Assembly (NCBI GenBank): GCA_963839535.1
Contig: CAWIVF010000006.1
Span: 38,256 to 102,255, forward strand
Origin: an uncultured Solirubrobacterales bacterium
GTDB taxonomy: Bacteria > Actinomycetota > Thermoleophilia > Solirubrobacterales > 70-9
Length of the DNA stretch: 64,000 nucleotides
Direction of reading: 5' to 3'
Position numbers and translations under genes: made by a program
In this document: positions 1-64,000 of the stretch, one piece after another
Numbering within the stretch: the first letter of the stretch is position 1
How the letters are laid out: every line of letters starts with the position of its first letter
Notes under the pieces: generated by a model
What the model was told of the DNA's origin: nothing
Database searches by the model: none
What the model saw: only the letters and a program-made list of their open reading frames with translations

Positions 1-930
1 GTCGGGCTCGGTCGCCACGGCGCGCTCGAGCCCGATCCGCACCGCCTCGATCATCGCCCGGTCGAAGGTCCGCCAGTAGGCGTAGAAGAGCAGGACCGCC
101 GCGTAGCTGCCGAGGGTCTCGGGCACCTGTCCGTCGGCGTCGCGCGCCCGGTCGCTCTGGATGGCGCCGTACGGCTGCGCCAGCGCCCGCGCGACGCGGT
201 TCGCCACCTCGTTGCGGAGCGCGATGATCTCGGAGGGGTGCAGGGTGCGCTCGAAGGTCTCGGCCCAGACGGCGCGGCCGCTCGCCGCCTCGACGAGGAG
301 GATGTCCACCTCGAAGCGGTCGGGCAGGAGCGAGGTCTGGCCGGTCACGATGTAGTCCGCGGCGAGATCGCGCCTGGCGGCCTCGAGGTCGACGTCGGCC
401 GGGTGGCGGAAGGCGGTCTCGGTGCCGAAGACGCGCAGGCCGGTGAAGCGGGCGAGCGCGATGATCAGCGACCGGGTGAAGCCGCGGGTGAAGCTCGGGA
501 AGGATGACTGGTCGCCCTCCTCCTCCAGGGCCGTCACCAGCACCCTCGGCAAGCCGTCCGGACCCTGCCGGAGCGGCGCCGGATCGGTGCGGCGGAACAC
601 CGGCACGTACCCTCCGCGCGGGATGTCGATCCGGAGGTGGCTCGCCCGGCCCTCGGTCAGATAATAGCGCTCGAGCGAGCGCCTGAGCCGGCCGGCCTCG
701 ATACGGACGATGGAATCGAGCTGCGGGTCGAAGCCCTCGTCGCGTCTGAAGACTGCGGTGGCGATGGCATAGGCCTTGATGCGCCCGGACCGCCCGGCCA
801 GCGCCTCCTCGACGACGTAGGCGAGGAAGTGGCGATTGCGCTCCGAGGCGTCGAAAGCCGGCGACGCGAGGATGCGTTGCAGCTCCGCGTGAACGGCATC
901 GGCCGAAGCGGTCTGTTCCTCCCCCACCAT
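1..930 (-). CDS. Regulatory-type protein, N-terminal 310 codons; gene runs off the left edge
   Basis: Absent from the ORF track because there is no stop in the window. My translation from the ATG at 930..928 (minus) reads MVGEEQTASADAVHAELQRILASPAFDASERNRHFLAYVVEEALAGRSGRIKAYAIATAVFRRDEGFDPQLDSIVRIEAGRLRRSLERYY... This resembles TolB-N-like/TPR regulatory proteins of alphaproteobacteria. The frame has a strong G/C third-position bias. Confidence 0.5.
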   Translation of the reverse strand, partial: MVGEEQTASADAVHAELQRILASPAFDASERNRHFLAYVVEEALAGRSGRIKAYAIATAVFRRDEGFDPQLDSIVRIEAGRLRRSLERYYLTEGRASHLRIDIPRGGYVPVFRRTDPAPLRQGPDGLPRVLVTALEEEGDQSSFPSFTRGFTRSLIIALARFTGLRVFGTETAFRHPADVDLEAARRDLAADYIVTGQTSLLPDRFEVDILLVEAASGRAVWAETFERTLHPSEIIALRNEVANRVARALAQPYGAIQSDRARDADGQVPETLGSYAAVLLFYAYWRTFDRAMIEAVRIGLERAVATEPD

Positions 931-1082
931 GCCACGGCTTCCGTATCCGCCTGGAACTCGCGCGGGATGATGCCACAGCGGCGACGCGACGGGAACCTGA
1001 AGACCGCCGTTGCTGACAGTGACGTACTTCGCAGGTCCGCGAGCCGGGCGCAGCCTGATCGCGTCTCGGACCGGGTGAGGCA

Positions 1083-1352
1083 ATGGCCAAGGCCGACATC
1101 GCACAGACCGGGCTGGCCCAGGCGGCGGCGCGATTTCCGGCGGCGGCCGCGAGGCTTCGCCGGCTCGCGCTCGCCGACCCGGGATTCCGCGAGCTCTGCG
1201 AGGAGTACGGGTTGGCGCGGCAGAGCCTCGCCCGCTTCGAGGCGCTGCCGGACGCCGCCGAGCGGCCGGAGGTCACGGACTACCGGTCCGTCATCGCCGA
1301 GCTCGAGGGCGAGATCGACCGGTTTCTGAGGGAGGCAAGACCGGGAGGCTGA
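1083..1352 (+). CDS. Small hypothetical protein (89 aa)
   Basis: ORF with GGTGAGG upstream of the ATG and coding-like codon bias. No recognisable family. Confidence 0.4.
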   Translation: MAKADIAQTGLAQAAARFPAAAARLRRLALADPGFRELCEEYGLARQSLARFEALPDAAERPEVTDYRSVIAELEGEIDRFLREARPGG

Positions 1353-1452
1353 CGGAACCCTCCAAGGAAGCTCACCGGAAATTCGGGCACGGCCCGGCTA
1401 GCCTCGGGAGGGGCGCCGGGGAGGCCGTGCCTCGCGGACATCAGGGCAGACC

Positions 1453-2922
1453 ATGAAGAAGTTCCCGACCGCCTTCACCATCCTCTTCGTGCTGATCGTC
1501 GTCGTGGCGGCGCTGACCTGGATCATTCCGGCCGGCCAGTACGAGCGCGCGATGAACGAGACGCTGGGGCGCGAGGCGCCGGTGCCTGGCACCTACGCCC
1601 TGGTCGAGCCGAACCCGCAGGGGCTGGTCGCAGTGCTGATGGCGCCGATCGCCGGGCTCTACGACCCGGCGACGGGCATGGCGAACGCCGTCGACGTCGC
1701 GGTCTTCGTGCTGATCATCGGCGGCTTCCTCGCGGTGGTGACCAAGACCGGGGCGATCGACGCCGGCATCGGCTGGCTGCTGACGGCGCTGAAGGGGCGG
1801 GAGATCTGGATGATCCCGATCCTGATGGCGGCCTTCGCCGCGGGCGGGACGAGCTACGGGATGGCGGAGGAGAGCCTCGCCTTCTACGCGATCGTGCTGC
1901 CGGTGTTCATCCGGGCGGGCTACGACGCGCTGACCGGGGTCGCGGTGATCATGCTCGGCTGCGGCATCGGCACGCTCGGCTCGACCTTCAACGCCTTCGC
2001 GACGGTGATCGCCTCGAACGCGGCGGGGGTGCCGTTCACCGACGGGCTGCTGCTGCGGGTGTTCATCCTCTTCGCCTGCCTCGCCGCCGGCATCCTCTTC
2101 GTGATGCGCTACGCGCAGCGGGTGAAGGCGGAGCCGGCGCGCTCGGTGGTGGCGGCGCAGCGCGAGGACAACATCGCGCACTTCCTCAAGGGCTCGGAGC
2201 TCGGCGCGCCGCTGCCGGAGTTCAACCGGGTGCGCGAGATCATCCTGGCGCTGTTCGGGCTCACCTTCGTGATGATGCTCTACGGGGTGATCGCGCGCGG
2301 CTGGTGGATGGGCCAGATGTCGGCGCTGTTCCTCGGCATGGCGATCGTCACCTTCTTCGTCGCGAAGTTCGACGCCTCGACGAAGATGGACGAGCACACC
2401 TTCGTCGACACCTTCGTCAACGGCGCGCGCGACCTGCTCGGGGTGGCGCTGATCATCGGCGTCGCCCGCGGCATCGTCGTGATCATGGACGCGGGCAAGA
2501 TCACCGACACCATCCTGAACGCGCTCGCCGGCACCCTCGCCGGGTTCGGCAACGTCCTCTTCATCAACGTCATGCTGGCGTTCCAGACGATCCTGTCGTT
2601 CCTGGTGCCGTCGTCGTCGGGGCTCGCGGTGCTGACGATGCCGATCCTGGCGCCGCTGTCGGACTTCGCCGGGGTGCAGCGCGACCTGACGGTCACCGCC
2701 TACCAGTCGGCGAACGGCTGGGTGAACCTGTTCAACCCGACCTTCGCGGTGGTGATGGGCGGGCTGGCGATCGGGCGGGTGGCCTACGACCGCTGGCTGC
2801 GGTTCGTCTGGCCGCTGCTGGTGATCCTCGCGGTGATCATCTCGGCGGCGCTCAGCCTCACGGCGATGATGACGGACGTGCCCGCCGCGGCCCCGGCGCC
2901 CGCAGCGGCGCCGGCGAACTGA
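1453..2922 (+). CDS. YfcC/DcuC-type multi-pass membrane carrier; by position a candidate arginine/ornithine exchanger of the ADI cluster
   Basis: 489 aa, hydrophobic throughout. N-terminus [32 protein letters not shown] is typical of the YfcC family. Sits directly upstream of arcA. Confidence 0.8.
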
Positions 2923-3051
2923 GGCGATGGCGAGCCGAGGCGAGCGTGGCGGCCGAAGGCTTCGGATCGTTGCGCACTTCCTCGCCGGCATCCCCATCCA
3001 CGTCGCGATCAAATGGCGCACCCGCGCCCAAGAACGGGAGGAGACCTGACC

Positions 3052-4278
3052 ATGCAACTCGGCGTCCACTCGGAGATCGGCAAGCTCCGCAAGGTGATGG
3101 TGTCGCGCCCGTCGCTCGCCCACGAGCGGCTGACGCCCGGCAACTGCCACGACCTGCTGTTCGACGACGTGATCTGGGTGCAGAAGGCGCGCTCCGACCA
3201 CGCCGACTTCGTGCTGAAGATGAAGGACCGCGGCATCGAGGTCTACGACATCCAGGACCTGCTGACCGACGTCTTCCGCGACAGCCCCGAGGCGCGCGCC
3301 TTCGTGCTCGACCGGCGGATCACCCCGAACCAGGTGGGGCCGGCGCTCGCGCGCATCCTGCGGCCGTGGCTCGACGAGCTCGACCCGCACCTGCTGGCGC
3401 GGCACCTGCTCGGCGGCGTCGTGCGCGACGACCTGCCCGCGGACATGGTGACGCCGGTGATGCGCGAGGCGCTGTCGGCGACCGAGTTCATCGTGAAGCC
3501 GGTGCCGAACGCGCTCTTCCAGCGCGACCCGTCCTGCTGGATCTACGGCGGGGTCACCTGCAACCCGATGTTCTGGCCGGCGCGCAAGCCCGAGGCGCTG
3601 TTCCAGCGCGCGGTCTACAAGTTCCACCCGGCCTTCACCAAGAACGAGTTCGAGATCTGGTGGGGCGACAGCGACGAGGACTGGGGCAACACCTCGATGG
3701 AAGGCGGCGACGTCATGCCGATCGGCAAGGGCGTCGTGCTGATCGGCATGGGCGAGCGCACCACCCGGCAGGCGGTGAACCAGGTCGCCGACCGGCTGTT
3801 CGAGAAGGGCGCCGCCGAGCGGGTCATCGCCTGCGCCATGCCGAAGTCGCGCGCGGCCATGCACCTCGACACGGTCTTCACCTGCCTCGACCACGACAAG
3901 GTGACGGCCTTCCGCGAGGTGGTGGACGAGATCACCTGCTTCTCGCTGCGGCCCGACGGCAACGGCGACGTCGAGATCACCAAGGAGGAGGGCCACCTCT
4001 TCGACGTCTACAAGGCGGCGCTGGGCCTCAACGACCTGCTGGTCGTCGGCACCGGCGGCAACGCCTTCGACGCCGAGCGCGAGCAGTGGGACGACGGCAA
4101 CAACGTCGTCGCGCTCGAGCCGGGGGTGATCGTCGGCTACGACCGCAACACCCACACCAACACGCTGCTGCGCAAGGCCGGCGTCGAGGTCATCACCATC
4201 GGCAGCCAGGAGCTCGGGCGCGGGCGCGGCGGCGGGCACTGCATGACCTGCCCGATCCTGCGCGACCCGGCCTACTGA
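3052..4278 (+). CDS. arcA: Arginine deiminase
   Basis: [20 protein letters not shown]... and the C-terminal [12 protein letters not shown] catalytic-Cys motif. GGGAGGAG Shine-Dalgarno ahead of the ATG at 3052; the ORF-track start at 3013 is probably too early. Confidence 0.93.
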
Positions 4279-4292
4279 AGGGGAGGAAATCC

Positions 4293-5296
4293 ATGTCGTT
4301 CAATCTCAAGGGCCGCAGCTACCTGAAGCTCGACGACTTCAGCCAGCGCGAGATGCTCTACCTGCTCGACCTCTCGCGCGACCTGAAGCGCGCCAAGTAC
4401 GCCGGCACCGAGCAGCCGCAGCTCAAGGGCAAGGAGATCTGCCTGATCTTCGAGAAGACCTCGACCCGCACCCGCTGCGCCTTCGAGGTCGCCGCCCACG
4501 ACCAGGGGGCGCACGTCACCTACCTCGACCCCTCGGGCAGCCAGATCGGCCACAAGGAGTCGATGAAGGACACCGCCCGCGTGCTCGGGCGGATGTTCGA
4601 CGCCATCGAGTTCCGCGGCTCCGGCCAGACCAATGTCGAGGAGCTGGCGAAGTTCGCCGGCGTGCCGGTCTACAACGGCCTGACCGACGACTGGCACCCG
4701 ACGCAGATGCTCGCCGACATGCTGACCATGGTCGAGAACTCCGACAAGCCGCGGACGCAGATCGCCTACGCCTTCCTCGGCGACGCCCGCAACAACATGG
4801 GCAACTCGCTGCTTGGTGCTCGGCGCGATGATGGGCTGCGACGTGCGCATGGTGGCGCCGAAGGAGAACCAGCCGCACGACGACGTGCAGGCGATCGCGC
4901 GCAAGTGGGCCGAGCAGACCGGCGCGCGGCTGATGGTGACCGACGACATCGACAAGGGCGTGAAGGGCGTCGACTTCGTCCACACCGACGTCTGGGTGTC
5001 GATGGGCGAGGCCGAAGGAGGTCTGGGAGAGCCGGATCAAGCTGCTCACGCCCTACCAGGTCAACATGGCGCTGATGAAGAAGACCGGCAACCCGACGGT
5101 CAAGTTCATGCACTGCCTGCCGGCCTTCCACAACACCGAGACCAAGGTCGGCAAGGAGACGTTCGAGAAGTTCGGCATCTCCGAGATGGAGGTGACCGAG
5201 GAGGTGTTCGAGAGCCCGATGAACGTCGCCTTCGAGCAGGCCGAGAACCGGCTGCACACCATCAAGGCGATCCTCGTCGCCACCCTGGGGAACTGA
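4293..5296 (+). pseudogene. arcB: Catabolic ornithine carbamoyltransferase, interrupted by two +1 frameshifts (or sequencing indels)
   Basis: STRTRCAFE and HPTQMLAD motifs in frame 1. The protein continues as [16 protein letters not shown] in a second frame from about 4811-4816, and as [16 protein letters not shown]...FMHCLPAFH in a third frame from about 5011-5020. Length is 3n+2. Confidence 0.85.
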
Positions 5297-5299
5297 CCG

Positions 5300-6241
5300 A
5301 TGGGCCGCATCGTCGTCGCCCTCGGCGGCAACGCGCTGCTCAAGCGCGGCGAGGAGATGACCGCCGCCAACCAGCGCGTCAACGCCCGCATCGCCGCGGC
5401 GGCGCTGGCGCCGCTCTGCGCCGAGCACGAGGTCGTCATCACCCACGGCAACGGCCCGCAGGTCGGGCTGCTGGCGCTGCAGGAGATCGCCTACCCCGGC
5501 GAGGACGCGCCGCTCGACGTGCTCGGCGCCGAGACCGAGGGCGCGATCGGCTACATGATCGAGCAGGAGCTCGGCAACGTGCTGCCGTTCGAGAAGCCGA
5601 TCGCCACGCTCCTCACCATGGTCGAGGTCGACCCGGACGACCCGGCCTTCCAGGACCCGACCAAGTTCATCGGCAAGGTCTACGACGAGGCCGAGGCGAA
5701 GGCGGAAGCGCAGGCCAAGGGCTGGACGGTGAAGCCCGACGGCAAGCACTGGCGCCGGGTGGTGCCCTCGCCGCTGCCGCAAGCGGATCTTCCAGCTTCG
5801 CCCGATCACCTGGCTGCTCGAGAAGGGCACCGTGGTGATCGCCGCCGGCGGCGGCGGCATCCCGACCATGTACGAGAAGGGCACCCGCCGGCTGGTCGGC
5901 GTCGAATGCGTGATCGACAAGGACCGCGCCACCGCGCTCCTCGCCCGCGAGATCGGGGCCGACCATCTTCGTCTGCGCCACCGACGCCGACGCCGTCTAC
6001 CTCGACTGGGGCACGCCGGAGCAGCGGGCGATCCGCTGGGCCACGCCCGACGCGATGGACGCCTACGACTTCCCGGCCGGCTCCATGGGCCCGAAGGTGG
6101 AGGCGGCGCAGGACTTCGCCCGCGCCACCGGTGGCCGCGCGATCATCTGCGCCCTCGCGGACGTGCCCGCGGCGGTGCGCGGCGAGAAGGGCACGACGAT
6201 CGCCGACGACCCCGAGTTCGGATCCGATAAGCTTTCATTGA
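5300..6241 (+). pseudogene. arcC: Carbamate kinase, at least two +1 frameshifts and probably a third near the 3' end
   Basis: [18 protein letters not shown]...[10 protein letters not shown] in frame 1. [28 protein letters not shown] follows in a second frame after about 5779. [16 protein letters not shown]...[10 protein letters not shown] follows in a third frame after about 5963. That third frame has no stop until 6858, while the starting frame stops at 6239-6241. Confidence 0.8.
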
Positions 6242-6361
6242 GGCCCGCGATGATCGACGCATGGTCGACGACGAGCCCCCTAGGCCCGCGGCCCTCCGGC
6301 ATGGCGCGGTATCAAGTCGGAGCGCGCTGGCGCGCTTCAAATCATTCAACGGGAGGAACCC

Positions 6362-6595
6362 ATGAAGCACTTCCTTACAGCCATTGCCATCGCGACGCCG
6401 CTCGTCGTCGGAATGCCCGTCCTCGCGCAGGTCCAGCTGGATCACAATACCGCGCAGGCGTTGACCGATCTGGGGATCGACACGTCGCAGGTCACCGAGC
6501 AGGACGACGTCGGCTACATCAACCAGATCCTGGCTTCGGACGCCGACGCGACGACGAAGAAGGCGGAGATCATGGAGCTGCTCGAAGCGGAATAG
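6362..6595 (+). CDS. Small secreted protein (77 aa, signal peptide)
   Basis: GGGAGGAA SD 5 nt before the ATG. N-terminal MKHFLTAIAIATPLVVGMPVLAQ is signal-like, followed by an acidic mature part. Confidence 0.55.
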   Translation: MKHFLTAIAIATPLVVGMPVLAQVQLDHNTAQALTDLGIDTSQVTEQDDVGYINQILASDADATTKKAEIMELLEAE

Positions 6596-6867
6596 TCGTC
6601 GCCTGCTGGTGCGGCGCCGGCGGTTGGCAGGCATCTGAGTGCCAACCGCCACGCCCGCAATACCGCCGAAAGGACAACCCGATGCCGCATACAGGCATGA
6701 TCCGGAACCCGGGCGCATCCGCGGGCCGGGCGGTCTCGAGCTTCGGCAGCGGGCCGGCGCTGGCAAACGTGCCGGAGGCGGCGCGGGCCGAAAAGCGAAC
6801 CACGATCGTCGAGAACCCCGGTCCGGACGTCGGCGGAGAGGGGATCCGGTTGCGCTGAGGTCACGCC

Positions 6868-8349
6868 ATGCCCGCAAGGCGGTCCAGCACCCCCGAGCCG
6901 CTCGGCCTCGCGGCCGCCCTGCTTCCGGTGGTCGCGCTGGTCGGGCTGCTCGGCCTGTCATTCTTCCTGTTCGGCGACGCGGCCGCCTCGGGTCCGAACC
7001 AGGTGGCGCTCGTCTTCTGCTCGATCGTGGCGATCGCCGTCGCCTGGCGGCACGGGCACTCCATCGACGACCTGCGAGACGCTGCGGTCGCCAGCGTCAC
7101 CGCGGGACTTCCCGCGATCTTCATTCTCCTGTCGGTCGGCGCGCTGATCGGCACCTGGGCGCTCAGCGGCACCCTGGTCGCCATGGTCTACTACGGGCTG
7201 CAGCTCCTGAACCCCGACTACTTCTACCCGACCGCCTGCCTGATCTGCCTGGTCGCCGCCGTGTCGATCGGCAGCTCCTGGACCGTCGCCGGCACGCTCG
7301 GCATCGGCCTGATGGGGGTCGCCCGCGAGATGGGGCTCGATCCCGCCATCACCGCCGGCGCGATCATCTCCGGAGCCTACTTCGGCGACAAGCTCTCGCC
7401 GCTCTCGGGCACCGCCAACCTCGCCTGCGCCGCCGCCGGGTCCGACCTCTACGAGCACTTCGGCGAGTCGCTCCGGACCTCCGTCCCCTCGCTCGCCCTG
7501 GCGCTCGTCCTCTTCTGGTACCTCGGCTCCCCCGTGGAGTTCGACCCTGCCGGCGTGTCGGCGCGCCTCGAGGCCGCCTTCGCGCCCTCGCCGATCCACT
7601 TCGCTCCGCTGGCGCTGGTCCTCGCGCTCGCGCTCATGCGCTGGCCGCCCTTCGTCGCCATCTTTCTCGGAGCGCTGGCGGGCGGCGTCCTGGCCGTCGT
7701 GGACGCGCCCGACCGGGTCGCCGCCTTCGCCGGGGCGGACCTGCCCCATGGCCTCGCGCTCCTGAAGGGCGTCTGGGCCACGCTCTCCGGAGGCTACGTC
7801 TCGGCCACCGGCGAGCCCGCCATCGACCAGCTGCTCTCGCGGGGCGGCATGGCGAGCATGCTCGGCACCGTCTGGCTCATCCTCGTGGCGCTCGCCTTCG
7901 GCGGCTTCATCGAGCGGGCAGGCGTGCTTGAGCGCCTGATCGGCCCGCTGATCGCGGCGGCGCGGTCGGCCGGGGCGCTGGTCGCGACCCTCGTTGCCGC
8001 AGCCTTCGGCACCAACCTCCTCGCCTCGGACCAGTACATCGCCGTGGTGCTGCCGGGACGCATGTTCCGTCCGGCCTTCGAGGCGCGCCGACTCGCGCCC
8101 GTCGTGCTGTCGCGCACCCTCGGCAACTCCGCCGCCGTGACCTCGCCGCTCATTCCGTGGAACAGCTGCGGCGCCTACATGGCCGCGACGCTCGGCGTGG
8201 CCACCACCGCCTATCTCCCGTTCGCCTTCTTCAATCTCATCAATCCACTGGTCTCGATCGGCTTCGCCTTCCTCGGCTTGCGGATGCTGCGGAAGGTGGA
8301 AGCGAAGCCGCACTCCGACGTGACCGCTCCGAAGGACGACCAGCCCTGA
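6868..8349 (+). CDS. nhaC: Na+/H+ antiporter, NhaC family
   Basis: 493 aa polytopic protein with NhaC-like stretches (IGSSWTVAGTLGIGLMGVA, GAYFGDKLSPLSGTANLA, PWNSCGAYMAATLGV). Confidence 0.85.
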   Translation: MPARRSSTPEPLGLAAALLPVVALVGLLGLSFFLFGDAAASGPNQVALVFCSIVAIAVAWRHGHSIDDLRDAAVASVTAGLPAIFILLSVGALIGTWALSGTLVAMVYYGLQLLNPDYFYPTACLICLVAAVSIGSSWTVAGTLGIGLMGVAREMGLDPAITAGAIISGAYFGDKLSPLSGTANLACAAAGSDLYEHFGESLRTSVPSLALALVLFWYLGSPVEFDPAGVSARLEAAFAPSPIHFAPLALVLALALMRWPPFVAIFLGALAGGVLAVVDAPDRVAAFAGADLPHGLALLKGVWATLSGGYVSATGEPAIDQLLSRGGMASMLGTVWLILVALAFGGFIERAGVLERLIGPLIAAARSAGALVATLVAAAFGTNLLASDQYIAVVLPGRMFRPAFEARRLAPVVLSRTLGNSAAVTSPLIPWNSCGAYMAATLGVATTAYLPFAFFNLINPLVSIGFAFLGLRMLRKVEAKPHSDVTAPKDDQP

Positions 8350-8437
8350 AACAAGGGCGGGCCCATGTTCCCGGCACTTCGCCCATCACCCTCGCCGCCG
8401 TCCGCGCCGCAAACTGCCCCAAGAGGCGGAATGCCGT

Positions 8438-9559
8438 TCAGACCAATTCCGCCGTTTCAGATCCTGGCGTTTCGTTCTTCACCCAAGCCATCAGGAGCTC
8501 GTAGAAGATTCCCAGCAGGATCGGCCCGAGGAACAGCCCGATCAGGCCATAGGTCACGGTGCCGCCGATCACCCCGAGGAGGATGACGAGCATGGGCGTG
8601 GACAGTCCCCGTGCCATCAGGATGGGCTTCAGGACGTTGTCGATCACCGGGATGACAATCAGCAGAAGCGTCAGGATCAACGCCGGCCCGGTGTCCTTCG
8701 CCGACCATGCCCAGATGATGACCGGCAGCACAACGGGCACCGGTCCGACCTGAACGATGCAGAAGAGCAGCACGAGGAAGGCGATCACGCCGGCCGCCGG
8801 AACACCGAACAGAGTCAGGATGAGACCAGTGAGAAGCGCCTGGAGCAAGGCGACGCCGATCACCCCGCGCGAGATGTTGCGGATCGTCGCTCCGGCCAGA
8901 TCGACGAAGTGCGCCCCGCGATCGGCCGCTATGCGGCGGGCGAAGGTCTTGACGACTTCGCCTAGCCGCGGGCCCGGGACGAAGAGGAAGCCGGCGACTA
9001 GCACCGATACGGCAAATCCGAGCATACCGAAGCCGACGCCCGCGATCTTGCCGACGATCGCGCCGGCCGCCTGCAGCAGCGGAGGTCCGAATCGCTTCAC
9101 CGCGGCTTCGAGGTTGACGGAGGCGAGGCTCCACGCCTCATGGACCTTTTCGCCGATCACCGGCCACTCTCGCACCGACTCTGGAGGCCGCGGCACGGCC
9201 ACCGTCTGGTTTTCGAAGTCGGCGACCAGCTCCAGCGTGGTTTCGGCGACGTTGACCGTGACCGCCCCGAGCGGGGCGACGACGATCACGAGGCCCAGCA
9301 GCGTGATCAGGGTCGCCGCCAGCCCGCCGCGACCACCGAGAAGCCTCCGCAATGCCTCGAAGGCCGGATAGAGCGCCACGGCGAGGATGACGGCCCAGAT
9401 GATCATGATGAAGAAGGGCGCGAGCAGCGTCAGCGACAGATAGGCGAAGAAGCCGACAACGATCAGCCGGATCACCAGGTCGGTGAACTTCGAGTCGAAG
9501 GATTGGCCGTTGGGATTCATGTCCGTCGCGGCCGTGGGTCCAAGTTGATCGTTCTGCAT
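8438..9559 (-). CDS. AI-2E family (PerM/TqsA-like) transporter
   Basis: Multi-TM protein with the typical C-terminal ...IDNVLKPILMARGLSTPMLVILLGVIGG. Start set at MQNDQL (ATG 9559), which has a GAGAAGGA SD. Confidence 0.8.
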   Translation of the reverse strand: MQNDQLGPTAATDMNPNGQSFDSKFTDLVIRLIVVGFFAYLSLTLLAPFFIMIIWAVILAVALYPAFEALRRLLGGRGGLAATLITLLGLVIVVAPLGAVTVNVAETTLELVADFENQTVAVPRPPESVREWPVIGEKVHEAWSLASVNLEAAVKRFGPPLLQAAGAIVGKIAGVGFGMLGFAVSVLVAGFLFVPGPRLGEVVKTFARRIAADRGAHFVDLAGATIRNISRGVIGVALLQALLTGLILTLFGVPAAGVIAFLVLLFCIVQVGPVPVVLPVIIWAWSAKDTGPALILTLLLIVIPVIDNVLKPILMARGLSTPMLVILLGVIGGTVTYGLIGLFLGPILLGIFYELLMAWVKNETPGSETAELV

Positions 9560-9718
9560 GATGTCCTTCTCTGCCGGCTCGCGAACACTGCGCCCCCAGG
9601 TCCGCCGGGATACCCAGGACAGGCGGTGCGCCGCTGCCTCGACACCCGCTTGCACGAAGAGACGTGGCGGCCCGGAGCGGTTGCGTCATAATGCCGAAAG
9701 ATCCCGGCGGGAGGAACC

Positions 9719-10444
9719 ATGTCGATCGTCGAAGCCTATCTCGGCCTTGTCGCCCGCTGGCGATGGAGCTTCTTGCTGGCGTTGCTGATCGGATCGTTCG
9801 TGCTTCAGGCGGTGCTGCCAAATGGGCCCATCACCCGTCTCACGGGGTTCACGCTCTTCATGCTGATATTTGGCGGCGCCCTGTACGCCGGGCGCACCGG
9901 CCGCCGGGCGTCGCGGGCGGCGATCGCGCTGCTGCTCGCGACGGCCCTGCTCCAGATCCTCAACGTCCTCGGCGTCGCCGCGCTCGAGGGCCCGCTCACG
10001 GCCCTGGCCCTGACCATTGTCCTCGGCGCCCTCGTCGCGACCTTCGCCGAGCTGGTCGGCAACCGGGAGCCCACCGCCGACAGCCTGGTCGGCGCGATCT
10101 TCGGCTACTTCGTGATCGCCACCGCCTGCGCGCTGCTGTTTCGCCAGATGGAAGGCGCGCATCCCGGATCCTTCCGCCTCCCGGAAGGCGGGGACCTCGA
10201 TACCCAGATGCTCTATTTCAGTATCATAACCGTGACCACCGCCGGCTATGGGGACATCACGCCTGCGACATCGGTTGCGCAGATCGGCGCCGCGCTCGAA
10301 GCGGCGCTCGGCACGCTCTATCTCGCGATCCTGATCGGGCGCATTGTCGGACAACTCGCGCCCGGATTCGAGCGGCCGGCCCCGGTGCTGACGGAGCGAG
10401 CGCCATCGGATGCCGGCATCGAGAGCGATTTCGGTCCCCTATGA
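9719..10444 (+). CDS. Two-TM potassium channel family protein
   Basis: Selectivity filter signature TVTTAGYGDITP flanked by TM helices. Confidence 0.85.
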   Translation: MSIVEAYLGLVARWRWSFLLALLIGSFVLQAVLPNGPITRLTGFTLFMLIFGGALYAGRTGRRASRAAIALLLATALLQILNVLGVAALEGPLTALALTIVLGALVATFAELVGNREPTADSLVGAIFGYFVIATACALLFRQMEGAHPGSFRLPEGGDLDTQMLYFSIITVTTAGYGDITPATSVAQIGAALEAALGTLYLAILIGRIVGQLAPGFERPAPVLTERAPSDAGIESDFGPL

Positions 10445-10464
10445 ATACCGCTCGGCTCCGGTTC

Positions 10465-11486
10465 CTACGGAAGCTCGGCACCGCGAGCGGACGCTGACCC
10501 GTCCCGCCAGCCCAGCATCGCCAGGATCAGCGCGCGCGCCCAGACCGCGTAGAGCACGCCCAGGATCGAGTAGAGGCACCAGTCGAGCGTCTTCGAGAGC
10601 GTGCTGCCCTCCGCGGTCCCGAGCAGCACCCAGACGAGGGGGATCGCCAGCGCGACGGCGCCCTGGTGCCGGCCGCTGAAGGCGCGGGGAACCACCAGCA
10701 GGCCGAGGAACGCCATCGCCAGCAGCGCGGCGCCGGGCTGGGGCCAGAAGGTGTAGAGCACCGAGAAGGCCACCGCCACCGCGCCCGCCATCAGCGCCGA
10801 GAGCACGCTCTCCGCGCCGGTCTCGCGCACGTCGCGGCGGCTGAGCGAGACCAGCACGATGGCGATGGTGAAGAGCACCCGCATCGCCGAGGTCAGGTTG
10901 AAGGCGAGGAGCAGCGTGAACGCCGGCAGCATCACCAGCGCCGCGACGGCGGCGTTGCGCGTCCGCTCCAGCGGGTCGCCCGGCGGCGCCGGAGGGGCCG
11001 CCCGGGCGGCGACGCGACGGGCTGGGAACAGCGCGAAGGCAAGGTAGAGGCCGGCGACGGCCAGCACGCCGTTGAGCGCGAACGCCCCGAGAGCGCGCCG
11101 CCGACCTGCTCGGACTCGCCGGTGGCGATCGGGAGCATGATGGCGAAGGTCTGCAGCAGCACGCCGATCAGCGCGGTCTTCGGCACCGCCTGGAGCCGGA
11201 AGGCATGGAAGAGCACGAGGCCGACGAACCCCACCATCAGGTAGGGATACTGGCTCAGCACCCCGGCAATGCCGGCGAAGGCGAGCGGCAGCAGCGCCAG
11301 CAGCAGCGCAAGCACGACGACGACGCCGAACGGCGGCGGCGCCGGCATCTTCAGCGTGAAGGTGGCGAAGAGCATCGCCGCGACGAAGGGCAGCGGCGCC
11401 CCCATCCACACCGCCACCCCGTAGACCAGCGGCGTGACCAGCGCCACGCGCAGCACCTGCTGCGCCTGGCTGGGGTCAATAGACAT
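10465..11486 (-). pseudogene. DUF2955-like (FUSC-related) inner-membrane protein, partner of the adjacent HlyD gene; frame disrupted near 11086-11100
   Basis: The N-terminal half (MSIDPSQAQQVLRVALVTPLVYG...LPIATGESEQVGG) and the C-terminal half (ALGAFALNGVLAVAGLYLAFALFP...) lie in different frames. Length is 3n+2. Overlaps the HlyD gene stop. Confidence 0.65.
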
Positions 11487-12594
11487 AGGAGATCAGCGCC
11501 CGGACGCGAATCAGAAGCTTCCAGAGCGGCCGCAACCAGTCGGCTTCCTCGGTATAGACCATCACCGTCGCCTGCGAGCCCAGCCGCACGTTGGGCGGCC
11601 GCTGGTCAGGCGGATCGAACTGCAGCCGGACGCCGAACCGCTGCGGCTCGGCGAGCCATTGCTGCTGCGGCGGCGTGTCGACCAGCCCGCCCGGGGCCGC
11701 CGTCTGGTTCACCGTCATGATGCCGCCGGCGAACGACACCAGCCGCGCCGGCCAGACCTTCCCGGGGAGCACGTCGAGCGCGACCTCCGCCGCGTCGCCG
11801 ACGTTCATGTTGCCGAGCTGGTTCTCGCGAAAATACCCGATGACCCAGGCGCCCTGCAGGTCGATCATCGTCAGGACCGGCTGCCCGGCGGTGGCGGTCT
11901 CGCCCGGCCCGAGGCTGAAGTTGGTGACCCGGCCGCGCGTCGGTGCGACGACCTGCGTCTGGCTCAGGTCGAACTGCGCCGTCTCCAGCGCCGCCTGCGC
12001 GGCACGCAGCTGCGGGTTGTCGGCGCCCGCCGGACCCAGCGCCTCCTCGGCGCTGCGTAGGTCGGCCTCGGCCGCTGCCACGGTCGCCTCGCCCGAGGTG
12101 ACATCCGCGATCGCCTCGTCGCCCTCCGCCGCCGGCGTCACGCCGCGCGCCACCAGCTCCAGCGTGCGCTCGGCCTGGGCGCGGCTGTTGGTCAGCACCG
12201 CTTCCGCCTCGGCGACCCGCGCCTGCGCGGCGGCGACGTCGGCGGTCGACGCCCCGATGGACTGCCCGACCTGCGCAAGGTCGGCCTCGGCCGCCTCGAC
12301 CGCCAGCCGGAACGGGGTCGGATCGACCTCGAAGAGCAGCGTGCCGGCTTCGACGATCTCGTCGTCGCTGACCGCAACGCGCAGCAGCTCGCCCGACACC
12401 CGCGAGGAGATCGGCAGCACCAGCCCCTCGACCGTGCCGATCGAGGAGACCGGCGCCGTCCGGTCGCTGGCGATCTGCAACGCCAGCAGGAACAGCAGTG
12501 CCGCCGCGACGACGATGGTCCAGCGGCGCACCGGATCGCGCGGAGCCTTGGCTTCTCCGCCGGGAGGGTCGTGAGGATCGGCGCTCTCGGACAT
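11476..12594 (-). CDS. HlyD-family membrane fusion/secretion protein
   Basis: N-terminal TM segment, long Ala/Glu coiled-coil, then a beta-barrel end (VVAPTRGRVTNFSLGPGE...GSQATVMVY). Start set at MSESADPHD (ATG 12594); the longer ORF-track form looks like a non-coding extension. Confidence 0.85.
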   Translation of the reverse strand: MSESADPHDPPGGEAKAPRDPVRRWTIVVAAALLFLLALQIASDRTAPVSSIGTVEGLVLPISSRVSGELLRVAVSDDEIVEAGTLLFEVDPTPFRLAVEAAEADLAQVGQSIGASTADVAAAQARVAEAEAVLTNSRAQAERTLELVARGVTPAAEGDEAIADVTSGEATVAAAEADLRSAEEALGPAGADNPQLRAAQAALETAQFDLSQTQVVAPTRGRVTNFSLGPGETATAGQPVLTMIDLQGAWVIGYFRENQLGNMNVGDAAEVALDVLPGKVWPARLVSFAGGIMTVNQTAAPGGLVDTPPQQQWLAEPQRFGVRLQFDPPDQRPPNVRLGSQATVMVYTEEADWLRPLWKLLIRVRALISYVY

Positions 12595-12877
12595 TTCGAT
12601 CCGCTCGATCGGGACTGTGGGACGGTGACGATCAGGCCGGAAAGGTGACGTGTCAAGCACGGCCCCGATCTCTTGGATAAGCGACCCTGTTTGGTTTTGA
12701 AGCGTCGCCCGGCTGCCGCACCGGCATCCACTCCCGGCCCCGGCCGCCACGCGATCGGCGTCAGGGTTGCGAGTTCGATCGGCAGGAGCTTCACCAGGTT
12801 GGCGACGAAGCGCCGTCGGAAGCCGGTCTCGGGCTCGTCCCGGTAGCGGACGATCTCGCCTCGATGTAAAGGCCGGC

Positions 12878-13297
12878 TCAGCTCGTCCGACGGGCCGGCC
12901 AGGGCAGGGGGGCGACCGGGATGCCGTCCTCGAGCAGCGCGCGCGCCTCGGAGGGGCGGGCCTCGCCGATGATCGCCCGCTCGGGCGCCAGACCGTCGTG
13001 GATGCGCCGGGCCTCGGCCGCGAAATCGCGCCCGACATCGTCGGCGGCGGCCTCGATCCGCCGCCGCAGCTCGGCGAGCGCCTGCTCGGCCGGGGAGGCC
13101 GGGGCGCGCAGGTCCGGAGCCGACGCCGGGGCGGACGACGCCAGGCCCGGGGTCATCAGGTCCTTCTCGATCGCGCTCGAGCCGCAGACCGCGCAGGCGA
13201 CCAGCCCGGCATCGGTCAGCCGGTCGAAGTCGTCGCTCGATCCGAACCAGGAGTCGAAGCGGTGCTCCCGGTCGCAGCGCAGCGCGTAGCGGATCAT
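12878..13297 (-). CDS. DUF1178 family protein
   Basis: MIRYALRCDREHRFDSWFGSSDDFDRLTDAGLVACAVCGSSAIEKDLM is the characteristic DUF1178 N-terminus. It forms the C-terminal part of the 12878..15430 composite ORF. Confidence 0.8.
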   Translation of the reverse strand: MIRYALRCDREHRFDSWFGSSDDFDRLTDAGLVACAVCGSSAIEKDLMTPGLASSAPASAPDLRAPASPAEQALAELRRRIEAAADDVGRDFAAEARRIHDGLAPERAIIGEARPSEARALLEDGIPVAPLPWPARRTS

Positions 13298-13405
13298 CGG
13301 CCTTCCTGTCACATCCGTGCAATCACTGAGATATAGTGCCGGTCCGTGAATGCAATCTATCCTCGCCGGGGAAACGGCGTGAACGCGGAAGGTCGTCGCT
13401 GAGCG

Positions 13406-14707
13406 ATGGGAAGCCGGTATCACCTGGGCCTGGCGGCGCTGGTCGGCCTGCTGCTCGCGGCTGCGGTCGGCCTGCGGCTGCCGCCGGTGCTGGCCTTCGT
13501 CTTCGGCGCGGTCCTCGCCTACCTGGCGCTGGCGCTGGCGCTGGCGCGGTCGCGGGATCCGGCGGACGCCGCGCCGAGCGACGAGCCCGCGCCGATGCCG
13601 AGCGGCTTCGGGCGGGCGCTGATCGAGAAGCTGCCGACGCCGCTCCTGATCGTCAGCCGTACCGGGCGGATCGCCTACGCCAACCCGGCGGCACACGAGG
13701 CGCTGCCGGCGCTGCAGGTCGACGCGCACTACGCCAACGTGCTGCGGGCGCCGGCCTTCGTCGAGGCGGTGGCGGCGACGCTCGCCGACGGTGGCGACCG
13801 GCGGGTCGACTTCACCGCCCATCCGGGCCGCGAGCGCGCCTTCGAGGCGCGGGTGGCGCTGCTGCCGCCCGGCGGCGCCTTCGGCCCCGAGGCATTGGCG
13901 ATCGTGCAGATCGAGGACCGGACCGAGGCGCGGCGTGCCGAGGCGCTGCGCTCGGACTTCGTCGCCAACGCCAGCCACGAGCTCAGGACCCCGCTCGCTG
14001 CGGTGATCGGCTACATCGAGACGCTGCAGCACCACGCCCGCGACGACGCCGAGGCGCGCGAGCGGTTCCTGGCGATCATGGCGCGCGAGGCCGGGCGGAT
14101 GCAGCGGCTGGTCGACGACCTGATGTCGCTCAGCCGGATCGAGATGACCGAGCACCTGCGGCCGGCCGAGGAGTGGTCGCTCGCCGAGATCGCCGCCGAG
14201 AGCGCCACGGTGCTGCTGCCGGTGGCGCTTCAGCAGGGCGTCACCCTGGAGACGGACCTGCCCGAGCCGGGCGAGCGCGTGCTCGGGGACCGCGACCAGC
14301 TGGCGCAGGTCTTCACCAACCTGGTCGACAACGCGATGCGCTACGGCGGCGCCGGCACCACGGTGCGGGTGCGGGCGCTCGGGCCCGACAAGGCGCACCC
14401 GAGCCGGGTCGGCATCGCGGTCGAGGACGACGGCCCGGGCATCGACCGCGAGCACCTGCACCGGCTGACCGAGCGCTTCTACCGGGTCAATCCGGCGTCG
14501 AGCCGCAACAAGGGCGGCACCGGTCTCGGCCTCGCGATCGTCAAGCACATCCTGAACCGGCACCACGGGCGGCTCGAGATCGCCTCGGCGCCGGGGAAGG
14601 GCAGCGTCTTCACCGTCTGGCTGCCGGCGGCGGCAGCGGGCGGGCCGGCCGCGCCGCGGCCGGATGGCGCGGCGGAGACCTCCGCGCCGGATCGGCGTTC
14701 GGCATGA
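13406..14707 (+). CDS. phoR: Phosphate regulon sensor histidine kinase
   Basis: Two N-terminal TM helices, a PAS-like segment, the H-box FVANASHELRTPL, and N/G boxes (NLVDNAMRYG, GGTGLGLAIVKH). Followed by phoU-phoB. Confidence 0.88.
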   Translation: MGSRYHLGLAALVGLLLAAAVGLRLPPVLAFVFGAVLAYLALALALARSRDPADAAPSDEPAPMPSGFGRALIEKLPTPLLIVSRTGRIAYANPAAHEALPALQVDAHYANVLRAPAFVEAVAATLADGGDRRVDFTAHPGRERAFEARVALLPPGGAFGPEALAIVQIEDRTEARRAEALRSDFVANASHELRTPLAAVIGYIETLQHHARDDAEARERFLAIMAREAGRMQRLVDDLMSLSRIEMTEHLRPAEEWSLAEIAAESATVLLPVALQQGVTLETDLPEPGERVLGDRDQLAQVFTNLVDNAMRYGGAGTTVRVRALGPDKAHPSRVGIAVEDDGPGIDREHLHRLTERFYRVNPASSRNKGGTGLGLAIVKHILNRHHGRLEIASAPGKGSVFTVWLPAAAAGGPAAPRPDGAAETSAPDRRSA

Positions 14708-14824
14708 GCGACTTGCGCCGTCATCAAAACGTCTTGATTCTGTAACGATCCGGTCGCCTTGGTGGTTATACTGCGCCGGCAAGCGGGTTGCCGTCGGCCC
14801 GCGCATCGGGAGTTGGTCGCCGCC

Positions 14825-15526
14825 ATGGCGCATATCGTATCGGCCTTCGACGAGGACCTGATCCAGGTCCAGGCGAAGATCTCGGAAATGGGCGGGCTCT
14901 GCGAGGAGCTGCTCGCCGAGTCGCTGGAATCGGTGCAGAACCGCGACCCGGGGATGGCGCGCTCGGTGATCGAGCGCGACAGGCTGCTCGACGCGATGGA
15001 GGCGGCGATCGAGGAGAGCGTGGTGCGGGTGATCGCGCTGCGCCAGCCGGTGGCGGCCGACCTCAGGGTGCTGATCGCCGCGATGAAGATCGCGACGACG
15101 CTCGAGCGTATCGGCGACCTCGCGAAGAACATCGCCAAGCGGGCGATCCCGCTCAGCTCGGCGCGGCCGGTCAAGCTCACCGGCTCGATCGTGCGCATGG
15201 GCCGGCAGACCCTGACCCAGCTTTCGGACGTGCTGAACGCGCATGCCTCGCGCGACGTCGATCTCGCGGTCCAGATCTGGAACCAGGACGTCGAGATCGA
15301 CGAGATGTACAACGCCATCTTCCGCGAGGTGGTGACCTACATGGTCGAGGACAGCCGGCTGATCGGGGTGGGGGCGCAGCTCATGTTCATCGCCAAGAAC
15401 CTCGAGCGGGTCGGAGACCACGCCACGCATCTCTCCGAGATGGTCTACTACATCGTGAAGGGCGAGAGCCTCGGAGACGATCGGCCGAAGGGCGAGCCCA
15501 CCGGGCTCGACGTCGCCGAATCGTAG
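14825..15526 (+). CDS. phoU: Phosphate signalling complex protein PhoU
   Basis: MAHIVSAFDEDL... with duplicated PhoU repeats (ERIGDLAKNIAKRA and ERVGDHATHLSEMV). Start set at the ATG at 14825. Confidence 0.9.
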   Translation: MAHIVSAFDEDLIQVQAKISEMGGLCEELLAESLESVQNRDPGMARSVIERDRLLDAMEAAIEESVVRVIALRQPVAADLRVLIAAMKIATTLERIGDLAKNIAKRAIPLSSARPVKLTGSIVRMGRQTLTQLSDVLNAHASRDVDLAVQIWNQDVEIDEMYNAIFREVVTYMVEDSRLIGVGAQLMFIAKNLERVGDHATHLSEMVYYIVKGESLGDDRPKGEPTGLDVAES

Positions 15527-15549
15527 GAACAGCCAGGAACCGGGAGCCT

Positions 15550-16245
15550 ATGGCCGCAAAGATACTGGTCGTGGAGGACGAGGAGCCGATCAGCCAGCTC
15601 CTCGCCTACAACCTGCAGAAGGAGGGATTCGGCGTCGTCACCGCGGTGGACGGCGACGAGGCGCTGGTCTCGATCGCCGAAGGCAAGCCGGACCTCGTGA
15701 TCCTCGACTGGATGCTGCCCAACGTCTCCGGCATCGAGCTCTGCCGGCAGTTTCGCGCCCGCGCCGACACCCGCGACATTCCGGTCATCATGCTGACCGC
15801 CCGCAGCGAGGAGGAGGACCGGGTCCGCGGCCTCGACGTCGGCGCCGACGACTACGTCACCAAGCCGTTCTCGATGTCCGAGCTCGTGGCCCGGATGCGC
15901 GCGGTGCTGCGCCGTACCGCGCCGGCGGTGGCCGGCGACGTGGCGAGCTTCGCCGACCTCGTGCTCGACCGCGAGCTCTGCCGGGTGCGGCGGGGGAAGC
16001 GCGACGTCCACCTCGGGCCGACCGAGTTCCGGCTGCTCGACGCGCTGATGCAGCGCCCGGGGCGGGTGTTCTCGCGCGAGCAGCTGCTCGACCGGGTCTG
16101 GGGGCAGGACGTCTACGTCGAGATCCGCACGGTCGACGTGCATATCGGGCGGCTGCGCAAGGCGCTCAACCGGCGCGGCGACCGCGATCCGATCCGCACG
16201 GTCCGCTCGAGCGGCTACGCGCTCGACGAGACCTACGCGGGCTGA
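15550..16245 (+). CDS. phoB: Phosphate regulon response regulator (OmpR/PhoB family)
   Basis: MAAKILVVEDEEPI...DLVILDWMLP receiver domain plus a winged-helix end (VDVHIGRLRKAL...IRTVRSSGYAL). Confidence 0.92.
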   Translation: MAAKILVVEDEEPISQLLAYNLQKEGFGVVTAVDGDEALVSIAEGKPDLVILDWMLPNVSGIELCRQFRARADTRDIPVIMLTARSEEEDRVRGLDVGADDYVTKPFSMSELVARMRAVLRRTAPAVAGDVASFADLVLDRELCRVRRGKRDVHLGPTEFRLLDALMQRPGRVFSREQLLDRVWGQDVYVEIRTVDVHIGRLRKALNRRGDRDPIRTVRSSGYALDETYAG

Positions 16246-16501
16246 CCGGGCGGAGCGCAGGCGCCCCGACCTCCTGGGGTGTCCACGCGTGATATTGTCG
16301 CAACTCGCTGAAATCGCTCGATTGCGAGCTCCGGAATTAACCTCCTGTCAGGCCTCCTCCCGCCTCGACGCGGACCCGGAGGGAGCCGCGCCGCGCGCCC
16401 CGAAGGCGGCACGGCGCGGTCGCGTCTCGTACGAAATCCGATTGAGCGACTTAGACCCGCATCCGCGAAGCCCGCTGCCGCAAGGCTCTGGAATTGCCGC
16501 A

Positions 16502-16589
16502 TTAACCGGCGGCAGTCGCTGTAGGTTTCCCGTAGTTTTTCCGTAGTTTTCCTGTAGCTACAAAACCGTCGGCGGAGGGGAAGGTTAAC
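16502..16589. repeat. Copy A of a ~87-bp intergenic element: TTAACC, then three 11-bp iterons, an inverted half-site, then GGTTAA
   Basis: Iterons are gtttcccgtag (16525-16535), tttttccgtag (16536-16546) and ttttcctgtag (16547-16557), followed by ctacaaaacc. The GTAGCTAC palindrome spans the junction. TTAACC lies at 16502 and GGTTAA at 16583. A second copy lies at 34418-34504. Confidence 0.75.
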
Positions 16590-16636
16590 GCGCGTGTCTC
16601 GAAGGACGGGGCCGAGGCCTTCAACCGGAAAGGGCA

Positions 16637-18823
16637 TCACATCGCTTCGAGCGGACCGAGGGCCAGGAAGTGGGTTTCGCCCGAGCTGTCGTCGGTGCCG
16701 TCGTTGTCGGTGACGACGAAGGCGGTGCCGGCGGTATCGATGGCGAAGCCCTCGACCTTGTCGGCGACGTAGCCGCGCGGGACGGCGAGATCGGGCAACA
16801 GGTCGCGCACGGTCTCCTTGGTGACGAGCGGCAGCTCGCCGTCGAGCGGGGCCGGGGCGAGGCCGGCGAGAGACACGCGGGTGATGCGCTTGATGCTCGC
16901 GCTCTCGCCGATCCGGTTGTCGCGCTCGATCAGGTAGAGGTGGTCGCCGTGGGCGGTGATCTCCGAGAGGCCGACCCAGCCGCCTTCGGGGGCGGCGTCG
17001 AGCGGGTAGCGGACGGCGCCCCACTCCTCGGTCTCGGGGTCCCAGGCGAGAAGCTTCACCTGGCCCTTCGGGTCGTCGCCCCATTCGCGCTGGATGGCGA
17101 TCCAGACCTTGCCGTCGGCGACGGTGACGCCCTCGGCGCCGGAACGGGTCTGCTGGCCGAGGAGCGCGGGCGGGTAGCCGATCTCCTCGACGATCTCGCC
17201 GCTCGCGTCGACGCGGATCAGGGCGTGCGGGACGACGGCGCCGGGATCGCCCTCACTCGCCAGCCAGAAGCCGCCCTCGCCGTCGGGAGCGATGCCCTCG
17301 AGGTCGAGCTTCTGCGCCGGGCGGCCGGCGCGGGTCACGTCGATGGCGCGCACGATCCGGGCCGGGGCGGCGGTCGCGTCGATCTCGAAGATGCGCGGCT
17401 GCATGGCGTAGACGCTGTCGCTGACGGCGAAGAGGCGGCCGGGCGTGGCGGGATCGGCGGCGAGGCCGGAGAGGGCGCCCCAGCCGAGCGGCGTGTCCGG
17501 GCCGTCGGCGACGATCGACGGATAGGCCGGGGCCTCGCGCTCCGCGAGCGCGTAGATCATGACGTGGGCGCGGGCGAGGCCGTCCTCGACGAGGTCGACC
17601 TCGTTGGCGGTGGCGAGCAGGCCGCGCGACGGGATCGCCGTCACCCCCTCGGGCGAGACGCCGGAGGGCAGGAGCTGGTGCAGCACCGGGGTGCCGTCCT
17701 CGATCCGGTGGACGCCGACGACCGAGCCGCGCTCGGAGAGCACGAAGAGATAGTCGGTGTCGCCGAAGCGCGCCGCCTCCATGCCCTCGGGCTCGACGCC
17801 CTTGGCGTCGGAGCGGCCCTCGGGATAGTGGCCGATGGCGGCGACGGCGTGCTCGAAGGCCGGGCCGCTCTCGAAGGCGACGCTGCCGTCGCGGCCGAAG
17901 ATTGTGAAGCTGCGGCTGCCGCCCTGCCAGTCGCCCTCGTTGGCGGTGGCGAGCCGGTCGGTGCCGAGCCACTGCACCGCGTCGGGCTCGCGCGGGACGC
18001 CGGTGGTGCTCCCGGTGAAGTCGAGCGCGCCGTCGTCGGTCAGGTCGACGCCCTCGAGGTCGACGGCGCCGGCGGAGAAGTGCGCGAGCACGCTGCCGTC
18101 GCGGCCGACGATGACGACGTGGTTGTTCTCCTGAAGGGTCACGGCGATCTCGCCGTCGGCGTTCACGTCGACGAACTCGGGCTCGGGATCGTCCGGCGCG
18201 ACCTCGGCGAGGCCGGTCAGGTCGGCGCGGACGATGGCGTCGCACCGCATGGCGCCGTCGGCGAGCGGGACGATCGCCAGCCAGCCGGCGGGGAGCTGCG
18301 GGAGGGCGCCGTCGTTCACCTCCTCGTCGCGCTCGTTCTCGATCGCCACCGCGACGAAGCTGCCGTCGGGGGCGAGCGCGGTCGAGTTGGGCTGGCCGCC
18401 GAGGTCGCAGGAGCCGGTCTCGGCGCGGGTCGCGAGGTCGACGGCGGCGAGGCGGCCGGAGGGTTCGGTGAAGCTCGCGCGGGTGTTGACGGCGACGAAG
18501 GCGGTGTCGTTAAGGATCGACACGGCGGTCGGCTCGCCGTCGAAGGCGAGGCTGCCAAGCGCGGCCGGGGCGGCGGGGTCGGCGATGTCGATGAAGCCGA
18601 CCGCCTGGTTCGGGCTGTCGGTATAGACGAGCGTCATGCCGTCGCCGCTCGCCGCGACGATCTCGGCCGAGGTCGGCGTCGCCGGGTCGCTGCCCGCGGG
18701 CAGGTTGCGCGCGACCGGGAAGGAGGCGAGGCGGTCGAAGAAGGGCGCGGCCGCCGCCGGCATCGCGGCGGCGAGCGCGGCGGTCGAGGCGAGCAGGGCG
18801 GCTGGGAATCGCAGTTGCGGCAT
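16637..18823 (-). CDS. Secreted phytase-like esterase / putative alkaline phosphatase (beta-propeller type)
   Basis: 728 aa from MPQLRFPAALLASTAALAAAMPAAAAP (signal peptide). The repetitive propeller-like sequence and the C-terminal ...KVEGFAIDTAGTAFVVTDNDG are typical of proteins annotated 'esterase-like activity of phytase'. A Pho box lies upstream. Confidence 0.7.
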   Translation of the reverse strand: MPQLRFPAALLASTAALAAAMPAAAAPFFDRLASFPVARNLPAGSDPATPTSAEIVAASGDGMTLVYTDSPNQAVGFIDIADPAAPAALGSLAFDGEPTAVSILNDTAFVAVNTRASFTEPSGRLAAVDLATRAETGSCDLGGQPNSTALAPDGSFVAVAIENERDEEVNDGALPQLPAGWLAIVPLADGAMRCDAIVRADLTGLAEVAPDDPEPEFVDVNADGEIAVTLQENNHVVIVGRDGSVLAHFSAGAVDLEGVDLTDDGALDFTGSTTGVPREPDAVQWLGTDRLATANEGDWQGGSRSFTIFGRDGSVAFESGPAFEHAVAAIGHYPEGRSDAKGVEPEGMEAARFGDTDYLFVLSERGSVVGVHRIEDGTPVLHQLLPSGVSPEGVTAIPSRGLLATANEVDLVEDGLARAHVMIYALAEREAPAYPSIVADGPDTPLGWGALSGLAADPATPGRLFAVSDSVYAMQPRIFEIDATAAPARIVRAIDVTRAGRPAQKLDLEGIAPDGEGGFWLASEGDPGAVVPHALIRVDASGEIVEEIGYPPALLGQQTRSGAEGVTVADGKVWIAIQREWGDDPKGQVKLLAWDPETEEWGAVRYPLDAAPEGGWVGLSEITAHGDHLYLIERDNRIGESASIKRITRVSLAGLAPAPLDGELPLVTKETVRDLLPDLAVPRGYVADKVEGFAIDTAGTAFVVTDNDGTDDSSGETHFLALGPLEAM

Positions 18824-18866
18824 GAGGGGCTCCCTTGGGTGTCCGCCTGCTTCATCGGCCCGGCGC

Positions 18867-18884
18867 GTGACGGCTCGGTGACGG
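18867..18884 (-). promoter_or_regulatory. Pho box (PhoB binding site) for the phytase-like gene
   Basis: Plus strand reads GTGACGG-ctcg-GTGACGG, i.e. CCGTCAC-N4-CCGTCAC on the gene strand. These are two 7-bp direct repeats with 11-bp periodicity, each matching 6/7 of the CTGTCAC/T half-site. Located 44-61 nt upstream of the start codon. Confidence 0.6.
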
Positions 18885-18973
18885 ATTCGAGGCGTTTGGA
18901 TGACGCCCTCGCGGACACGCGGCGGCGATTGCGGTTGACGCCGGCATCGGGGCGCATTTCGGTGGCCGTGGCG

Positions 18974-19444
18974 ATGGGCGAGCAGGCGACAGTCGAGGCG
19001 GCGCTCGTCCTGCGGCCGGCGCGGCCGCAGGACGCGGCCGCCTGCGCCGCGATCTTCGACGCCTGGGTCGACGCCACCGACTGGATGCCGCGCCTGCATC
19101 CGCCCGCGGCGGTCGAGCGGCACTTCCGCGAGACGGTGCTGGCGACGAGGGCGGTGACGGTGGCGGAGCGGGAGGGCAGGGTGGTCGGGTTTCTCGCGCG
19201 CGCCGGCGGGCATGTCGACGGGCTCTACCTGGCGGCCGAGGCGCGGCGGCAGCGGGTCGGCACCGCGCTGGTCGCGGGCGCGAAGGCGGCGAGCCCGGAC
19301 GGGCTGACGCTCTGGACCTTCGCGGCCAATGCCGCGGCGCGGGCGTTCTACGCGCGGCAGGGGTTCGTCGAGCTGCGGGAGACCGCGGGCGACGGCGAGG
19401 CGGGCCTGCCCGACATCCTGATGGTCTGGCCGGGGGCGTGGTGA
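18974..19444 (+). CDS. GNAT-family N-acetyltransferase
   Basis: 156 aa. RVVGFLARAGGHVDGLYLAAEARRQRVGTALV...ARAFYARQGF matches GNAT motifs A/B. Its stop overlaps the GTG of the next gene (GTGA). Confidence 0.8.
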   Translation: MGEQATVEAALVLRPARPQDAAACAAIFDAWVDATDWMPRLHPPAAVERHFRETVLATRAVTVAEREGRVVGFLARAGGHVDGLYLAAEARRQRVGTALVAGAKAASPDGLTLWTFAANAAARAFYARQGFVELRETAGDGEAGLPDILMVWPGAW

Positions 19445-20318
19445 GCGGGCGCGGCGCGGTCCTGCCGGTGCTGGCGGTGGTGGCGGGCATCCTCGTCGTC
19501 TGGTACGGGCTCGCCGTGGTGCTGAACGGCCCCTGGGCGCGCGACCAGGCGGAGCGGGCGGGGGTGTCGCTCGGGCCGGCGGCGCTCGTGGCCGCGACGA
19601 TGTCCCAGGAGCGGCCGCGGCTGCCGGCGCCGCACCAGGTGGCGGCCGAGCTCTGGAAGTCGACCGTGGGGATGAGCCCGACGTCGAAGCGGAGCCTCGT
19701 CTATCACGCCTGGGTGACGCTGGCGGCGACGCTCGCCGGGTTCGTGCTCGGCGCGGGACTCGGCATCCTGCTGGCGATCGGGATCGTGCACGACCGGACG
19801 ATGAGCGCCAGCGTGCTGCCCTGGGTGATCGCCAGCCAGACGGTGCCGATCCTGGCGATCGCGCCGATGATCATCGTGGTGCTGGCCTCGGTCGGGCTGA
19901 CCGGGCTGCTGCCGAAGGCGATCATCTCGATGTATCTGTCGTTCTTCCCGGTGGTGGTCGGGATGGTGCAGGGGCTCAGGAGCCCCGACCGGATGCTGAT
20001 CGACCAGATGCGGACCTGGAACGCGAGCCGCGGCGCAGACCTTCCTCAGGCTGCGCTGGCCGGCGGCGCTGCCCTGGCTCTTCGCCTCGCTGAAGGTCGG
20101 GCGTCGCGGCGAGCCTCGTCGGGGCGATCGTCGGCGAGCTGCCGACCGGGGCGGTGGCGGGGCTCGGGGCGCGCATGCTGTCGGGGAGCTACTACGGGCA
20201 GACGATCCAGATTTGGGCGGCGCTGGTCATGGCGGCGATCCTCGCGGCGGCGCTGGTCGGGGCGATCGGGCTGGTCGAGCGGCTGACGGCGCGGGCGATG
20301 GGGGCGCGGCCGGCGTGA
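19438..20318 (+). pseudogene. ABC transporter permease (NitT/TauT family), two +1 frameshifts
   Basis: Intact as far as ...DQMRTWNASR. It continues as AQTFLRLRWPAALPWLFASLKVG in another frame from about 20030, and as VAASLVGAIVGELPTGAVAGLGARML...ARPA* in a third frame from about 20100. Length is 3n+2. Confidence 0.75.
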
Positions 20319-20323
20319 GCGTG

Positions 20324-21010
20324 TCAGGCACCATCGGCCTTGGCGAAGGCCTTGAGCGCGTCCTTGCCGATCCAGCGCGCGGACTTGTCCGGGGACTGGG
20401 CGAGGTTGGTCGCGAGCTCGCGCGCGCCTTGGCGCAGGGGTGGGCTCTTCTTGCCGCCGATGGCGCGCAGCGCCCAGTTGACGCCCTTCCGGACGAAGTT
20501 GCGCTCGTCGGTGGCGGCGGCCGCGATCAGGGGGAGGCGCGCGAGGTAATCGGCGTCGGTGCCGCGGCCGTGCAGGGCGAGGCAGGCGAGGAGCGCGAAG
20601 GCGGCGCGGCGGCCGAACTCGTCGTTGAGGGTGGCCCAGGCGTCGACCCTGGCGAAGGCGTGCGGCACCCGGTCGAAGAGCTTGAAGCAAACGGTGTCGA
20701 CGATCGCCCAGTTGTCGAAGTCGGCGCGCCAGCGATCCATCTGCTCGGGCGTCACCGCGGCCGGGTCGTCGATCATGCAGGCGACCATGCGCGCCTCGTA
20801 GACGCCGGTCTCCCAGAGCGCGGCGGCGAGGGCGTGGTCGCGGCCGAGCGCCTTGGCGACGGCCTGTATCCTCGCCATCGGCACGCCGATCGCCTTGTCG
20901 GTGACGATGCCGTAGCGCGGCGCCATGTCGGCGCGGACCTTCTCCGAGGCGTGCGCCTCGAGGGTGGCGAGGGTGGCGGCGACACGGGCGTCAACATGGG
21001 CGTCGGTCAC
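20324..21010 (-). CDS. DNA alkylation repair protein (AlkC/AlkD-like HEAT-repeat family)
   Basis: 228 aa. YGIVTDKAIGVPMARIQAVAKAL...LWETGVYEARMVA...RNFVRKGVNWALRAIGGK matches the DNA_alkylation family pattern. Confidence 0.8.
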   Translation of the reverse strand: MTDAHVDARVAATLATLEAHASEKVRADMAPRYGIVTDKAIGVPMARIQAVAKALGRDHALAAALWETGVYEARMVACMIDDPAAVTPEQMDRWRADFDNWAIVDTVCFKLFDRVPHAFARVDAWATLNDEFGRRAAFALLACLALHGRGTDADYLARLPLIAAAATDERNFVRKGVNWALRAIGGKKSPPLRQGARELATNLAQSPDKSARWIGKDALKAFAKADGA

Positions 21011-21025
21011 GGCGGGCTCCCGCGG

Positions 21026-22159
21026 TCAGGGGCCGAACTGGAAGGCCTCGAACCGGCCGAGACCCTCGTCGATGCGGGCCTTGTCGCCCTCGCGGGGGTC
21101 GGAGATCCAGGTCCATTGCTGGATCAGGAGCTTGCGCCCGGCGCGGTCGGCCTTGAGGTCGATCGCCGCGGCGACGCGGTCGCCGACGAGGACCGGCAGG
21201 GCGAAGTAGCCGAGCTGGCGTTTCGCTGCCGGGACATAGGCCTCGAAGCGGTGGTCGTAGTCGAAGAGGGAGGCGAGGCGCCGGCGCTGGATGGCGAGCG
21301 GGTCGAAGGGCGAGAGGAGGTGGACGCGGTCGGTTTCGGGCAGGGCCTCGGCCAGCGCCTCGGGCGTCGCCCAGTGCGGCTTGCACCCGTCGATCGCGAC
21401 GGGGACGAGCCGGCGGCGGCGGACGCGGGCCTCGATCAGCGCCGCCACCGCTTTCTTGCGCGGGGCGTCCATGTAGCAGATCGAGTCGAGGCTGACGACG
21501 CCTTGGGCGCGCAGGGCGCGGTCGAGCAGGTAGTCGAGGGTCTGCGCCTCGGTGGCGACGCGCGGGCGCGGCGGCCAGCCGAAGTGGCGGTCGATGAGCT
21601 CGTAGGTCTTCACCATGCCGTCGCGGGCGCCGACGGTCAGCATGCCGGCGTAGAAGGCGTGCTCGAGGGCGCGCTTCTCGGGCTTGCGGCTGGCCCAGAG
21701 GTGGAGCTTCTCGACGCGCTCGCCGTCGATGTCGCGGATGGTCAGCGGGCCGTCGCGGCGGATGCGGGCGACGATGCGGCGGATGTCGGCGGGCGGGACG
21801 TCGCCGAACCAGGCCGAGGGGGCTGCGCGGTGGTCGCGCATGTCGGCGAGGTAGAAGCGGATGTCCCGGGTCGGGATGTAGGCGAGCGCGTGCGCCCAGT
21901 ATTCGAAGACCGACTTCTCGGTCGAGAGCGCCGCGGCCAGGTGGGCGCGGGCGTAGGCGGGAATGCGCGACCAGAGGATGTGGTGGTGGGCGCGCTCGAT
22001 GACGTTGATCGTGTCGATCTGCACGTAGCCGAGGTGCTCGACGGCGGCGCGGACCGCGGCCGGGCCGGCGCCGAAGGGCGCGTCGGCGTCGAGCCGCTGG
22101 GCGCGGAGCCAGAGGCGGCGGGCCTGGGCCTTGTCGAGCGGGATGGGGGCGGGCGGCAT
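21026..22159 (-). CDS. YcaQ/AlkZ-like winged-helix DNA glycosylase family protein
   Basis: 377 aa. LGYVQIDTINVIERAHHHILWSRIPAY and ...YFALPVLVGDRVAAAIDLKADRAGRKLLI are characteristic of the YcaQ (DUF1006/HTH_42) family. Confidence 0.8.
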   Translation of the reverse strand: MPPAPIPLDKAQARRLWLRAQRLDADAPFGAGPAAVRAAVEHLGYVQIDTINVIERAHHHILWSRIPAYARAHLAAALSTEKSVFEYWAHALAYIPTRDIRFYLADMRDHRAAPSAWFGDVPPADIRRIVARIRRDGPLTIRDIDGERVEKLHLWASRKPEKRALEHAFYAGMLTVGARDGMVKTYELIDRHFGWPPRPRVATEAQTLDYLLDRALRAQGVVSLDSICYMDAPRKKAVAALIEARVRRRRLVPVAIDGCKPHWATPEALAEALPETDRVHLLSPFDPLAIQRRRLASLFDYDHRFEAYVPAAKRQLGYFALPVLVGDRVAAAIDLKADRAGRKLLIQQWTWISDPREGDKARIDEGLGRFEAFQFGP

Positions 22160-22194
22160 GGCGCAGGTTTCGCCCGGGCCGCGGGGCGACGCAA

Positions 22195-23034
22195 GTGAGC
22201 GCGGCGCTTCTCGGGACGGTCGCGGTCTGGCTCGGGGGCTGGTGGCTGAACGCCCGGCTGGCGCGGGCCGGCGGCTGGGCGGGCCGCTGGCTGCCGCCGG
22301 TGGTGTTCGGGCTGACGCTGCTGGCGCTCTGGGAGGTGGTGGTGCGCGGCTTCGCGGTGAGCCCGGTGCTGCTGCCGGCGCCGAGCGCGGTCGCGGCGCG
22401 GCTGGTCAGCGACTGGCCGACGCTGCTCGCCGACGTGCGGCAGACCTTCCTGCAGGGGGCGCTCTCGGGCTACGTCATCGGCTGCGGGGCGGCCTTCCTC
22501 GTCGGGATCGCCGCCGACCGGGTGCCGTTCCTGCGCGCCGGGCTCTTGCCGGTCGGCAACTTCGCGAGCGCGCTGCCGATCGTCGGCATGGCGCCGATCA
22601 TGGTGATGTGGTTCGGTTTCGACTGGCAGTCGAAGGCGGCGGTCGTGGTGCTGATGGTGTTCTTCCCGATGCTGGTCAACACCGTGCAGGGGCTGGCCGC
22701 GGCCGACCACATGCAGCGCGACCTGATGCGGACCTGGGCGGCGAGCCATCCGCAGACCCTCGTCAGGCTCCAGCTTCCCGCCGCGGCGCCGTTCCTGTTC
22801 AATGGCTTGAAAATCTGCACGACCTTGGCTTTGATCGGCGCCATCGTGGCGGAGTTCTTCGGCTCGCCGACGGTCGGCATGGGCTTCCGGATATCCACCG
22901 AGGTCGGGCGGCTGGCGCTCGACATGGTGTGGGCGGAGATCGTCGTGGCGGCGGTGGTCGGGTCGGCTTTCTACGGCGCGGTGGCGCTGATCGAGCGGGC
23001 GGTGACGTTCTGGCACCCGTCGCAGCGCGGCTGA
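22195..23034 (+). CDS. ABC transporter permease (NitT/TauT family)
   Basis: 279 aa, 6 TM, with an EAA-like loop (DLMRTWAASHPQTLVRLQLPAAAPFLFNGLKI). Confidence 0.85.
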   Translation: MSAALLGTVAVWLGGWWLNARLARAGGWAGRWLPPVVFGLTLLALWEVVVRGFAVSPVLLPAPSAVAARLVSDWPTLLADVRQTFLQGALSGYVIGCGAAFLVGIAADRVPFLRAGLLPVGNFASALPIVGMAPIMVMWFGFDWQSKAAVVVLMVFFPMLVNTVQGLAAADHMQRDLMRTWAASHPQTLVRLQLPAAAPFLFNGLKICTTLALIGAIVAEFFGSPTVGMGFRISTEVGRLALDMVWAEIVVAAVVGSAFYGAVALIERAVTFWHPSQRG

Positions 23035-23063
23035 GTGACTTGGTCCAAGCAGGGAGAACAACA

Positions 23064-24047
23064 ATGAGACGATGGTTCGCGGGCGTGAGCGCCGCGGCGA
23101 TGCTGGCGGGTGGCGTGGCCTCGGCCGAGGAGGTGACGCTGCAGCTGAAGTGGGTGACGCAGGCGCAGTTCGCCGGCTACTACGTAGCGCAGGAGCAGGG
23201 CTTCTACGAGGAGGAGGGGCTCGAGGTCACGATCAAGCCGGGCGGCCCCGACGTGGCGCCGCCGCAGGTGATCGCCGGCGGCGGGGCGGACGTCGTCATC
23301 GACTGGATGCCCTCGGCGCTCGCCGCGCGCGAGAAGGGGCTGCCGCTCGTCAACATCGCGCAGCCGTTCAAGCGGTCGGGGATGATGCTGACCTGCCGCA
23401 ACGATTCGGGCGTGACCGCGACCGAGGACTTCCCTGGGCAGACGCTCGGGGTCTGGTTCGGCGGCAACGAGTATCCGTTCCTGTCGTGGATGTCGAAGCT
23501 CGGGCTTTCGACCGACGGCGGCCCCGAGGGGGTGACGGTGCTGAAGCAGGGCTTCAACGTCGATCCGCTCCTGCAGAAGCAGGCGGCCTGCATCTCGACG
23601 ATGACCTACAACGAGTACTGGCAGGTGATCGACGCCGGGCTGACGCCGGAGGAACTGACGGTCTTCAAGTACGAGGACCAGGGGGTCGCGACGCTCGAGG
23701 ACGGGCTCTACGTGCTCGAGGAGCGGCTGGCCGACCCGGCCTTCGTCGAGACGATGGCGAAGTTCGTCCGCGCCTCGATGAAGGGCTGGAAGTGGGCCGA
23801 GGAGCACCCGGACGACGCGGCGATGATCGTGCTCGACAACGACGAGACCGGGGCGCAGACCGAGGCGCACCAGAAGCGGATGATGGGCGAGATCGCCAAG
23901 CTGACCGCCGGCACCGACGGCACGCTCGACCCGGCCGACTACGAGCGCACGGTCGAGACGCTGCTGACCGCCGGCTCGGATCCGGTCATCACCAAGGCGC
24001 CGGAGGGCGCCTGGAGCCACGCGGTCACCGACGTGGCCTTCAAGTAG
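23064..24047 (+). CDS. ABC transporter periplasmic binding protein (NMT1/THI5-like, NitT/TauT type)
   Basis: MRRWFAGVSAAAMLAGGVASAEEVTLQLKWVTQAQFAGYYVAQEQGFYEEEGL... Signal peptide plus the typical N-terminal strand. AGGGAGAA SD upstream. Confidence 0.85.
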   Translation: MRRWFAGVSAAAMLAGGVASAEEVTLQLKWVTQAQFAGYYVAQEQGFYEEEGLEVTIKPGGPDVAPPQVIAGGGADVVIDWMPSALAAREKGLPLVNIAQPFKRSGMMLTCRNDSGVTATEDFPGQTLGVWFGGNEYPFLSWMSKLGLSTDGGPEGVTVLKQGFNVDPLLQKQAACISTMTYNEYWQVIDAGLTPEELTVFKYEDQGVATLEDGLYVLEERLADPAFVETMAKFVRASMKGWKWAEEHPDDAAMIVLDNDETGAQTEAHQKRMMGEIAKLTAGTDGTLDPADYERTVETLLTAGSDPVITKAPEGAWSHAVTDVAFK

Positions 24048-24095
24048 GCGAGCGGGGGCCGCGGCGCCGCGGCCCCTTCATCCCGGAGGAGACGC

Positions 24096-25148
24096 ATGGC
24101 CTGGGACGAGGCGGAGCTCGATCGGCTGCGCGCCAAGTATGCCGACGACCCCGGCGGGCGGATGCACGACCCGCATTTCGCCGCGGTCGCCGCGCGCATC
24201 TTCAGCCGCGGCGCGCGGCCTGCGCCCTTCGTCGGGGTGCCGACCTTCCTCGCGGCGCCGCACCGGATCGTCGATCCGGCGGCGCCGGACTTCTCCGGGC
24301 TCGACGTGGCGATCAGCGGGGTGCCGTTCGACCTCGCCGCCTCGAACCGGGCGGGCACGCGCTTCGGGCCGCGGGCGGTGCGGACGATCGAGCGGGTCGG
24401 GCCGTACAACCACGTGCTGCGCGTCGCGCCGCTGCACGAGATGGCGGTGGCCGACGTCGGCGACGTGCCGTTCTCGAGCCGCTACGGCATCGCCTCGGCC
24501 CATGCCGAGATCGAGGCCTGGACCGCGGCGATCGTCGGGCAGGGGGTGCGGCCGCTCTCCGTCGGCGGCGATCATTCGATCAGCTATCCGATCCTGCGCG
24601 CCGTAGGGCGCGAGCGGCCGGTCGGGCTCGTGCACGTCGACGCGCATTCCGACACCGGCGGGCCGTTCGACGGGCTCAGGGAGAACCACGGCGCGCCGTT
24701 CCGCAACGCGGTGCTCGCCGGCGTGCTCGATCCGACGCGGACGGTGCAGATCGGGTTGAGGGGGGCGTCGGAGTATCTCTACGAGTTCGCGACCGACAGC
24801 GGCATGACCTGCATCCACGCCGAGGAGATCGACACGATCGGCCTGCCGGCGGTGATCGCGAAGGCGCGGGCGGTGGTCGGCGACGGGCCGGTCTACGTCT
24901 CCTTCGACATCGACGCGCTCGACCCGGCCTTCGCGCCCGGCACCGGCACGCCCGAGGTCGGCGGGCTGACGACGCGCGAGGCGCAGGCGATCCTGCGCGG
25001 GCTCGAGGGGATCGACATCGTCGGCGGCGATCTCGTCGAGGTGGCGCCGCAGTACGACGCCACCACCAACACCGCGCACGCCGGCGCGCAGATGCTGTTC
25101 GAGATGCTGAGCCTGATGGCGGTCGCGCCGTCGCGGCGCCGTCCGTGA
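24096..25148 (+). CDS. Agmatinase/guanidino-acid hydrolase (ureohydrolase family)
   Basis: Mn-binding motifs GGDHSISYP, VHVDAHSDT, SFDIDALDPAFAPGTGTPE and GGDLVEVAP. Substrate is not assignable from sequence alone. Confidence 0.88.
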   Translation: MAWDEAELDRLRAKYADDPGGRMHDPHFAAVAARIFSRGARPAPFVGVPTFLAAPHRIVDPAAPDFSGLDVAISGVPFDLAASNRAGTRFGPRAVRTIERVGPYNHVLRVAPLHEMAVADVGDVPFSSRYGIASAHAEIEAWTAAIVGQGVRPLSVGGDHSISYPILRAVGRERPVGLVHVDAHSDTGGPFDGLRENHGAPFRNAVLAGVLDPTRTVQIGLRGASEYLYEFATDSGMTCIHAEEIDTIGLPAVIAKARAVVGDGPVYVSFDIDALDPAFAPGTGTPEVGGLTTREAQAILRGLEGIDIVGGDLVEVAPQYDATTNTAHAGAQMLFEMLSLMAVAPSRRRP

Positions 25149-25222
25149 CCGAGCGCAACGCGCGTGCGGTTCCCGGTCGCCTGTTGCTCTGCAAGTGCGT
25201 GAGTAGCAGGATACCTCCGCCC

Positions 25223-25777
25223 TCACGGTCCACGCGGCGACGGCATCAGTCCCATTCGTGCGACGCTCGGATGGCGGTCCCAGTCGAGGAAGAACTCGTC
25301 GAGCTGCGGCGGCGGCACGTCGGTGCCGGCGAGCATGGCGTGGGCCTGGCCGCGGTGGTGGATCTGGTGCTGGAAGAGGTGGGCGAGGACGGCGTCGAGC
25401 CGCTCGGGGACGAGGCCGGCGGCGCCACGGTCGGTCATCACCGTGCGGTCGAGGTCGGACGTCGCGAGGGCGTCGCAGAAGGCGATCAGCCGGGCGTCGC
25501 TCGCCGCCTGCGCCGCCCGGAGCGCCGCGGGCTCGGCGAGGTCGGGCCAGGCGTCGGGCACGACCGGCCGGCCGTCGCGTGCCTCGAGGGCGTTCAGGTA
25601 GTAGAGGTCGACGCCGAGGTTGTGGTTGAGCGTGGCCCGCAGCGACGGGAAGAAGCTGACGCGCGGCGCCGCGAACGCCTCGGGGGTGAGCCGCTCGCAG
25701 GCGGCGAGCAGGCGGGCGTTCGCCCAGGCGTTGTTGCGGGCCATCGCGCGGAAGTGGGCGACGAGGCGGTCGGGCAT
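25223..25777 (-). CDS. DinB-family (damage-inducible, four-helix-bundle) protein
   Basis: 184 aa. ARNNAWANARLL...LNHNLGVDLYYL...HLFQHQIHHRGQAHAML is a DinB-like metal-binding His pattern. Confidence 0.75.
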   Translation of the reverse strand: MPDRLVAHFRAMARNNAWANARLLAACERLTPEAFAAPRVSFFPSLRATLNHNLGVDLYYLNALEARDGRPVVPDAWPDLAEPAALRAAQAASDARLIAFCDALATSDLDRTVMTDRGAAGLVPERLDAVLAHLFQHQIHHRGQAHAMLAGTDVPPPQLDEFFLDWDRHPSVARMGLMPSPRGP

Positions 25778-25845
25778 CGGCGGGTCTCCTTCGGCCGGGC
25801 GGCAGGCTACGCCGCGGGCGGCCGGCGCGCCAGCGGCGGGCGGCG

Positions 25846-26409
25846 ATGAGCGCGGCGCGGGTGCCGGCCTGGGCGGTGACGGCGGGGCTCGTCGTGGCGG
25901 CGGCGCTGGTCCTGCTGGCGATGGGGCGGGTGCCGATCTGCACCTGCGGCTAGGTGCTGCCCTGGTACGGCAACACCATGGGTCCGGGCAACTCGCAGCA
26001 TCTGACCGACTGGTACACGCCGAGCCACCTGATCCACGGCTTCATCTTCTACTGGCTGCTCTGGCTCGCGGCGCCGCGCCTCTCGTTCGGCTGGCGGCTG
26101 GCGATCGCCACCGCGATCGAGGCGGCCTGGGAGATCGTCGAGAACTCGCCGATGATCATCGACCGCTACCGGGCGGTGACGATCTCGCTCGACTACTACG
26201 GCGACAGCGTCATCAACTCGGTGATGGACATCCTCGCGATGATGCTCGGCTTCTGGCTGGCGTCGCGGCTGCCGGTCTGGCTGACGGTGGCGCTGGCGGT
26301 CGGGATGGAGGTCGTGACCACGCTGCTGATCCGCGACGGGCTGACGCTCAACGTCATCATGCTGCTCTGGCCGGTCGAGGCGATCCGCGTCTGGCAGGCG
26401 GGCGGCTGA
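25846..26409 (+). pseudogene. DUF2585 family membrane protein with an in-frame TAG at 25951-25953
   Basis: The ATG at 25846 gives MSAARVPAWAVTAGLVVAAALVLLAMGRVPICTCG, then TAG, then [29 protein letters not shown]... in the same frame. The ORF track only reports the part downstream of the stop (25954..26409). Confidence 0.7.
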
Positions 26410-26463
26410 GGCCGGCGGGCGATAGCGTTTGAACCTCGGCGCGGCCCTCCATATGGTCCGAAG

Positions 26464-27402
26464 ATGACCACGGCGCTGATCTCGCACGGCGACTGCCTCC
26501 GGCACATCAACCCCCCCGGGCATCCCGAGCGGCACGAGCGGCTCGAGGCGATATGGGGGGCGCTCGAGGCCGAGGAGTTCGCCTACCTCGTGCGGGTCGA
26601 GGCGCCGCTGGCCGAGGACGCGCACATCCTGCGCGCGCATCCGGCCGCCTACATCGAGCGGCTGCAGGCACGGTCGCCGCAGCAGGGCTATGCGCCGATC
26701 GATTCCGACACCTTCCTGATGCCGGGGACGCTCGCCGCCGCCCGCCGCGCGGCGGGCGCGGTGGTGCAGGGCGTCGACATGCTGATGGCGGGTGAGGTGA
26801 GGAACGCCTTCTGCGCGGTGCGGCCGCCCGGCCACCATGCCGAGACCGCGACGGCGATGGGCTTCTGCTTCTTCGGCAGCGCGGTGATCGGGGCGCGGCA
26901 CGCGCTGGAGGCGCACGGGCTCGAGCGGGTGGCGATCGTCGACTGGGACGTGCACCACGGCAACGGCACCCAGGACCTCGTCTGGGACGACCCGCGCATC
27001 CTCTTCGCCTCGACCCACCAGATGCCGCTCTACCCGGGCACCGGCGCGGTGGAGGAGCGCGGCGCGCACGGGCAGGTCGTCAACGTGCCGCTGCCGCCCG
27101 GCGCCGGCGGCGGGGTGTTCCGGGCGGGGATGCTCGGGCGGGTGCTGCCGGCGGTCGAGGCGCACGCGCCGCAGATGATCCTCGTCTCGGCGGGCTTCGA
27201 TGCGCACGCGCGCGACCCGCTGGCCAACCTCAACCTCGTCGAGGCCGACTTCGCCTGGGCGACCGCGCAGCTCTGCGCGCTCGCCGACCAGTGCTGCGAC
27301 GGGCGGATCGTCTCGACTCTCGAGGGCGGATATGATCTGAGCGCGCTCGCCGCGTCGGTCGCGGCGCACGTGCGGGTGCTGATGGAGCACGGACATGGCT
27401 GA
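26464..27402 (+). CDS. Histone deacetylase-family amidohydrolase (acetoin utilisation/APAH-like)
   Basis: 312 aa with RPPGHHA, DWDVHHGNGTQ and EGGY motifs. Confidence 0.88.
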   Translation: MTTALISHGDCLRHINPPGHPERHERLEAIWGALEAEEFAYLVRVEAPLAEDAHILRAHPAAYIERLQARSPQQGYAPIDSDTFLMPGTLAAARRAAGAVVQGVDMLMAGEVRNAFCAVRPPGHHAETATAMGFCFFGSAVIGARHALEAHGLERVAIVDWDVHHGNGTQDLVWDDPRILFASTHQMPLYPGTGAVEERGAHGQVVNVPLPPGAGGGVFRAGMLGRVLPAVEAHAPQMILVSAGFDAHARDPLANLNLVEADFAWATAQLCALADQCCDGRIVSTLEGGYDLSALAASVAAHVRVLMEHGHG

Positions 27403-27640
27403 GGACGGCCTGCGGCCGGTGACGGAGCTCTCCTTCGAGGACGCGCTCGCGGAACTCGAGTCGGTCGTCGGCCGCCTCGAGAAGGGCGAGGTGCCGCTCG
27501 AGGAGTCGATCGCGCTCTACGCCCGCGGCGCCGAGCTCAAGGCGCACTGCGAGGAGAAGCTGAAGGCGGCCGAGGCGCGGGTGGCGGAGATCACGCAAGG
27601 CCCGGAAGGCGTCCGGGCGCGGCCGGTCGACATCCCTTGA
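27395..27640 (+). CDS. xseB: Exodeoxyribonuclease VII small subunit
   Basis: 81 aa. SFEDALAELESVVGRLEKGEVPLEESIALYARGAELKAHCEEKL. Conserved xseB-ispA-dxs order. Confidence 0.9.
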   Translation: MAEDGLRPVTELSFEDALAELESVVGRLEKGEVPLEESIALYARGAELKAHCEEKLKAAEARVAEITQGPEGVRARPVDIP

Positions 27641-28527
27641 TGCACGCGGACGAGCTGCAGTTCCATTCGGCGCTGAGCCAGGCGGCGACGCGGGTCGAGG
27701 AGGCGCTGGGCGGGCTGCTGCCGTCCGACGAGACCGACCTCGGGGCGGCGATGCGCTACGCGGTGCTCGGCGGCGGCAAGCGGCTCAGGGCCTTCGTGGC
27801 GCTCGAGAGCGCGGCGATCTTCCGGGTGCCGCCGGGGCAGGCGCTGAGGACGGCGGCGGCGGTCGAATGCGTGCACGCCTACAGCCTCGCGCACGACGAC
27901 CTGCCGTGCATGGACGACGACGACATGCGCCGCGGCAAGCCGACCGTGCACAAGGTCTGGGACGAGGCGACGGCGGTGCTCGCCGGCGACGCGCTGCAGA
28001 CGCTCGCCTTCGAGGTCATCACCGCGCCGCAGTCGGCGATCGACCCGCGGGCGCAGGCGCGGCTGGTCTGGCGGCTGGCGCAGGCGGCGGGCGCGCACGG
28101 CATGGTCGGCGGGCAGGCGCTCGACATCGCGGCGGCGGCCGGCGCGGCGCCGCTCGACCTCGCGGCGACGACCGATCTGCAGGCGCTGAAGACCGGAGCG
28201 CTGTTCGGCTGGGCGGCCGAGTTGGGGGCGATCCTCGGGCGGTCGGATCCGGAGCCGCTCCGGCGCTACGCGGCGGCGCTCGGGCTCGCCTTCCAGATCC
28301 GCGACGACATGCTCGACGTCGAGGGCGACGCCGAGGCGACCGGCAAGCGGGTCGGCAAGGACGGCGAGCAGGGCAAGGCGACCTTCGTCTCGCTGCTCGG
28401 GCTCGACGGCGCGCGGCGCAAGGCGCATGAGCTGGTGGTGGAGGCGGCGGAGGCGCTGGCGCCCTACGGCTCGGCGGCGGGGAACCTGCGGGCGGCGGCG
28501 CAGTTCGTCTTCACGCGGAACCGGTGA
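27640..28527 (+). CDS. ispA: Farnesyl diphosphate synthase (polyprenyl synthetase)
   Basis: [14 protein letters not shown] (first Asp-rich motif) and FQIRDDMLD (second). The ATG overlaps the xseB TGA. Confidence 0.9.
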
Positions 28528-28549
28528 GCGTGCCGAGGGGAGGGAAGCG

Positions 28550-30472
28550 ATGAGCGATCCGCGACCGGCGACGCCGCTGCTCGACCGGATCGAGTGGCCG
28601 TCGGACATGAAGGGGCTGACGCTGCCCGAGCTGCGCCAGCTCGCCGACGAGCTGCGGGCCGAGACCATCTCGGCGGTGAGCGTGACCGGCGGGCACCTCG
28701 GGGCCGGGCTCGGCGTCGTCGAGCTGACGGTGGCGATCCATGCGGTCTTCAACGCGCCGAAGGACGTGCTGATCTGGGACGTCGGGCACCAGTGCTACCC
28801 GCACAAGATCCTGACCGGGCGCCGCGACCGCATCCGCACGCTGAGGGCCGGGGGCGGGCTCTCGGGATTCACCCGGCGGGCGGAGAGCGCCTACGACCCG
28901 TTCGGGGCGGCGCATTCCTCGACCTCGATCTCGGCCGGCCTCGGCTTCGCGGTGGCGCGCGACCTCGGGGCGCCCGACATCGGCGACGTGGTCTGCGTGA
29001 TCGGCGACGGGGCGATGTCGGCCGGCATGGCCTACGAGGCGATGAACAACGCCGGCCACATGAAGGAGCGGCTGATCGTCGTCCTCAACGACAACGAGAT
29101 GTCGATCGCGCCGCCGGTCGGGGCGATGTCGAAGTACCTGTCGCGCCTCTACGCCGGCGAGCCGTTCCAGGACCTGCGCGCCGCGGCCAAGGGCGCGGTC
29201 AACCTGCTTCCGGGTCCGTTCCGCGAGGGCGCGAAGCGCGCGCACGAGCTGGTCAAGGGGCTGGCGATCGGCGGCACGCTCTTCGAGGAGCTCGGCTTCT
29301 CCTACGTCGGCCCGATCGACGGCCACGACATGGAGAGCCTCGTCCCGATCCTGCGCGCCGTGAAGGCGCGCGCCGGCGGCCCGGTGCTCGTGCACGCGCT
29401 GACCCGCAAGGGCAAGGGCTACGCGCCGGCCGAGGCGTCGAGCGACAAGTACCACGGGGTCGCGAAGTTCGACGTGGTGACTGGCGCGCAGGTGAAGAAG
29501 CCTTCGAACGCGCCCTCCTACACCAAGGTGTTCGCGCAGAGCCTGATCCGCGAGGCGGCGGCGGACGAGCGCATCGTCGCGGTGACGGCGGCGATGCCGG
29601 ACGGCACCGGGCTCGACCTGTTCGCCGAGAGGTTCCCGAAGCGCTGCTTCGACGTCGGCATCGCCGAGCAGCACGGCGTCACCTTCTGCGCCGGCATGGC
29701 GGCGGCGGGGATGAAGCCGTTCGCCGCGATCTACTCGACCTTCCTGCAGCGCGGCTACGACCAGGTGGTGCACGACGTGGCGATCCAGGGACTGCCGGTG
29801 CGCTTCGCGATCGACCGCGCCGGGCTCGTCGGCGCCGACGGGCCGACGCATGCCGGGGCGTTCGATGTGGCTTATCTCGCGTGCCTGCCGGGCTTCGTGG
29901 TCATGGCGGCCGCCGACGAGGCCGAGCTCGTGCACATGGTGGCGACCGCGGTGGCGATCGACGACCGGCCGAGCGCCTTCCGCTTCCCGCGCGGCGAGGG
30001 GGTGGGCGTCGAGCTGCCGGAGCGCGGGGTGCCGCTCGAGGTCGGGCGCGGGCGCGTCGTCGTCGAAGGGCAGGGGGTGGCGATCCTGTCGTTCGGGGCG
30101 CGGCTCGGCGAGTGCCTGAAGGCGGCGGAGGCGCTGGCGGCGAAGGGGGTGCGGCCGACGGTGGCCGACGCGCGCTTCGCCAAGCCCTTGGACCGGCAGC
30201 TGATTCTGCGGCTGGCGCGCGAGCACGAGGGGCTCGTCACCATCGAGGAGGGCTCGGTCGGCGGCTTCGGGAGCCATGTGGCGCAGCTCCTCGCCGAGGA
30301 GGGGGTGTTCGACCGGGGACTGAAGTTCCGGTCGATGGTGCTGCCCGATCGCTTCATCCAGCAGGATACGCCGGAGCGGATGTACGCGGAGGCTGGGCTC
30401 AATGCGGCCGACATCGAGGCGAAGGTGCTGGGGTTGCTGGACGTCGCGAAGCTCGGGGCGCGGAGGGCCTGA
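28550..30472 (+). CDS. dxs: 1-deoxy-D-xylulose-5-phosphate synthase
   Basis: [23 protein letters not shown]...[18 protein letters not shown]...[18 protein letters not shown]. About 640 aa. GGGAGGGAAG SD upstream. Confidence 0.95.
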
Positions 30473-30509
30473 TCCGTTCGGGATCAAGGGTTAGCGGCGC
30501 GAGCCTTGA

Positions 30510-30548
30510 ATGCACACTTCATGCACAACGCATGCACAACGCATGCAC
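30510..30548. repeat. Four ATGCAC motifs at exact 11-bp spacing (two perfect ATGCACAACGC units)
   Basis: ATGCACacttc ATGCACaacgc ATGCACaacgc ATGCACctgaa, with starts at 30510, 30521, 30532 and 30543. Lies in a visibly lower-GC spacer between dxs and the next gene. Confidence 0.8.
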
Positions 30549-30645
30549 CTGAAACCCGCGATCCGGGAAAGGTTACTGCAACGGAGATCGCCGACCTGCA
30601 ACGCTGGAACTTCCAATCCAACATTGATCGTGGCACGCTCATCAG

Positions 30646-31215
30646 ATGCGGCCACTTCGGTATTCCATCAACGTCACATTGGACGGATGCTGCGATCATC
30701 GCGTAGGTGTAGCGGACGAGGAGCTGCATCGTCACGCCGTCGAGAACCTCGCGCGGGCCGATGCCCTCGTCTTTGGCCGGGTCACCTACCAAATGATGGA
30801 GGCCGCGTGGCGGCCGGTGGCGCGGACGGGAGTGAGGCCCGACTGGATGGCCGACTGGATGGAGCCGTTCGCCCGGACGATCGACGCGGCAAAGAAGTAT
30901 GCCGTTTCGAGCACCCTGGACCAGGTGGACTGGAACGCGGAGCTCGTGCGCGGGGATCATCTGGAGAAGACCGTTCGGCAGCTCAAGCAGCAGCCGGGCA
31001 AGGGGCTGTTCGTGGGAGGCGTGAAGCTGCCGCTGGCCTTGGCGGAGCTTGGACTGATCGACGAATACGAGCTCATCGTGCAGCCAAGGCTCGTGGGGCA
31101 CGGGCCGACACTGTTCGCGGGACTGTCGAAGTACGTCGATCTGAAGCTCGTGAGCCGGCAGGAGTTCGGCTCAGGGGCGGTGGCGATGCGCTATGTGCCT
31201 AGAGCGCAAGGTTGA
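30646..31215 (+). CDS. Dihydrofolate reductase-like (RibD C-terminal domain) family protein
   Basis: 189 aa. MRPLRYSINVTLDGCCDH...ALVFGRVTYQMM...GLIDEYELIVQPRLVGHG is the typical pattern of this family. Confidence 0.75.
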   Translation: MRPLRYSINVTLDGCCDHRVGVADEELHRHAVENLARADALVFGRVTYQMMEAAWRPVARTGVRPDWMADWMEPFARTIDAAKKYAVSSTLDQVDWNAELVRGDHLEKTVRQLKQQPGKGLFVGGVKLPLALAELGLIDEYELIVQPRLVGHGPTLFAGLSKYVDLKLVSRQEFGSGAVAMRYVPRAQG

Positions 31216-31279
31216 GGCCGTCCTGTAGTCGTGCGGGGCGGCGAGGACAGCACGAGGCTGAAGGGCAGACCGGCGGCGA

Positions 31280-31765
31280 TCAATCCGTGTCGGGCGGCAC
31301 CTCGACCGCGAGCACCTCGAGCTCGACCGGCTGGCCGCGCAGGGTGACGGTGACCGACTGGCCGGCGACGGCGCCGAGGAGCGCGCGGGCGACCGGGGCC
31401 GGGTAGGGGATGCGGCCGGCGGCCGGGTCGGCCTCGTCCTCGCCGGTCAGCACCACGGTGCGGGGCTCGCCGTCCTCGGCCTGGTAGGTCACGCGGCTGC
31501 CGAACTGCACCGCGGGGTCGTCGGGGTCGGGCGCGGTCAGCCGGGCGGTGGCGTGGCGCGCGCGCCAGTAGCGCAGGTCGCGGCGCAGCCGGGCGGTGGC
31601 GGCCTCGTCGGGCGAGTTGCCGAGCGCGGTCTCGATCTCGGCGAGGCGCCGCTCGATCTGCCGCAGGCCGCGGGGGGTGACGAGGTTCGGGGCGGAGCTC
31701 ACCGGGATCTCGGGCAGCGCCTCCGGGCGCGAACCGTCGTCCTCCTTCACGAAAGCGCGGCTCAT
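31280..31765 (-). CDS. GreA/GreB-family (Rnk-like) transcription factor
   Basis: MSRAFVKEDD... with a coiled-coil and a C-terminal FKBP-like fold signature (VQFGSRVTY...IPYPAPVARALLGAVAGQSVTV). Start set at the ATG at 31765. Confidence 0.7.
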   Translation of the reverse strand: MSRAFVKEDDGSRPEALPEIPVSSAPNLVTPRGLRQIERRLAEIETALGNSPDEAATARLRRDLRYWRARHATARLTAPDPDDPAVQFGSRVTYQAEDGEPRTVVLTGEDEADPAAGRIPYPAPVARALLGAVAGQSVTVTLRGQPVELEVLAVEVPPDTD

Positions 31766-31848
31766 CGGCTGTCCTCCCTGAGGACGAAGCGTATCGCCTG
31801 CGGCCCGGTGCGGCAACCTCGCGCTGGCGGGATCGCCACGGGGGGCGC

Positions 31849-32379
31849 TCAGCCCCGGCGTGAGCGCGGCGTCCTGGCCGTGTCGACAGGGCGCGGGAGT
31901 TCCACGACCACGTCCGAGGTCCCGGTCTCGGTCTCGGGCGCGATCACCAGCCGGGCCTTGAGGGCCGCGACCTCCAGCTCGAGGCCGCGCACGCGCTGCT
32001 CGAGCGTCGGTTGCCGGGGCCGCCGCAGGGAGGTCCGCCAGCTCCGGCCGGCCTGCAACAGCGGCTCCAGGCGACCGCGGACCCGGAGCAGCAGGTCGTG
32101 TGTCGCCTGGCGGATCGAGGCGGTTCGCTGCGGCGATGCCGCGGCGATGGTCCAGCCGAGCACCGAGCTCGCCCCGAACCAGACGAAGAAGCCAGCCGCC
32201 CCGGCCCAGACCGGCACGAGGAAGCCCGGCAGCAGCACCGCCGCCCAGCCGGCGGCCGGCCGGCGCGGCGCCGGATCGGGCAGCCGGAAGGCGCGGCGGC
32301 GCTTCGGGTCGGTCCCCGCCAGATGGGCGAAGCCGGCGAGGCTGACCACGATGGCGACGATGGTCGCGAGGACGCTCAC
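31849..32379 (-). CDS. Membrane protein (about 3 TM helices plus a C-terminal coiled-coil); possibly the DUF3325-type partner of PepSY proteins
   Basis: The GTG start overlaps the PepSY gene stop (GTGA at 32376-32379). N-terminus VSVLATIVAIVVSLAGFAHL... is hydrophobic; LEQRVRGLELEVAALKARL is coiled-coil-like. Confidence 0.45.
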   Translation of the reverse strand: MSVLATIVAIVVSLAGFAHLAGTDPKRRRAFRLPDPAPRRPAAGWAAVLLPGFLVPVWAGAAGFFVWFGASSVLGWTIAAASPQRTASIRQATHDLLLRVRGRLEPLLQAGRSWRTSLRRPRQPTLEQRVRGLELEVAALKARLVIAPETETGTSDVVVELPRPVDTARTPRSRRG

Positions 32380-33959
32380 TCGGCAGGCCCCAGGACGGGC
32401 CTCGGCCGGCGCCTCGGCAGGCGGCCGCGGGCATGCCACAGCAGGGCGGCGCCGGCGATGAGCAGGAGCAGGTCGACGGTCAGCACGTCGGTCTGCCCCG
32501 CGAGCAGCGCCTCGGCCCAGTCCATGCCGCCGGTGCCGAGGCGCAGCACCGGCAGCAGCAGGCAGGCCGCCCCGAGCAGCCGCTGGTAGAGGGTGCCGAG
32601 CCGCGCCGGGTCGGGGACGCGAAGGCCGACCGCGATGGCGATCGCCGCGCCGAGCACGAAGCCGGCGGGCGTCCACCAGAACGGATCCCCGGCCGGCAGC
32701 GACGGGAAGAAGGCGTAGGCCGAGGCCAGCATCGCGATCGGCAGCCCGTAGCCGGTGATCTGCACCGCCCGCCCGAAGCCCCGCCAGGTCGCCTGGTCGG
32801 CGCGGCGCCGCACCCAGAGCCGGAAGCCCGAGAGGATGACGAAGCACATCGCCACCCCGAGCGCGCCCCAGATCGCCTTGGAGAGGATGCCGGCGAAATG
32901 CCCGAAGTGCAGCGGGTACATGAGGCCGTAGAAGAGGCCGCCGGCCGACGGCCGGGTCCCGACCGGCGCCTGGCGGCCGAGGAAGGCGCGGCTCGGGCCT
33001 TCGTAGACGTTGGTCACGTAGAGCATTCCGCCCGCGGACGGGTCGTGCCAGACGAAGACGCGGGCGTCGGCGCGGCCGTAGTCGGAGATGCCGACGTAGG
33101 TGACCGGCCCGCCGGCGCGGGCCGTGGAGTCGGCGAGGATGTAGTCGAGGCTCGCGAGCGGCGCCGGCGTCGGATCCTCGGGCACCGGCGGCTCGAACAG
33201 CGTCGCGGACATCGCCTCCTCGTCGCCGCCGAAGGCGACGCTGGCGACGAGCGGGAAGCCGATGGTGCCGGCGAAGCTGAAGAACGACCCGGTGAAGGCG
33301 AGCAGGAAGGCGAAGGGAAGGCTCCAGCTCGACGCGAGCACGTGCCGGTCGCGCACCGAGGCCAGCCGACCGCCCGGCCGCTCGGCGAGGAACAGGTCGC
33401 GGATCAGGTGGCGGTGCATCAAGAGCCCGGAGACCACCGCCGCCATCATCATCAGCCCGAGGATGCCGGTCAGGATCAGGCCCCAGGGATCGGGCAGGTA
33501 GAGCTGCACGTGCAGCTCGACCAGGAACTTGCGCAAGGCGCTCGTCTCCCAGGCGGCGGGCTGGTGCCAGATGAAGCCGTCGTGGCGGTCGAGGGTGTCG
33601 CCGGTCCGGGCGTCGATGCGGAACATGGTCCCGAGGTCGTCCTCGAGCCCGGTCTCGGGGTTCAGGGCATGGGTGTGGAAGAAGACGTGCAGGTCGGAGC
33701 CCTCGCCCGACCACATCCCGACGTCGTGCAGGTATTCGGGGTCGACCTCGCCGGCGAGCTGGCGGACCCTGGCGTCGATCGGCACGTCGAGGGGCCGGGC
33801 CTCGCGCGGCGCTCCGACCGACCAGCGCCCGATCTCGTTGGCGAAGACCGCGACCGCGCCGGTGGCGACGACGGCGTAGAGCAGGAGGCCGAGGACGACG
33901 GCGCTCCAGCCGTGGATCGCGGTGAGCCGCTTGATCTGGGTCTGCGACAGGGCGCGCAT
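32376..33959 (-). CDS. PepSY-associated TM-helix protein (PiuB-like, putative iron-related reductase/membrane protein)
   Basis: MRALSQTQIKRLTAIHGWSAVVLGLLLYAVVATG... is the typical PepSY_TM N-terminus. 527 aa. The ATG overlaps the upstream stop (ATGA at 33957-33961). Confidence 0.8.
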   Translation of the reverse strand: MRALSQTQIKRLTAIHGWSAVVLGLLLYAVVATGAVAVFANEIGRWSVGAPREARPLDVPIDARVRQLAGEVDPEYLHDVGMWSGEGSDLHVFFHTHALNPETGLEDDLGTMFRIDARTGDTLDRHDGFIWHQPAAWETSALRKFLVELHVQLYLPDPWGLILTGILGLMMMAAVVSGLLMHRHLIRDLFLAERPGGRLASVRDRHVLASSWSLPFAFLLAFTGSFFSFAGTIGFPLVASVAFGGDEEAMSATLFEPPVPEDPTPAPLASLDYILADSTARAGGPVTYVGISDYGRADARVFVWHDPSAGGMLYVTNVYEGPSRAFLGRQAPVGTRPSAGGLFYGLMYPLHFGHFAGILSKAIWGALGVAMCFVILSGFRLWVRRRADQATWRGFGRAVQITGYGLPIAMLASAYAFFPSLPAGDPFWWTPAGFVLGAAIAIAVGLRVPDPARLGTLYQRLLGAACLLLPVLRLGTGGMDWAEALLAGQTDVLTVDLLLLIAGAALLWHARGRLPRRRPRPVLGPAE

Positions 33960-34282
33960 CAGCCCGCCATCGCGACCGCGACCAGCGCGCCCTGGACGAT
34001 GATCGCGCCGGAGATCACCAGGGTGCCGCGGACGAGGTTCTCCTCGAGGCAGGCATAGAAGAACGGCAGCGCCCAGAGCAGCGGGGTCAGGAGGACCGGA
34101 AAGGCGATGTCGTTGATGCCGGCCGCGCCCGAGGGCAGCCACAGAGGCATCGCCATCAGCGACGCCACGCCCGCCACCAGCGCGCCCGGGCCGGCGAGCA
34201 GCCAGCGGGTGAGCGTCGGATGCGCGGTGATCGCCTCGGCGATCCGGCGCGTGCGATGCTCGACGATCTCGGAATACGTCAC
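33959..34282 (-). CDS. Small 3-TM membrane protein (DUF3649-like), first gene of the PepSY operon
   Basis: 107 aa with a GTG start and hydrophobic segments. Translationally coupled to the PepSY gene. Confidence 0.5.
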   Translation of the reverse strand: MTYSEIVEHRTRRIAEAITAHPTLTRWLLAGPGALVAGVASLMAMPLWLPSGAAGINDIAFPVLLTPLLWALPFFYACLEENLVRGTLVISGAIIVQGALVAVAMAG

Positions 34283-34417
34283 GCGAGCACCTCGCTGCCA
34301 GAACGTGTGGCTACCGCAGGCGCTGCGTCGCTTGCCCGACCTTCGGCCAGAATGGGCGGAAGTTCAAGGGCGGGGCGCATCAGGGCGGCGGCCGCTCGAA
34401 GGGCCGGCCGGCGGGCG

Positions 34418-34504
34418 TTAACCCGAGGACGTCGGCGTCGGTTTCCCGTCGGTTTCCTGTAGTTTTCCCGTAGCTACAAATCCGCCGCGACGCATTCGGT
34501 TAAG
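34418..34504. repeat. Copy B of the ~87-bp iteron element
   Basis: TTAACC (34418), then gtttcccgtcg (34441-34451), gtttcctgtag (34452-34462), ttttcccgtag (34463-34473), ctacaaatcc, and GGTTAA (34498). Collinear with copy A at 16502-16589. Confidence 0.75.
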
Positions 34505-34573
34505 CCACGCTCCCCGTCCGGGAAGGCGACCCCCGCGGTTACCCCATGCTCAAGGCAAGAGCCGGCACGAGGT

Positions 34574-34619
34574 CTTCGAGCGATCGCCCTGGCGGGGCAG
34601 TCAGGGCGATCGCTCGAAG
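34574..34619. repeat. Perfect 18-bp inverted repeat with a 10-nt loop
   Basis: cttcgagcgatcgccctg / gcggggcagt / cagggcgatcgctcgaag. Confidence 0.85.
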
Positions 34620-34750
34620 CGAACGCGAGGCTTGTGCAGGCCGGCGGGCGGCATGGCTCGTCGCTACGGAGCGGCGCGTCGGCGTCGCGGCGGTGGCGCC
34701 GGCGCGCCCGCGCCGCGCCGCAGCGGCGGCGCGGGTTTCCGCGTCGCAAA

Positions 34751-34768
34751 AGGAAGGAAGGAAGGAAG
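34751..34768. repeat. Short tetranucleotide run (AGGA/GGAA x4)
   Basis: aggaaggaaggaaggaag, followed by a 10-bp hairpin (ctgatgaagc ggct gcttcatcag) at about 34784-34807. Confidence 0.8.
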
Positions 34769-34829
34769 ATCTGCACCGAGGCGCTGATGAAGCGGCTGCT
34801 TCATCAGGCGCCTTCTCCAGCGTGGGTCT

Positions 34830-34903
34830 GCGAGTCGGGCCGGCGTCAAGGCTGAACGGCCTTCGGCCGCGGCTTCGCCGGCCTTGACCCCGGCCCGACT
34901 CGC
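34830..34903. repeat. Long imperfect hairpin just downstream of the AbrB-family gene (possible terminator or REP-like element)
   Basis: gcgagtcgggccgg-cg-tcaaggc ... gccttga-cc-ccggcccgactcgc, with an inner GGCC-GAA-GGCC hairpin. No U-tract follows on the minus strand. Confidence 0.6.
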
Positions 34904-34952
34904 GGCAGGAGGAAGACGGAAGGGCGGCGGCCTTCAGGCGATTGCGCTGGGA

Positions 34953-35999
34953 TCAGGGCAGCGGTGGCCGGGTTCCGCGCAGCCAGAACGGGCCGATGAG
35001 GTTGAGGACGAGGATGCGCAGGATGTGGTGGGCGCCGACGAAGGCGGGCTCGAGGCCGAGGACGAGCGCCATCGCCGCCATCGCCTCGACGCCGCCGGGG
35101 GCGTAGGCGAGCCAGAGCTGGCCGAACGGCAGGCCGAGCAGCCACACGCCGGCCGCCGCGAAGGCGGCGGAGACGGCGAGGGCGAGCAGGATGCTGACCA
35201 CCGCGCCCGGGACCGTGCGGGCGATGGTGGCGAGCGTGGTGCCGCGGAAGCGGGCGCCGATGACGGCGCCGGTCGCGACGAAGCCGAGGATGACGAGGGG
35301 CTGCGGGAAGCGGCCGTGGACGAGGCCCGAGGCGTGCAGGGCGGCGCTCGCCGCCATGGCGCCGAGCATGGTCCCGGCCGGCACGCCGAGCCGGTGCAGG
35401 AGCAGCGCCAGTGCGCCGCTCGCGACGAGGACGAGCGCGCCGTCGGCGAGCGTGTTGACCTCGGGCGCCGCCGCGCTCCCGCCGGCTCCGACGGTGGCGA
35501 GGGACAGGAGCGGTGGCATCAGCGCGACGAGGGTGAAGACGCGCAGGGTCTGGGCGAGGATGACCCGCGGCAGGTCGGCACTGCTGGTCGCGGCGAGGAC
35601 GGCGACGGCGCTGAAGGCGCCGGGCATGGCGGCGAAGCGGGCGGTGGTGCGGTCCCAGCCGTGGACCCGCTGGAGCCAGGCGGAGGAGACGAGGATGGTC
35701 GCGGCGATCGAGGCGACGAGGAGCGCGACGCTGCCGGGCCAGGTCCGCATCGCCGCCAGGCTCTCGGGGGTGACGCTCGAGCCGATCGAGATGCCGAGGA
35801 GCAGGAACGCCAGCTCGCGCAGGCCGGGCGGCAGCCCGACGGGCAGGCCGGCGAGCGCCGGGGCGGCCGTCGCGACCATCGCCCCGGTCAGCCAGGCCGC
35901 GGGCAGCCCGAGCCCGGCGAAGAGCGCGGCGCCGGCGGCGGCGATCGCCGCGGTCAGCAGGGTCCAGGCGGCGGTGCGTCGGTCGGGGAGCGGGGGCAT
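34953..35999 (-). CDS. AbrB-family (putative ammonia monooxygenase-like) duplicated membrane protein
   Basis: 348 aa, about 10 TM. LPAAWLTGAMVATA...LLLGISIGS is repeated in the second half. Confidence 0.75.
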   Translation of the reverse strand: MPPLPDRRTAAWTLLTAAIAAAGAALFAGLGLPAAWLTGAMVATAAPALAGLPVGLPPGLRELAFLLLGISIGSSVTPESLAAMRTWPGSVALLVASIAATILVSSAWLQRVHGWDRTTARFAAMPGAFSAVAVLAATSSADLPRVILAQTLRVFTLVALMPPLLSLATVGAGGSAAAPEVNTLADGALVLVASGALALLLHRLGVPAGTMLGAMAASAALHASGLVHGRFPQPLVILGFVATGAVIGARFRGTTLATIARTVPGAVVSILLALAVSAAFAAAGVWLLGLPFGQLWLAYAPGGVEAMAAMALVLGLEPAFVGAHHILRILVLNLIGPFWLRGTRPPLP

Positions 36000-36005
36000 G
36001 CGCGG

Positions 36006-36296
36006 TCAGTCGAGGCTGACCTCGCTCGAGTGCGTGACCTTCGGCGGGCTCGCGAAGAAGGGGCCGGCGAGGGCGCGCCAGGCCTGGAAGGCCTCGGACT
36101 GGCGGAAGGTGACGATGTGGTCCTCGACGGTTCGCCACCTCACCACCAGCCGGTAGGTGTCCGGCGTCTCGACGATGCGGTGCAGCGTGACGCCGTGGCA
36201 GCCTTCGGCGGCGAGGAAGTGCGGCCGGGCCTTGGCGACCGCGGCCTCGAAGCCGGCGGGGTCGGTGACGGTGATTTCGGCGATCTCCAGGAACAT
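36006..36296 (-). CDS. Antibiotic-biosynthesis-monooxygenase (ABM, ferredoxin-like) domain protein
   Basis: 96 aa. MFLEIAEITVTDPAGFEAAVAKARPHFLAAEGCHGVTLHRIVETPDTYRLVVRWRTVEDH. Confidence 0.7.
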   Translation of the reverse strand: MFLEIAEITVTDPAGFEAAVAKARPHFLAAEGCHGVTLHRIVETPDTYRLVVRWRTVEDHIVTFRQSEAFQAWRALAGPFFASPPKVTHSSEVSLD

Positions 36297-36386
36297 GGGC
36301 TTCCTCGCTGCTGCGGTTCGGCGTCGATGTTGGCACAGGTGCCGGGGATCCGCATCGGCTCGCGATGCAGATCGGCATGGATGAGG

Positions 36387-37467
36387 TCAGGCGCCGTCCC
36401 GCAGGAGCACCGAGCCCTCGGCGCTGAAGGCGAGGCGGACGGCGGTTCCGACTGCCGGCGGGGCGGTGGCCTCGGGAACCGTGAGGAACAGCTGGCCCGC
36501 GTCGGTGTCGACGAGGATCTCGGTGTGGCTGCCGACGTAGGTGGTCTTGGTCACGGTGCCGGCGAGCGAGCCCGGAGCCTCGCTCGACGATCGCGACGCG
36601 GTTGGGGCGCACCGAGAGCCGCGCCGGTCCCGGACCGTGGCCGCGCGACGGCAGGCTGAGGGTCGCCGATCCGACCTGCACCTCGGCCACGCCGTCCTCG
36701 ACCGAGACGATCCGGCAGGGGACGATGTTCGACTCGCCGATGAAGTCGGCGACGAAGGCGGTGGCCGGGGTGTCGTAGAGCTCGCGCGGCGACCCCTGCT
36801 GGGCGATGACGGCGCGGTCCATCACGATGATCCGGTCGGAGACCGCCAGCGCCTCGGTCTGGTCGTGGGTGACGTAGACGACGGTCAGGCCGAGGGACTG
36901 CTGCAGCTCGCGGATCTCGTCGCGGACCCGGCGGCGCAGCTTGGCGTCGAGGTTCGAGAGCGGCTCGTCGAAGAGCAGCACCTGCGGCTCGAGCACCAGC
37001 GCCCGGGCGACGGCGACGCGCTGCTGCTGGCCGCCGGAGAGCTCGGAGGGGAAGCGCGCCTCGAAGCCGGTGAGCCCGACGAGCGCGAGGCCGTCGGCGG
37101 CGCGGCCGGCGGTCTCGCGCTTGTCGTAGCCCGAGAAGCGCAGGCCGTAGGAGACGTTCTCCATCACCGTCATGTGCGGGAAGAGCGCGTAGGACTGGAA
37201 CACCATCGACACGTCGCGGTCGGTCGCCGGCAGCCGGGTGACGTCCGCCCCGCCGATCAGGACGCGCCCCGCCGTCGGCATCTCGAGCCCGGCGATCATC
37301 CTGAGCGTCGTCGTCTTGCCGCAGCCCGAGGGGCCGAGCAGCGTGACCAGCGTCCCGGCGGCGATCTCGAAGGAGACGTCGTCGACGGCCGGCGTGGTGC
37401 CGCCGGGATAGACCTTGGTCACCCGCTCGAAGGCGACGGAGGCGGCCTTGCCCGCGATCCTGACCAT
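36387..37467 (-). pseudogene. ABC transporter ATPase (FbpC/AfuC/PotA type), +1 frameshift near 36566-36575
   Basis: Walker A GPSGCGKTT, signature LSGGQQQRVAVARA and Walker B LLFDEPLS. After ...RVAIVERGSG the TOBE-like tail (SLAGTVTKTTYVGSHTEILVDTDAGQLFLTVPE...LLRDGA*) is in another frame. Length is 3n+1. The ATG overlaps the permease stop. Confidence 0.8.
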
Positions 37468-39731
37468 CAGCCGGCTCCCGCGAGCGCCGCGCCCTGCGGC
37501 GGCATGTTGGTGCGCATTCCCGCGAGGCCCGGGCCGCCGGTGCCGCGGCGGCCGATCGTGCGGCGGCCGACGGCGAGCTGCATCAGGCCGATGACCGCGA
37601 GCATGACCAGGATCAGCACGGTCGCATAGGCGATGGCGACGCCGTACTCGTTGTTCTCGACCCGGCCGACGATGTAGCTCGTCGCCATGTCGTAGCGGCC
37701 GGAGACCAGGAAGATCACGGCGCTGATCGCGGTCATGGCGCGGACGAACGAATAGACCAGCGCCGCGAGGATCGCCGGTTTCAGGAGCGGCAGCACCACG
37801 CGGCGCAGCGTCGCCCAGGAGCCGGCGCCGAGGGTCAGCGAGCTCTCGTCGAGGCTGCGGTCGATCTGGGCCATCGAGGCGATGCCGGCCCGCACCCCGA
37901 CCGGCATGTTGCGGAAGATGAAGGAGATCACGAGGATGATGCCGGTGCCGGTCAGCTCGATCGGCGGCACGTTGAAGGCGATGACGTAGGAGACGCCGAT
38001 CACCGTGCCCGGGATCGCGAAGGACAGCATCGTCCCGAACTCGAAGGCGCGCTTGCCGCCGAAGTCCTGGCGGACGAGCAGCCAGGCGGTGATGAGGCCG
38101 ATCGCCGCGGTCAGCGGCGCGGAGATGAGCGCGATCCAGATCGTCGTCCAGAAGGAGGACCAGGCCGAGCCGCGCCAGTGCAGGCCGTGCTCGGTCCAGT
38201 CGAGGCCGAAGGCCTTGACGTAATGGGTGAGCGTCAGGCCCATGTCGACGCCCCAGAGCCGCACGAAGCTGCCGTAGACGATGGTGCCGTAGACGACGAG
38301 GGTGAGCGCGACCCAGCAGCCGACGACGGCGTAGAGGCCGACGCGGAGCGGCGCCGGCAGCAGCGGGTGGATGCCGGAGTCGCCCTTGCCGGAGACCGTG
38401 GTGTAGGAGCGCCGGCCGAGCCAGAACCGCTGGGCGTAGAATGCGGCGAGCGTGAACATCAGGAGCACGACGGCGAGGGTCGCGGCCATGCCGGGGTCGT
38501 TCTGGGCGCCGACGATCGCGAAGAAGATCTCGGTGGAGAGCACGTCGAAGTTGCCGCTCAGCACCAGCGGGTTGCCGAAGTCGGCCATCAACTCGATGAA
38601 GCCGAGCAGGAAGGCGTTGGCGAGGCCGGGGCGCATCAGCGGCAGGGTGACGGTCACGAAGGTCTGCCAGCGGCCGGCGCGCAGCGTCTGCGCCGCCTCC
38701 TCCATCGACGGGCTGACGCCCTCGACGACGCCGATCAGCACGAGGAAGGCGATCGGGGTGAAGGCGAGCGTCTGCGCGATCAAGAGGCCGGGCAGGCCGT
38801 AGACCCAGCGGGTCGGCTGCACGCCGAAGACGTCGGCCCAGGCTTGGGTGAAGAACCCGGAGCGGCCGAAGAGCAGGATGACGGCGAGGCCGATCACGAA
38901 GGCGGGGGTGATGATCGGCAGCACGGTGAGCGCCCGCAGGATGCGGCGGAAGCGGAAGCCGGTGCGGGTGGCGACGAGGGCGAAGGCGAGGCCGAGCAGC
39001 GTCGAGAGCACGCCGACGAGGACGGCGAGGAGGAAGGAGTTCCAGGCGACGCCGCAGCGCGGGCCGCCGGTCAGGCAGCCGAGCGACCAGAGCCGGTCGC
39101 TGAACAGCCGCTCGCCGAAGGCGGCCAGCGAGTAGCCGGTCTCGGTGACGAAGGCGTTCAGGAGCATCTGCGCGATCGGCACGAAGACGAAGAGCGTTAC
39201 CGTCGCGATCACGAAGCCGATCGAGCCGACGACGAAGACGTCGCCGCCCACGGCGCCGCGCGCGGCGATGCCGAGGGTCAGCAGGAACAGGAAGGCGAGG
39301 GCGGTGGCGAGCGCGCCGTAGCCCATGCCGAACTGGCGGCCGTCGAGCTCGCCGAAGACCGCCTCGAGCCAGTCGTAGCGCCAGCCGCGCAGGCCGATGG
39401 CGAAGCCCTGCGCGACGAGCCAGCCGAGGCCGAGGGCGCCGATGACGACGAGCAGCCGGCCGAAGGCCGGGTCGGGCTTGCCGCGACCCCAGGCGAGCAG
39501 CGGCAGGAGCAGGATCGGGGCCATCGGCGCCAGCCACGGCTTCTCGCCCTGGAGGACGAGGAACAGCGCCGGCGCCACGTCCTCGTCGAGCGGCCAGCCG
39601 TCGAGGAGCCAACGGAGGCTCCAGAAGCCGCCGTCGACGGCGTACCAGGGCAGCAGGCAGAAGCCGGCGAGCCCGACCGCCATCCAGAGGACGACGGTCG
39701 GGTGCAGCGGGCGGACGGTCGCGGGCGTCAC
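37467..39731 (-). CDS. Two-domain ABC permease (FbpB/AfuB type, 754 aa)
   Basis: Duplicated BPD-transporter cores with two EAA loops (MEEAAQTLRAGRWQTFVTVTLPLMRPG and LDESSLTLGAGSWATLRRVVLPLLKPA). Confidence 0.88.
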   Translation of the reverse strand: MTPATVRPLHPTVVLWMAVGLAGFCLLPWYAVDGGFWSLRWLLDGWPLDEDVAPALFLVLQGEKPWLAPMAPILLLPLLAWGRGKPDPAFGRLLVVIGALGLGWLVAQGFAIGLRGWRYDWLEAVFGELDGRQFGMGYGALATALAFLFLLTLGIAARGAVGGDVFVVGSIGFVIATVTLFVFVPIAQMLLNAFVTETGYSLAAFGERLFSDRLWSLGCLTGGPRCGVAWNSFLLAVLVGVLSTLLGLAFALVATRTGFRFRRILRALTVLPIITPAFVIGLAVILLFGRSGFFTQAWADVFGVQPTRWVYGLPGLLIAQTLAFTPIAFLVLIGVVEGVSPSMEEAAQTLRAGRWQTFVTVTLPLMRPGLANAFLLGFIELMADFGNPLVLSGNFDVLSTEIFFAIVGAQNDPGMAATLAVVLLMFTLAAFYAQRFWLGRRSYTTVSGKGDSGIHPLLPAPLRVGLYAVVGCWVALTLVVYGTIVYGSFVRLWGVDMGLTLTHYVKAFGLDWTEHGLHWRGSAWSSFWTTIWIALISAPLTAAIGLITAWLLVRQDFGGKRAFEFGTMLSFAIPGTVIGVSYVIAFNVPPIELTGTGIILVISFIFRNMPVGVRAGIASMAQIDRSLDESSLTLGAGSWATLRRVVLPLLKPAILAALVYSFVRAMTAISAVIFLVSGRYDMATSYIVGRVENNEYGVAIAYATVLILVMLAVIGLMQLAVGRRTIGRRGTGGPGLAGMRTNMPPQGAALAGAG

Positions 39732-39732
39732 C

Positions 39733-40759
39733 CTACTGCGGCAGCGACGCCACCTCCTCGTCCCACTTCGAGAGCAGGCGCTTGCGCTCCTCGCTCGAGC
39801 CGTACTTGGCGAAGTCGTAGTCGATCAGCTTGATCGTCGAGAGGTCGGGGGCGCTCGGCGACTGGGTCGCGTTCTTGTTCGACGGGAGCTGGAACGAGTT
39901 CACCGTCTGCGCCCGCGACTGCACCTCGGCGCCGAGCGCCCAGTCGTAGAACTGCTTCGCCTCGCTCCTCGTTGCGGGCGCCCTCGATGATCGACATCGA
40001 GCCGATCTCGTAGCCGGTGCCCTCGCAGGGCGCGACCGGCACGATCGGGAAGCCCGCCGCCACCTGCGCCACCGCGTCGTGCAGGAAGACGATGCCGACG
40101 GTGGTCTCGCCCAGGCCCGCGGCCTTGATCGGGGCGGAGCCCGACTTGGTGTATTGGTTCACGTTCTTGTGGAGGGCCTTCATGTACTCGAAGCCCTCGT
40201 CCTCGCCCATCAGCTGCACGATGGTCGCGAGCATGGTGTAGGCGGTGCCCGAGGAGTTCGGGTTGGCGATCTGGATGTGGCCCTTGAACTCGGGCTTGAT
40301 CAGGTCGGCCCAGCACTTCGGCTCGGGCAGGCCGTTCTCGGCGAGCAGGTCCTTGTTGTAGCCGAAGCCGAGCGCGCCCGAGTAGACGCCGACGGTGCGG
40401 TGGTCGCCGGCCTCGGCCTGGTTGATCGCCCAGTCGTGCAGCTCGCCCATCAGCGGTGACTCGTACTGGATCGTCAGCTCCTCCTGCGCCGCCTGCAGGT
40501 GCGGGTCGCCGGTGCCGGCCCACCAGACGTCGCCCTTGGGGTTCTCGGCCTCGGCCTTCACCTGGGCGTAGATCTCGCCCGAGCTCTTGCGCGTCATGTC
40601 GACGGTGATGCCGGTCTCGGCCTCGAAGTCCTTGGCCATGAGCTGGCACCAGGCCTCGTCGGCGGCGCAGTAGAGCGTCACGCTGTCGGCCATGGCCGGC
40701 GCCTGGCCGAAGGCCGCGAGCAGCGCGACCGCGCCCGCCGAGGTCATGAGCTTCCGCAT
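39733..40759 (-). pseudogene. Periplasmic binding protein of the FbpA/AfuA/PotD superfamily, +1 frameshift near 39958-39966
   Basis: MRKLMTSAGAVALLAAFGQAPAMADSVTLYCAADEAW... is intact as far as ...IIEGARNEE. The tail (SEAKQFYDWALGAEVQSRAQTVNSFQLPSN...EEVASLPQ*) is in another frame (ORF 39733..39924). Length is 3n+1. Confidence 0.8.
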
Positions 40760-40840
40760 CGGTTTCTCCTCCCGTGTTCACCGTCCTCCGGCGGCGTGGC
40801 GCGGGGCGGTTAGGCGAAGCGTCCTGCGAATCCGCTGCCG

Positions 40841-40856
40841 ATGCAATCGCGTTCAT
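40841..40856. promoter_or_regulatory. Candidate LacI-family operator in the divergent lacI / binding-protein promoter region
   Basis: ATGCAATCGCGTTCAT matches 9 of 10 constrained positions of the generic LacI-family pattern nTGnAAnCGnTTnCAn, with a central CG. Confidence 0.5.
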
Positions 40857-40906
40857 GGGGAAGCCGTTGAAAAAACGTCTTGCCGGCCCGGGGTGGCGAC
40901 GGGATC

Positions 40907-40922
40907 ATGCACAGGTGGTCAC
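40907..40922. promoter_or_regulatory. Second candidate operator-like site, 17 nt upstream of the LacI-family start codon
   Basis: ATGCACAGGTGGTCAC. Its first 11 nt are identical to the reverse complement of the site at 52949-52964 (ATGCACAGGTGTGCAT). Confidence 0.4.
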
Positions 40923-40938
40923 AACGGCGGCGCCGGTG

Positions 40939-41946
40939 ATGGAATCGAAAATCAGGAGCTTCGTCAGCGCCCAGCAGGTGGCGGAGCGGGCCGGCGTGTC
41001 GCGCTCGGCGGTGTCGCGCACCTTCACCGACGGCGCCAGCGTCTCGGACGCGACCCGGCGCAAGGTGCTGAGCGCGGCGGAAGAGCTCGGCTACCACGTC
41101 AACCATCTCGCCCGCAGCCTGATCCAGGAGCAGAGCGGCATCGTCTGCCTGATCGTCGCCGACGTCGCGACGCCCTACCAGAGCCGGATGCTCGACGCGC
41201 TGACCCGCCGGGTTCAGGCCATCGACCGGGTGGCGATGGTCATCAACACCTCGGGCGAGAGCGGCAGCGTCGAGGCGGCGCTGGGCCAGACGATGAACTA
41301 CCGCGCCGCGGCGACGGTGGTGCTGTCGGGGGCGCCGCCGGCGGCGCTGGTCACCACCTGCCTCAACAGCGGCCAGCGGGTGATCCTCATCAACCGCGAC
41401 GACCATTTCGCCGGGCCGATCAACATCGCGGTCGACAATGCCGAGGCCGCCGGCGAGGCGCTGCACATGCTCTATCGCTGCGGCTGCCGGCGGATCGCGG
41501 TGGTCTCCTCGACCGCCGGCACCCCGAGCCTCGTCGCCCGCGAGCGCGCCTTCGCCGCCGCCGCGGCCGGGCTCGGGCTCGAGCCGCGGGTGGTCCGCGC
41601 CGGGCCGACGAGCTACGAGGCGGGGTTCGAGGCGGGGAGGGTGCTCCTCAGCGGCTCGGCGCGGCCGGAGGCGGCCTTCTGCGTCACCGACCTGCTCGCC
41701 TGCGGGTTCATGGACGCCGCCCGCCACGAGTTCGGGCTCGAGGTGCCGGCCGACCTCTGCGTGGTCGGCTTCGACGACATCGAGCAGGCTGGCTGGGCCT
41801 CCTACCGGCTCACCACCTTCCGCCAGCCGGTCGACGCGATGGCCGACTACATCATGACGCTGCTGACCGATCCGGACGCGGGCGATGCGGCCGGCCGCCG
41901 CTTTCACGCCGCCCCGGTCTGGAGGCGCTCGGTCCGGCCGCGGTAG
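40939..41946 (+). CDS. LacI-family transcriptional regulator
   Basis: MESKIRSFVSAQQVAERAGVSRSAVSRTFTDGASVSDATRRKVLSAAEELGYHVNHLARSL (HTH) plus a periplasmic-binding-fold effector domain. Start set at the ATG at 40939. Confidence 0.9.
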   Translation: MESKIRSFVSAQQVAERAGVSRSAVSRTFTDGASVSDATRRKVLSAAEELGYHVNHLARSLIQEQSGIVCLIVADVATPYQSRMLDALTRRVQAIDRVAMVINTSGESGSVEAALGQTMNYRAAATVVLSGAPPAALVTTCLNSGQRVILINRDDHFAGPINIAVDNAEAAGEALHMLYRCGCRRIAVVSSTAGTPSLVARERAFAAAAAGLGLEPRVVRAGPTSYEAGFEAGRVLLSGSARPEAAFCVTDLLACGFMDAARHEFGLEVPADLCVVGFDDIEQAGWASYRLTTFRQPVDAMADYIMTLLTDPDAGDAAGRRFHAAPVWRRSVRPR

Positions 41947-43578
41947 CCCGCCTCCGCCCGGACCTCGCCGGTGCCGAGGTCGATGCGGAAGTCACCCGAG
42001 GGCGCGGCGTCGAGGTAGGTCGTCAGCATCCGCAGGAACCCGGCGATCCACGCCTCGGGACTGGCCTCGGGCCATGTCCGGGCGGCGAAGGCGGCGGCGA
42101 GCGCGCGGTAGCGGGCGAGGCGGTCGGCGGGGATGTGCGCGAGCGCGAGCGCGCGGCCCTTGCGCAGGCGGTACCAGTCCTCGACGAGCGCGAGGAACGG
42201 CAGCGGCCCGGCGTCCTGCGCGCCGGCGGCGCGGGCGAGATCGCCGAGGCAGAGGGTGCGGGCGCGCGCCGCCATCGCCGCGGGCCATTCGCGCGGCAGG
42301 TAGCGGTCGGCCGCGAGCGCGGCGACGTGGCGGGAGAGGAAGTCGCCGAGGCTCGCCGCCTCGGTCAGCGCGGCGTGCCCGCCGCCGGTGCGGTCGATCT
42401 CGCGCCGGTAGGCGGCGAAGGCGAGGTCGTGGCCGGGCGCCTCGTCGAGCGCGACGCTTTGGACGTGGAGCGCCGCGTTCTCGAAGGTGGCGATCTTGTA
42501 GCCCGGCGGGAAGGCGACGGTGGAGGGGACCGCGACGTTGACGAGGCTGCGGGCGCCGTCGCGCCAGATGGTGGTGTCGTTGACGTGCAGGTGGCCGCTG
42601 AAGTGGACGCCGATCCCGGTCGCCGCCACCGCGCGGGCGGTCGCCGCCGTCGGCGTCCGGCGCACGAGACCGGTCTCGCCGAAGAGCGCGACCTCGTCGG
42701 CATGGGTGGCGCCGAGCAGGTCGAGGCAGGGATAGTGCGAGAAGGCGAGGAGCCGCTTGCCGCCCGCCCGGGCGCGGGCGGCGACGTCGGCCATCCAGTC
42801 GAGCAGGAACGGCTTCAGCCGCACCACCGCGTTCCAGCCGGCGTCGGTGCTGTCGACGTAGCTGGCCTCGGCGGCCGGATCGAGGGCGCCGTTCCGCGGC
42901 TCGAAGACGTTGGCGTCGATCGACAGGAGCCAGAGGCCGCGCACCGGCTCGACGAGGTAGGAGGCGTCGATCATCCGCCGCACCGTGCCGCCGTCGGCCG
43001 AGCGGATCGCGAAGCTGCGGGCGGCGAGCGCGTCGTCGGCGCCGAACGGGCTCTCCCAGTGCAGGTGCTCCGGGCGGCGGAAGAAGCCGAAGTCCGCCAT
43101 CGCGGCGAGCGCCGCCGCGTAGCCGCCGCAGTACATCTCGGGGGTGACGACGCGCGCCGTGGAGGCGCCGGCGGGCGCGGCCGGATCGCTGGTGACGAGC
43201 GTGTGGCTGCCGTCCGGATCGAGGAAGCGCTTGCCCTGGTGGCGGCCGTGGATGGCGTAGAGATCATGGTTGCCCGGGGTCGCGAAGAAGCGCAGGCCGT
43301 GCCGCTCGCGGTAGCGGTCGAGGAGCGCGACGCTCGAACGCATCGTCGCCGCCTGGCCGTCGTCGGTGAGGTCGCCCAGCACCGCGACCAGCCGGATCCC
43401 GCGCGCGACGATGTCGTCGAGCAGCGCCGGCAGCGCCGCGAAGCTCTCGTTGAACACCCGCGTCGAACTCGGCGGTGTCGGCCAGCGTGCGGAACGCGAC
43501 GCCGTCGCCGCAGCCGACGCCGGGGCGGCAGTCGACGTCGTGATAGTGCGGGTCGGCGATGATCGCGATCGGCTCCAC
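41904..43578 (-). pseudogene. Calcineurin-like metallophosphoesterase with an uncharacterised ~200-aa C-terminal extension; +1 frameshift near 43466
   Basis: The N-terminal MEPIAIIADPHYHD (motif I) is in ORF 43264..43578. It continues as STRVFNESFAALPALLDDIVARGIRLVAVLGDLTDDG...GNHD...GHLH in ORF 41904..43457. Length is 3n+1. Confidence 0.75.
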
Positions 43579-43581
43579 GGC

Positions 43582-44194
43582 TCAGATCGCCCCTCGGGCG
43601 TCCGCGTCCACCATCGCGACCCACCGCGCCGCCCGGCGGGCGGCCTCGACCAGCATCGGCTTCGGCGTCTCGCGCCATTCGTCCGGCCGCAGCGTCCCGC
43701 CGGGCGCGGACATGCGCCAGCGCGTCGTCGAGGGTCGGGTAGCGCTCCGGCATCTCGACGTGCAGGAACAGCGCGACCAGCGCCACCGAGCGGCTGCGCC
43801 CGCCGCGGCAGTTGACGAGGATGTGGCCGCGCTCGCGCCGCGGATAGGTGTGCTTCTCCGGAAGCCGCTGCTCGAAGGCGCCGCGCAGCAGGTAGAAGCC
43901 CGCGAGCATCATCGTCTGCGGGTTCCCCGGCCCGTCGATCAGGCCGAGCTTGTAGTAGCGCACCGCCCCGATGCCGTAGAGCGACGCGCCCGGGGCTTCC
44001 GGGAACGGCGCGCTGGCGTAGTTGAGGTCGAGGTTCACCGCGCAGTTGACGACCGTGGTGATGCCGTGCGCCGCCAGCAGGCCGAGATCGCCCGCGCCCT
44101 CCATGCCGCCGACGTAGAGGCCGGGTCCGTAGCGCGGGACGGCGGGCTCGATCAGGCTGATCGTCGCCCGGTCGTGCCGGGGAGCGGCGGTCAT
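43582..44194 (-). pseudogene. Dual-specificity / PTP-like phosphatase (CX5R), +1 frameshift near 43696-43704
   Basis: HILVNCRGGRSRS is the active-site loop. After ...ALAHVRARR the tail (TLRPDEWRETPKPMLVEAARRAARWVAMVDADARGAI*) is in another frame. Length is 3n+1. The ATG overlaps the IMPase-1 stop (ATGA). Confidence 0.7.
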
Positions 44195-45003
44195 GCCCCG
44201 AGCGCGAGGCCGGTCGCCGCGGCGAAGCCTTCGGCGATGCCCGGCGCCGCCGCGATGACCGGCCCGCCGTCGGCGAGCCCGCCGAGGTCGAGGAACGGTC
44301 CGACCCGACCCCCGGCCTCGGCGACGAGGAGCAGCCCGGCGAGGCAGTCCCAGGCGTTCATGTGCACCTCGGCATAGCCGTCCGAGCGCCCGTCGGCGAC
44401 CCAGGCGAGCGCCAGCGCCCCGGAGGCGCCGCGCCGCACGTTGGCGCCCTCGTCGAGCAGCGCCGCCAGCGCCGCGACGTAGCGCGCGTTCGGCACCCGG
44501 GTCGACCAGCCGAGCTCGACGCAGGCGGAGGCGAAGTCGCGGGTCGGCGCGACCCGGACGGCCGCGCCGTTGCGCGTCGCCCCCGCGCCGCGCCGGGCGA
44601 AATGCAGCTCGCCGAGCGCGGGGTTGCAGATCGCGCCGATCTCGGTGGCGCCGTCGCGGACGAAGGCGATCGAGACGCAGAAGTGCGGCACGCCGCGGGC
44701 GAAGTTGGCGGTGCCGTCGATCGGGTCGACCACCCAGGTGTCGCGGCCGGCGCTGCCGCCGGTCTCCTCGCCGAGGAAGGCGTCGTCCGGGAAGGCCTCG
44801 GCGATGGCGCGCTTCACGTGGCGCTCCACCGCGGCGTCGGTCTCGGTCAGGAAGTCCTGCGGCCCCTTCATGCGGAAGCCGGCGGCCCGGTCGAAGCCGT
44901 CGAGCGCCACCCTGCCGGCCGAGAGGGCCAGCTCGCGGCAGAAGGCGGCGCGGGCGTCGAGGTCGGAGCCGGCCTGGCCCGCGGGACGGATGTCGATGTT
45001 CAT
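44191..45003 (-). CDS. Inositol monophosphatase-family protein (paralogue 1, intact)
   Basis: 270 aa with FLGEETG, WVVDPIDGTANF and AWDCLAGLLLVAEAGG motifs. Confidence 0.88.
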   Translation of the reverse strand: MNIDIRPAGQAGSDLDARAAFCRELALSAGRVALDGFDRAAGFRMKGPQDFLTETDAAVERHVKRAIAEAFPDDAFLGEETGGSAGRDTWVVDPIDGTANFARGVPHFCVSIAFVRDGATEIGAICNPALGELHFARRGAGATRNGAAVRVAPTRDFASACVELGWSTRVPNARYVAALAALLDEGANVRRGASGALALAWVADGRSDGYAEVHMNAWDCLAGLLLVAEAGGRVGPFLDLGGLADGGPVIAAAPGIAEGFAAATGLALGA

Positions 45004-45007
45004 GGGA

Positions 45008-45866
45008 TCACGCCACTGAGGAAACCTTGGCGGCCGCGGCGATGCGGCCCTCGGAGATGCCGTCCGCCACCCGGTCGAGCGTCGGATAGTCCGCGCCCGC
45101 CCCGGTCACCACGTAGCCCGGGCAGAGATGCGCCGGGGCATCGCGCGGCACCTTGCCCTGTGACAGCGGGCGGTAGCGGCCGCCGGCCTGGCGCAGGATC
45201 AGGATCGCCGCCGTCACGTCCCAGGGGTTGACCCCGAAGCCGCAGGCGGCGTCGGCCCAGCCGGCGGCGACCTGGGCGATCGAGAGCGCGGCGCTGCCGG
45301 GGCGGCGCAGGGTCGAGAAGGTCTCGACCAGCTCGCCGAAGCCGGCGAGCGCGCGCTCGCGCCCGTCGAGGCGGAAGTCGCGCGCCACCGGATAGCCGGT
45401 GATCAGCGTCGCCCGGCGCTCGTCCGGCAGCGCCCGCGAGCGGATCGGGGCGCCGTTCAGCCAGACGCCGCCCAGGTCGGCGGTAAAGACGTTGCCGCCG
45501 ACCGGGTCGACGATGGCGCCGGCGACGATCTCGCCGCCGACGACCGCGCCGACCGAGACGCACCAGGAGGCGAGGCCGCGGGCGAAGTTCGCGGTGCCGT
45601 CGATCGGGTCGACGTACCAGGCGACCCGGCCGGTTCCCTGCGGGCCGTCCTCCTCGCCGACGATGGTGGAATCGGGGACGCGGTCGAGGATGAGGCCGCG
45701 GATCGCCGCCTCGGCCTCGCGGTCGTAGCGGGTGACGAGATCGTGCAGGTCGGCCTTGTAGTCGATCGCCATCGCCGAGCGGAACGCCGCGAGCAGCGGC
45801 GCGCGCACCGACAGCGCGGCGTCGGTGGCGACGGCGCGGAGCGCGGCGGAGCTCGGCGCGAGTCAC
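45008..45866 (-). pseudogene. Inositol monophosphatase-family protein (paralogue 2), probable +1 frameshift in the first ~20 codons
   Basis: The core is intact (IVGEEDG, WYVDPIDGTANF, PWDVTAAILILRQAGG). The conserved N-terminal helix (AALRAVATDAALSVRAPLLAAF) continues upstream of the track's GTG (45808) with no in-frame start. A GTG at 45866 overlapping the HAD stop is in the -1 frame. Length is 3n+1. Confidence 0.65.
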
Positions 45867-46672
45867 GCCGCGGCCTCGCGCAGGGCGGCCTCGAGCAGCG
45901 CCAGCAGGCCGTCGCGGGTCGGCGACGATGGCGTCGGGCCGGAGGTCGAGCTCGTAGGGCAGCTCCCAGGTGCCCCTGGCCTCCATCAGGATGTTGCCGC
46001 CGATCCCGGCGCGGCGGCCGCAGAGCACGTCGCGGTCGAAGTTGTCACCGACGTACCAGGCCTCGGCCGGGACGACGCCGAGCGCGCGCGGTGGCGAGGC
46101 GGATCATCTCCGGGTTCGGCTTGCGGACCCGGGCCGTCGTCGCTGTGGATCCTGACGGCGAATCGGTCGGTCATGCCGTGCTCGGCCAGCCAGTCGAGGT
46201 GGACCTGGCCGGAGAGGGCGTTGCTGACGATGCCGACCGGGATGCCGGCGGCGTCGGCGCCGTCGAGCAGACGGTCCATCCCGGCGCGGAGCCGCCGGTC
46301 GCTCCTCAGGTGCCCCATGCGGCGGCAGAGCTCGGCGGCGTCGCCGAGCACCGCCTCGCGGGCGGCGGCGGGCCAGTCGGCGGCGACGAAGTCGCCCCAG
46401 AACTCGGCGTGGGTCAGCTCGCGCGGCGCGAAGGGCCGCGACATCGCGTCCTTCCACCGCGAGTCGGCGCGGGCGCCGAAGCCGATGTCGCGCGCGATCT
46501 GCGCGGGTCCCGGGGCGCCGGCGATCCCGGCCAGCCGCTCGGCGACCTCGGCGGCGAGCGCCGCCTCCCAGCCCGGCACCTTCGTCGTCTCGACGATCAC
46601 CCCGCCGAAGTCGAGGAGCAGCGCCCGCGGCGCGGCGAGCTTGCGGCCGGAGAGGGCGCGGGGATCAGGCAT
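45863..46672 (-). pseudogene. HAD-superfamily hydrolase, three frame shifts (about 46130, 46085 and 45915)
   Basis: MPDPRALSGRKLAAPRALLLDFGGVIV (DxG motif I)...GIVSNA (motif II) in one frame. This is followed by VRKPNPEMIRLATAR, then LGVVPAEAWYVGDNFDRDVLCGRRAGIGG (motifs III/IV), then DGLLALLEAALREAAA*, each in a different frame. Confidence 0.7.
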
Positions 46673-47517
46673 CGGCGGCCTCCGGCTCGGCGCGCACCGG
46701 CAGGCGCGACGACACCTCGCGCGCCACCCGGTCGAGGGTCGGATAGTCGGCGCCCGGCGCCGACGCCGTAGTAGTCGTCGGCCGTCTGCGGCGCCGCCAG
46801 CGTCGCGCCGCGCGACAGCGCGACGAACCGCCCGCCGGCCCGCTCGAGGATCAGCGCGCCGGCGGCGATGTCCCAGGGATGGGTCATGAAGCCGAGGGTG
46901 GCGTCGGCCCAGCCGGCCGCGACCCAAGCGAGCTGCAGCGCCCCGGTGCCGGGATCGCGCAGCGACAGGAAGGCCTCGGCGAGCGCCCGGTGCGGGGCGA
47001 AGGCGGCCTCCCCGAGCGCCGCGTAGTGCCGGGCGACCGGGAAGCTCGTCAGCAGCACCGCCTCCCACTCGCGGGCCCTGGCGCCGGCCGTCAGGGGCGT
47101 GTCGCCGAGCCACGCGCCCGCGAGGTCGGCCCGGAAGGTCTCGCCGGTCACCGGCGCGTGGACGACGCCGGCGACGACCTCGCCGTCGACCTCGGCGGCG
47201 ATCGAGACGCACCAGGTCGGCAGGCCGCGGGCGAAGTTGGTGGTGCCGTCGATCGGGTCGACGTACCAGACGACGCGGCCCTCGCCCTGCCGGCCGCCCT
47301 CCTCGCCGACGACGGCCGAGCCCGGCACCGCGGCGCGGATGTGCCGGACGATCGCCGCCTCCGACGCCCGGTCGTGCGCGGTGACGATGTCGTGGAGGTC
47401 GCGCTTGGTGCTGAACTCCATCGCCGAGCGGAAGGCGGCGCGAAGCGACGGCGCCACCTCGAGCGCCGCCGCCTCGGCGACCCGCATCAGCTCGCTGCTC
47501 TCGGCGTGGGACGTCAT
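46665..47517 (-). pseudogene. Inositol monophosphatase-family protein (paralogue 3), +1 frameshift near 46750-46758
   Basis: MTSHAESSELMRVAEAAALEV...VVGEEGG, WYVDPIDGTTNF and PWDIAAGALILERAGG. The tail ADYPTLDRVAREVSSRLPVRAEPEAADA* is in another frame and parallels paralogue 2 (GAGADYPTLDRVA). Length is 3n+1. Confidence 0.8.
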
Positions 47518-47561
47518 CGCTCCTCGTCTCGGGTCGGGGCGGCAAGGGCGCCGCCCGGGGT

Positions 47562-48686
47562 TCACTTCGCGTAGCTGACGCGCCAGAGGTCCTGCCAGTC
47601 CTGGCGCATGTCCCAGTCGTCGAGCGCGGTCGAGGCGTCGTACTGCTCGAGCCTGTCGAGCACCGCGCCGATCCCCGACGGCTCGTCCGGCGGCAGGCCG
47701 ATGTCGGGATTGGTCGGCAGCTTGCCGTCGATCACCTGCGGCGCGATGCCCTCCTCGGTCAGGATGTAGTGGATGAAGAGCTTCGCCGCGTTCGGGCTGT
47801 CGGTGCCGCTCGCGATCAGCCCGAGCTTCACGTAGGTCCAGCCCGGCCACGGCCCGAGGTCCTTGCAGAGCCCGAGCTTGTAGCCCTTGTCGGCGTTGTC
47901 GCGGAACTTGGCCGAGCTCAGGAGCCCGAAGAACGGCTCGGTCTGCCCGGGCGCCCCGACCGCCTCGGAGATCGCGTCGTCCGAGTCGGTCAGCAGCGGC
48001 CCGTTGGCGGCGAAGGCCTTCACCCAGGCCCGCATCGCGCTCTCCTCGCCGCGGTCGAGCTCGCTGCCGAACTGGGTCTCGTAGGCCGCCGCCATCGCGT
48101 CGTCGTGGTGCATCTCGGTCTGGTTGAACCAGTCGGGGTAGGTCGGCTTCGACAGCGGGTCGTAGAAGGCGACCTTGCCCTTCCACTCCGGCAGCGTCAG
48201 CTCCCAGAGGTTCTTCACCGGGCATTCGTCGTAGACCTCGGTGTTGTAGGCCCAGACGCTGGCGTTGGTGGTGATCGCCAGCGGGTCCTGGAACTGCGCC
48301 GGGATCTTGTCCTTCATGTCCGGCGGCAGCCAGCTCTCGACGAAGCCCTCCGGCAGGAGCTGGGCAAATCCGGCCGGGGCATCGGTGATCAGCACGACGT
48401 CGCCCAGCACGTTACCCGCCTGCGCCTCGCGGATGATCATCTCGAGCTGGCTCGAGGCCGAGACCTTCTCGCCGGTCGCCTGGAGGCCGTACTTCTTCGA
48501 GAAGTTCTCGGCCATCTCCACGATCTTGCCGGTCGAGTCGTAGATGGTGATCGGCGGCTCGGCCTTGGCCGCCGCGGCCAGCGCGTCGAGGTCGAACGCC
48601 TCCTCGGCCGCGGCCGGACCGGCCAGCACCGCGGCGGCGAACAGCGCGGCGATCGAGGCGCCGGCTTTCAGGCACTGCGTCTGCAT
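47562..48686 (-). CDS. Periplasmic binding protein SBP-2 (FbpA/AfuA/PotD superfamily), intact
   Basis: MQTQCLKAGASIAALFAAAVLAGPAAAEEAFDL... GGAGGAG SD 6 nt upstream of the ATG at 48686. Full-length paralogue of SBP-1. Confidence 0.85.
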   Translation of the reverse strand: MQTQCLKAGASIAALFAAAVLAGPAAAEEAFDLDALAAAAKAEPPITIYDSTGKIVEMAENFSKKYGLQATGEKVSASSQLEMIIREAQAGNVLGDVVLITDAPAGFAQLLPEGFVESWLPPDMKDKIPAQFQDPLAITTNASVWAYNTEVYDECPVKNLWELTLPEWKGKVAFYDPLSKPTYPDWFNQTEMHHDDAMAAAYETQFGSELDRGEESAMRAWVKAFAANGPLLTDSDDAISEAVGAPGQTEPFFGLLSSAKFRDNADKGYKLGLCKDLGPWPGWTYVKLGLIASGTDSPNAAKLFIHYILTEEGIAPQVIDGKLPTNPDIGLPPDEPSGIGAVLDRLEQYDASTALDDWDMRQDWQDLWRVSYAK

Positions 48687-48724
48687 CTTCGTCTCCTCCA
48701 TGGCTCGGCCGTTCCGGCTCGCCT

Positions 48725-49833
48725 TCACTTCACGTAGCTGACCCGCCAGAGATCCTGCCAGTCCTGCCGGGCGTCCCAGTCGTCCGCGGCGCTCGCCGGG
48801 TCGTAGGGGAACATCTGCTCGACCACCGCGGCGATGCCCGACGGCTCGTCGGCCGGCAGCTTCGCGTCGGCGTTCGTCGACATCTTGCCGTCCGCGGCCT
48901 GCGGGGCGATGCCCTCCTCGGTCAGCAGGTAGTGGATGAAGAGCTTCGCCGCGTTCGGGCTGTCGGTCCCCGCCGCGATCAGGCCGAGGCTCGGATAGAG
49001 CCAGCCGGCCCAGGGCTGCATGCCCGTCGCAGATGCCGAGCTTCGCCCCGGCCTCGGTGTTGTTGCGGAACTTCGCCGAGCTCATCATCCCGACGAACGG
49101 GGCCGTCTGGTCCGGCGCGCCCACCGCCTGCGCCGCCGCCTCGTCGGCGTCGGTCAGCAGCGGCCCGTTGGCGGCGAGCGCGGCGACCCAGGCCGCCGTC
49201 GCCGTCTCCTCGTCGGTCTCGAGCGGCTTGCCGTAGCGCGCCTCGTAGGCCTCGGCGATCGCCGCGTCGCCGTGCGTCGCCATCTGGTTGAACCAGTCGA
49301 TGTAGGACGCCTTGCCGAGCGGGTCCTGCAGCGCGACCTTGCCCTTCCACTCGGGCTCGGTCAGCTGCCAGACGTTCTCGATCGGGCACTCGTCGTAGGC
49401 CTGGGTGTTGTAGGCCCAGAGGTTCGCCTCGTTGGCGATGACCAGCGGGTCCCGGTAGCGCGGGTCGATCTTGTCGGCGAGGTCGGGCGGCACCCAGCTC
49501 GTCGCGAAGCCCTCGGGCAGGAGCTGCGCCGCGCCGGCGGCGACGTCGCTGATCTGCATCACGTCGCCCTGCACGTTGCCGGCCTGCGCCTCGCGGATCA
49601 CCATCTCGAGCTGCGCCGCGGCGTTCGCCTTGGTGCCGGTCGCCTCGATCCCGTACTTCTTCGAGAAGGCCTCGGCCTGCTCCACGATCTTGCCGGTGTT
49701 CGAATAGACCTGCAGCGGCGGCTCCGCCTCGGCGGCCGCGACCAGCGCCTGCAGGTCGAACTCCTCCGCCGAGGCCACGCCTCGCCAGCGCCGCGAGCAG
49801 CGCCGCCGCCGATACTCCGAGCATCTTCCGCAT
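48725..49833 (-). pseudogene. Periplasmic binding protein SBP-1, two +1 frameshifts (about 49781 and 49024)
   Basis: The signal peptide MRKMLGVSAAALLAALA is in one frame. The mature part (VASAEEFDLQALVAAAEAEPPLQVY...KLGICDG) is in a second, and the tail (MQPWAGWLYPSLGLIAAGTDSPNAAKLFIHY...WRVSYVK*) is in a third (ORF 48725..49021). Length is 3n+2. Confidence 0.8.
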
Positions 49834-49853
49834 AAGCGTTTCTCCCTTATGTC

Positions 49854-50954
49854 TCAGTTCATCCGTGCGCGCGTGAGGGCCGCGTCGGCCGCCAACGACC
49901 GGTTGCCGTCGCGGTCGAAGACGTGCAGCGCCTCCGGCCGGACCGCGAAGCGCACCGGCTCGCCGGCCCGCACCTCCGGCGGCTGGTGCGTCGTCAGGAA
50001 GAGCTTCGATCCCGCGCTCTCCAGCTCGACGATCCAGCTGCCCCCGGTCGGCAGCACCCCGGTCACCTCCGCCTCTCCCGCGAGGCCGTCGCCGTCCCCG
50101 AGCCGGATCGCCTCCGGCCGGAGCCCGACCGCCCCGGCCTCCGGCGCCCGCTCGCCGAGAAAGCGCCGCGCCGCCGCCGCGAGCGGCGTCCCCGCGCCGA
50201 GGTCGATCATGTTGATCGGCGGGTTGCCGACGAACTGTGCCACGAAGCGGTTCGCCGGCCGGTCGTAGATCTCGTTCGGGTTCCCCACCTGCTGCAGCCG
50301 CCCCTGGCTCATCACCGCGATCGTCGTCGCCAGCGTCATCGCCTCCCACTGGTCGTGGGTCACGAAGACGATGGTGGTGCCGAACTCCCGGTGCAGCCGC
50401 TTCAGCTCGGCCCGCATCTCGAGGCGCAGCGCCGCGTCGAGGTTCGACAGCGGCTCGTCGAGCAGCAGCACCTCCGGGTTCACCGCCAGCATCCGCGCCA
50501 GCGCGACCCGCTGCTGCTGCCCGCCCGAGAGCTGCGAGGGATAGCGGTCGCGGTAGGCCTCGATCCCGAGCGTCCGCATCACGCTCGCCACCCGCGCCTC
50601 GCGCTCGGCCCGCGGCACGTTCCGGAGCCTGAGCCCGAAGTCGGTGTTGCGCTCGATGGTCAGGTGCGGCCAGAGCGCGTAGCTCTGGAAGACGAGCCCC
50701 ATCTGCCGCTTCTCGGGCGGCACGAACACCCCTTCGCCGACCGAGTCGACCACCCGCGAGCCGACCCGGATCTCGCCGTCGCTCAGATGCTCGAGCCCGG
50801 CGATCATCCTGAGCGTCGTGGTCTTGCCGCAGCCCGACGGCCCGAGCAGGCACATGAACTCGCCGTCGGCGATCTCGAGGTCGAGGCCCTCGACCGCGTT
50901 CGCCCCGCCCCCGCCGTAGCTCTTGCGCACCCCGCTGAGGTTGATCCGCGGCAT
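49854..50954 (-). CDS. ABC transporter ATPase (MalK/FbpC type with a C-terminal TOBE-like domain), intact
   Basis: GPSGCGKTT, LSGGQQQRVALARM, LLLDEPLSNLD and VTHDQ motifs. 366 aa. Confidence 0.9.
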   Translation of the reverse strand: MPRINLSGVRKSYGGGGANAVEGLDLEIADGEFMCLLGPSGCGKTTTLRMIAGLEHLSDGEIRVGSRVVDSVGEGVFVPPEKRQMGLVFQSYALWPHLTIERNTDFGLRLRNVPRAEREARVASVMRTLGIEAYRDRYPSQLSGGQQQRVALARMLAVNPEVLLLDEPLSNLDAALRLEMRAELKRLHREFGTTIVFVTHDQWEAMTLATTIAVMSQGRLQQVGNPNEIYDRPANRFVAQFVGNPPINMIDLGAGTPLAAAARRFLGERAPEAGAVGLRPEAIRLGDGDGLAGEAEVTGVLPTGGSWIVELESAGSKLFLTTHQPPEVRAGEPVRFAVRPEALHVFDRDGNRSLAADAALTRARMN

Positions 50955-50955
50955 C

Positions 50956-52801
50956 TCAGCCTCCCAGGCCTTCCGCCAGGTTGCTCCTGGTCAGCTTCTG
51001 TCCGAGCAGCGCCCCGAAGTAGGCGAGCGCGGCGATGATCAGCACGACGGCGTTGGCCGCCTGCGTGTAGTGGTAGTCGACGAGCCGGAGCGAGAAGGTG
51101 GTCAGCACGTCGGTGCTCGGCACCGCCAGCACCACGAAGAGGCTGAGGCCCTTGATCCCGGAGATGAAGGGCAAGAGCACGCCGGTCGTCAGCGCCCCCT
51201 TCTGGATCGGGATGACGATCGAGGTCATCCGCCGCAGCCAGCCGGCGCCGGCGACCTGCGCCGCCTCCTCCGGGTCCTTGCCGAGCTGCATCATCGCCGC
51301 GATCCCGGCGCGCGAGGCATAGGGCATCTGGTCGGCGATCAGCGCGAGCATCAGGATCAGCGAGGTGCCGTAGAGCGCCGGGATCGGCCCGCGCGGCACC
51401 GCGAAGAGCGAGAGGTAGGCGGTGGCGAAGGCGATGCCGGGCACGAGATAGGGCAGGAAGGTCACCTGCCGCAGGAACGTCCCGAGCGGCCGGACCGGCG
51501 TGCGCACCACGACGTAGCCGACCAGCAGGCCGAGCAGCCCCGAGGTCAGCGACGCGACGCCGACGATGCGAAGGCTGTTCCAGGCCGCGTTCCACAGGTC
51601 GGGGCTGAGCAGGATCCCGGTCTGCAGCGCCACGGTGTTGAGCCCGGTGCCGATCCAGTAGTCGAGGGTGAAGTTGTCGAGCGTGAACCGCCCCGGCACC
51701 TTCATCACCGTCGAGAGGACCAGCGTCAGCAGCGGCAGCCCGACCGAGAGCGCGAACATCAGCGCCGCGAACCCGGTCGCGCCCCAGCGCCAGCGGCCGA
51801 GCGGGCTCAGCCGGTCCATCGAGCCCTTCGAGCCGATGGTCACGAACCGCCGCGCCTCGCGCATCAGGTACGCGTCGATCGTCAGGGTGAGGACCCCGAT
51901 CAGCATGATCGCGCCGGCGAGCACCGCGGCGACGCCCGACTGCCGCGAGGCGATGTTCTGGTAGAGCGAGGTCGCCAGCGTATCGAAGGCGACCGGCAGG
52001 CCGAGCACGTAGGGCACGCCGAACTCGCCGAGGCACTTGGCGAAGATCAGCACCATCGCCGACATCAGCGCCGGCCGCATCAGCGGCAGGATGACCTGCC
52101 GCATCACCGTCAGCCGCCCGGCGCCGAGGATGCGCGCCGAATCCTCGAGCTGGCTGTCGAAGCGCCTGAGCGCGTTGCCGAAGAGCAGGATGATGAACGG
52201 CGCGTAGTGCAGCGCCAGGATGATCGTCACCGGCACCCGGCCGTAGGCCAGCCAGTCGGGCGGCGAGAAGCCGAACGTCTCGAGCCACCCGGCCTGCCCG
52301 CCGACCGTGCGGTTCTTGAACAGCGTCGTCCAGGCCAGCGCGAAGGTCCAGGCCGGCAGCATGTAGGGCACGATCAGCGCGGTCGCGAACCACCTGCGGC
52401 CGAACATGTCGGTCCGCGCCAGCAGCCACGCCAGCGTCCCGCCGACCGCCATCGCGACGACGATCGCCCCGAGCGCGACGCTCAGCGTGTTGACGAGCGG
52501 CCCCCAGAACAGGTTGTGCGCGACCCGCGAGGTGAAGGTCCGCTCGAGGTAGTACCAGGTCAGGCTCGCCGACGTCGGCCTCGATCCGTCGCTGGTCGCC
52601 GAGCTGCACCGTCACCGCGTCGAGCAGCATGGCGATGATCGGCACGACGATCAGGTAGGCGAAGAGCGCCGCCATCATGATGCCGATCAGCGTCGTCGGC
52701 TCGCTCGCCGCGATCCGGAGCTTGTAGCGCAGCCGCCGCCCGGCCGATGCCGGGGTTCCGGCCGCGGGTCGAGCCCTGTCGTCCGGAGACGTCACGCTCA
52801 C
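50956..52801 (-). pseudogene. Two-domain ABC permease (FbpB/AfuB type), +1 frameshift near 52563-52566
   Basis: The N-terminal 78 codons (GTG at 52801; ...VTVQLGDQRRIEADVGE) are in one frame. The rest (LTWYYLERTFTSRVAHNLFWGPLVNTLSVALGAIVVAMAVGGTLAWLLARTDMF... through ORF 50956..52452) is in another. Length is 3n+1. Confidence 0.8.
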
Positions 52802-52948
52802 CCGGCCGGTCCGTCAGCGATGGGTGAAGGCGGCCTTGCGTCGCCCAAGCGTCTCTCCCGCGATCCCGGGGTCTTCCGCCCCGACGGGCCCGCTGCATCG
52901 GGCTCCGGTCCATTGCTTGAACGCGCGGTCGCCGCGAGTCAACAGTCA

Positions 52949-52964
52949 ATGCACACCTGTGCAT
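52949..52964. promoter_or_regulatory. Candidate operator (inverted repeat ATGCACA-cc-TGTGCAT) upstream of the phosphatase/ABC operon
   Basis: On the operon strand it reads ATGCACAGGTGTGCAT, immediately followed by TTGACTGTTGACT (two -35-like hexamers). About 150 nt upstream of the GTG at 52801. Confidence 0.45.
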
Positions 52965-53041
52965 CGCGATCCGCCCCGGGCTTGCGCAAGTCGCAGGTGC
53001 AGCGGCCCTCGGCGGTCCGAGCGAAGCATCCCCGCTCGGCC

Positions 53042-53055
53042 TGCACGCGCGTGCA
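53042..53055. promoter_or_regulatory. Candidate operator, perfect 14-bp palindrome TGCACGCGCGTGCA
   Basis: Perfect dyad with a central CG and TG/CA ends, as in LacI-family operators. It shares the TGCAC-N4-GTGCA architecture with the site at 52949. Confidence 0.45.
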
Positions 53056-53234
53056 AGCGTCCGCGCGAGAAGGGGCCGGCAAGAGGAAGGCTCGGTCCGC
53101 TACCGGGATCGGGAAGCGGACGTGCGCGGCTGGTCAGGGGTTCCCCGGGGGTACGCTACGGTATATGACGTTACCTTCCGGCGCGGGCGGGTGTATGACG
53201 ACGCAGTGAGCGCTGACGCGATGCGAGGCAAGCG

Positions 53235-53699
53235 ATGAGCGAGAAGGTTGATCCGGCGGCGGGGCCGATGTCTGCGGAGACGCTGCGCATGTCCATCCTC
53301 CAGAAGGAGATGGACAAGATGGACGTGGCGCGGAAGGCGCGGGAGGCGGAGGAGAAGAAGCTCGCCGCCTTCACCTCCGAGTTCCTGCACAAGCATGTCA
53401 CCGAGGACGAGATCGCCATGGTGGGCCGGCTCGTGATGAACGCGGTGAAGGACGGGAAGATGGAGGCGATGGTCTACAGCTTCCCGTCGGAGCTCTGCAC
53501 CGACAGCGGGCGGGCGATCAACAACAGCGCGCCGAACTGGCCGGAGACGCTGCAGGGCAAGGCCAAGGAGCTCTACGATCGCTACCAGGAGCGCGCCAAG
53601 CCGCAGGGCTACCGGCTGAAGGCGATGGTCATCAACTTCCCCGGCGGCGTGCCGGGCGACATCGGCTTCTTCCTGAACTGGGCGCCGCCGGCGGTGTGA
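53235..53699 (+). CDS. Hypothetical protein (154 aa)
   Basis: Coding-like composition (MSEKVDPAAGPMSAETLRMSILQKEMDKMDVARKAREAEEKKLAAF...). No family recognised. Confidence 0.5.
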   Translation: MSEKVDPAAGPMSAETLRMSILQKEMDKMDVARKAREAEEKKLAAFTSEFLHKHVTEDEIAMVGRLVMNAVKDGKMEAMVYSFPSELCTDSGRAINNSAPNWPETLQGKAKELYDRYQERAKPQGYRLKAMVINFPGGVPGDIGFFLNWAPPAV

Positions 53700-53801
53700 G
53701 CCGCTCGCGGACTCGCACGCGAGACTGCGGCTAAACGGCTCGCTGAATCCGACAGAACCGCACCGTTCCGCGACGTCCGGTGAACGCGCCGCGGCAGAGC
53801 C

Positions 53802-54664
53802 TCACCGCTCAGGGCCAGGCTCAGAAGACACCGGCACCACGTTGCGGGCGGTTCGGTCCGGGACGTAGTCGTCGGGGCGCTTCTGGCGCTTGCCGAGCTT
53901 CGGCTCGTCGTACTTGACCTTCTCGTAGGGGATCGAGGCGAGGAGGTGGCTGAGGCAGTTGATCCGCGCCGCCTTCTTGTCGTTCGAAGTCGACGATCCA
54001 CCAGGGGGCGTGCGGCGTGTCGGTGAGGCGGATCATCTCGTCGTAGGCGCGGGAATAGTCCCACCAGCGGCGGTAGGATTCGAGGTCCATCGGCGACAGC
54101 TTCCACTGGCGCACCGGATCGTCGATGCGCTGGCGGAAGCGGCGCTCCTGCTCCTCCTCGCCGACGGTCAGGAAGTACTTGAGCAGCGTGATGCCCGAAC
54201 TCGGTGATCAGCGCCTCGAGGTGCGGGATCTCCTGCAGGAAGCGCGTCGCCGCCTCCTCGCTGCAATAGCCCATGACCCGCTCGACGCCCGGGCGGTTGT
54301 ACCAGCTGCGGTCGAAGATCAGCACTTCGCCCGCGGCGGGCAGCTGCTCGATGTAGCGCTGCATGTAGATCTGGGTCTTCTGCCGGTCCGACGGCGCGGG
54401 CAGGGCGACGACGCGGAACACCCGCGGGCTGACCCGCTCGGTCAGCCGCTTGATCATGCCGCCCTTGCCGGCGGCGTCGCGGCCCTCGAAGATGATGACG
54501 ATGCGGGCGCCGGTCGCCTTCACCCAGGCCTGCAGGTGCGCGATCTCGACCTGCAGCCGGGCGAGTTCCTTCTCATAGGCCTTGTTGCGGGCCTTCTTCG
54601 CGTCGGCGGGGGCGGATGCGGCGGGCGCCTCCGCTTCCTTTGCCTTCTTGTCCTTCTTGGTCAT
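53802..54664 (-). pseudogene. ppk2: Polyphosphate kinase 2 family protein, two +1 frameshifts (about 54195 and 53987)
   Basis: MTKKDKKAKE...RIVIIFEGRDAAGKGGMIKRLTE (Walker A)...IFDRSWYNR in frame 1. GITLLKYFLTVGEEEQERRFRQRIDDPVRQWKLSPMDLESYRRWWDYSRAY is in frame 2. SNDKKAARINCLSHLLASIPYEK...* is in frame 3. Length is 3n+2. AAGGGAGA SD upstream. Confidence 0.8.
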
Positions 54665-55825
54665 AGGGTTTCTCCCTTCGGGCTGCGTCGCCTCGAAGGC
54701 GCGCAGCGCGTCGTCGAGGTCGTCGAAGATCATCTCGGGGCCGATGGCTGCGAGCAGCCCGGCCCGGTCGAGCAGGCCGCGCACCTCGGCGTGGACCTCG
54801 GCGAGGCCGAAGGCCGTGCCGCGGGCGGCGAGGTCGGCCCGCACCTCCTCGAGCATCGCCGCGGCGGTCGAAGTCGACCTGGGAGATGGCGCTGGCGTCG
54901 AGGAGCAGCCAGCGGGTGTCGGCCGGCATCGCGTCGGCGATGGCGTGCAGCCGGGCCTGGACGTGGTCGGCGTTGAAGAACAGGAGGTCGCCCTGGATCA
55001 GCGCGATCGTCAGGCCGGGGACTGGCTGCGCGTCCGCCCGGCGGTGCAGCTTGTAGAAGCCGTCGCGGCCGGGAACGCGGCCGAGCAGCGCGTCGCGCGG
55101 ATACATCATCTTGTGCAGGAGGTAGGCGAAGGTCGCCCCGATCGCGACTAGGACGCCGTTCAGCACCCCGAGGCTTATGGGCGCGAAGAGCGCGATCATC
55201 GCGAAGACGAACTCCACGCGGCTGATCCGCCAGATCTCGCGGAGCGCCGGAACGTCGACGAGGCTCAGGGCGGCGGCGATCAGGATGGCGCCGAGGGCGG
55301 GGATCGGCAGGATGGCGAGCGCGGGCTGGAGGTAGAGGACGATCGCGACCAGCGTGCCGGCGGCGACGACGCTGGCGAGCTGCGAACGGCCGCCGACGCT
55401 GGCGTTGATCGCGGTGCGGGAGTCCGAGGCGGTGATCGGGAAGGCGCTGAACAGGCCGGCGGCGAGGTTGGCGGCGCCGAAGCCCACCATCTCGCGGTCG
55501 GCGTCGACCGGGTAGCCGCCGCGCTCGCCGAAGCTGCGCGCCGTGACGATGCCGGCGGCGAAGCTGACGAGGAAGATCGCGGCGGCGCCGAGCAGGAGCT
55601 GGTCGAGGGGCGGCGCCGCCCGTGGCCGGGAGGGAGAGCGTGGGCAGGCTCGACGGGATGTCGCCGACGACGGCGATGCCGTGGCCGCGGAAGTCGAGGA
55701 GCGCCGAGAGCAGCGACTGCGAGACCGACCACCAAGACGGGCCGGGGAACCGGCAGCCGCGTGACGCGTGCCGCCTCCAGCACGCCGAACATGGCGACGG
55801 CGAGGGCGCCCTTGAGGAGGCCGCT
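54665..55825 (-). pseudogene. SulP-family anion transporter remnant: lacks roughly the first third, carries at least three frameshifts, and includes the STAS domain
   Basis: My reconstruction is ALAVAMFGVLEAARVTRLPVPGPVLVVG / VSQSLLSALLDFRGHGIAVVGDIPSSLP...ATGGAA / LDQLLLGAAAIFLVSF...MVGFGAANLAAGLFSAFPITASDSRTAINASVGG...LLDASAISQVD / STAAAMLEEVRADLAARGTAFGLAEVH... The slashes mark frame changes at about 55725, 55608 and 54880. There is no stop in the final frame before the ppk2 ATG. Confidence 0.65.
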
Positions 55826-56653
55826 GGCCGCCGCTTCGTCGCTGAAGCGGCCATTGCGCCTGATCAGCATCTCGTCCTGAACCTGGCCCCGGAAGCCGGG
55901 CAGCTTGATCCCGCCGCCGAGTCCACCGCTGACAGCGAAGACGTCGGTGGCGCGGTCGCCCCCGATGTCGGCGAAGGCGAGGCCGTGCCGGTCGCGGAGG
56001 GTGAGCAGGAAGGACGTCTCGTCAGCGCGGACGGCCCCGGAGCCGACGCGGATCTGACGAGCCGGCAGCCCATCGAAGGAAGCCGCGATCGGCAGGTCGA
56101 TGTGGCGGGTCGCGATATCGATGACGGCTCCCGGCCGCGCCTCGAACTCGACGCTCGGCTGCCCCGCCTCGCTGCGGCCGACGTGGACGTCGGCACCCGC
56201 GTCGCGCTCGACGTCGACGGCCTTGCTCGCGAAGGTGAGCTTCCCGGAGGCCGTCGTCCCCACGGCGCGAATGTGCACGTAGGAGCGGCTGGCCTTGCCG
56301 TCCGCGGAGCTGATGTAGACGTAGAGGCCGTCCTCGCCCATCGCCGGCGGGCGCATGATCTCGAGGCCGGGAAAGGCCGGCGAGGGGCTCAGCCCGGTGG
56401 GCGCGAGCTCGTCGACGAAGCCCCCGGCGCCGTCGTTGCGAAGCAGCGCGGAGTGGAACTTGTGGTTCGTGGTGAAGAGGTCGAGGAAGCCGTCGCCGTC
56501 GTAGTCGACGACGCCGACGTCGAGCAGGTGCTTGCCCGGCAGGGCAGCGGCGGCCGGACGGCCGAAGCGAGAGTCGGCGGCCGCGCCCGAGGCGAGGACG
56601 AGCAGCAGGGCGCCCGCAAGGGCAAGGAGGGTGAGCGAGCGGCGGATCAGCAT
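55826..56653 (-). pseudogene. 5' part of an FG-GAP/VCBS-repeat (CRTAC1/ASPIC-like) secreted protein, fused in frame to the SulP remnant
   Basis: Signal peptide MLIRRSLTLLALAGALLLVLASGAAA; FG-GAP repeats VVDYDGDGFLDLFTTNH and FADIGGDRATDVFAVSGG. It ends ...MLIRRNGRFSDEAAASGLLKG and then runs without a stop into SulP-type sequence at about 55815-55835. Confidence 0.6.
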
Positions 56654-56812
56654 GCACCGACTGAACCAGCCGGCCAGCGCGCTGTGGGCTCACTCAGGTG
56701 GCAAGCCCCCACACCCTCCAGAGTAAACCTCCGGGGGATGCTCCGCTTCGCGTCCGCTCCCCCCGGGAGGCCGGCGGCCTGGACGGGAAATCATGAACGC
56801 CCCCTGTTGGAG

Positions 56813-57878
56813 TTATCTAGTGAAGTCCTCGTCGGCGGGGAGGCGGCGGATGAACGCCACGATCAGCTCGATCGTCGCCTCGACGTCGCTGAGCTGGACC
56901 ATCTCGACGATCGAGTGCATGTAGCGCAGCGGGATCGAGACCAGGCCGGTGGCCACCCCGGCCCGGGAGAGCTGAAACGCGTCGGCGTCGGTGCCCGTGT
57001 AGCGGCCGGAGGCCTCGTAGGTGTGGTCGATGCCCTCGGCATCGGCCGCCTCGCGCAGCAACTCGCAGACCCGCGGGCTCAGGGTCGAGCCGCGGCCGAT
57101 CACCGGCCCCGACCCGAAGGCGTGGTCTCCGTTCTCGTGCTTGTCGATCCCCGGGGCGTCGGTCGCGTGCGTGACGTCGACGACGATCGCGACCTCGGGC
57201 GCGACGGAGAAGGCAACGGTCGTCGCCCCGCCGAGGGTGATCTCCTCCTGCGACACCGCGGCGCCGAGGACTCCGACCGACGGGGCGTCGCCCTCGGCGA
57301 TCCGCCGGGCGACCTCGAGCGCGACGTAGGAGCCGAGGCGGTTGTCCAGCGAACGGGAGACCAGGCGGCCGTTCGGGAGCGGCAGCGGCTCGGCGGCGAG
57401 CACGGCCGGGATCGCCGACGCTGACGAGGCCCTCGGCCTGCTCCCGCGACGACGCGCCGATGTCGATGTGCATCTGCTTGATCTTGGCGGGCTGCTTGCG
57501 GTCGTCCTCCTCGAGCAGGTGGATCGGCTTCTTGCCGATCACGCCGGGGACCTCACCCTCGTTGCCGCGGATCAGGACCCGCTGGCCGACCAGGTTCTGG
57601 GGGTCCCAGCCGCCGATCGGCCCGAACCAGAGGAAGCCCTCATCGTCGATGTGGCTGATGAAGAGCCCGATCTCGTCGATGTGGCCGACGACGGCGACCG
57701 TCGGGCGGTCGTCGCCGACGCCGACGCCGACCGTCGAGGATCCGAGGACGTCGGTGCCGACCTCGCCGAACTTCGCGGCCGCCTCGCGCCAGACGCGCGC
57801 CGCGGGCACCTCATAGCCGGAGGGCGCGGGGACCCGGATCAGGGCATCGAGAATCTCTGGGGTCCCGGCGTCGGCCAT
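56813..57878 (-). pseudogene. M42-family glutamyl aminopeptidase/endoglucanase-like peptidase, +1 frameshift near 57416-57419
   Basis: MADAGTPEILDALIRVPAPSGYE...VVGHIDEIGLFISHIDDEGFLWFGPIGGW... as far as LVSVGDP in one frame. AVLAAEPLPLPNGRLVSRSLDNRLG...SIPLRYMHS... is in ORF 56813..57403. There is an extra C in a C-run. Length is 3n+1. Confidence 0.8.
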
Positions 57879-57885
57879 CGCGCGA

Positions 57886-58363
57886 TTATCGCGGCTCGGA
57901 CGGCCCGTGCGCCTCGAGGAGGCGGCGGTGCCGGTGCCGGAAGAGGGCCGCCACGATGCGCCGGGCGATCGCCCCGCTGCCCGGGATCGCCGCCGGGACC
58001 CGCCGGAGGGCGAAGCCGAGCCGGTCCGTGACCAGGCACGCCCCCTCTCCGCGCGGCTCGATCGTGCGCTCGTGCTCCCAGATCAGCATGGTCGCCATCT
58101 GCGAGCGCTCCAGGAACCGGCGGGGCGGCTCGATCTCGGCCAGGCAGAGATCGTCGTAGTCGACCGGCAGCACGCCGCCGAGCAGGAGCCAGCTTCGCCC
58201 CGCCGGCACGCCCGGCTCCAGGTCCGCGATCGTCGCATCGCGCAGCGCCCGCGGGAGCGGTCATCCGCAGCAGGGGGCCGAGCTCGTAGTTGACCCCCTC
58301 GAGCACGGTGGCCCGCTGCCACATCTCAGCCGCCGGGATCCCCAGGGCGGTGGCGACCTCCAC
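57886..58363 (-). pseudogene. SRPBCC/START-fold family protein, +1 frameshift near 58249
   Basis: VEVATALGIPAAEMWQRATVLEGVNYELGPLLRMTAPA in one frame. ALRDATIADLEPGVPAGRSWLLLGGVLPVDYDDLCLAEIEPPRRFLERS... is in ORF 57886..58209. The GTG start at 58363 is tentative. Confidence 0.5.
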
Positions 58364-58376
58364 TCGCTCCAGCGGC

Positions 58377-59036
58377 CTAATCGCGCCAGCTCCCGGCGGT
58401 CGGGGCCGGAGGCCAGCCCGAGGCCGCGACGACGTCGGGGTCGAGGCCGGGGACCGCGGCGGCGAGCGCATGACGCTCGCGCTTCTTCGCCGCCACGAGC
58501 CCCGCGTGCTCGTAGACGCGATCGTGATCGGCGTAGTGCAGGCGGGGCATGAGGCTGCGGCGGCGGGCGACGTCGAGGTCCCCGTCGAACGCCGGCACCT
58601 CGTAGCCGAAGTCCGGGTCCCGCTCCCAGGTAACTGCGCCGGTCTCGACGGCGTCCAACACGGACGCGACCATCTCGGCATCGACCGCGAGGCAACCCGG
58701 TCGCTCCGCCGGGCCGCCGATCCAGCCCTGCTTGATCGCGTAGAGCGGTCGCCGCCCGGCCCGCAGCGCGGCGAGGGCCTTATTTGCCCGCTCCGCGCCC
58801 ACCGGCTCGGGCGAGTGCTCGAGCCAGAGCAGGACGGCGAGGGCCGGGTCGAGCGCGACGATCGGCGCGAGGGTGCCGACGCCGCGGCAGTGGACGTAGG
58901 TGAAGCCGTCCGTCGCGGCGAGGTCGGCCGCGCCGATCTCCTCTCCCCCGCGCTCGGTGACCGCGTCGGCCCACGACGGGGGCCCGTCGGGGCGCCCGCT
59001 CAGGTCCGGCGCGGTTGTGGCGTAGGGATCGGCCAA
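58377..59036 (-). CDS. Stand-alone protein resembling the C-terminal third of ATP-dependent PEP carboxykinase
   Basis: 219 aa. GVGTLAPIVALDPALAVLLWLE..., KQGWIGGP..., WERDPDFGYEVPAFDG...MPRLHY...HAGLVAAKKRERHALAAA parallel the PckA C-terminal region (GWTGG..., DPxFGxxVP, LxPRxxY). No P-loop region is present. Confidence 0.4.
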   Translation of the reverse strand: MADPYATTAPDLSGRPDGPPSWADAVTERGGEEIGAADLAATDGFTYVHCRGVGTLAPIVALDPALAVLLWLEHSPEPVGAERANKALAALRAGRRPLYAIKQGWIGGPAERPGCLAVDAEMVASVLDAVETGAVTWERDPDFGYEVPAFDGDLDVARRRSLMPRLHYADHDRVYEHAGLVAAKKRERHALAAAVPGLDPDVVAASGWPPAPTAGSWRD

Positions 59037-59053
59037 GGCCGGCCCAGCCTAGG

Positions 59054-59581
59054 TCAAGCCTCTTCGCCCGGGTTCTTGCGCGGGATCAGCACCGTCCGCT
59101 TGAACTCGGCGACCAGGGTGTTGTCCTGCTTGTAGACGCGCGTGTGGACCTTGACGATCCCGCGGTCCAGCTTCGTCTTCGAGGGCCGCACGTCGAGCAC
59201 CTCCGACTCGCAGAAGAGCGTGTCGCCGTGGAAGACCGGCGCCGGGTGGCTGAGCTCCTCCGTGGCCAGGTTGGCGATCGCCTTGCCGGAGACGTCGCTG
59301 ACCGACATCCCGAGCGCGAGCGAGTAGACCAGCGGCCCGACGACGACGTTCTGGCCCTGCTGCGAGTTGCCCGCGTAGACGTCGTTGAGGTGCAGCGGGT
59401 GGTGGTTCATCGTGATCAGGCAGAAGAGGTGGTCGTCGGACTCGGTGACGGTCTTCGCCGGCCAGTGCTTGTAGACGGCGCCGACCTCGAACTCCTCGAG
59501 GTAGCGGCCGTAGGGGTGTGCCCCCGACGCCTCGCGCTCGGCCTGGTCGGTGGTCAGCTCGTGGGTCTCGTTTTCGCTCAT
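59054..59581 (-). CDS. MaoC-family (R)-specific enoyl-CoA hydratase/dehydratase (single hot-dog domain)
   Basis: 175 aa. ...TVTESDDHLFCLITMNHHPLHLNDVYA...GPLVYSLALGMSV...HGDTLFCESEVLDVRPSK is typical of small MaoC hydratases found beside CoA-ester lyases. Confidence 0.8.
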   Translation of the reverse strand: MSENETHELTTDQAEREASGAHPYGRYLEEFEVGAVYKHWPAKTVTESDDHLFCLITMNHHPLHLNDVYAGNSQQGQNVVVGPLVYSLALGMSVSDVSGKAIANLATEELSHPAPVFHGDTLFCESEVLDVRPSKTKLDRGIVKVHTRVYKQDNTLVAEFKRTVLIPRKNPGEEA

Positions 59582-59652
59582 GGCTCCTCGTCGATTCGGT
59601 GTGTGCGGGAAGGGTCTCGGGTCGTTGCCGTCACTGGAGGCGACGGCGGTGC

Positions 59653-60021
59653 TCAGCGGACGCGCTTGAGCTTGGTGCGCGCCTCGTGCTTGGCGATCAC
59701 GCCGCCGAGCAGGCGGATCACCGCCGGATCGCCGCCGACGCGGACGACACCGTGCTCATACGCGGTATGCCAGTGCTCGAGCGTTGCGTCGGCGAGGTCG
59801 TTGAAGTCGGCGCGGGGAACCGAGATCTCGATCCGCGAGTCCTCGGGCTCCCCCTTCGTGATCTCCGGCCCGGGGGCGGAGATGCGGAAGACCTGGACGT
59901 CGCCGCGCCCGCGCAGCTCGAGCCGCGCCACGAGCTTCAGCTTCTCGAGGGCCGGCAGCTCCTCCATGAACCGCTTGTAGGCGATCTCGATCAGATCGTG
60001 GGTGATGCTGGCGCTCGACAT
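59653..60021 (-). CDS. SCP2 (sterol carrier protein-2-like) domain protein
   Basis: 122 aa. Alpha/beta pattern with ...VARLELRGRGDVQVFRISAPG...VRVGGDPAVIRLLGGVI. Lies between the acyl-CoA dehydrogenase and MaoC genes. Confidence 0.55.
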   Translation of the reverse strand: MSSASITHDLIEIAYKRFMEELPALEKLKLVARLELRGRGDVQVFRISAPGPEITKGEPEDSRIEISVPRADFNDLADATLEHWHTAYEHGVVRVGGDPAVIRLLGGVIAKHEARTKLKRVR

Positions 60022-60025
60022 CGGC

Positions 60026-61240
60026 TCAGATCTTGTTCCTCTGGAGCAGCTTCTTGCCGATCACCATTCGCTGGATCTCCGACGTGCCCTCGCCGATCAG
60101 CAGCAGCGGCGCGTCGCGGTAGAGGCGCTCGATCTCGTACTCCTTCGAGTAGCCGTAGCCGCCGTGGATCCGGAAGGACTGCTCGACGACCTCCTTGCCG
60201 GTCTCGGAGGCGATCAGCTTGGCCATGCCCGCCTCGAGGTCGGAGCGCTTGCCGGCGTCCTTCATCCGGGCCGCCTTCAGCGTCACGAGGCGGGCCGCCT
60301 CGATCTTGGTCGCCATGTCGGCGAGCTTGAACAGGATCGCCTGGTGCTCGGCGATCGGCTTGCCGAACGTCTTGCGCTCCTGGCTGTAGCGGAGCGCCAG
60401 CTCGAGGGCGCGCTGGGCGATGCCGACGCCACGGGCCGCGACGTTGACGCGGCCGACCTCGAGCGCGTCCATCATCTGGCTGAAGCCCTTGTTCAGGCCG
60501 TCCTCCTCGCCGCCGAGGATCCGCTCCGGCGGGCACTTGTAGCCGCTGTAGACCAGCTCGGTCGACTCGACGCCCTTGTAGCCCATCTTCTTGATCTGCG
60601 GCGGCACCTCGAGCCCGGCGAACTCGCCCTCGTTCTTGTGCTCGCCCGGGGTCTTCTCGGTGATGAAGCAGGTCATGCCCTTGTGGGGCGGGTCGGCGTT
60701 CTTGTCCGTCTTCATCAGCGTGAAGACGACGCCCGAGCGGAGCCCGTTGGTGACCCACATCTTCTGCCCGTCGAGGATCCAGTTGCCGTCGTCGTCCTTC
60801 TTGCCGGAGGCCTTGATGCCCTGGACGTCGGAGCCGACCTCGGGCTCGGAGAGGGAGAAGGCGGCGCGGATCTCGCCGGTCGCCATCTTCGGCAGGAAGT
60901 AGTCCTTCTGGTCGTCGGTGCCGAACTTCATCAGCAGGTAGGAGCCGATGAAGTGGGTGTTGACGACGCCGGAGATCGAGATCCAGCCGCGCGACAGCTC
61001 CTCGACGATCATCGTGTAGGTCGTCAGGTCGAGGCCCATCCCCCCGTACTCCTCGGGGATCGTCACCCCGAACAGCCCGAGCTCCTTCATCTGCTCGACG
61101 ATCGCCTCGGGGAACTCGTCCTCGTGGTCGAAGTGCTCGGCGGCGGGAAGGATCTCGTTGTCGACGAAGGAGCGCACCATCGCGGTGATCTCCTCCTGGA
61201 TCTCGGTCTTCTCCTCGAAGGTCTGCGTATCTACGGCCAT
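60026..61240 (-). CDS. Acyl-CoA dehydrogenase
   Basis: 404 aa. ...AAFSLSEPEVGSDV..., DGQKMWVTNG, ...QRALELALRYSQERKTFGKPIAEHQAILFKLADMA..., IHGGYGYSKEYEIERLYRDAPLLLIGEGTSEIQR. Confidence 0.92.
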   Translation of the reverse strand: MAVDTQTFEEKTEIQEEITAMVRSFVDNEILPAAEHFDHEDEFPEAIVEQMKELGLFGVTIPEEYGGMGLDLTTYTMIVEELSRGWISISGVVNTHFIGSYLLMKFGTDDQKDYFLPKMATGEIRAAFSLSEPEVGSDVQGIKASGKKDDDGNWILDGQKMWVTNGLRSGVVFTLMKTDKNADPPHKGMTCFITEKTPGEHKNEGEFAGLEVPPQIKKMGYKGVESTELVYSGYKCPPERILGGEEDGLNKGFSQMMDALEVGRVNVAARGVGIAQRALELALRYSQERKTFGKPIAEHQAILFKLADMATKIEAARLVTLKAARMKDAGKRSDLEAGMAKLIASETGKEVVEQSFRIHGGYGYSKEYEIERLYRDAPLLLIGEGTSEIQRMVIGKKLLQRNKI

Positions 61241-61471
61241 CGCTGCTGGACTCCTGAACGGTCTGAGGGGACGTGGGGAGGGATCGCGGCGCCGGGGCGT
61301 AGGTGGGGCCCGTCGGGATGGCGTGCGACCCCAGGGAGGATACCCGGCCCCTGCCCTCCGGGGCGTCCCTGAATCAGGGTCGGCGGGCCCCGAGGGCCGG
61401 CGCCGGCGGAGCGAGCGGTGGCCGGAGCCCCGACCTTGGATCGGGGCTCCGGCCGTGCTCAGGTACTTCGA

Positions 61472-61999
61472 TCAGCCGGCGGTGTCGGTCTCGGTGTCGT
61501 CGAGGTTGATGCCCGCGTCCTTGAGGGACTGGTCGGCTTCCTCGATCTGCGTCTGGAAGTCGAGCCCGGCCTGCTGCAGAGCCGTCGCGGCCTCCTGCAG
61601 AGCGGCCTTGTCGCCGGCGTCGGCGGCATCGCTGACGTCGGTGAGCCCGGAGGAGAAGTTCTCCAGGGCGGCGAGGATCTGGTCGTGACCCTCCTGCGCC
61701 TCCTCGGGCGGCTCGATCGCGCCGAAGTCGTCGATCGCCGTCTGGATCTCAGCCTCGGCGTCGTCGACGAAGCCGGAGAACTCCTCCGGCGAGCTCGACT
61801 GCGAGATCTGGGTCCCGAGGCCGGTGAACGCCTCGCCGAAGCTGGTCAGGACCTCGCGGGCCTGGACCTCGTAGTCCTCGGCGCTCAGCGCCTCGCCGCT
61901 GCTCTCGGAGCTGCTGCCCCCGTCGTCGTCACCGCAGCCGGCGACGGCGATCAGCCCGATCAGGGCGAGGACGAGAAGCGGAATCTTCAAGAATCGCAT
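61472..61999 (-). CDS. Acidic lipoprotein (175 aa)
   Basis: Lipobox MRFLKIPLLVLALIGLIAVAGC, followed by a D/G/S/E-rich linker and a helical acidic domain. Confidence 0.7.
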   Translation of the reverse strand: MRFLKIPLLVLALIGLIAVAGCGDDDGGSSSESSGEALSAEDYEVQAREVLTSFGEAFTGLGTQISQSSSPEEFSGFVDDAEAEIQTAIDDFGAIEPPEEAQEGHDQILAALENFSSGLTDVSDAADAGDKAALQEAATALQQAGLDFQTQIEEADQSLKDAGINLDDTETDTAG

Positions 62000-62162
62000 G
62001 TGTCTCCTGGTTTAGGGGGCCTTCGAGGGCCCGTCCGTGCCCGCTGGGCGGGCCGATTGCGTGCCGCAGTGTAGGGGCAGTGGAGGTCGTCGCCGGAGCA
62101 AGCCCTCGCCAACCGCCTCCGCTAGCGTCCCTCCCTCCCACCCGCAAGACCAGGAGCCTCAC

Positions 62163-63212
62163 TTGAGAAACCCCCGCCAGTTCGTCCAGCCCCTCGCGAT
62201 CGGCGCGCCCGATCCGGTGCTCGAGGTGCCCTTCCGGCCCTCGCGGATGATCCACTTCTTCGACGCCTCCAACGAGAAGATGGCGGCGAAGGTCCCCGAC
62301 ATGGCCAAGCAGGCCGACATCCTGCTCGGCAACCTCGAGGACGCGGTCTCGGTCGACAACAAGGTCGCCGCACGGGAGGGGCTCGTCAAGGTCGCCAACG
62401 AGGTCGACTTCGGCGACACCCAGCTGTGGACCCGCGTCAACTCGCTCGAGAGCCCCTGGGTCCTCGACGACCTGACCACCCTCGTCACCGAGATCGGCGA
62501 CAAGCTCGACGTGATCATGGTTCCCAAGGTCGAGGGCGCCTGGGACATCCACTACGTCGACCGCCTGCTCGCGCAGCTCGAGGCGAAGGCGAAGCTCGAC
62601 CGGCCGATCCTCGTCCACGCGATCCTCGAGACCGCACAGGGCGTGGTCAACCTCGAGGAGATCGCATGCGCGAGCCCGCGCATGCAGGGGATGAGCTTCG
62701 GCCCCGCCGACCTCGCGGCGTCGCGGCGGATGAAGACCACTCGCGTCGGCGGCGGGCACCCCGGCTACCTCGTCATCAACGACCCCGACCCCGACGACCC
62801 CGAGGCCCCGCGCGCGACCGCGCAGCAGGACCCGTGGCACTACTCGATCGCCCGCATGGTCGATGCCTGCACCTCGGCCGGCCTCCTGCCGTTCTACGGG
62901 CCCTACGGGGACATCAAGGACACGAAGGGCTGCGAGGCCCAGTTCCGGGCGGCGTTCCTGCTCGGCTGCGTCGGCACCTGGACCCTCCACCCGGTCCAGA
63001 TCGAGATCGCGAAGAAGGTCTTCAGCCCCGATCCGGAGGAGGTCCGGTTCGCCAAGAAGGTCATCGAGGCGATCCCCGACGGCCGCGGCGTCCACATGAT
63101 CGACGGCAAGATGCAGGACGACGCCACCTGGAAGCAGTGCAAGGTCATGGTCGACCTCGCCGAGCAGCTGGCCGAGAAGGATCCGGAGCTCCGCGAGGCC
63201 TACGGGCTCTGA
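62163..63212 (+). CDS. mcl: L-malyl-CoA/beta-methylmalyl-CoA (citramalyl-CoA) lyase, HpcH/CitE family, long 'Chloroflexus-type' form
   Basis: From memory, it aligns end to end with Chloroflexus Mcl: PLAIGAP.P...LGNLEDA..., NSPWVLDD..., KLDVIM.PKVEG.WDIH..., ETAQG.VNLEEIA.ASPRM.G...[40 protein letters not shown]. The TTG start at 62163 follows AGGAG. Confidence 0.85.
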
Positions 63213-63231
63213 AGCCCGCGATCATGTCGCG

Positions 63232-64000
63232 ATGAGCGAGGAACAGGAGGACGCGCGCCGGCGGCGGATCTACGTCACCGGCCACCGCAACCCCGACCTC
63301 GACTCGATCGCCTCGGCGATCGGCTACTCGGAGCTGAAGCAGCAGCTCGACCCGGAGAGCGAGTACGTCCCGGTCAGGCTCGGCTCGATCAACGCCCAGA
63401 CCCGCTGGGCGCTTCGGGAGAGCGGCGCGCGGATCCCCGACCTGATGGGCCACGTGATGCTGCGGGTGCGGGACGTGATGCAGGAGCAGTTCCCGATCGC
63501 CGAGCACACCGAGCCGCTGCGCGAGGTCGGCCGGGTGATGGCGCGCGACGACCTCGACCTCGTCCCGATCGTCGGCTCCGGCGGCGATCTGATCGGGGTG
63601 ATGACCGAGCGCGCGCTGGCCCACCGGTACATCCGCGAGTCGCGGCGCAGCCACAGCCTCGCCGACTCCCCCACCTCGGTCGATGCGATCGTCGGCGTGC
63701 TCGGAGGGGAGCTCGTCGAGGGCGGCTCGTGCACCGTCGCCGGCCGGGTCTGGGTCCACTCGATCGATGCCGGCCGCAGCGACAGCAACATCTCCGAGGG
63801 GGACATCGTCGTGGTCGGCAACCGCCTCGACGCACAGCGCCAGTCGCTCGAGCTCGGCGCGGCGCTGCTGGTGATCAGCAACGGGGCCGAGCCCTACCCC
63901 GAGATCCTCGAGCTCGCCCGCGAGCGGGGCGTCTGCGTCGTCGTCAGCCCGCTCGACTCATACGTCAGCAGCCGGATGATCAGCCTCGCGGCGCCGTGCG
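63232..64000 (+). CDS. DHH-family putative Mn-dependent inorganic pyrophosphatase with inserted CBS domains; runs off the right edge
   Basis: Absent from the ORF track (no stop in the window). My translation from the ATG at 63232 reads MSEEQEDARRRRIYVTGHRNPDLDSIASAIGYSELKQQL... (DHH motif I-II), then CBS-like VMLRVRDVMQEQFPIAEHTEPLREVGRVMARDDLDLVPIVGSGGDLIGVMTERAL, then a DRTGG-like part. Confidence 0.7.
   Translation, partial: MSEEQEDARRRRIYVTGHRNPDLDSIASAIGYSELKQQLDPESEYVPVRLGSINAQTRWALRESGARIPDLMGHVMLRVRDVMQEQFPIAEHTEPLREVGRVMARDDLDLVPIVGSGGDLIGVMTERALAHRYIRESRRSHSLADSPTSVDAIVGVLGGELVEGGSCTVAGRVWVHSIDAGRSDSNISEGDIVVVGNRLDAQRQSLELGAALLVISNGAEPYPEILELARERGVCVVVSPLDSYVSSRMISLAAPC

Follow-up and report, generated by a model that had tools for sequence, protein, structure and literature searches.

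A phased direct-repeat core in a probable non-autonomous intergenic repeat family of Amaricoccus-like Paracoccaceae

The described repeats to which the element reported here is most likely nearest in behaviour are the Correia elements (CREE/NEMIS) of Neisseria, the BIME repeats and the MITEs of bacteria. CREE/NEMIS can create promoters at their ends, thereby affecting neighbouring genes (PMC2649163). REPs are palindromes of 20-40 bp whose stable stem of 8-9 bp adjoins a tag, GTAG or CGTC; super-families are distinguished by these tags, and in Alphaproteobacteria the CGTC families are the typical ones (Di Nocera et al., 2013; PMC3733652). In BIME-1 (RIB/RIP), an IHF site lies between the inverted units (PMC2817692, PMC3733652).

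We analyzed a stretch of 64,000 nucleotides (hereafter the window; 71% G+C) in which a first-pass annotation had pointed out two copies, A and B, of an intergenic element. With a probability of roughly 0.75, we consider both copies to be lineage-specific, high-copy, non-coding intergenic mosaic repeats of uncultured Amaricoccus-like Paracoccaceae from soil and rhizosphere, which behave as non-autonomous mobile or recombining elements and not as a dedicated operator. The family is new; the kind of element is a known one. Correia elements are probably, by analogy, the closest match to how it works. Both are non-coding, intergenic, high-copy repeats in the range of ~100-150 bp, and both combine terminal inverted repeats ending at TA with a central architectural site (IHF in CREE, putative in the present element). 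Nevertheless, the two share no sequence similarity. The center of the present element is made of phased 11-bp direct repeats, whereas that of CREE is an IHF consensus, and its inverted termini measure 6-7 bp (18 bp in the outer shell of the B-type copies described below) compared with 26 bp in CREE. Moreover, TA duplication and RNase III processing are features of CREE.

With REP/BIME repeats the element shares its extragenic location, a copy number above 100, the tetranucleotides GTAG/CGTC and an organization as mosaics of conserved units and variable linkers, but its core is not a stable palindrome and its repeats are direct and spaced by 11 bp. Like IS-derived bacterial MITEs, it is shorter than 300 bp (86-88 bp for the module, 211 bp for the larger composite), contains no ORF, occupies many unrelated loci, falls into sub-families and appears as a lineage-restricted burst. 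It also has terminal inverted repeats, namely the 18-bp repeats of the B-type shell and GTTAACC / GGTTAAC in 13 copies. Unlike for MITEs, the analysis revealed no parent insertion sequence sharing its ends; the IS630 copies encountered were inserted into the element, and their ends are unrelated to its own.

Layout and setting of the two copies

Direct reading and alignment confirmed that copies A and B are collinear (Table 1). Both follow the order TTAACC, spacer, three 11-mers, GTAGCTAC, spacer and GGTTAA, with an exact 11-bp phasing of the direct repeats. Copy B is one base shorter (86 versus 87 bp), as had been noted, its parts being otherwise alike, and the three quarters of identical positions previously estimated by eye amount to 65 of 88 (74%) in a global alignment. 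The three tandem 11-mers also stood, but the consensus first written for them, kTTTyCCyGTmG, has 12 letters; the true unit is KTTTYCYGTMG, with 11. When a single mismatch at most is tolerated, this pattern occurs 12 times for 3.2 expected, a count reached in 0 of 100 shuffles. When copies A and B were combined into an nhmmer profile, it matched only these two in the 64 kb, with E-values of 6e-27 and 3e-25 that are circular since the profile was made from the copies themselves, and the next-best match had an E-value of 24.

What is common to the whole family is a core of ~45-55 bp composed of GTMG, three 11-mers KTTTYCYGTMG and then CTACAAAA. In most copies, this core lies within an 86-88 bp module bounded by the inverted motifs GTTAACC / GGTTAAC. 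The T-tracts of the core recur once per helical turn, and the cores of copies A and B are the top two helically phased AA/TT segments of the window, with scores of 7.7 and 6.4 against a background median of 1.0 and a 99.9th percentile of 4.4. Since no other segment of the window is as strongly phased, intrinsic bending is expected, and the cores are probably bent DNA. With 83 bp, or ~8 helical turns, between them, the terminal TTAAs share one face of the helix.

Table 1. Positions of the parts of copies A and B, of the larger units around them and of related features (L-numbers denote contigs; the other positions are those of the window)
Feature	Position	Strand	Remark
Copy A, 87-bp module TTAACC to GGTTAA	16502-16588	+	sequence read directly, MAFFT alignment, profile
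A-type left arm of copy A	16443-16501	+	~58 bp; repeated elsewhere; not in the orthologous L104 locus
Copy A left end TTAACC	16502-16507		followed by a 17-nt spacer ending in GTAG
Copy A 11-mers GTTTCCCGTAG, TTTTTCCGTAG, TTTTCCTGTAG	16525-16535, 16536-16546, 16547-16557	+	head-to-tail; high-copy core, phased T-tracts
Copy A palindrome GTAGCTAC	16554-16561	+	followed by AAAACC, to 16567
Copy A CTACAAAACC	16558-16567		followed by 15 nt to GGTTAA
Copy A right end GGTTAA	16583-16588		
Copy B, 86-bp module TTAACC to GGTTAA	34418-34503	+	sequence read directly, MAFFT alignment, profile
B-type composite enclosing copy B	34381-34591	+	211 bp, palindromic; left bound CAGGGCG(G/A)..GCTCGAAG, right bound CTTCGAGCGATCGCCCTG
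Copy B left end TTAACC	34418-34423		
Copy B 11-mers GTTTCCCGTCG, GTTTCCTGTAG, TTTTCCCGTAG	34441-34451, 34452-34462, 34463-34473	+	
Copy B palindrome GTAGCTAC	34470-34477	+	feature to 34479, the first two A of the AAATCC tail
Copy B right end GGTTAA	34498-34503		
Solo third copy of the 18-bp terminal repeat	34602-34619	+	perfect 18-bp hairpin with 34574-34591
IS630 insertions in terminal TTAA	L082:1150-1165; L085:280-290; L095		L095 carries the same IS as L085
Left neighbors of B-type copies (copy B, L083, L084, L087)			p107 (copy B); nusG (L083); LysR-type regulator (L084); glutamine-synthetase-like gene (L087)
Left neighbors of B-type copies (L091/L093, L092, L096)			Gfo/Idh/MocA oxidoreductase (L091/L093); unnamed gene (L092); glycosyltransferase-like gene (L096)

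The gene context given by the first-pass annotation was also borne out. Copy A sits between two convergent 3' ends: phoR-phoU-phoB ends at 16245, PhoB having the domains Response_reg and Trans_reg_C, and a phytase-like gene, encoded on the minus strand, runs to 16637. Copy B, placed 135-220 nt upstream of a PepSY operon by the annotation, lies 136-222 nt upstream of the start (34282) of the gene for a 107-aa protein (p107) that heads this PepSY_TM operon; it is also downstream of an AbrB-family gene.

Copy number, sub-families and distribution

Further copies came from JGI and Logan metagenomes. Fifteen JGI contigs matched a 34-nt degenerate core pattern, and as the set was picked by this pattern, the conservation of the core within it is partly built in. 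All-against-all comparison distributes these 15 contigs into ~12 unrelated flanking contexts, the likeness between them being limited to the element. In Logan contigs from four soil or rhizosphere metagenomes, depth over 16537-16563 of copy A is 430-730, compared with 7-36 on its flanks, and over the core of copy B it is 1300-3900 for ~10 on the single-copy flank. Altogether, the core reaches 15-260 times the depth of single-copy flanks in soil and rhizosphere metagenomes, a ratio from which the copy number per genome is inferred and which pools related organisms. Each run contains 9-105 Logan contigs that match the core, many of them with differing loose ends (9-54 per run for copy A), and in many of these ends GTTAAC lies ~20 nt from the core with a different intervening sequence. 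The copies of the core thus number dozens to hundreds, and their flanks are of many unrelated kinds. In metagenome contigs, the last unit most often reads TTTTTCCGTAG.

The copies have sharp boundaries. The span from TTAACC to GGTTAA is 86-88 bp in 13 of 13 full copies (strings of 98-99 nt when 6-nt flanks are included); the terminal motifs thus keep a fixed spacing although the spacers vary. All family copies are located outside coding sequences, in convergent, tandem or divergent settings, and across the whole family both orientation and position relative to genes are mixed. For a regulatory site, dozens of copies without positional preference had been named beforehand as the outcome that would speak for a generic repeat, and this is what was found family-wide. 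The alternative that the annotation had offered, a miniature mobile or REP-like element, is the one favored by copy number, boundaries and hybrids.

Two sub-families are distinguished by their arms. The A-type comprises copy A and the copy of L090, which have GAATTGC..TTAACC in common; in the metagenomes, 16456-16518 is covered 3-5 times as deeply as the right flank of copy A. The B-type is defined by ~210 bp common to copy B, L083, L092 and L096 at differing loci, and found in part in L084, L087 and L091. Homology between B-type copies starts at (C)AGGGCGATCGCTCGAAG and stops at CTTCGAGCGATCGCCCTG, the sequences beyond being unrelated, and the shell so delimited ends in an 18-bp terminal inverted repeat (CAGGGCGATCGCTCGAAG / CTTCGAGCGATCGCCCTG), of which the right one is matched exactly at 34574-34591. 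Some copies consist of the core only; that of L086 begins 5 nt downstream of a stop codon, that of L089 is made of two units, and that of L095 has a different spacing. Spacers and arms are thus common to unrelated loci, which indicates copying and not the convergent evolution of binding sites.

Further evidence comes from relatives of the window. The nearest homologs of its agmatinase belong to Amaricoccus and Paracoccaceae MAGs (76-88% identity), and window sequence recurs in many soil and rhizosphere metagenome runs, including a matching 152-kb ENA contig (ERZ25039469:contig_19020). The near-identical strains L001, L097 and L098 keep copy B. L099, in which p107 is 73% identical, has no element upstream of the PepSY operon and keeps the gene-proximal sequence, including GGAAGTTCAAG, which on the coding strand reads as a -35-like CTTGAAC; homology to the window breaks off ~10 nt short of the left terminal repeat, and the distal flank is not orthologous. 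L099 does carry a copy elsewhere, between two other genes (17633-17718). At the phoB/phytase-like locus of L104, whose flanks are ~93% identical to those of the window, the site is filled by a hybrid copy: its left spacer is of the B-type and its right spacer of the A-type, the 58-bp left arm is missing, and the right end has a 5-bp indel. This hybrid shows that copies exchange sequence.

No copy was detected in six further related contigs (L101-L103 and L105-L107, of which L105-L107 are not syntenic) or in ~450 kb from 25 Amaricoccus-like GTDB species representatives; the second GTDB scan, which used the agmatinase gene as anchor so as to cover the two loci together, met poor synteny. A scan of GTDB species representatives with GTAGTTTTCCYGTAGCTACAAA returned 0 matches and is weak, the pattern excluding the majority variant TTTTTCCGTAG. 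Likewise, neither PLSDB plasmids (blastn) nor IMG/VR viral contigs (pattern scan) gave a match, and searching the literature for the motif's letters yielded nothing relevant. It follows from this restricted distribution among relatives that the family is a young one, limited to a narrow lineage.

Mode of spread and competing readings

The family would have spread as a non-autonomous element, either through a transposase acting in trans on the inverted termini or through recombination between copies, which would both copy and homogenize them. By analogy with the IHF site of Correia elements and BIME-1, the phased array could form a bent or protein-binding center by which the two ends are drawn together. 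The 64-kb window and the ~20-kb pieces of relatives yielded no cognate transposase. Homologs of p107 and of the phytase-like gene did not provide a clean empty site from which a target-site duplication could be read; they comprise strains with the copy, one hybrid and non-syntenic relatives. Transposition is a candidate next to recombination and ancient vertical copies; TTAA, found at either end of the module, may be a target duplication or belong to the repeat. Individual copies may affect neighboring genes, and the fixed terminal spacing, together with the orientation of the B-type copies, hints at a function beyond selfish spread.

This orientation is the main argument for a portable promoter or architectural cassette, a reading that is compatible with a mobile repeat and according to which at least the B-type copies, through a co-opted function comparable to that of Correia elements, carry an outward promoter or a bound architectural protein at their gene-facing end and so modulate the downstream gene. 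In all seven B-type copies with a determinable left neighbor, this neighbor is a gene whose 5' end lies toward the left end of the element and whose transcription leads away from it (Table 1; binomial p ~0.008), a small sample examined post hoc. On the strand facing the gene, GGGAAAC-N17-GGTTAAC, present in both A and B, resembles a -35/-10 pair of the ECF type, which reads GGAAC-N16-17-CGTT. The left half of the element (TTAACC, left spacer and core) is 10-20 times commoner than the right spacer in metagenomes, and a single metatranscriptome fragment spans a B-type copy. This fragment, however, crosses the predicted start site and is read-through or DNA carry-over. Consensus scans detected no sigma-70 promoter and no intrinsic terminator, the distance from element to gene start varies from ~45 to 310 bp, the PepSY operon has its own conserved promoter-like sequence in the element-less L099, and copy A, like other non-B copies, is located at 3' ends or between convergent genes. 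On balance, we regard the cassette as unlikely; should the orientation lock of the B-type copies hold genome-wide, it would provide a tractable case of a repeat carrying a promoter or an architectural site.

A bolder version, which we hold to be improbable, would make the phased 11-bp array the platform to which a DNA-binding protein peculiar to this lineage attaches at hundreds of sites, be it a nucleoid-associated protein or a transposase turned to host use, and the B-type shell an orientation-locked portable promoter or insulator cassette rewiring downstream genes. If true, it would amount to a new REP-like system based on direct-repeat instead of hairpin recognition.

Rather doubtful, too, is a system of the REP/BIME type in which a domesticated tyrosine transposase (RAYT) would act on the repeats, with the GTAG/CGTC tags as its recognition signal. 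The plus strand has four occurrences of GTAG or GTCG, and the minus strand has another one (the complement of CTAC), and the repeat is a high-copy, extragenic mosaic of modules. Pairing within the core is nevertheless limited to GUAG/CUAC plus U/A with a bulge, i.e., a stem of only 4-6 bp, and the element contains no 20-40 bp palindrome with a stable stem beside the tag.

The reading initially put forward, a tandem array bound by a winged-helix (OmpR/PhoB-type) or iteron-binding regulator of the flanking Pho and PepSY genes, now appears very improbable. The exact 11-bp phasing is a feature of Pho boxes and OmpR-family operators as well, copy A adjoins phoB, copy B is upstream of an operon, and CTGTAGT-TTTC-CTGTAG loosely recalls the Pho box, CTGTCAT-N4-CTGTCAT. 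The half-site here is CTGTAG, however, and neither the copy number, with dozens to hundreds of copies in unrelated contexts, nor the positions, copy A being between convergent 3' ends, nor the lack of orthologous conservation fits an operator: the element is absent from the orthologous promoter of L099 and from the scanned sequences of all sister genomes, and the spacers and arms common to separate loci bespeak copying.

As for a structured small RNA or cis-regulatory RNA, the annotation's other alternative, a long hairpin can be drawn from the nested inverted repeats and the metatranscriptome fragment mentioned above overlies a B-type copy, but the idea is scarcely tenable given no credible Rfam match to the element at gathering or permissive thresholds (even E = 10), insignificant fold z-scores (-0.2 to -1.4; single sequences, both strands), 0 of 19 compensatory pairs and an unfavorable covariation term in RNAalifold with 11 copies, and the much greater rarity of the repeat in RNA than in DNA, one contig in each of two rhizosphere metatranscriptomes touching the family compared with ~50-100 in the DNA runs X1, X2 and X7.

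Known sites and elements were compared with the copies and set aside as identities, in agreement with the earlier view that the element fits neither the Pho box, CtrA, DnaA box nor parS. Replicon iterons were rejected, the copies being dispersed on chromosomal contigs among housekeeping genes with no plasmid match. A Pho box operator was discarded in view of the unit KTTTYCYGTMG, a half-site that is not CTGTCAT-like, the place of copy A between 3' ends and the absence of a sigma-70 -10 downstream; a regulon-type operator was discarded in view of the very high copy number and the lack of conservation at orthologous promoters. By eye, the CACA part of the DnaA box is missing, the unit GTTTCCCGT resembles half of the parS sequence GTTTCACGT but is not palindromic, the TTAA motifs are inverted and 83 bp apart, which is incompatible with a full CtrA site, and the IHF consensus is absent. 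Also by eye, GAAAACT..GTTAAG has a chance resemblance to a Tn3-family inverted repeat, with the wrong spacing, and the ends of IS630 are unrelated to those of the module.

With the dispersed mosaic repeat as the preferred explanation, several practical points follow. In annotation, these sites should be taken neither for operators of the Pho or PepSY genes nor for iterons of an origin, and motif discovery in this lineage should mask the family as repeats. The element adds a well-delimited, modular repeat family from an uncultured soil alphaproteobacterium, the phased direct-repeat center of which is unusual, as is the orientation lock of its B-type copies.

Neighboring features of the window and its relatives

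Some sequences next to the two copies have features of their own. The third 18-bp repeat beyond the B-type composite forms, with the right terminal repeat, a perfect 18-bp inverted repeat at 34574-34619 (CTTCGAGCGATCGCCCTG-N10-CAGGGCGATCGCTCGAAG), and the repeat contains GCGATCGC. Insertion sequences of the IS630 family (HTH + DDE_3 / HTH_Tnp_IS630) were encountered inside three independent copies of the element, each time exactly at the TA of a terminal TTAA, and these termini look like an IS630 insertion hot spot. Next to copy B, L001, which encodes an identical 107-aa protein, lacks ~410 bp (window 34541-34951, junction GATCA), either through a strain-level deletion or through an assembly difference. 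Strains L097 and L098 also show length variation in a (GGAA)n run at ~34742-34765.

Between the stop codon of phoB and copy A, a stretch of 250 bp (feature at 16290-16440, plus strand) is ~93% conserved in L104. It contains AACCUCCU, GGCCUCCUCCCGCC and, in the loop of a predicted hairpin, the anti-Shine-Dalgarno-like motif CCUCCUCCC; downstream of these motifs come a G+C-rich hairpin (16388-16420) and a U-containing tail. The stretch looks like a putative small RNA gene of the CcsR/alpha-r14 ('cuckoo') type; the candidate has no credible Rfam match, and its fold z-score is only -1.0.

Elsewhere in the window, region 44600-49330 contains several direct repeats of 150-300 nt (families D1-D3, D7 and D16) with 71-82% identity, 883-1650 nt apart, which suggests a tandem array of paralogous genes. 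Finally, the gene caller gives a 584-aa 'Arginase' at L001:18436-20190, where the window frame stops after 349 codons and where L097 and L098 have a 350-aa agmatinase and a separate DinB gene; the 584-aa protein of L001 is probably a gene-calling artefact.
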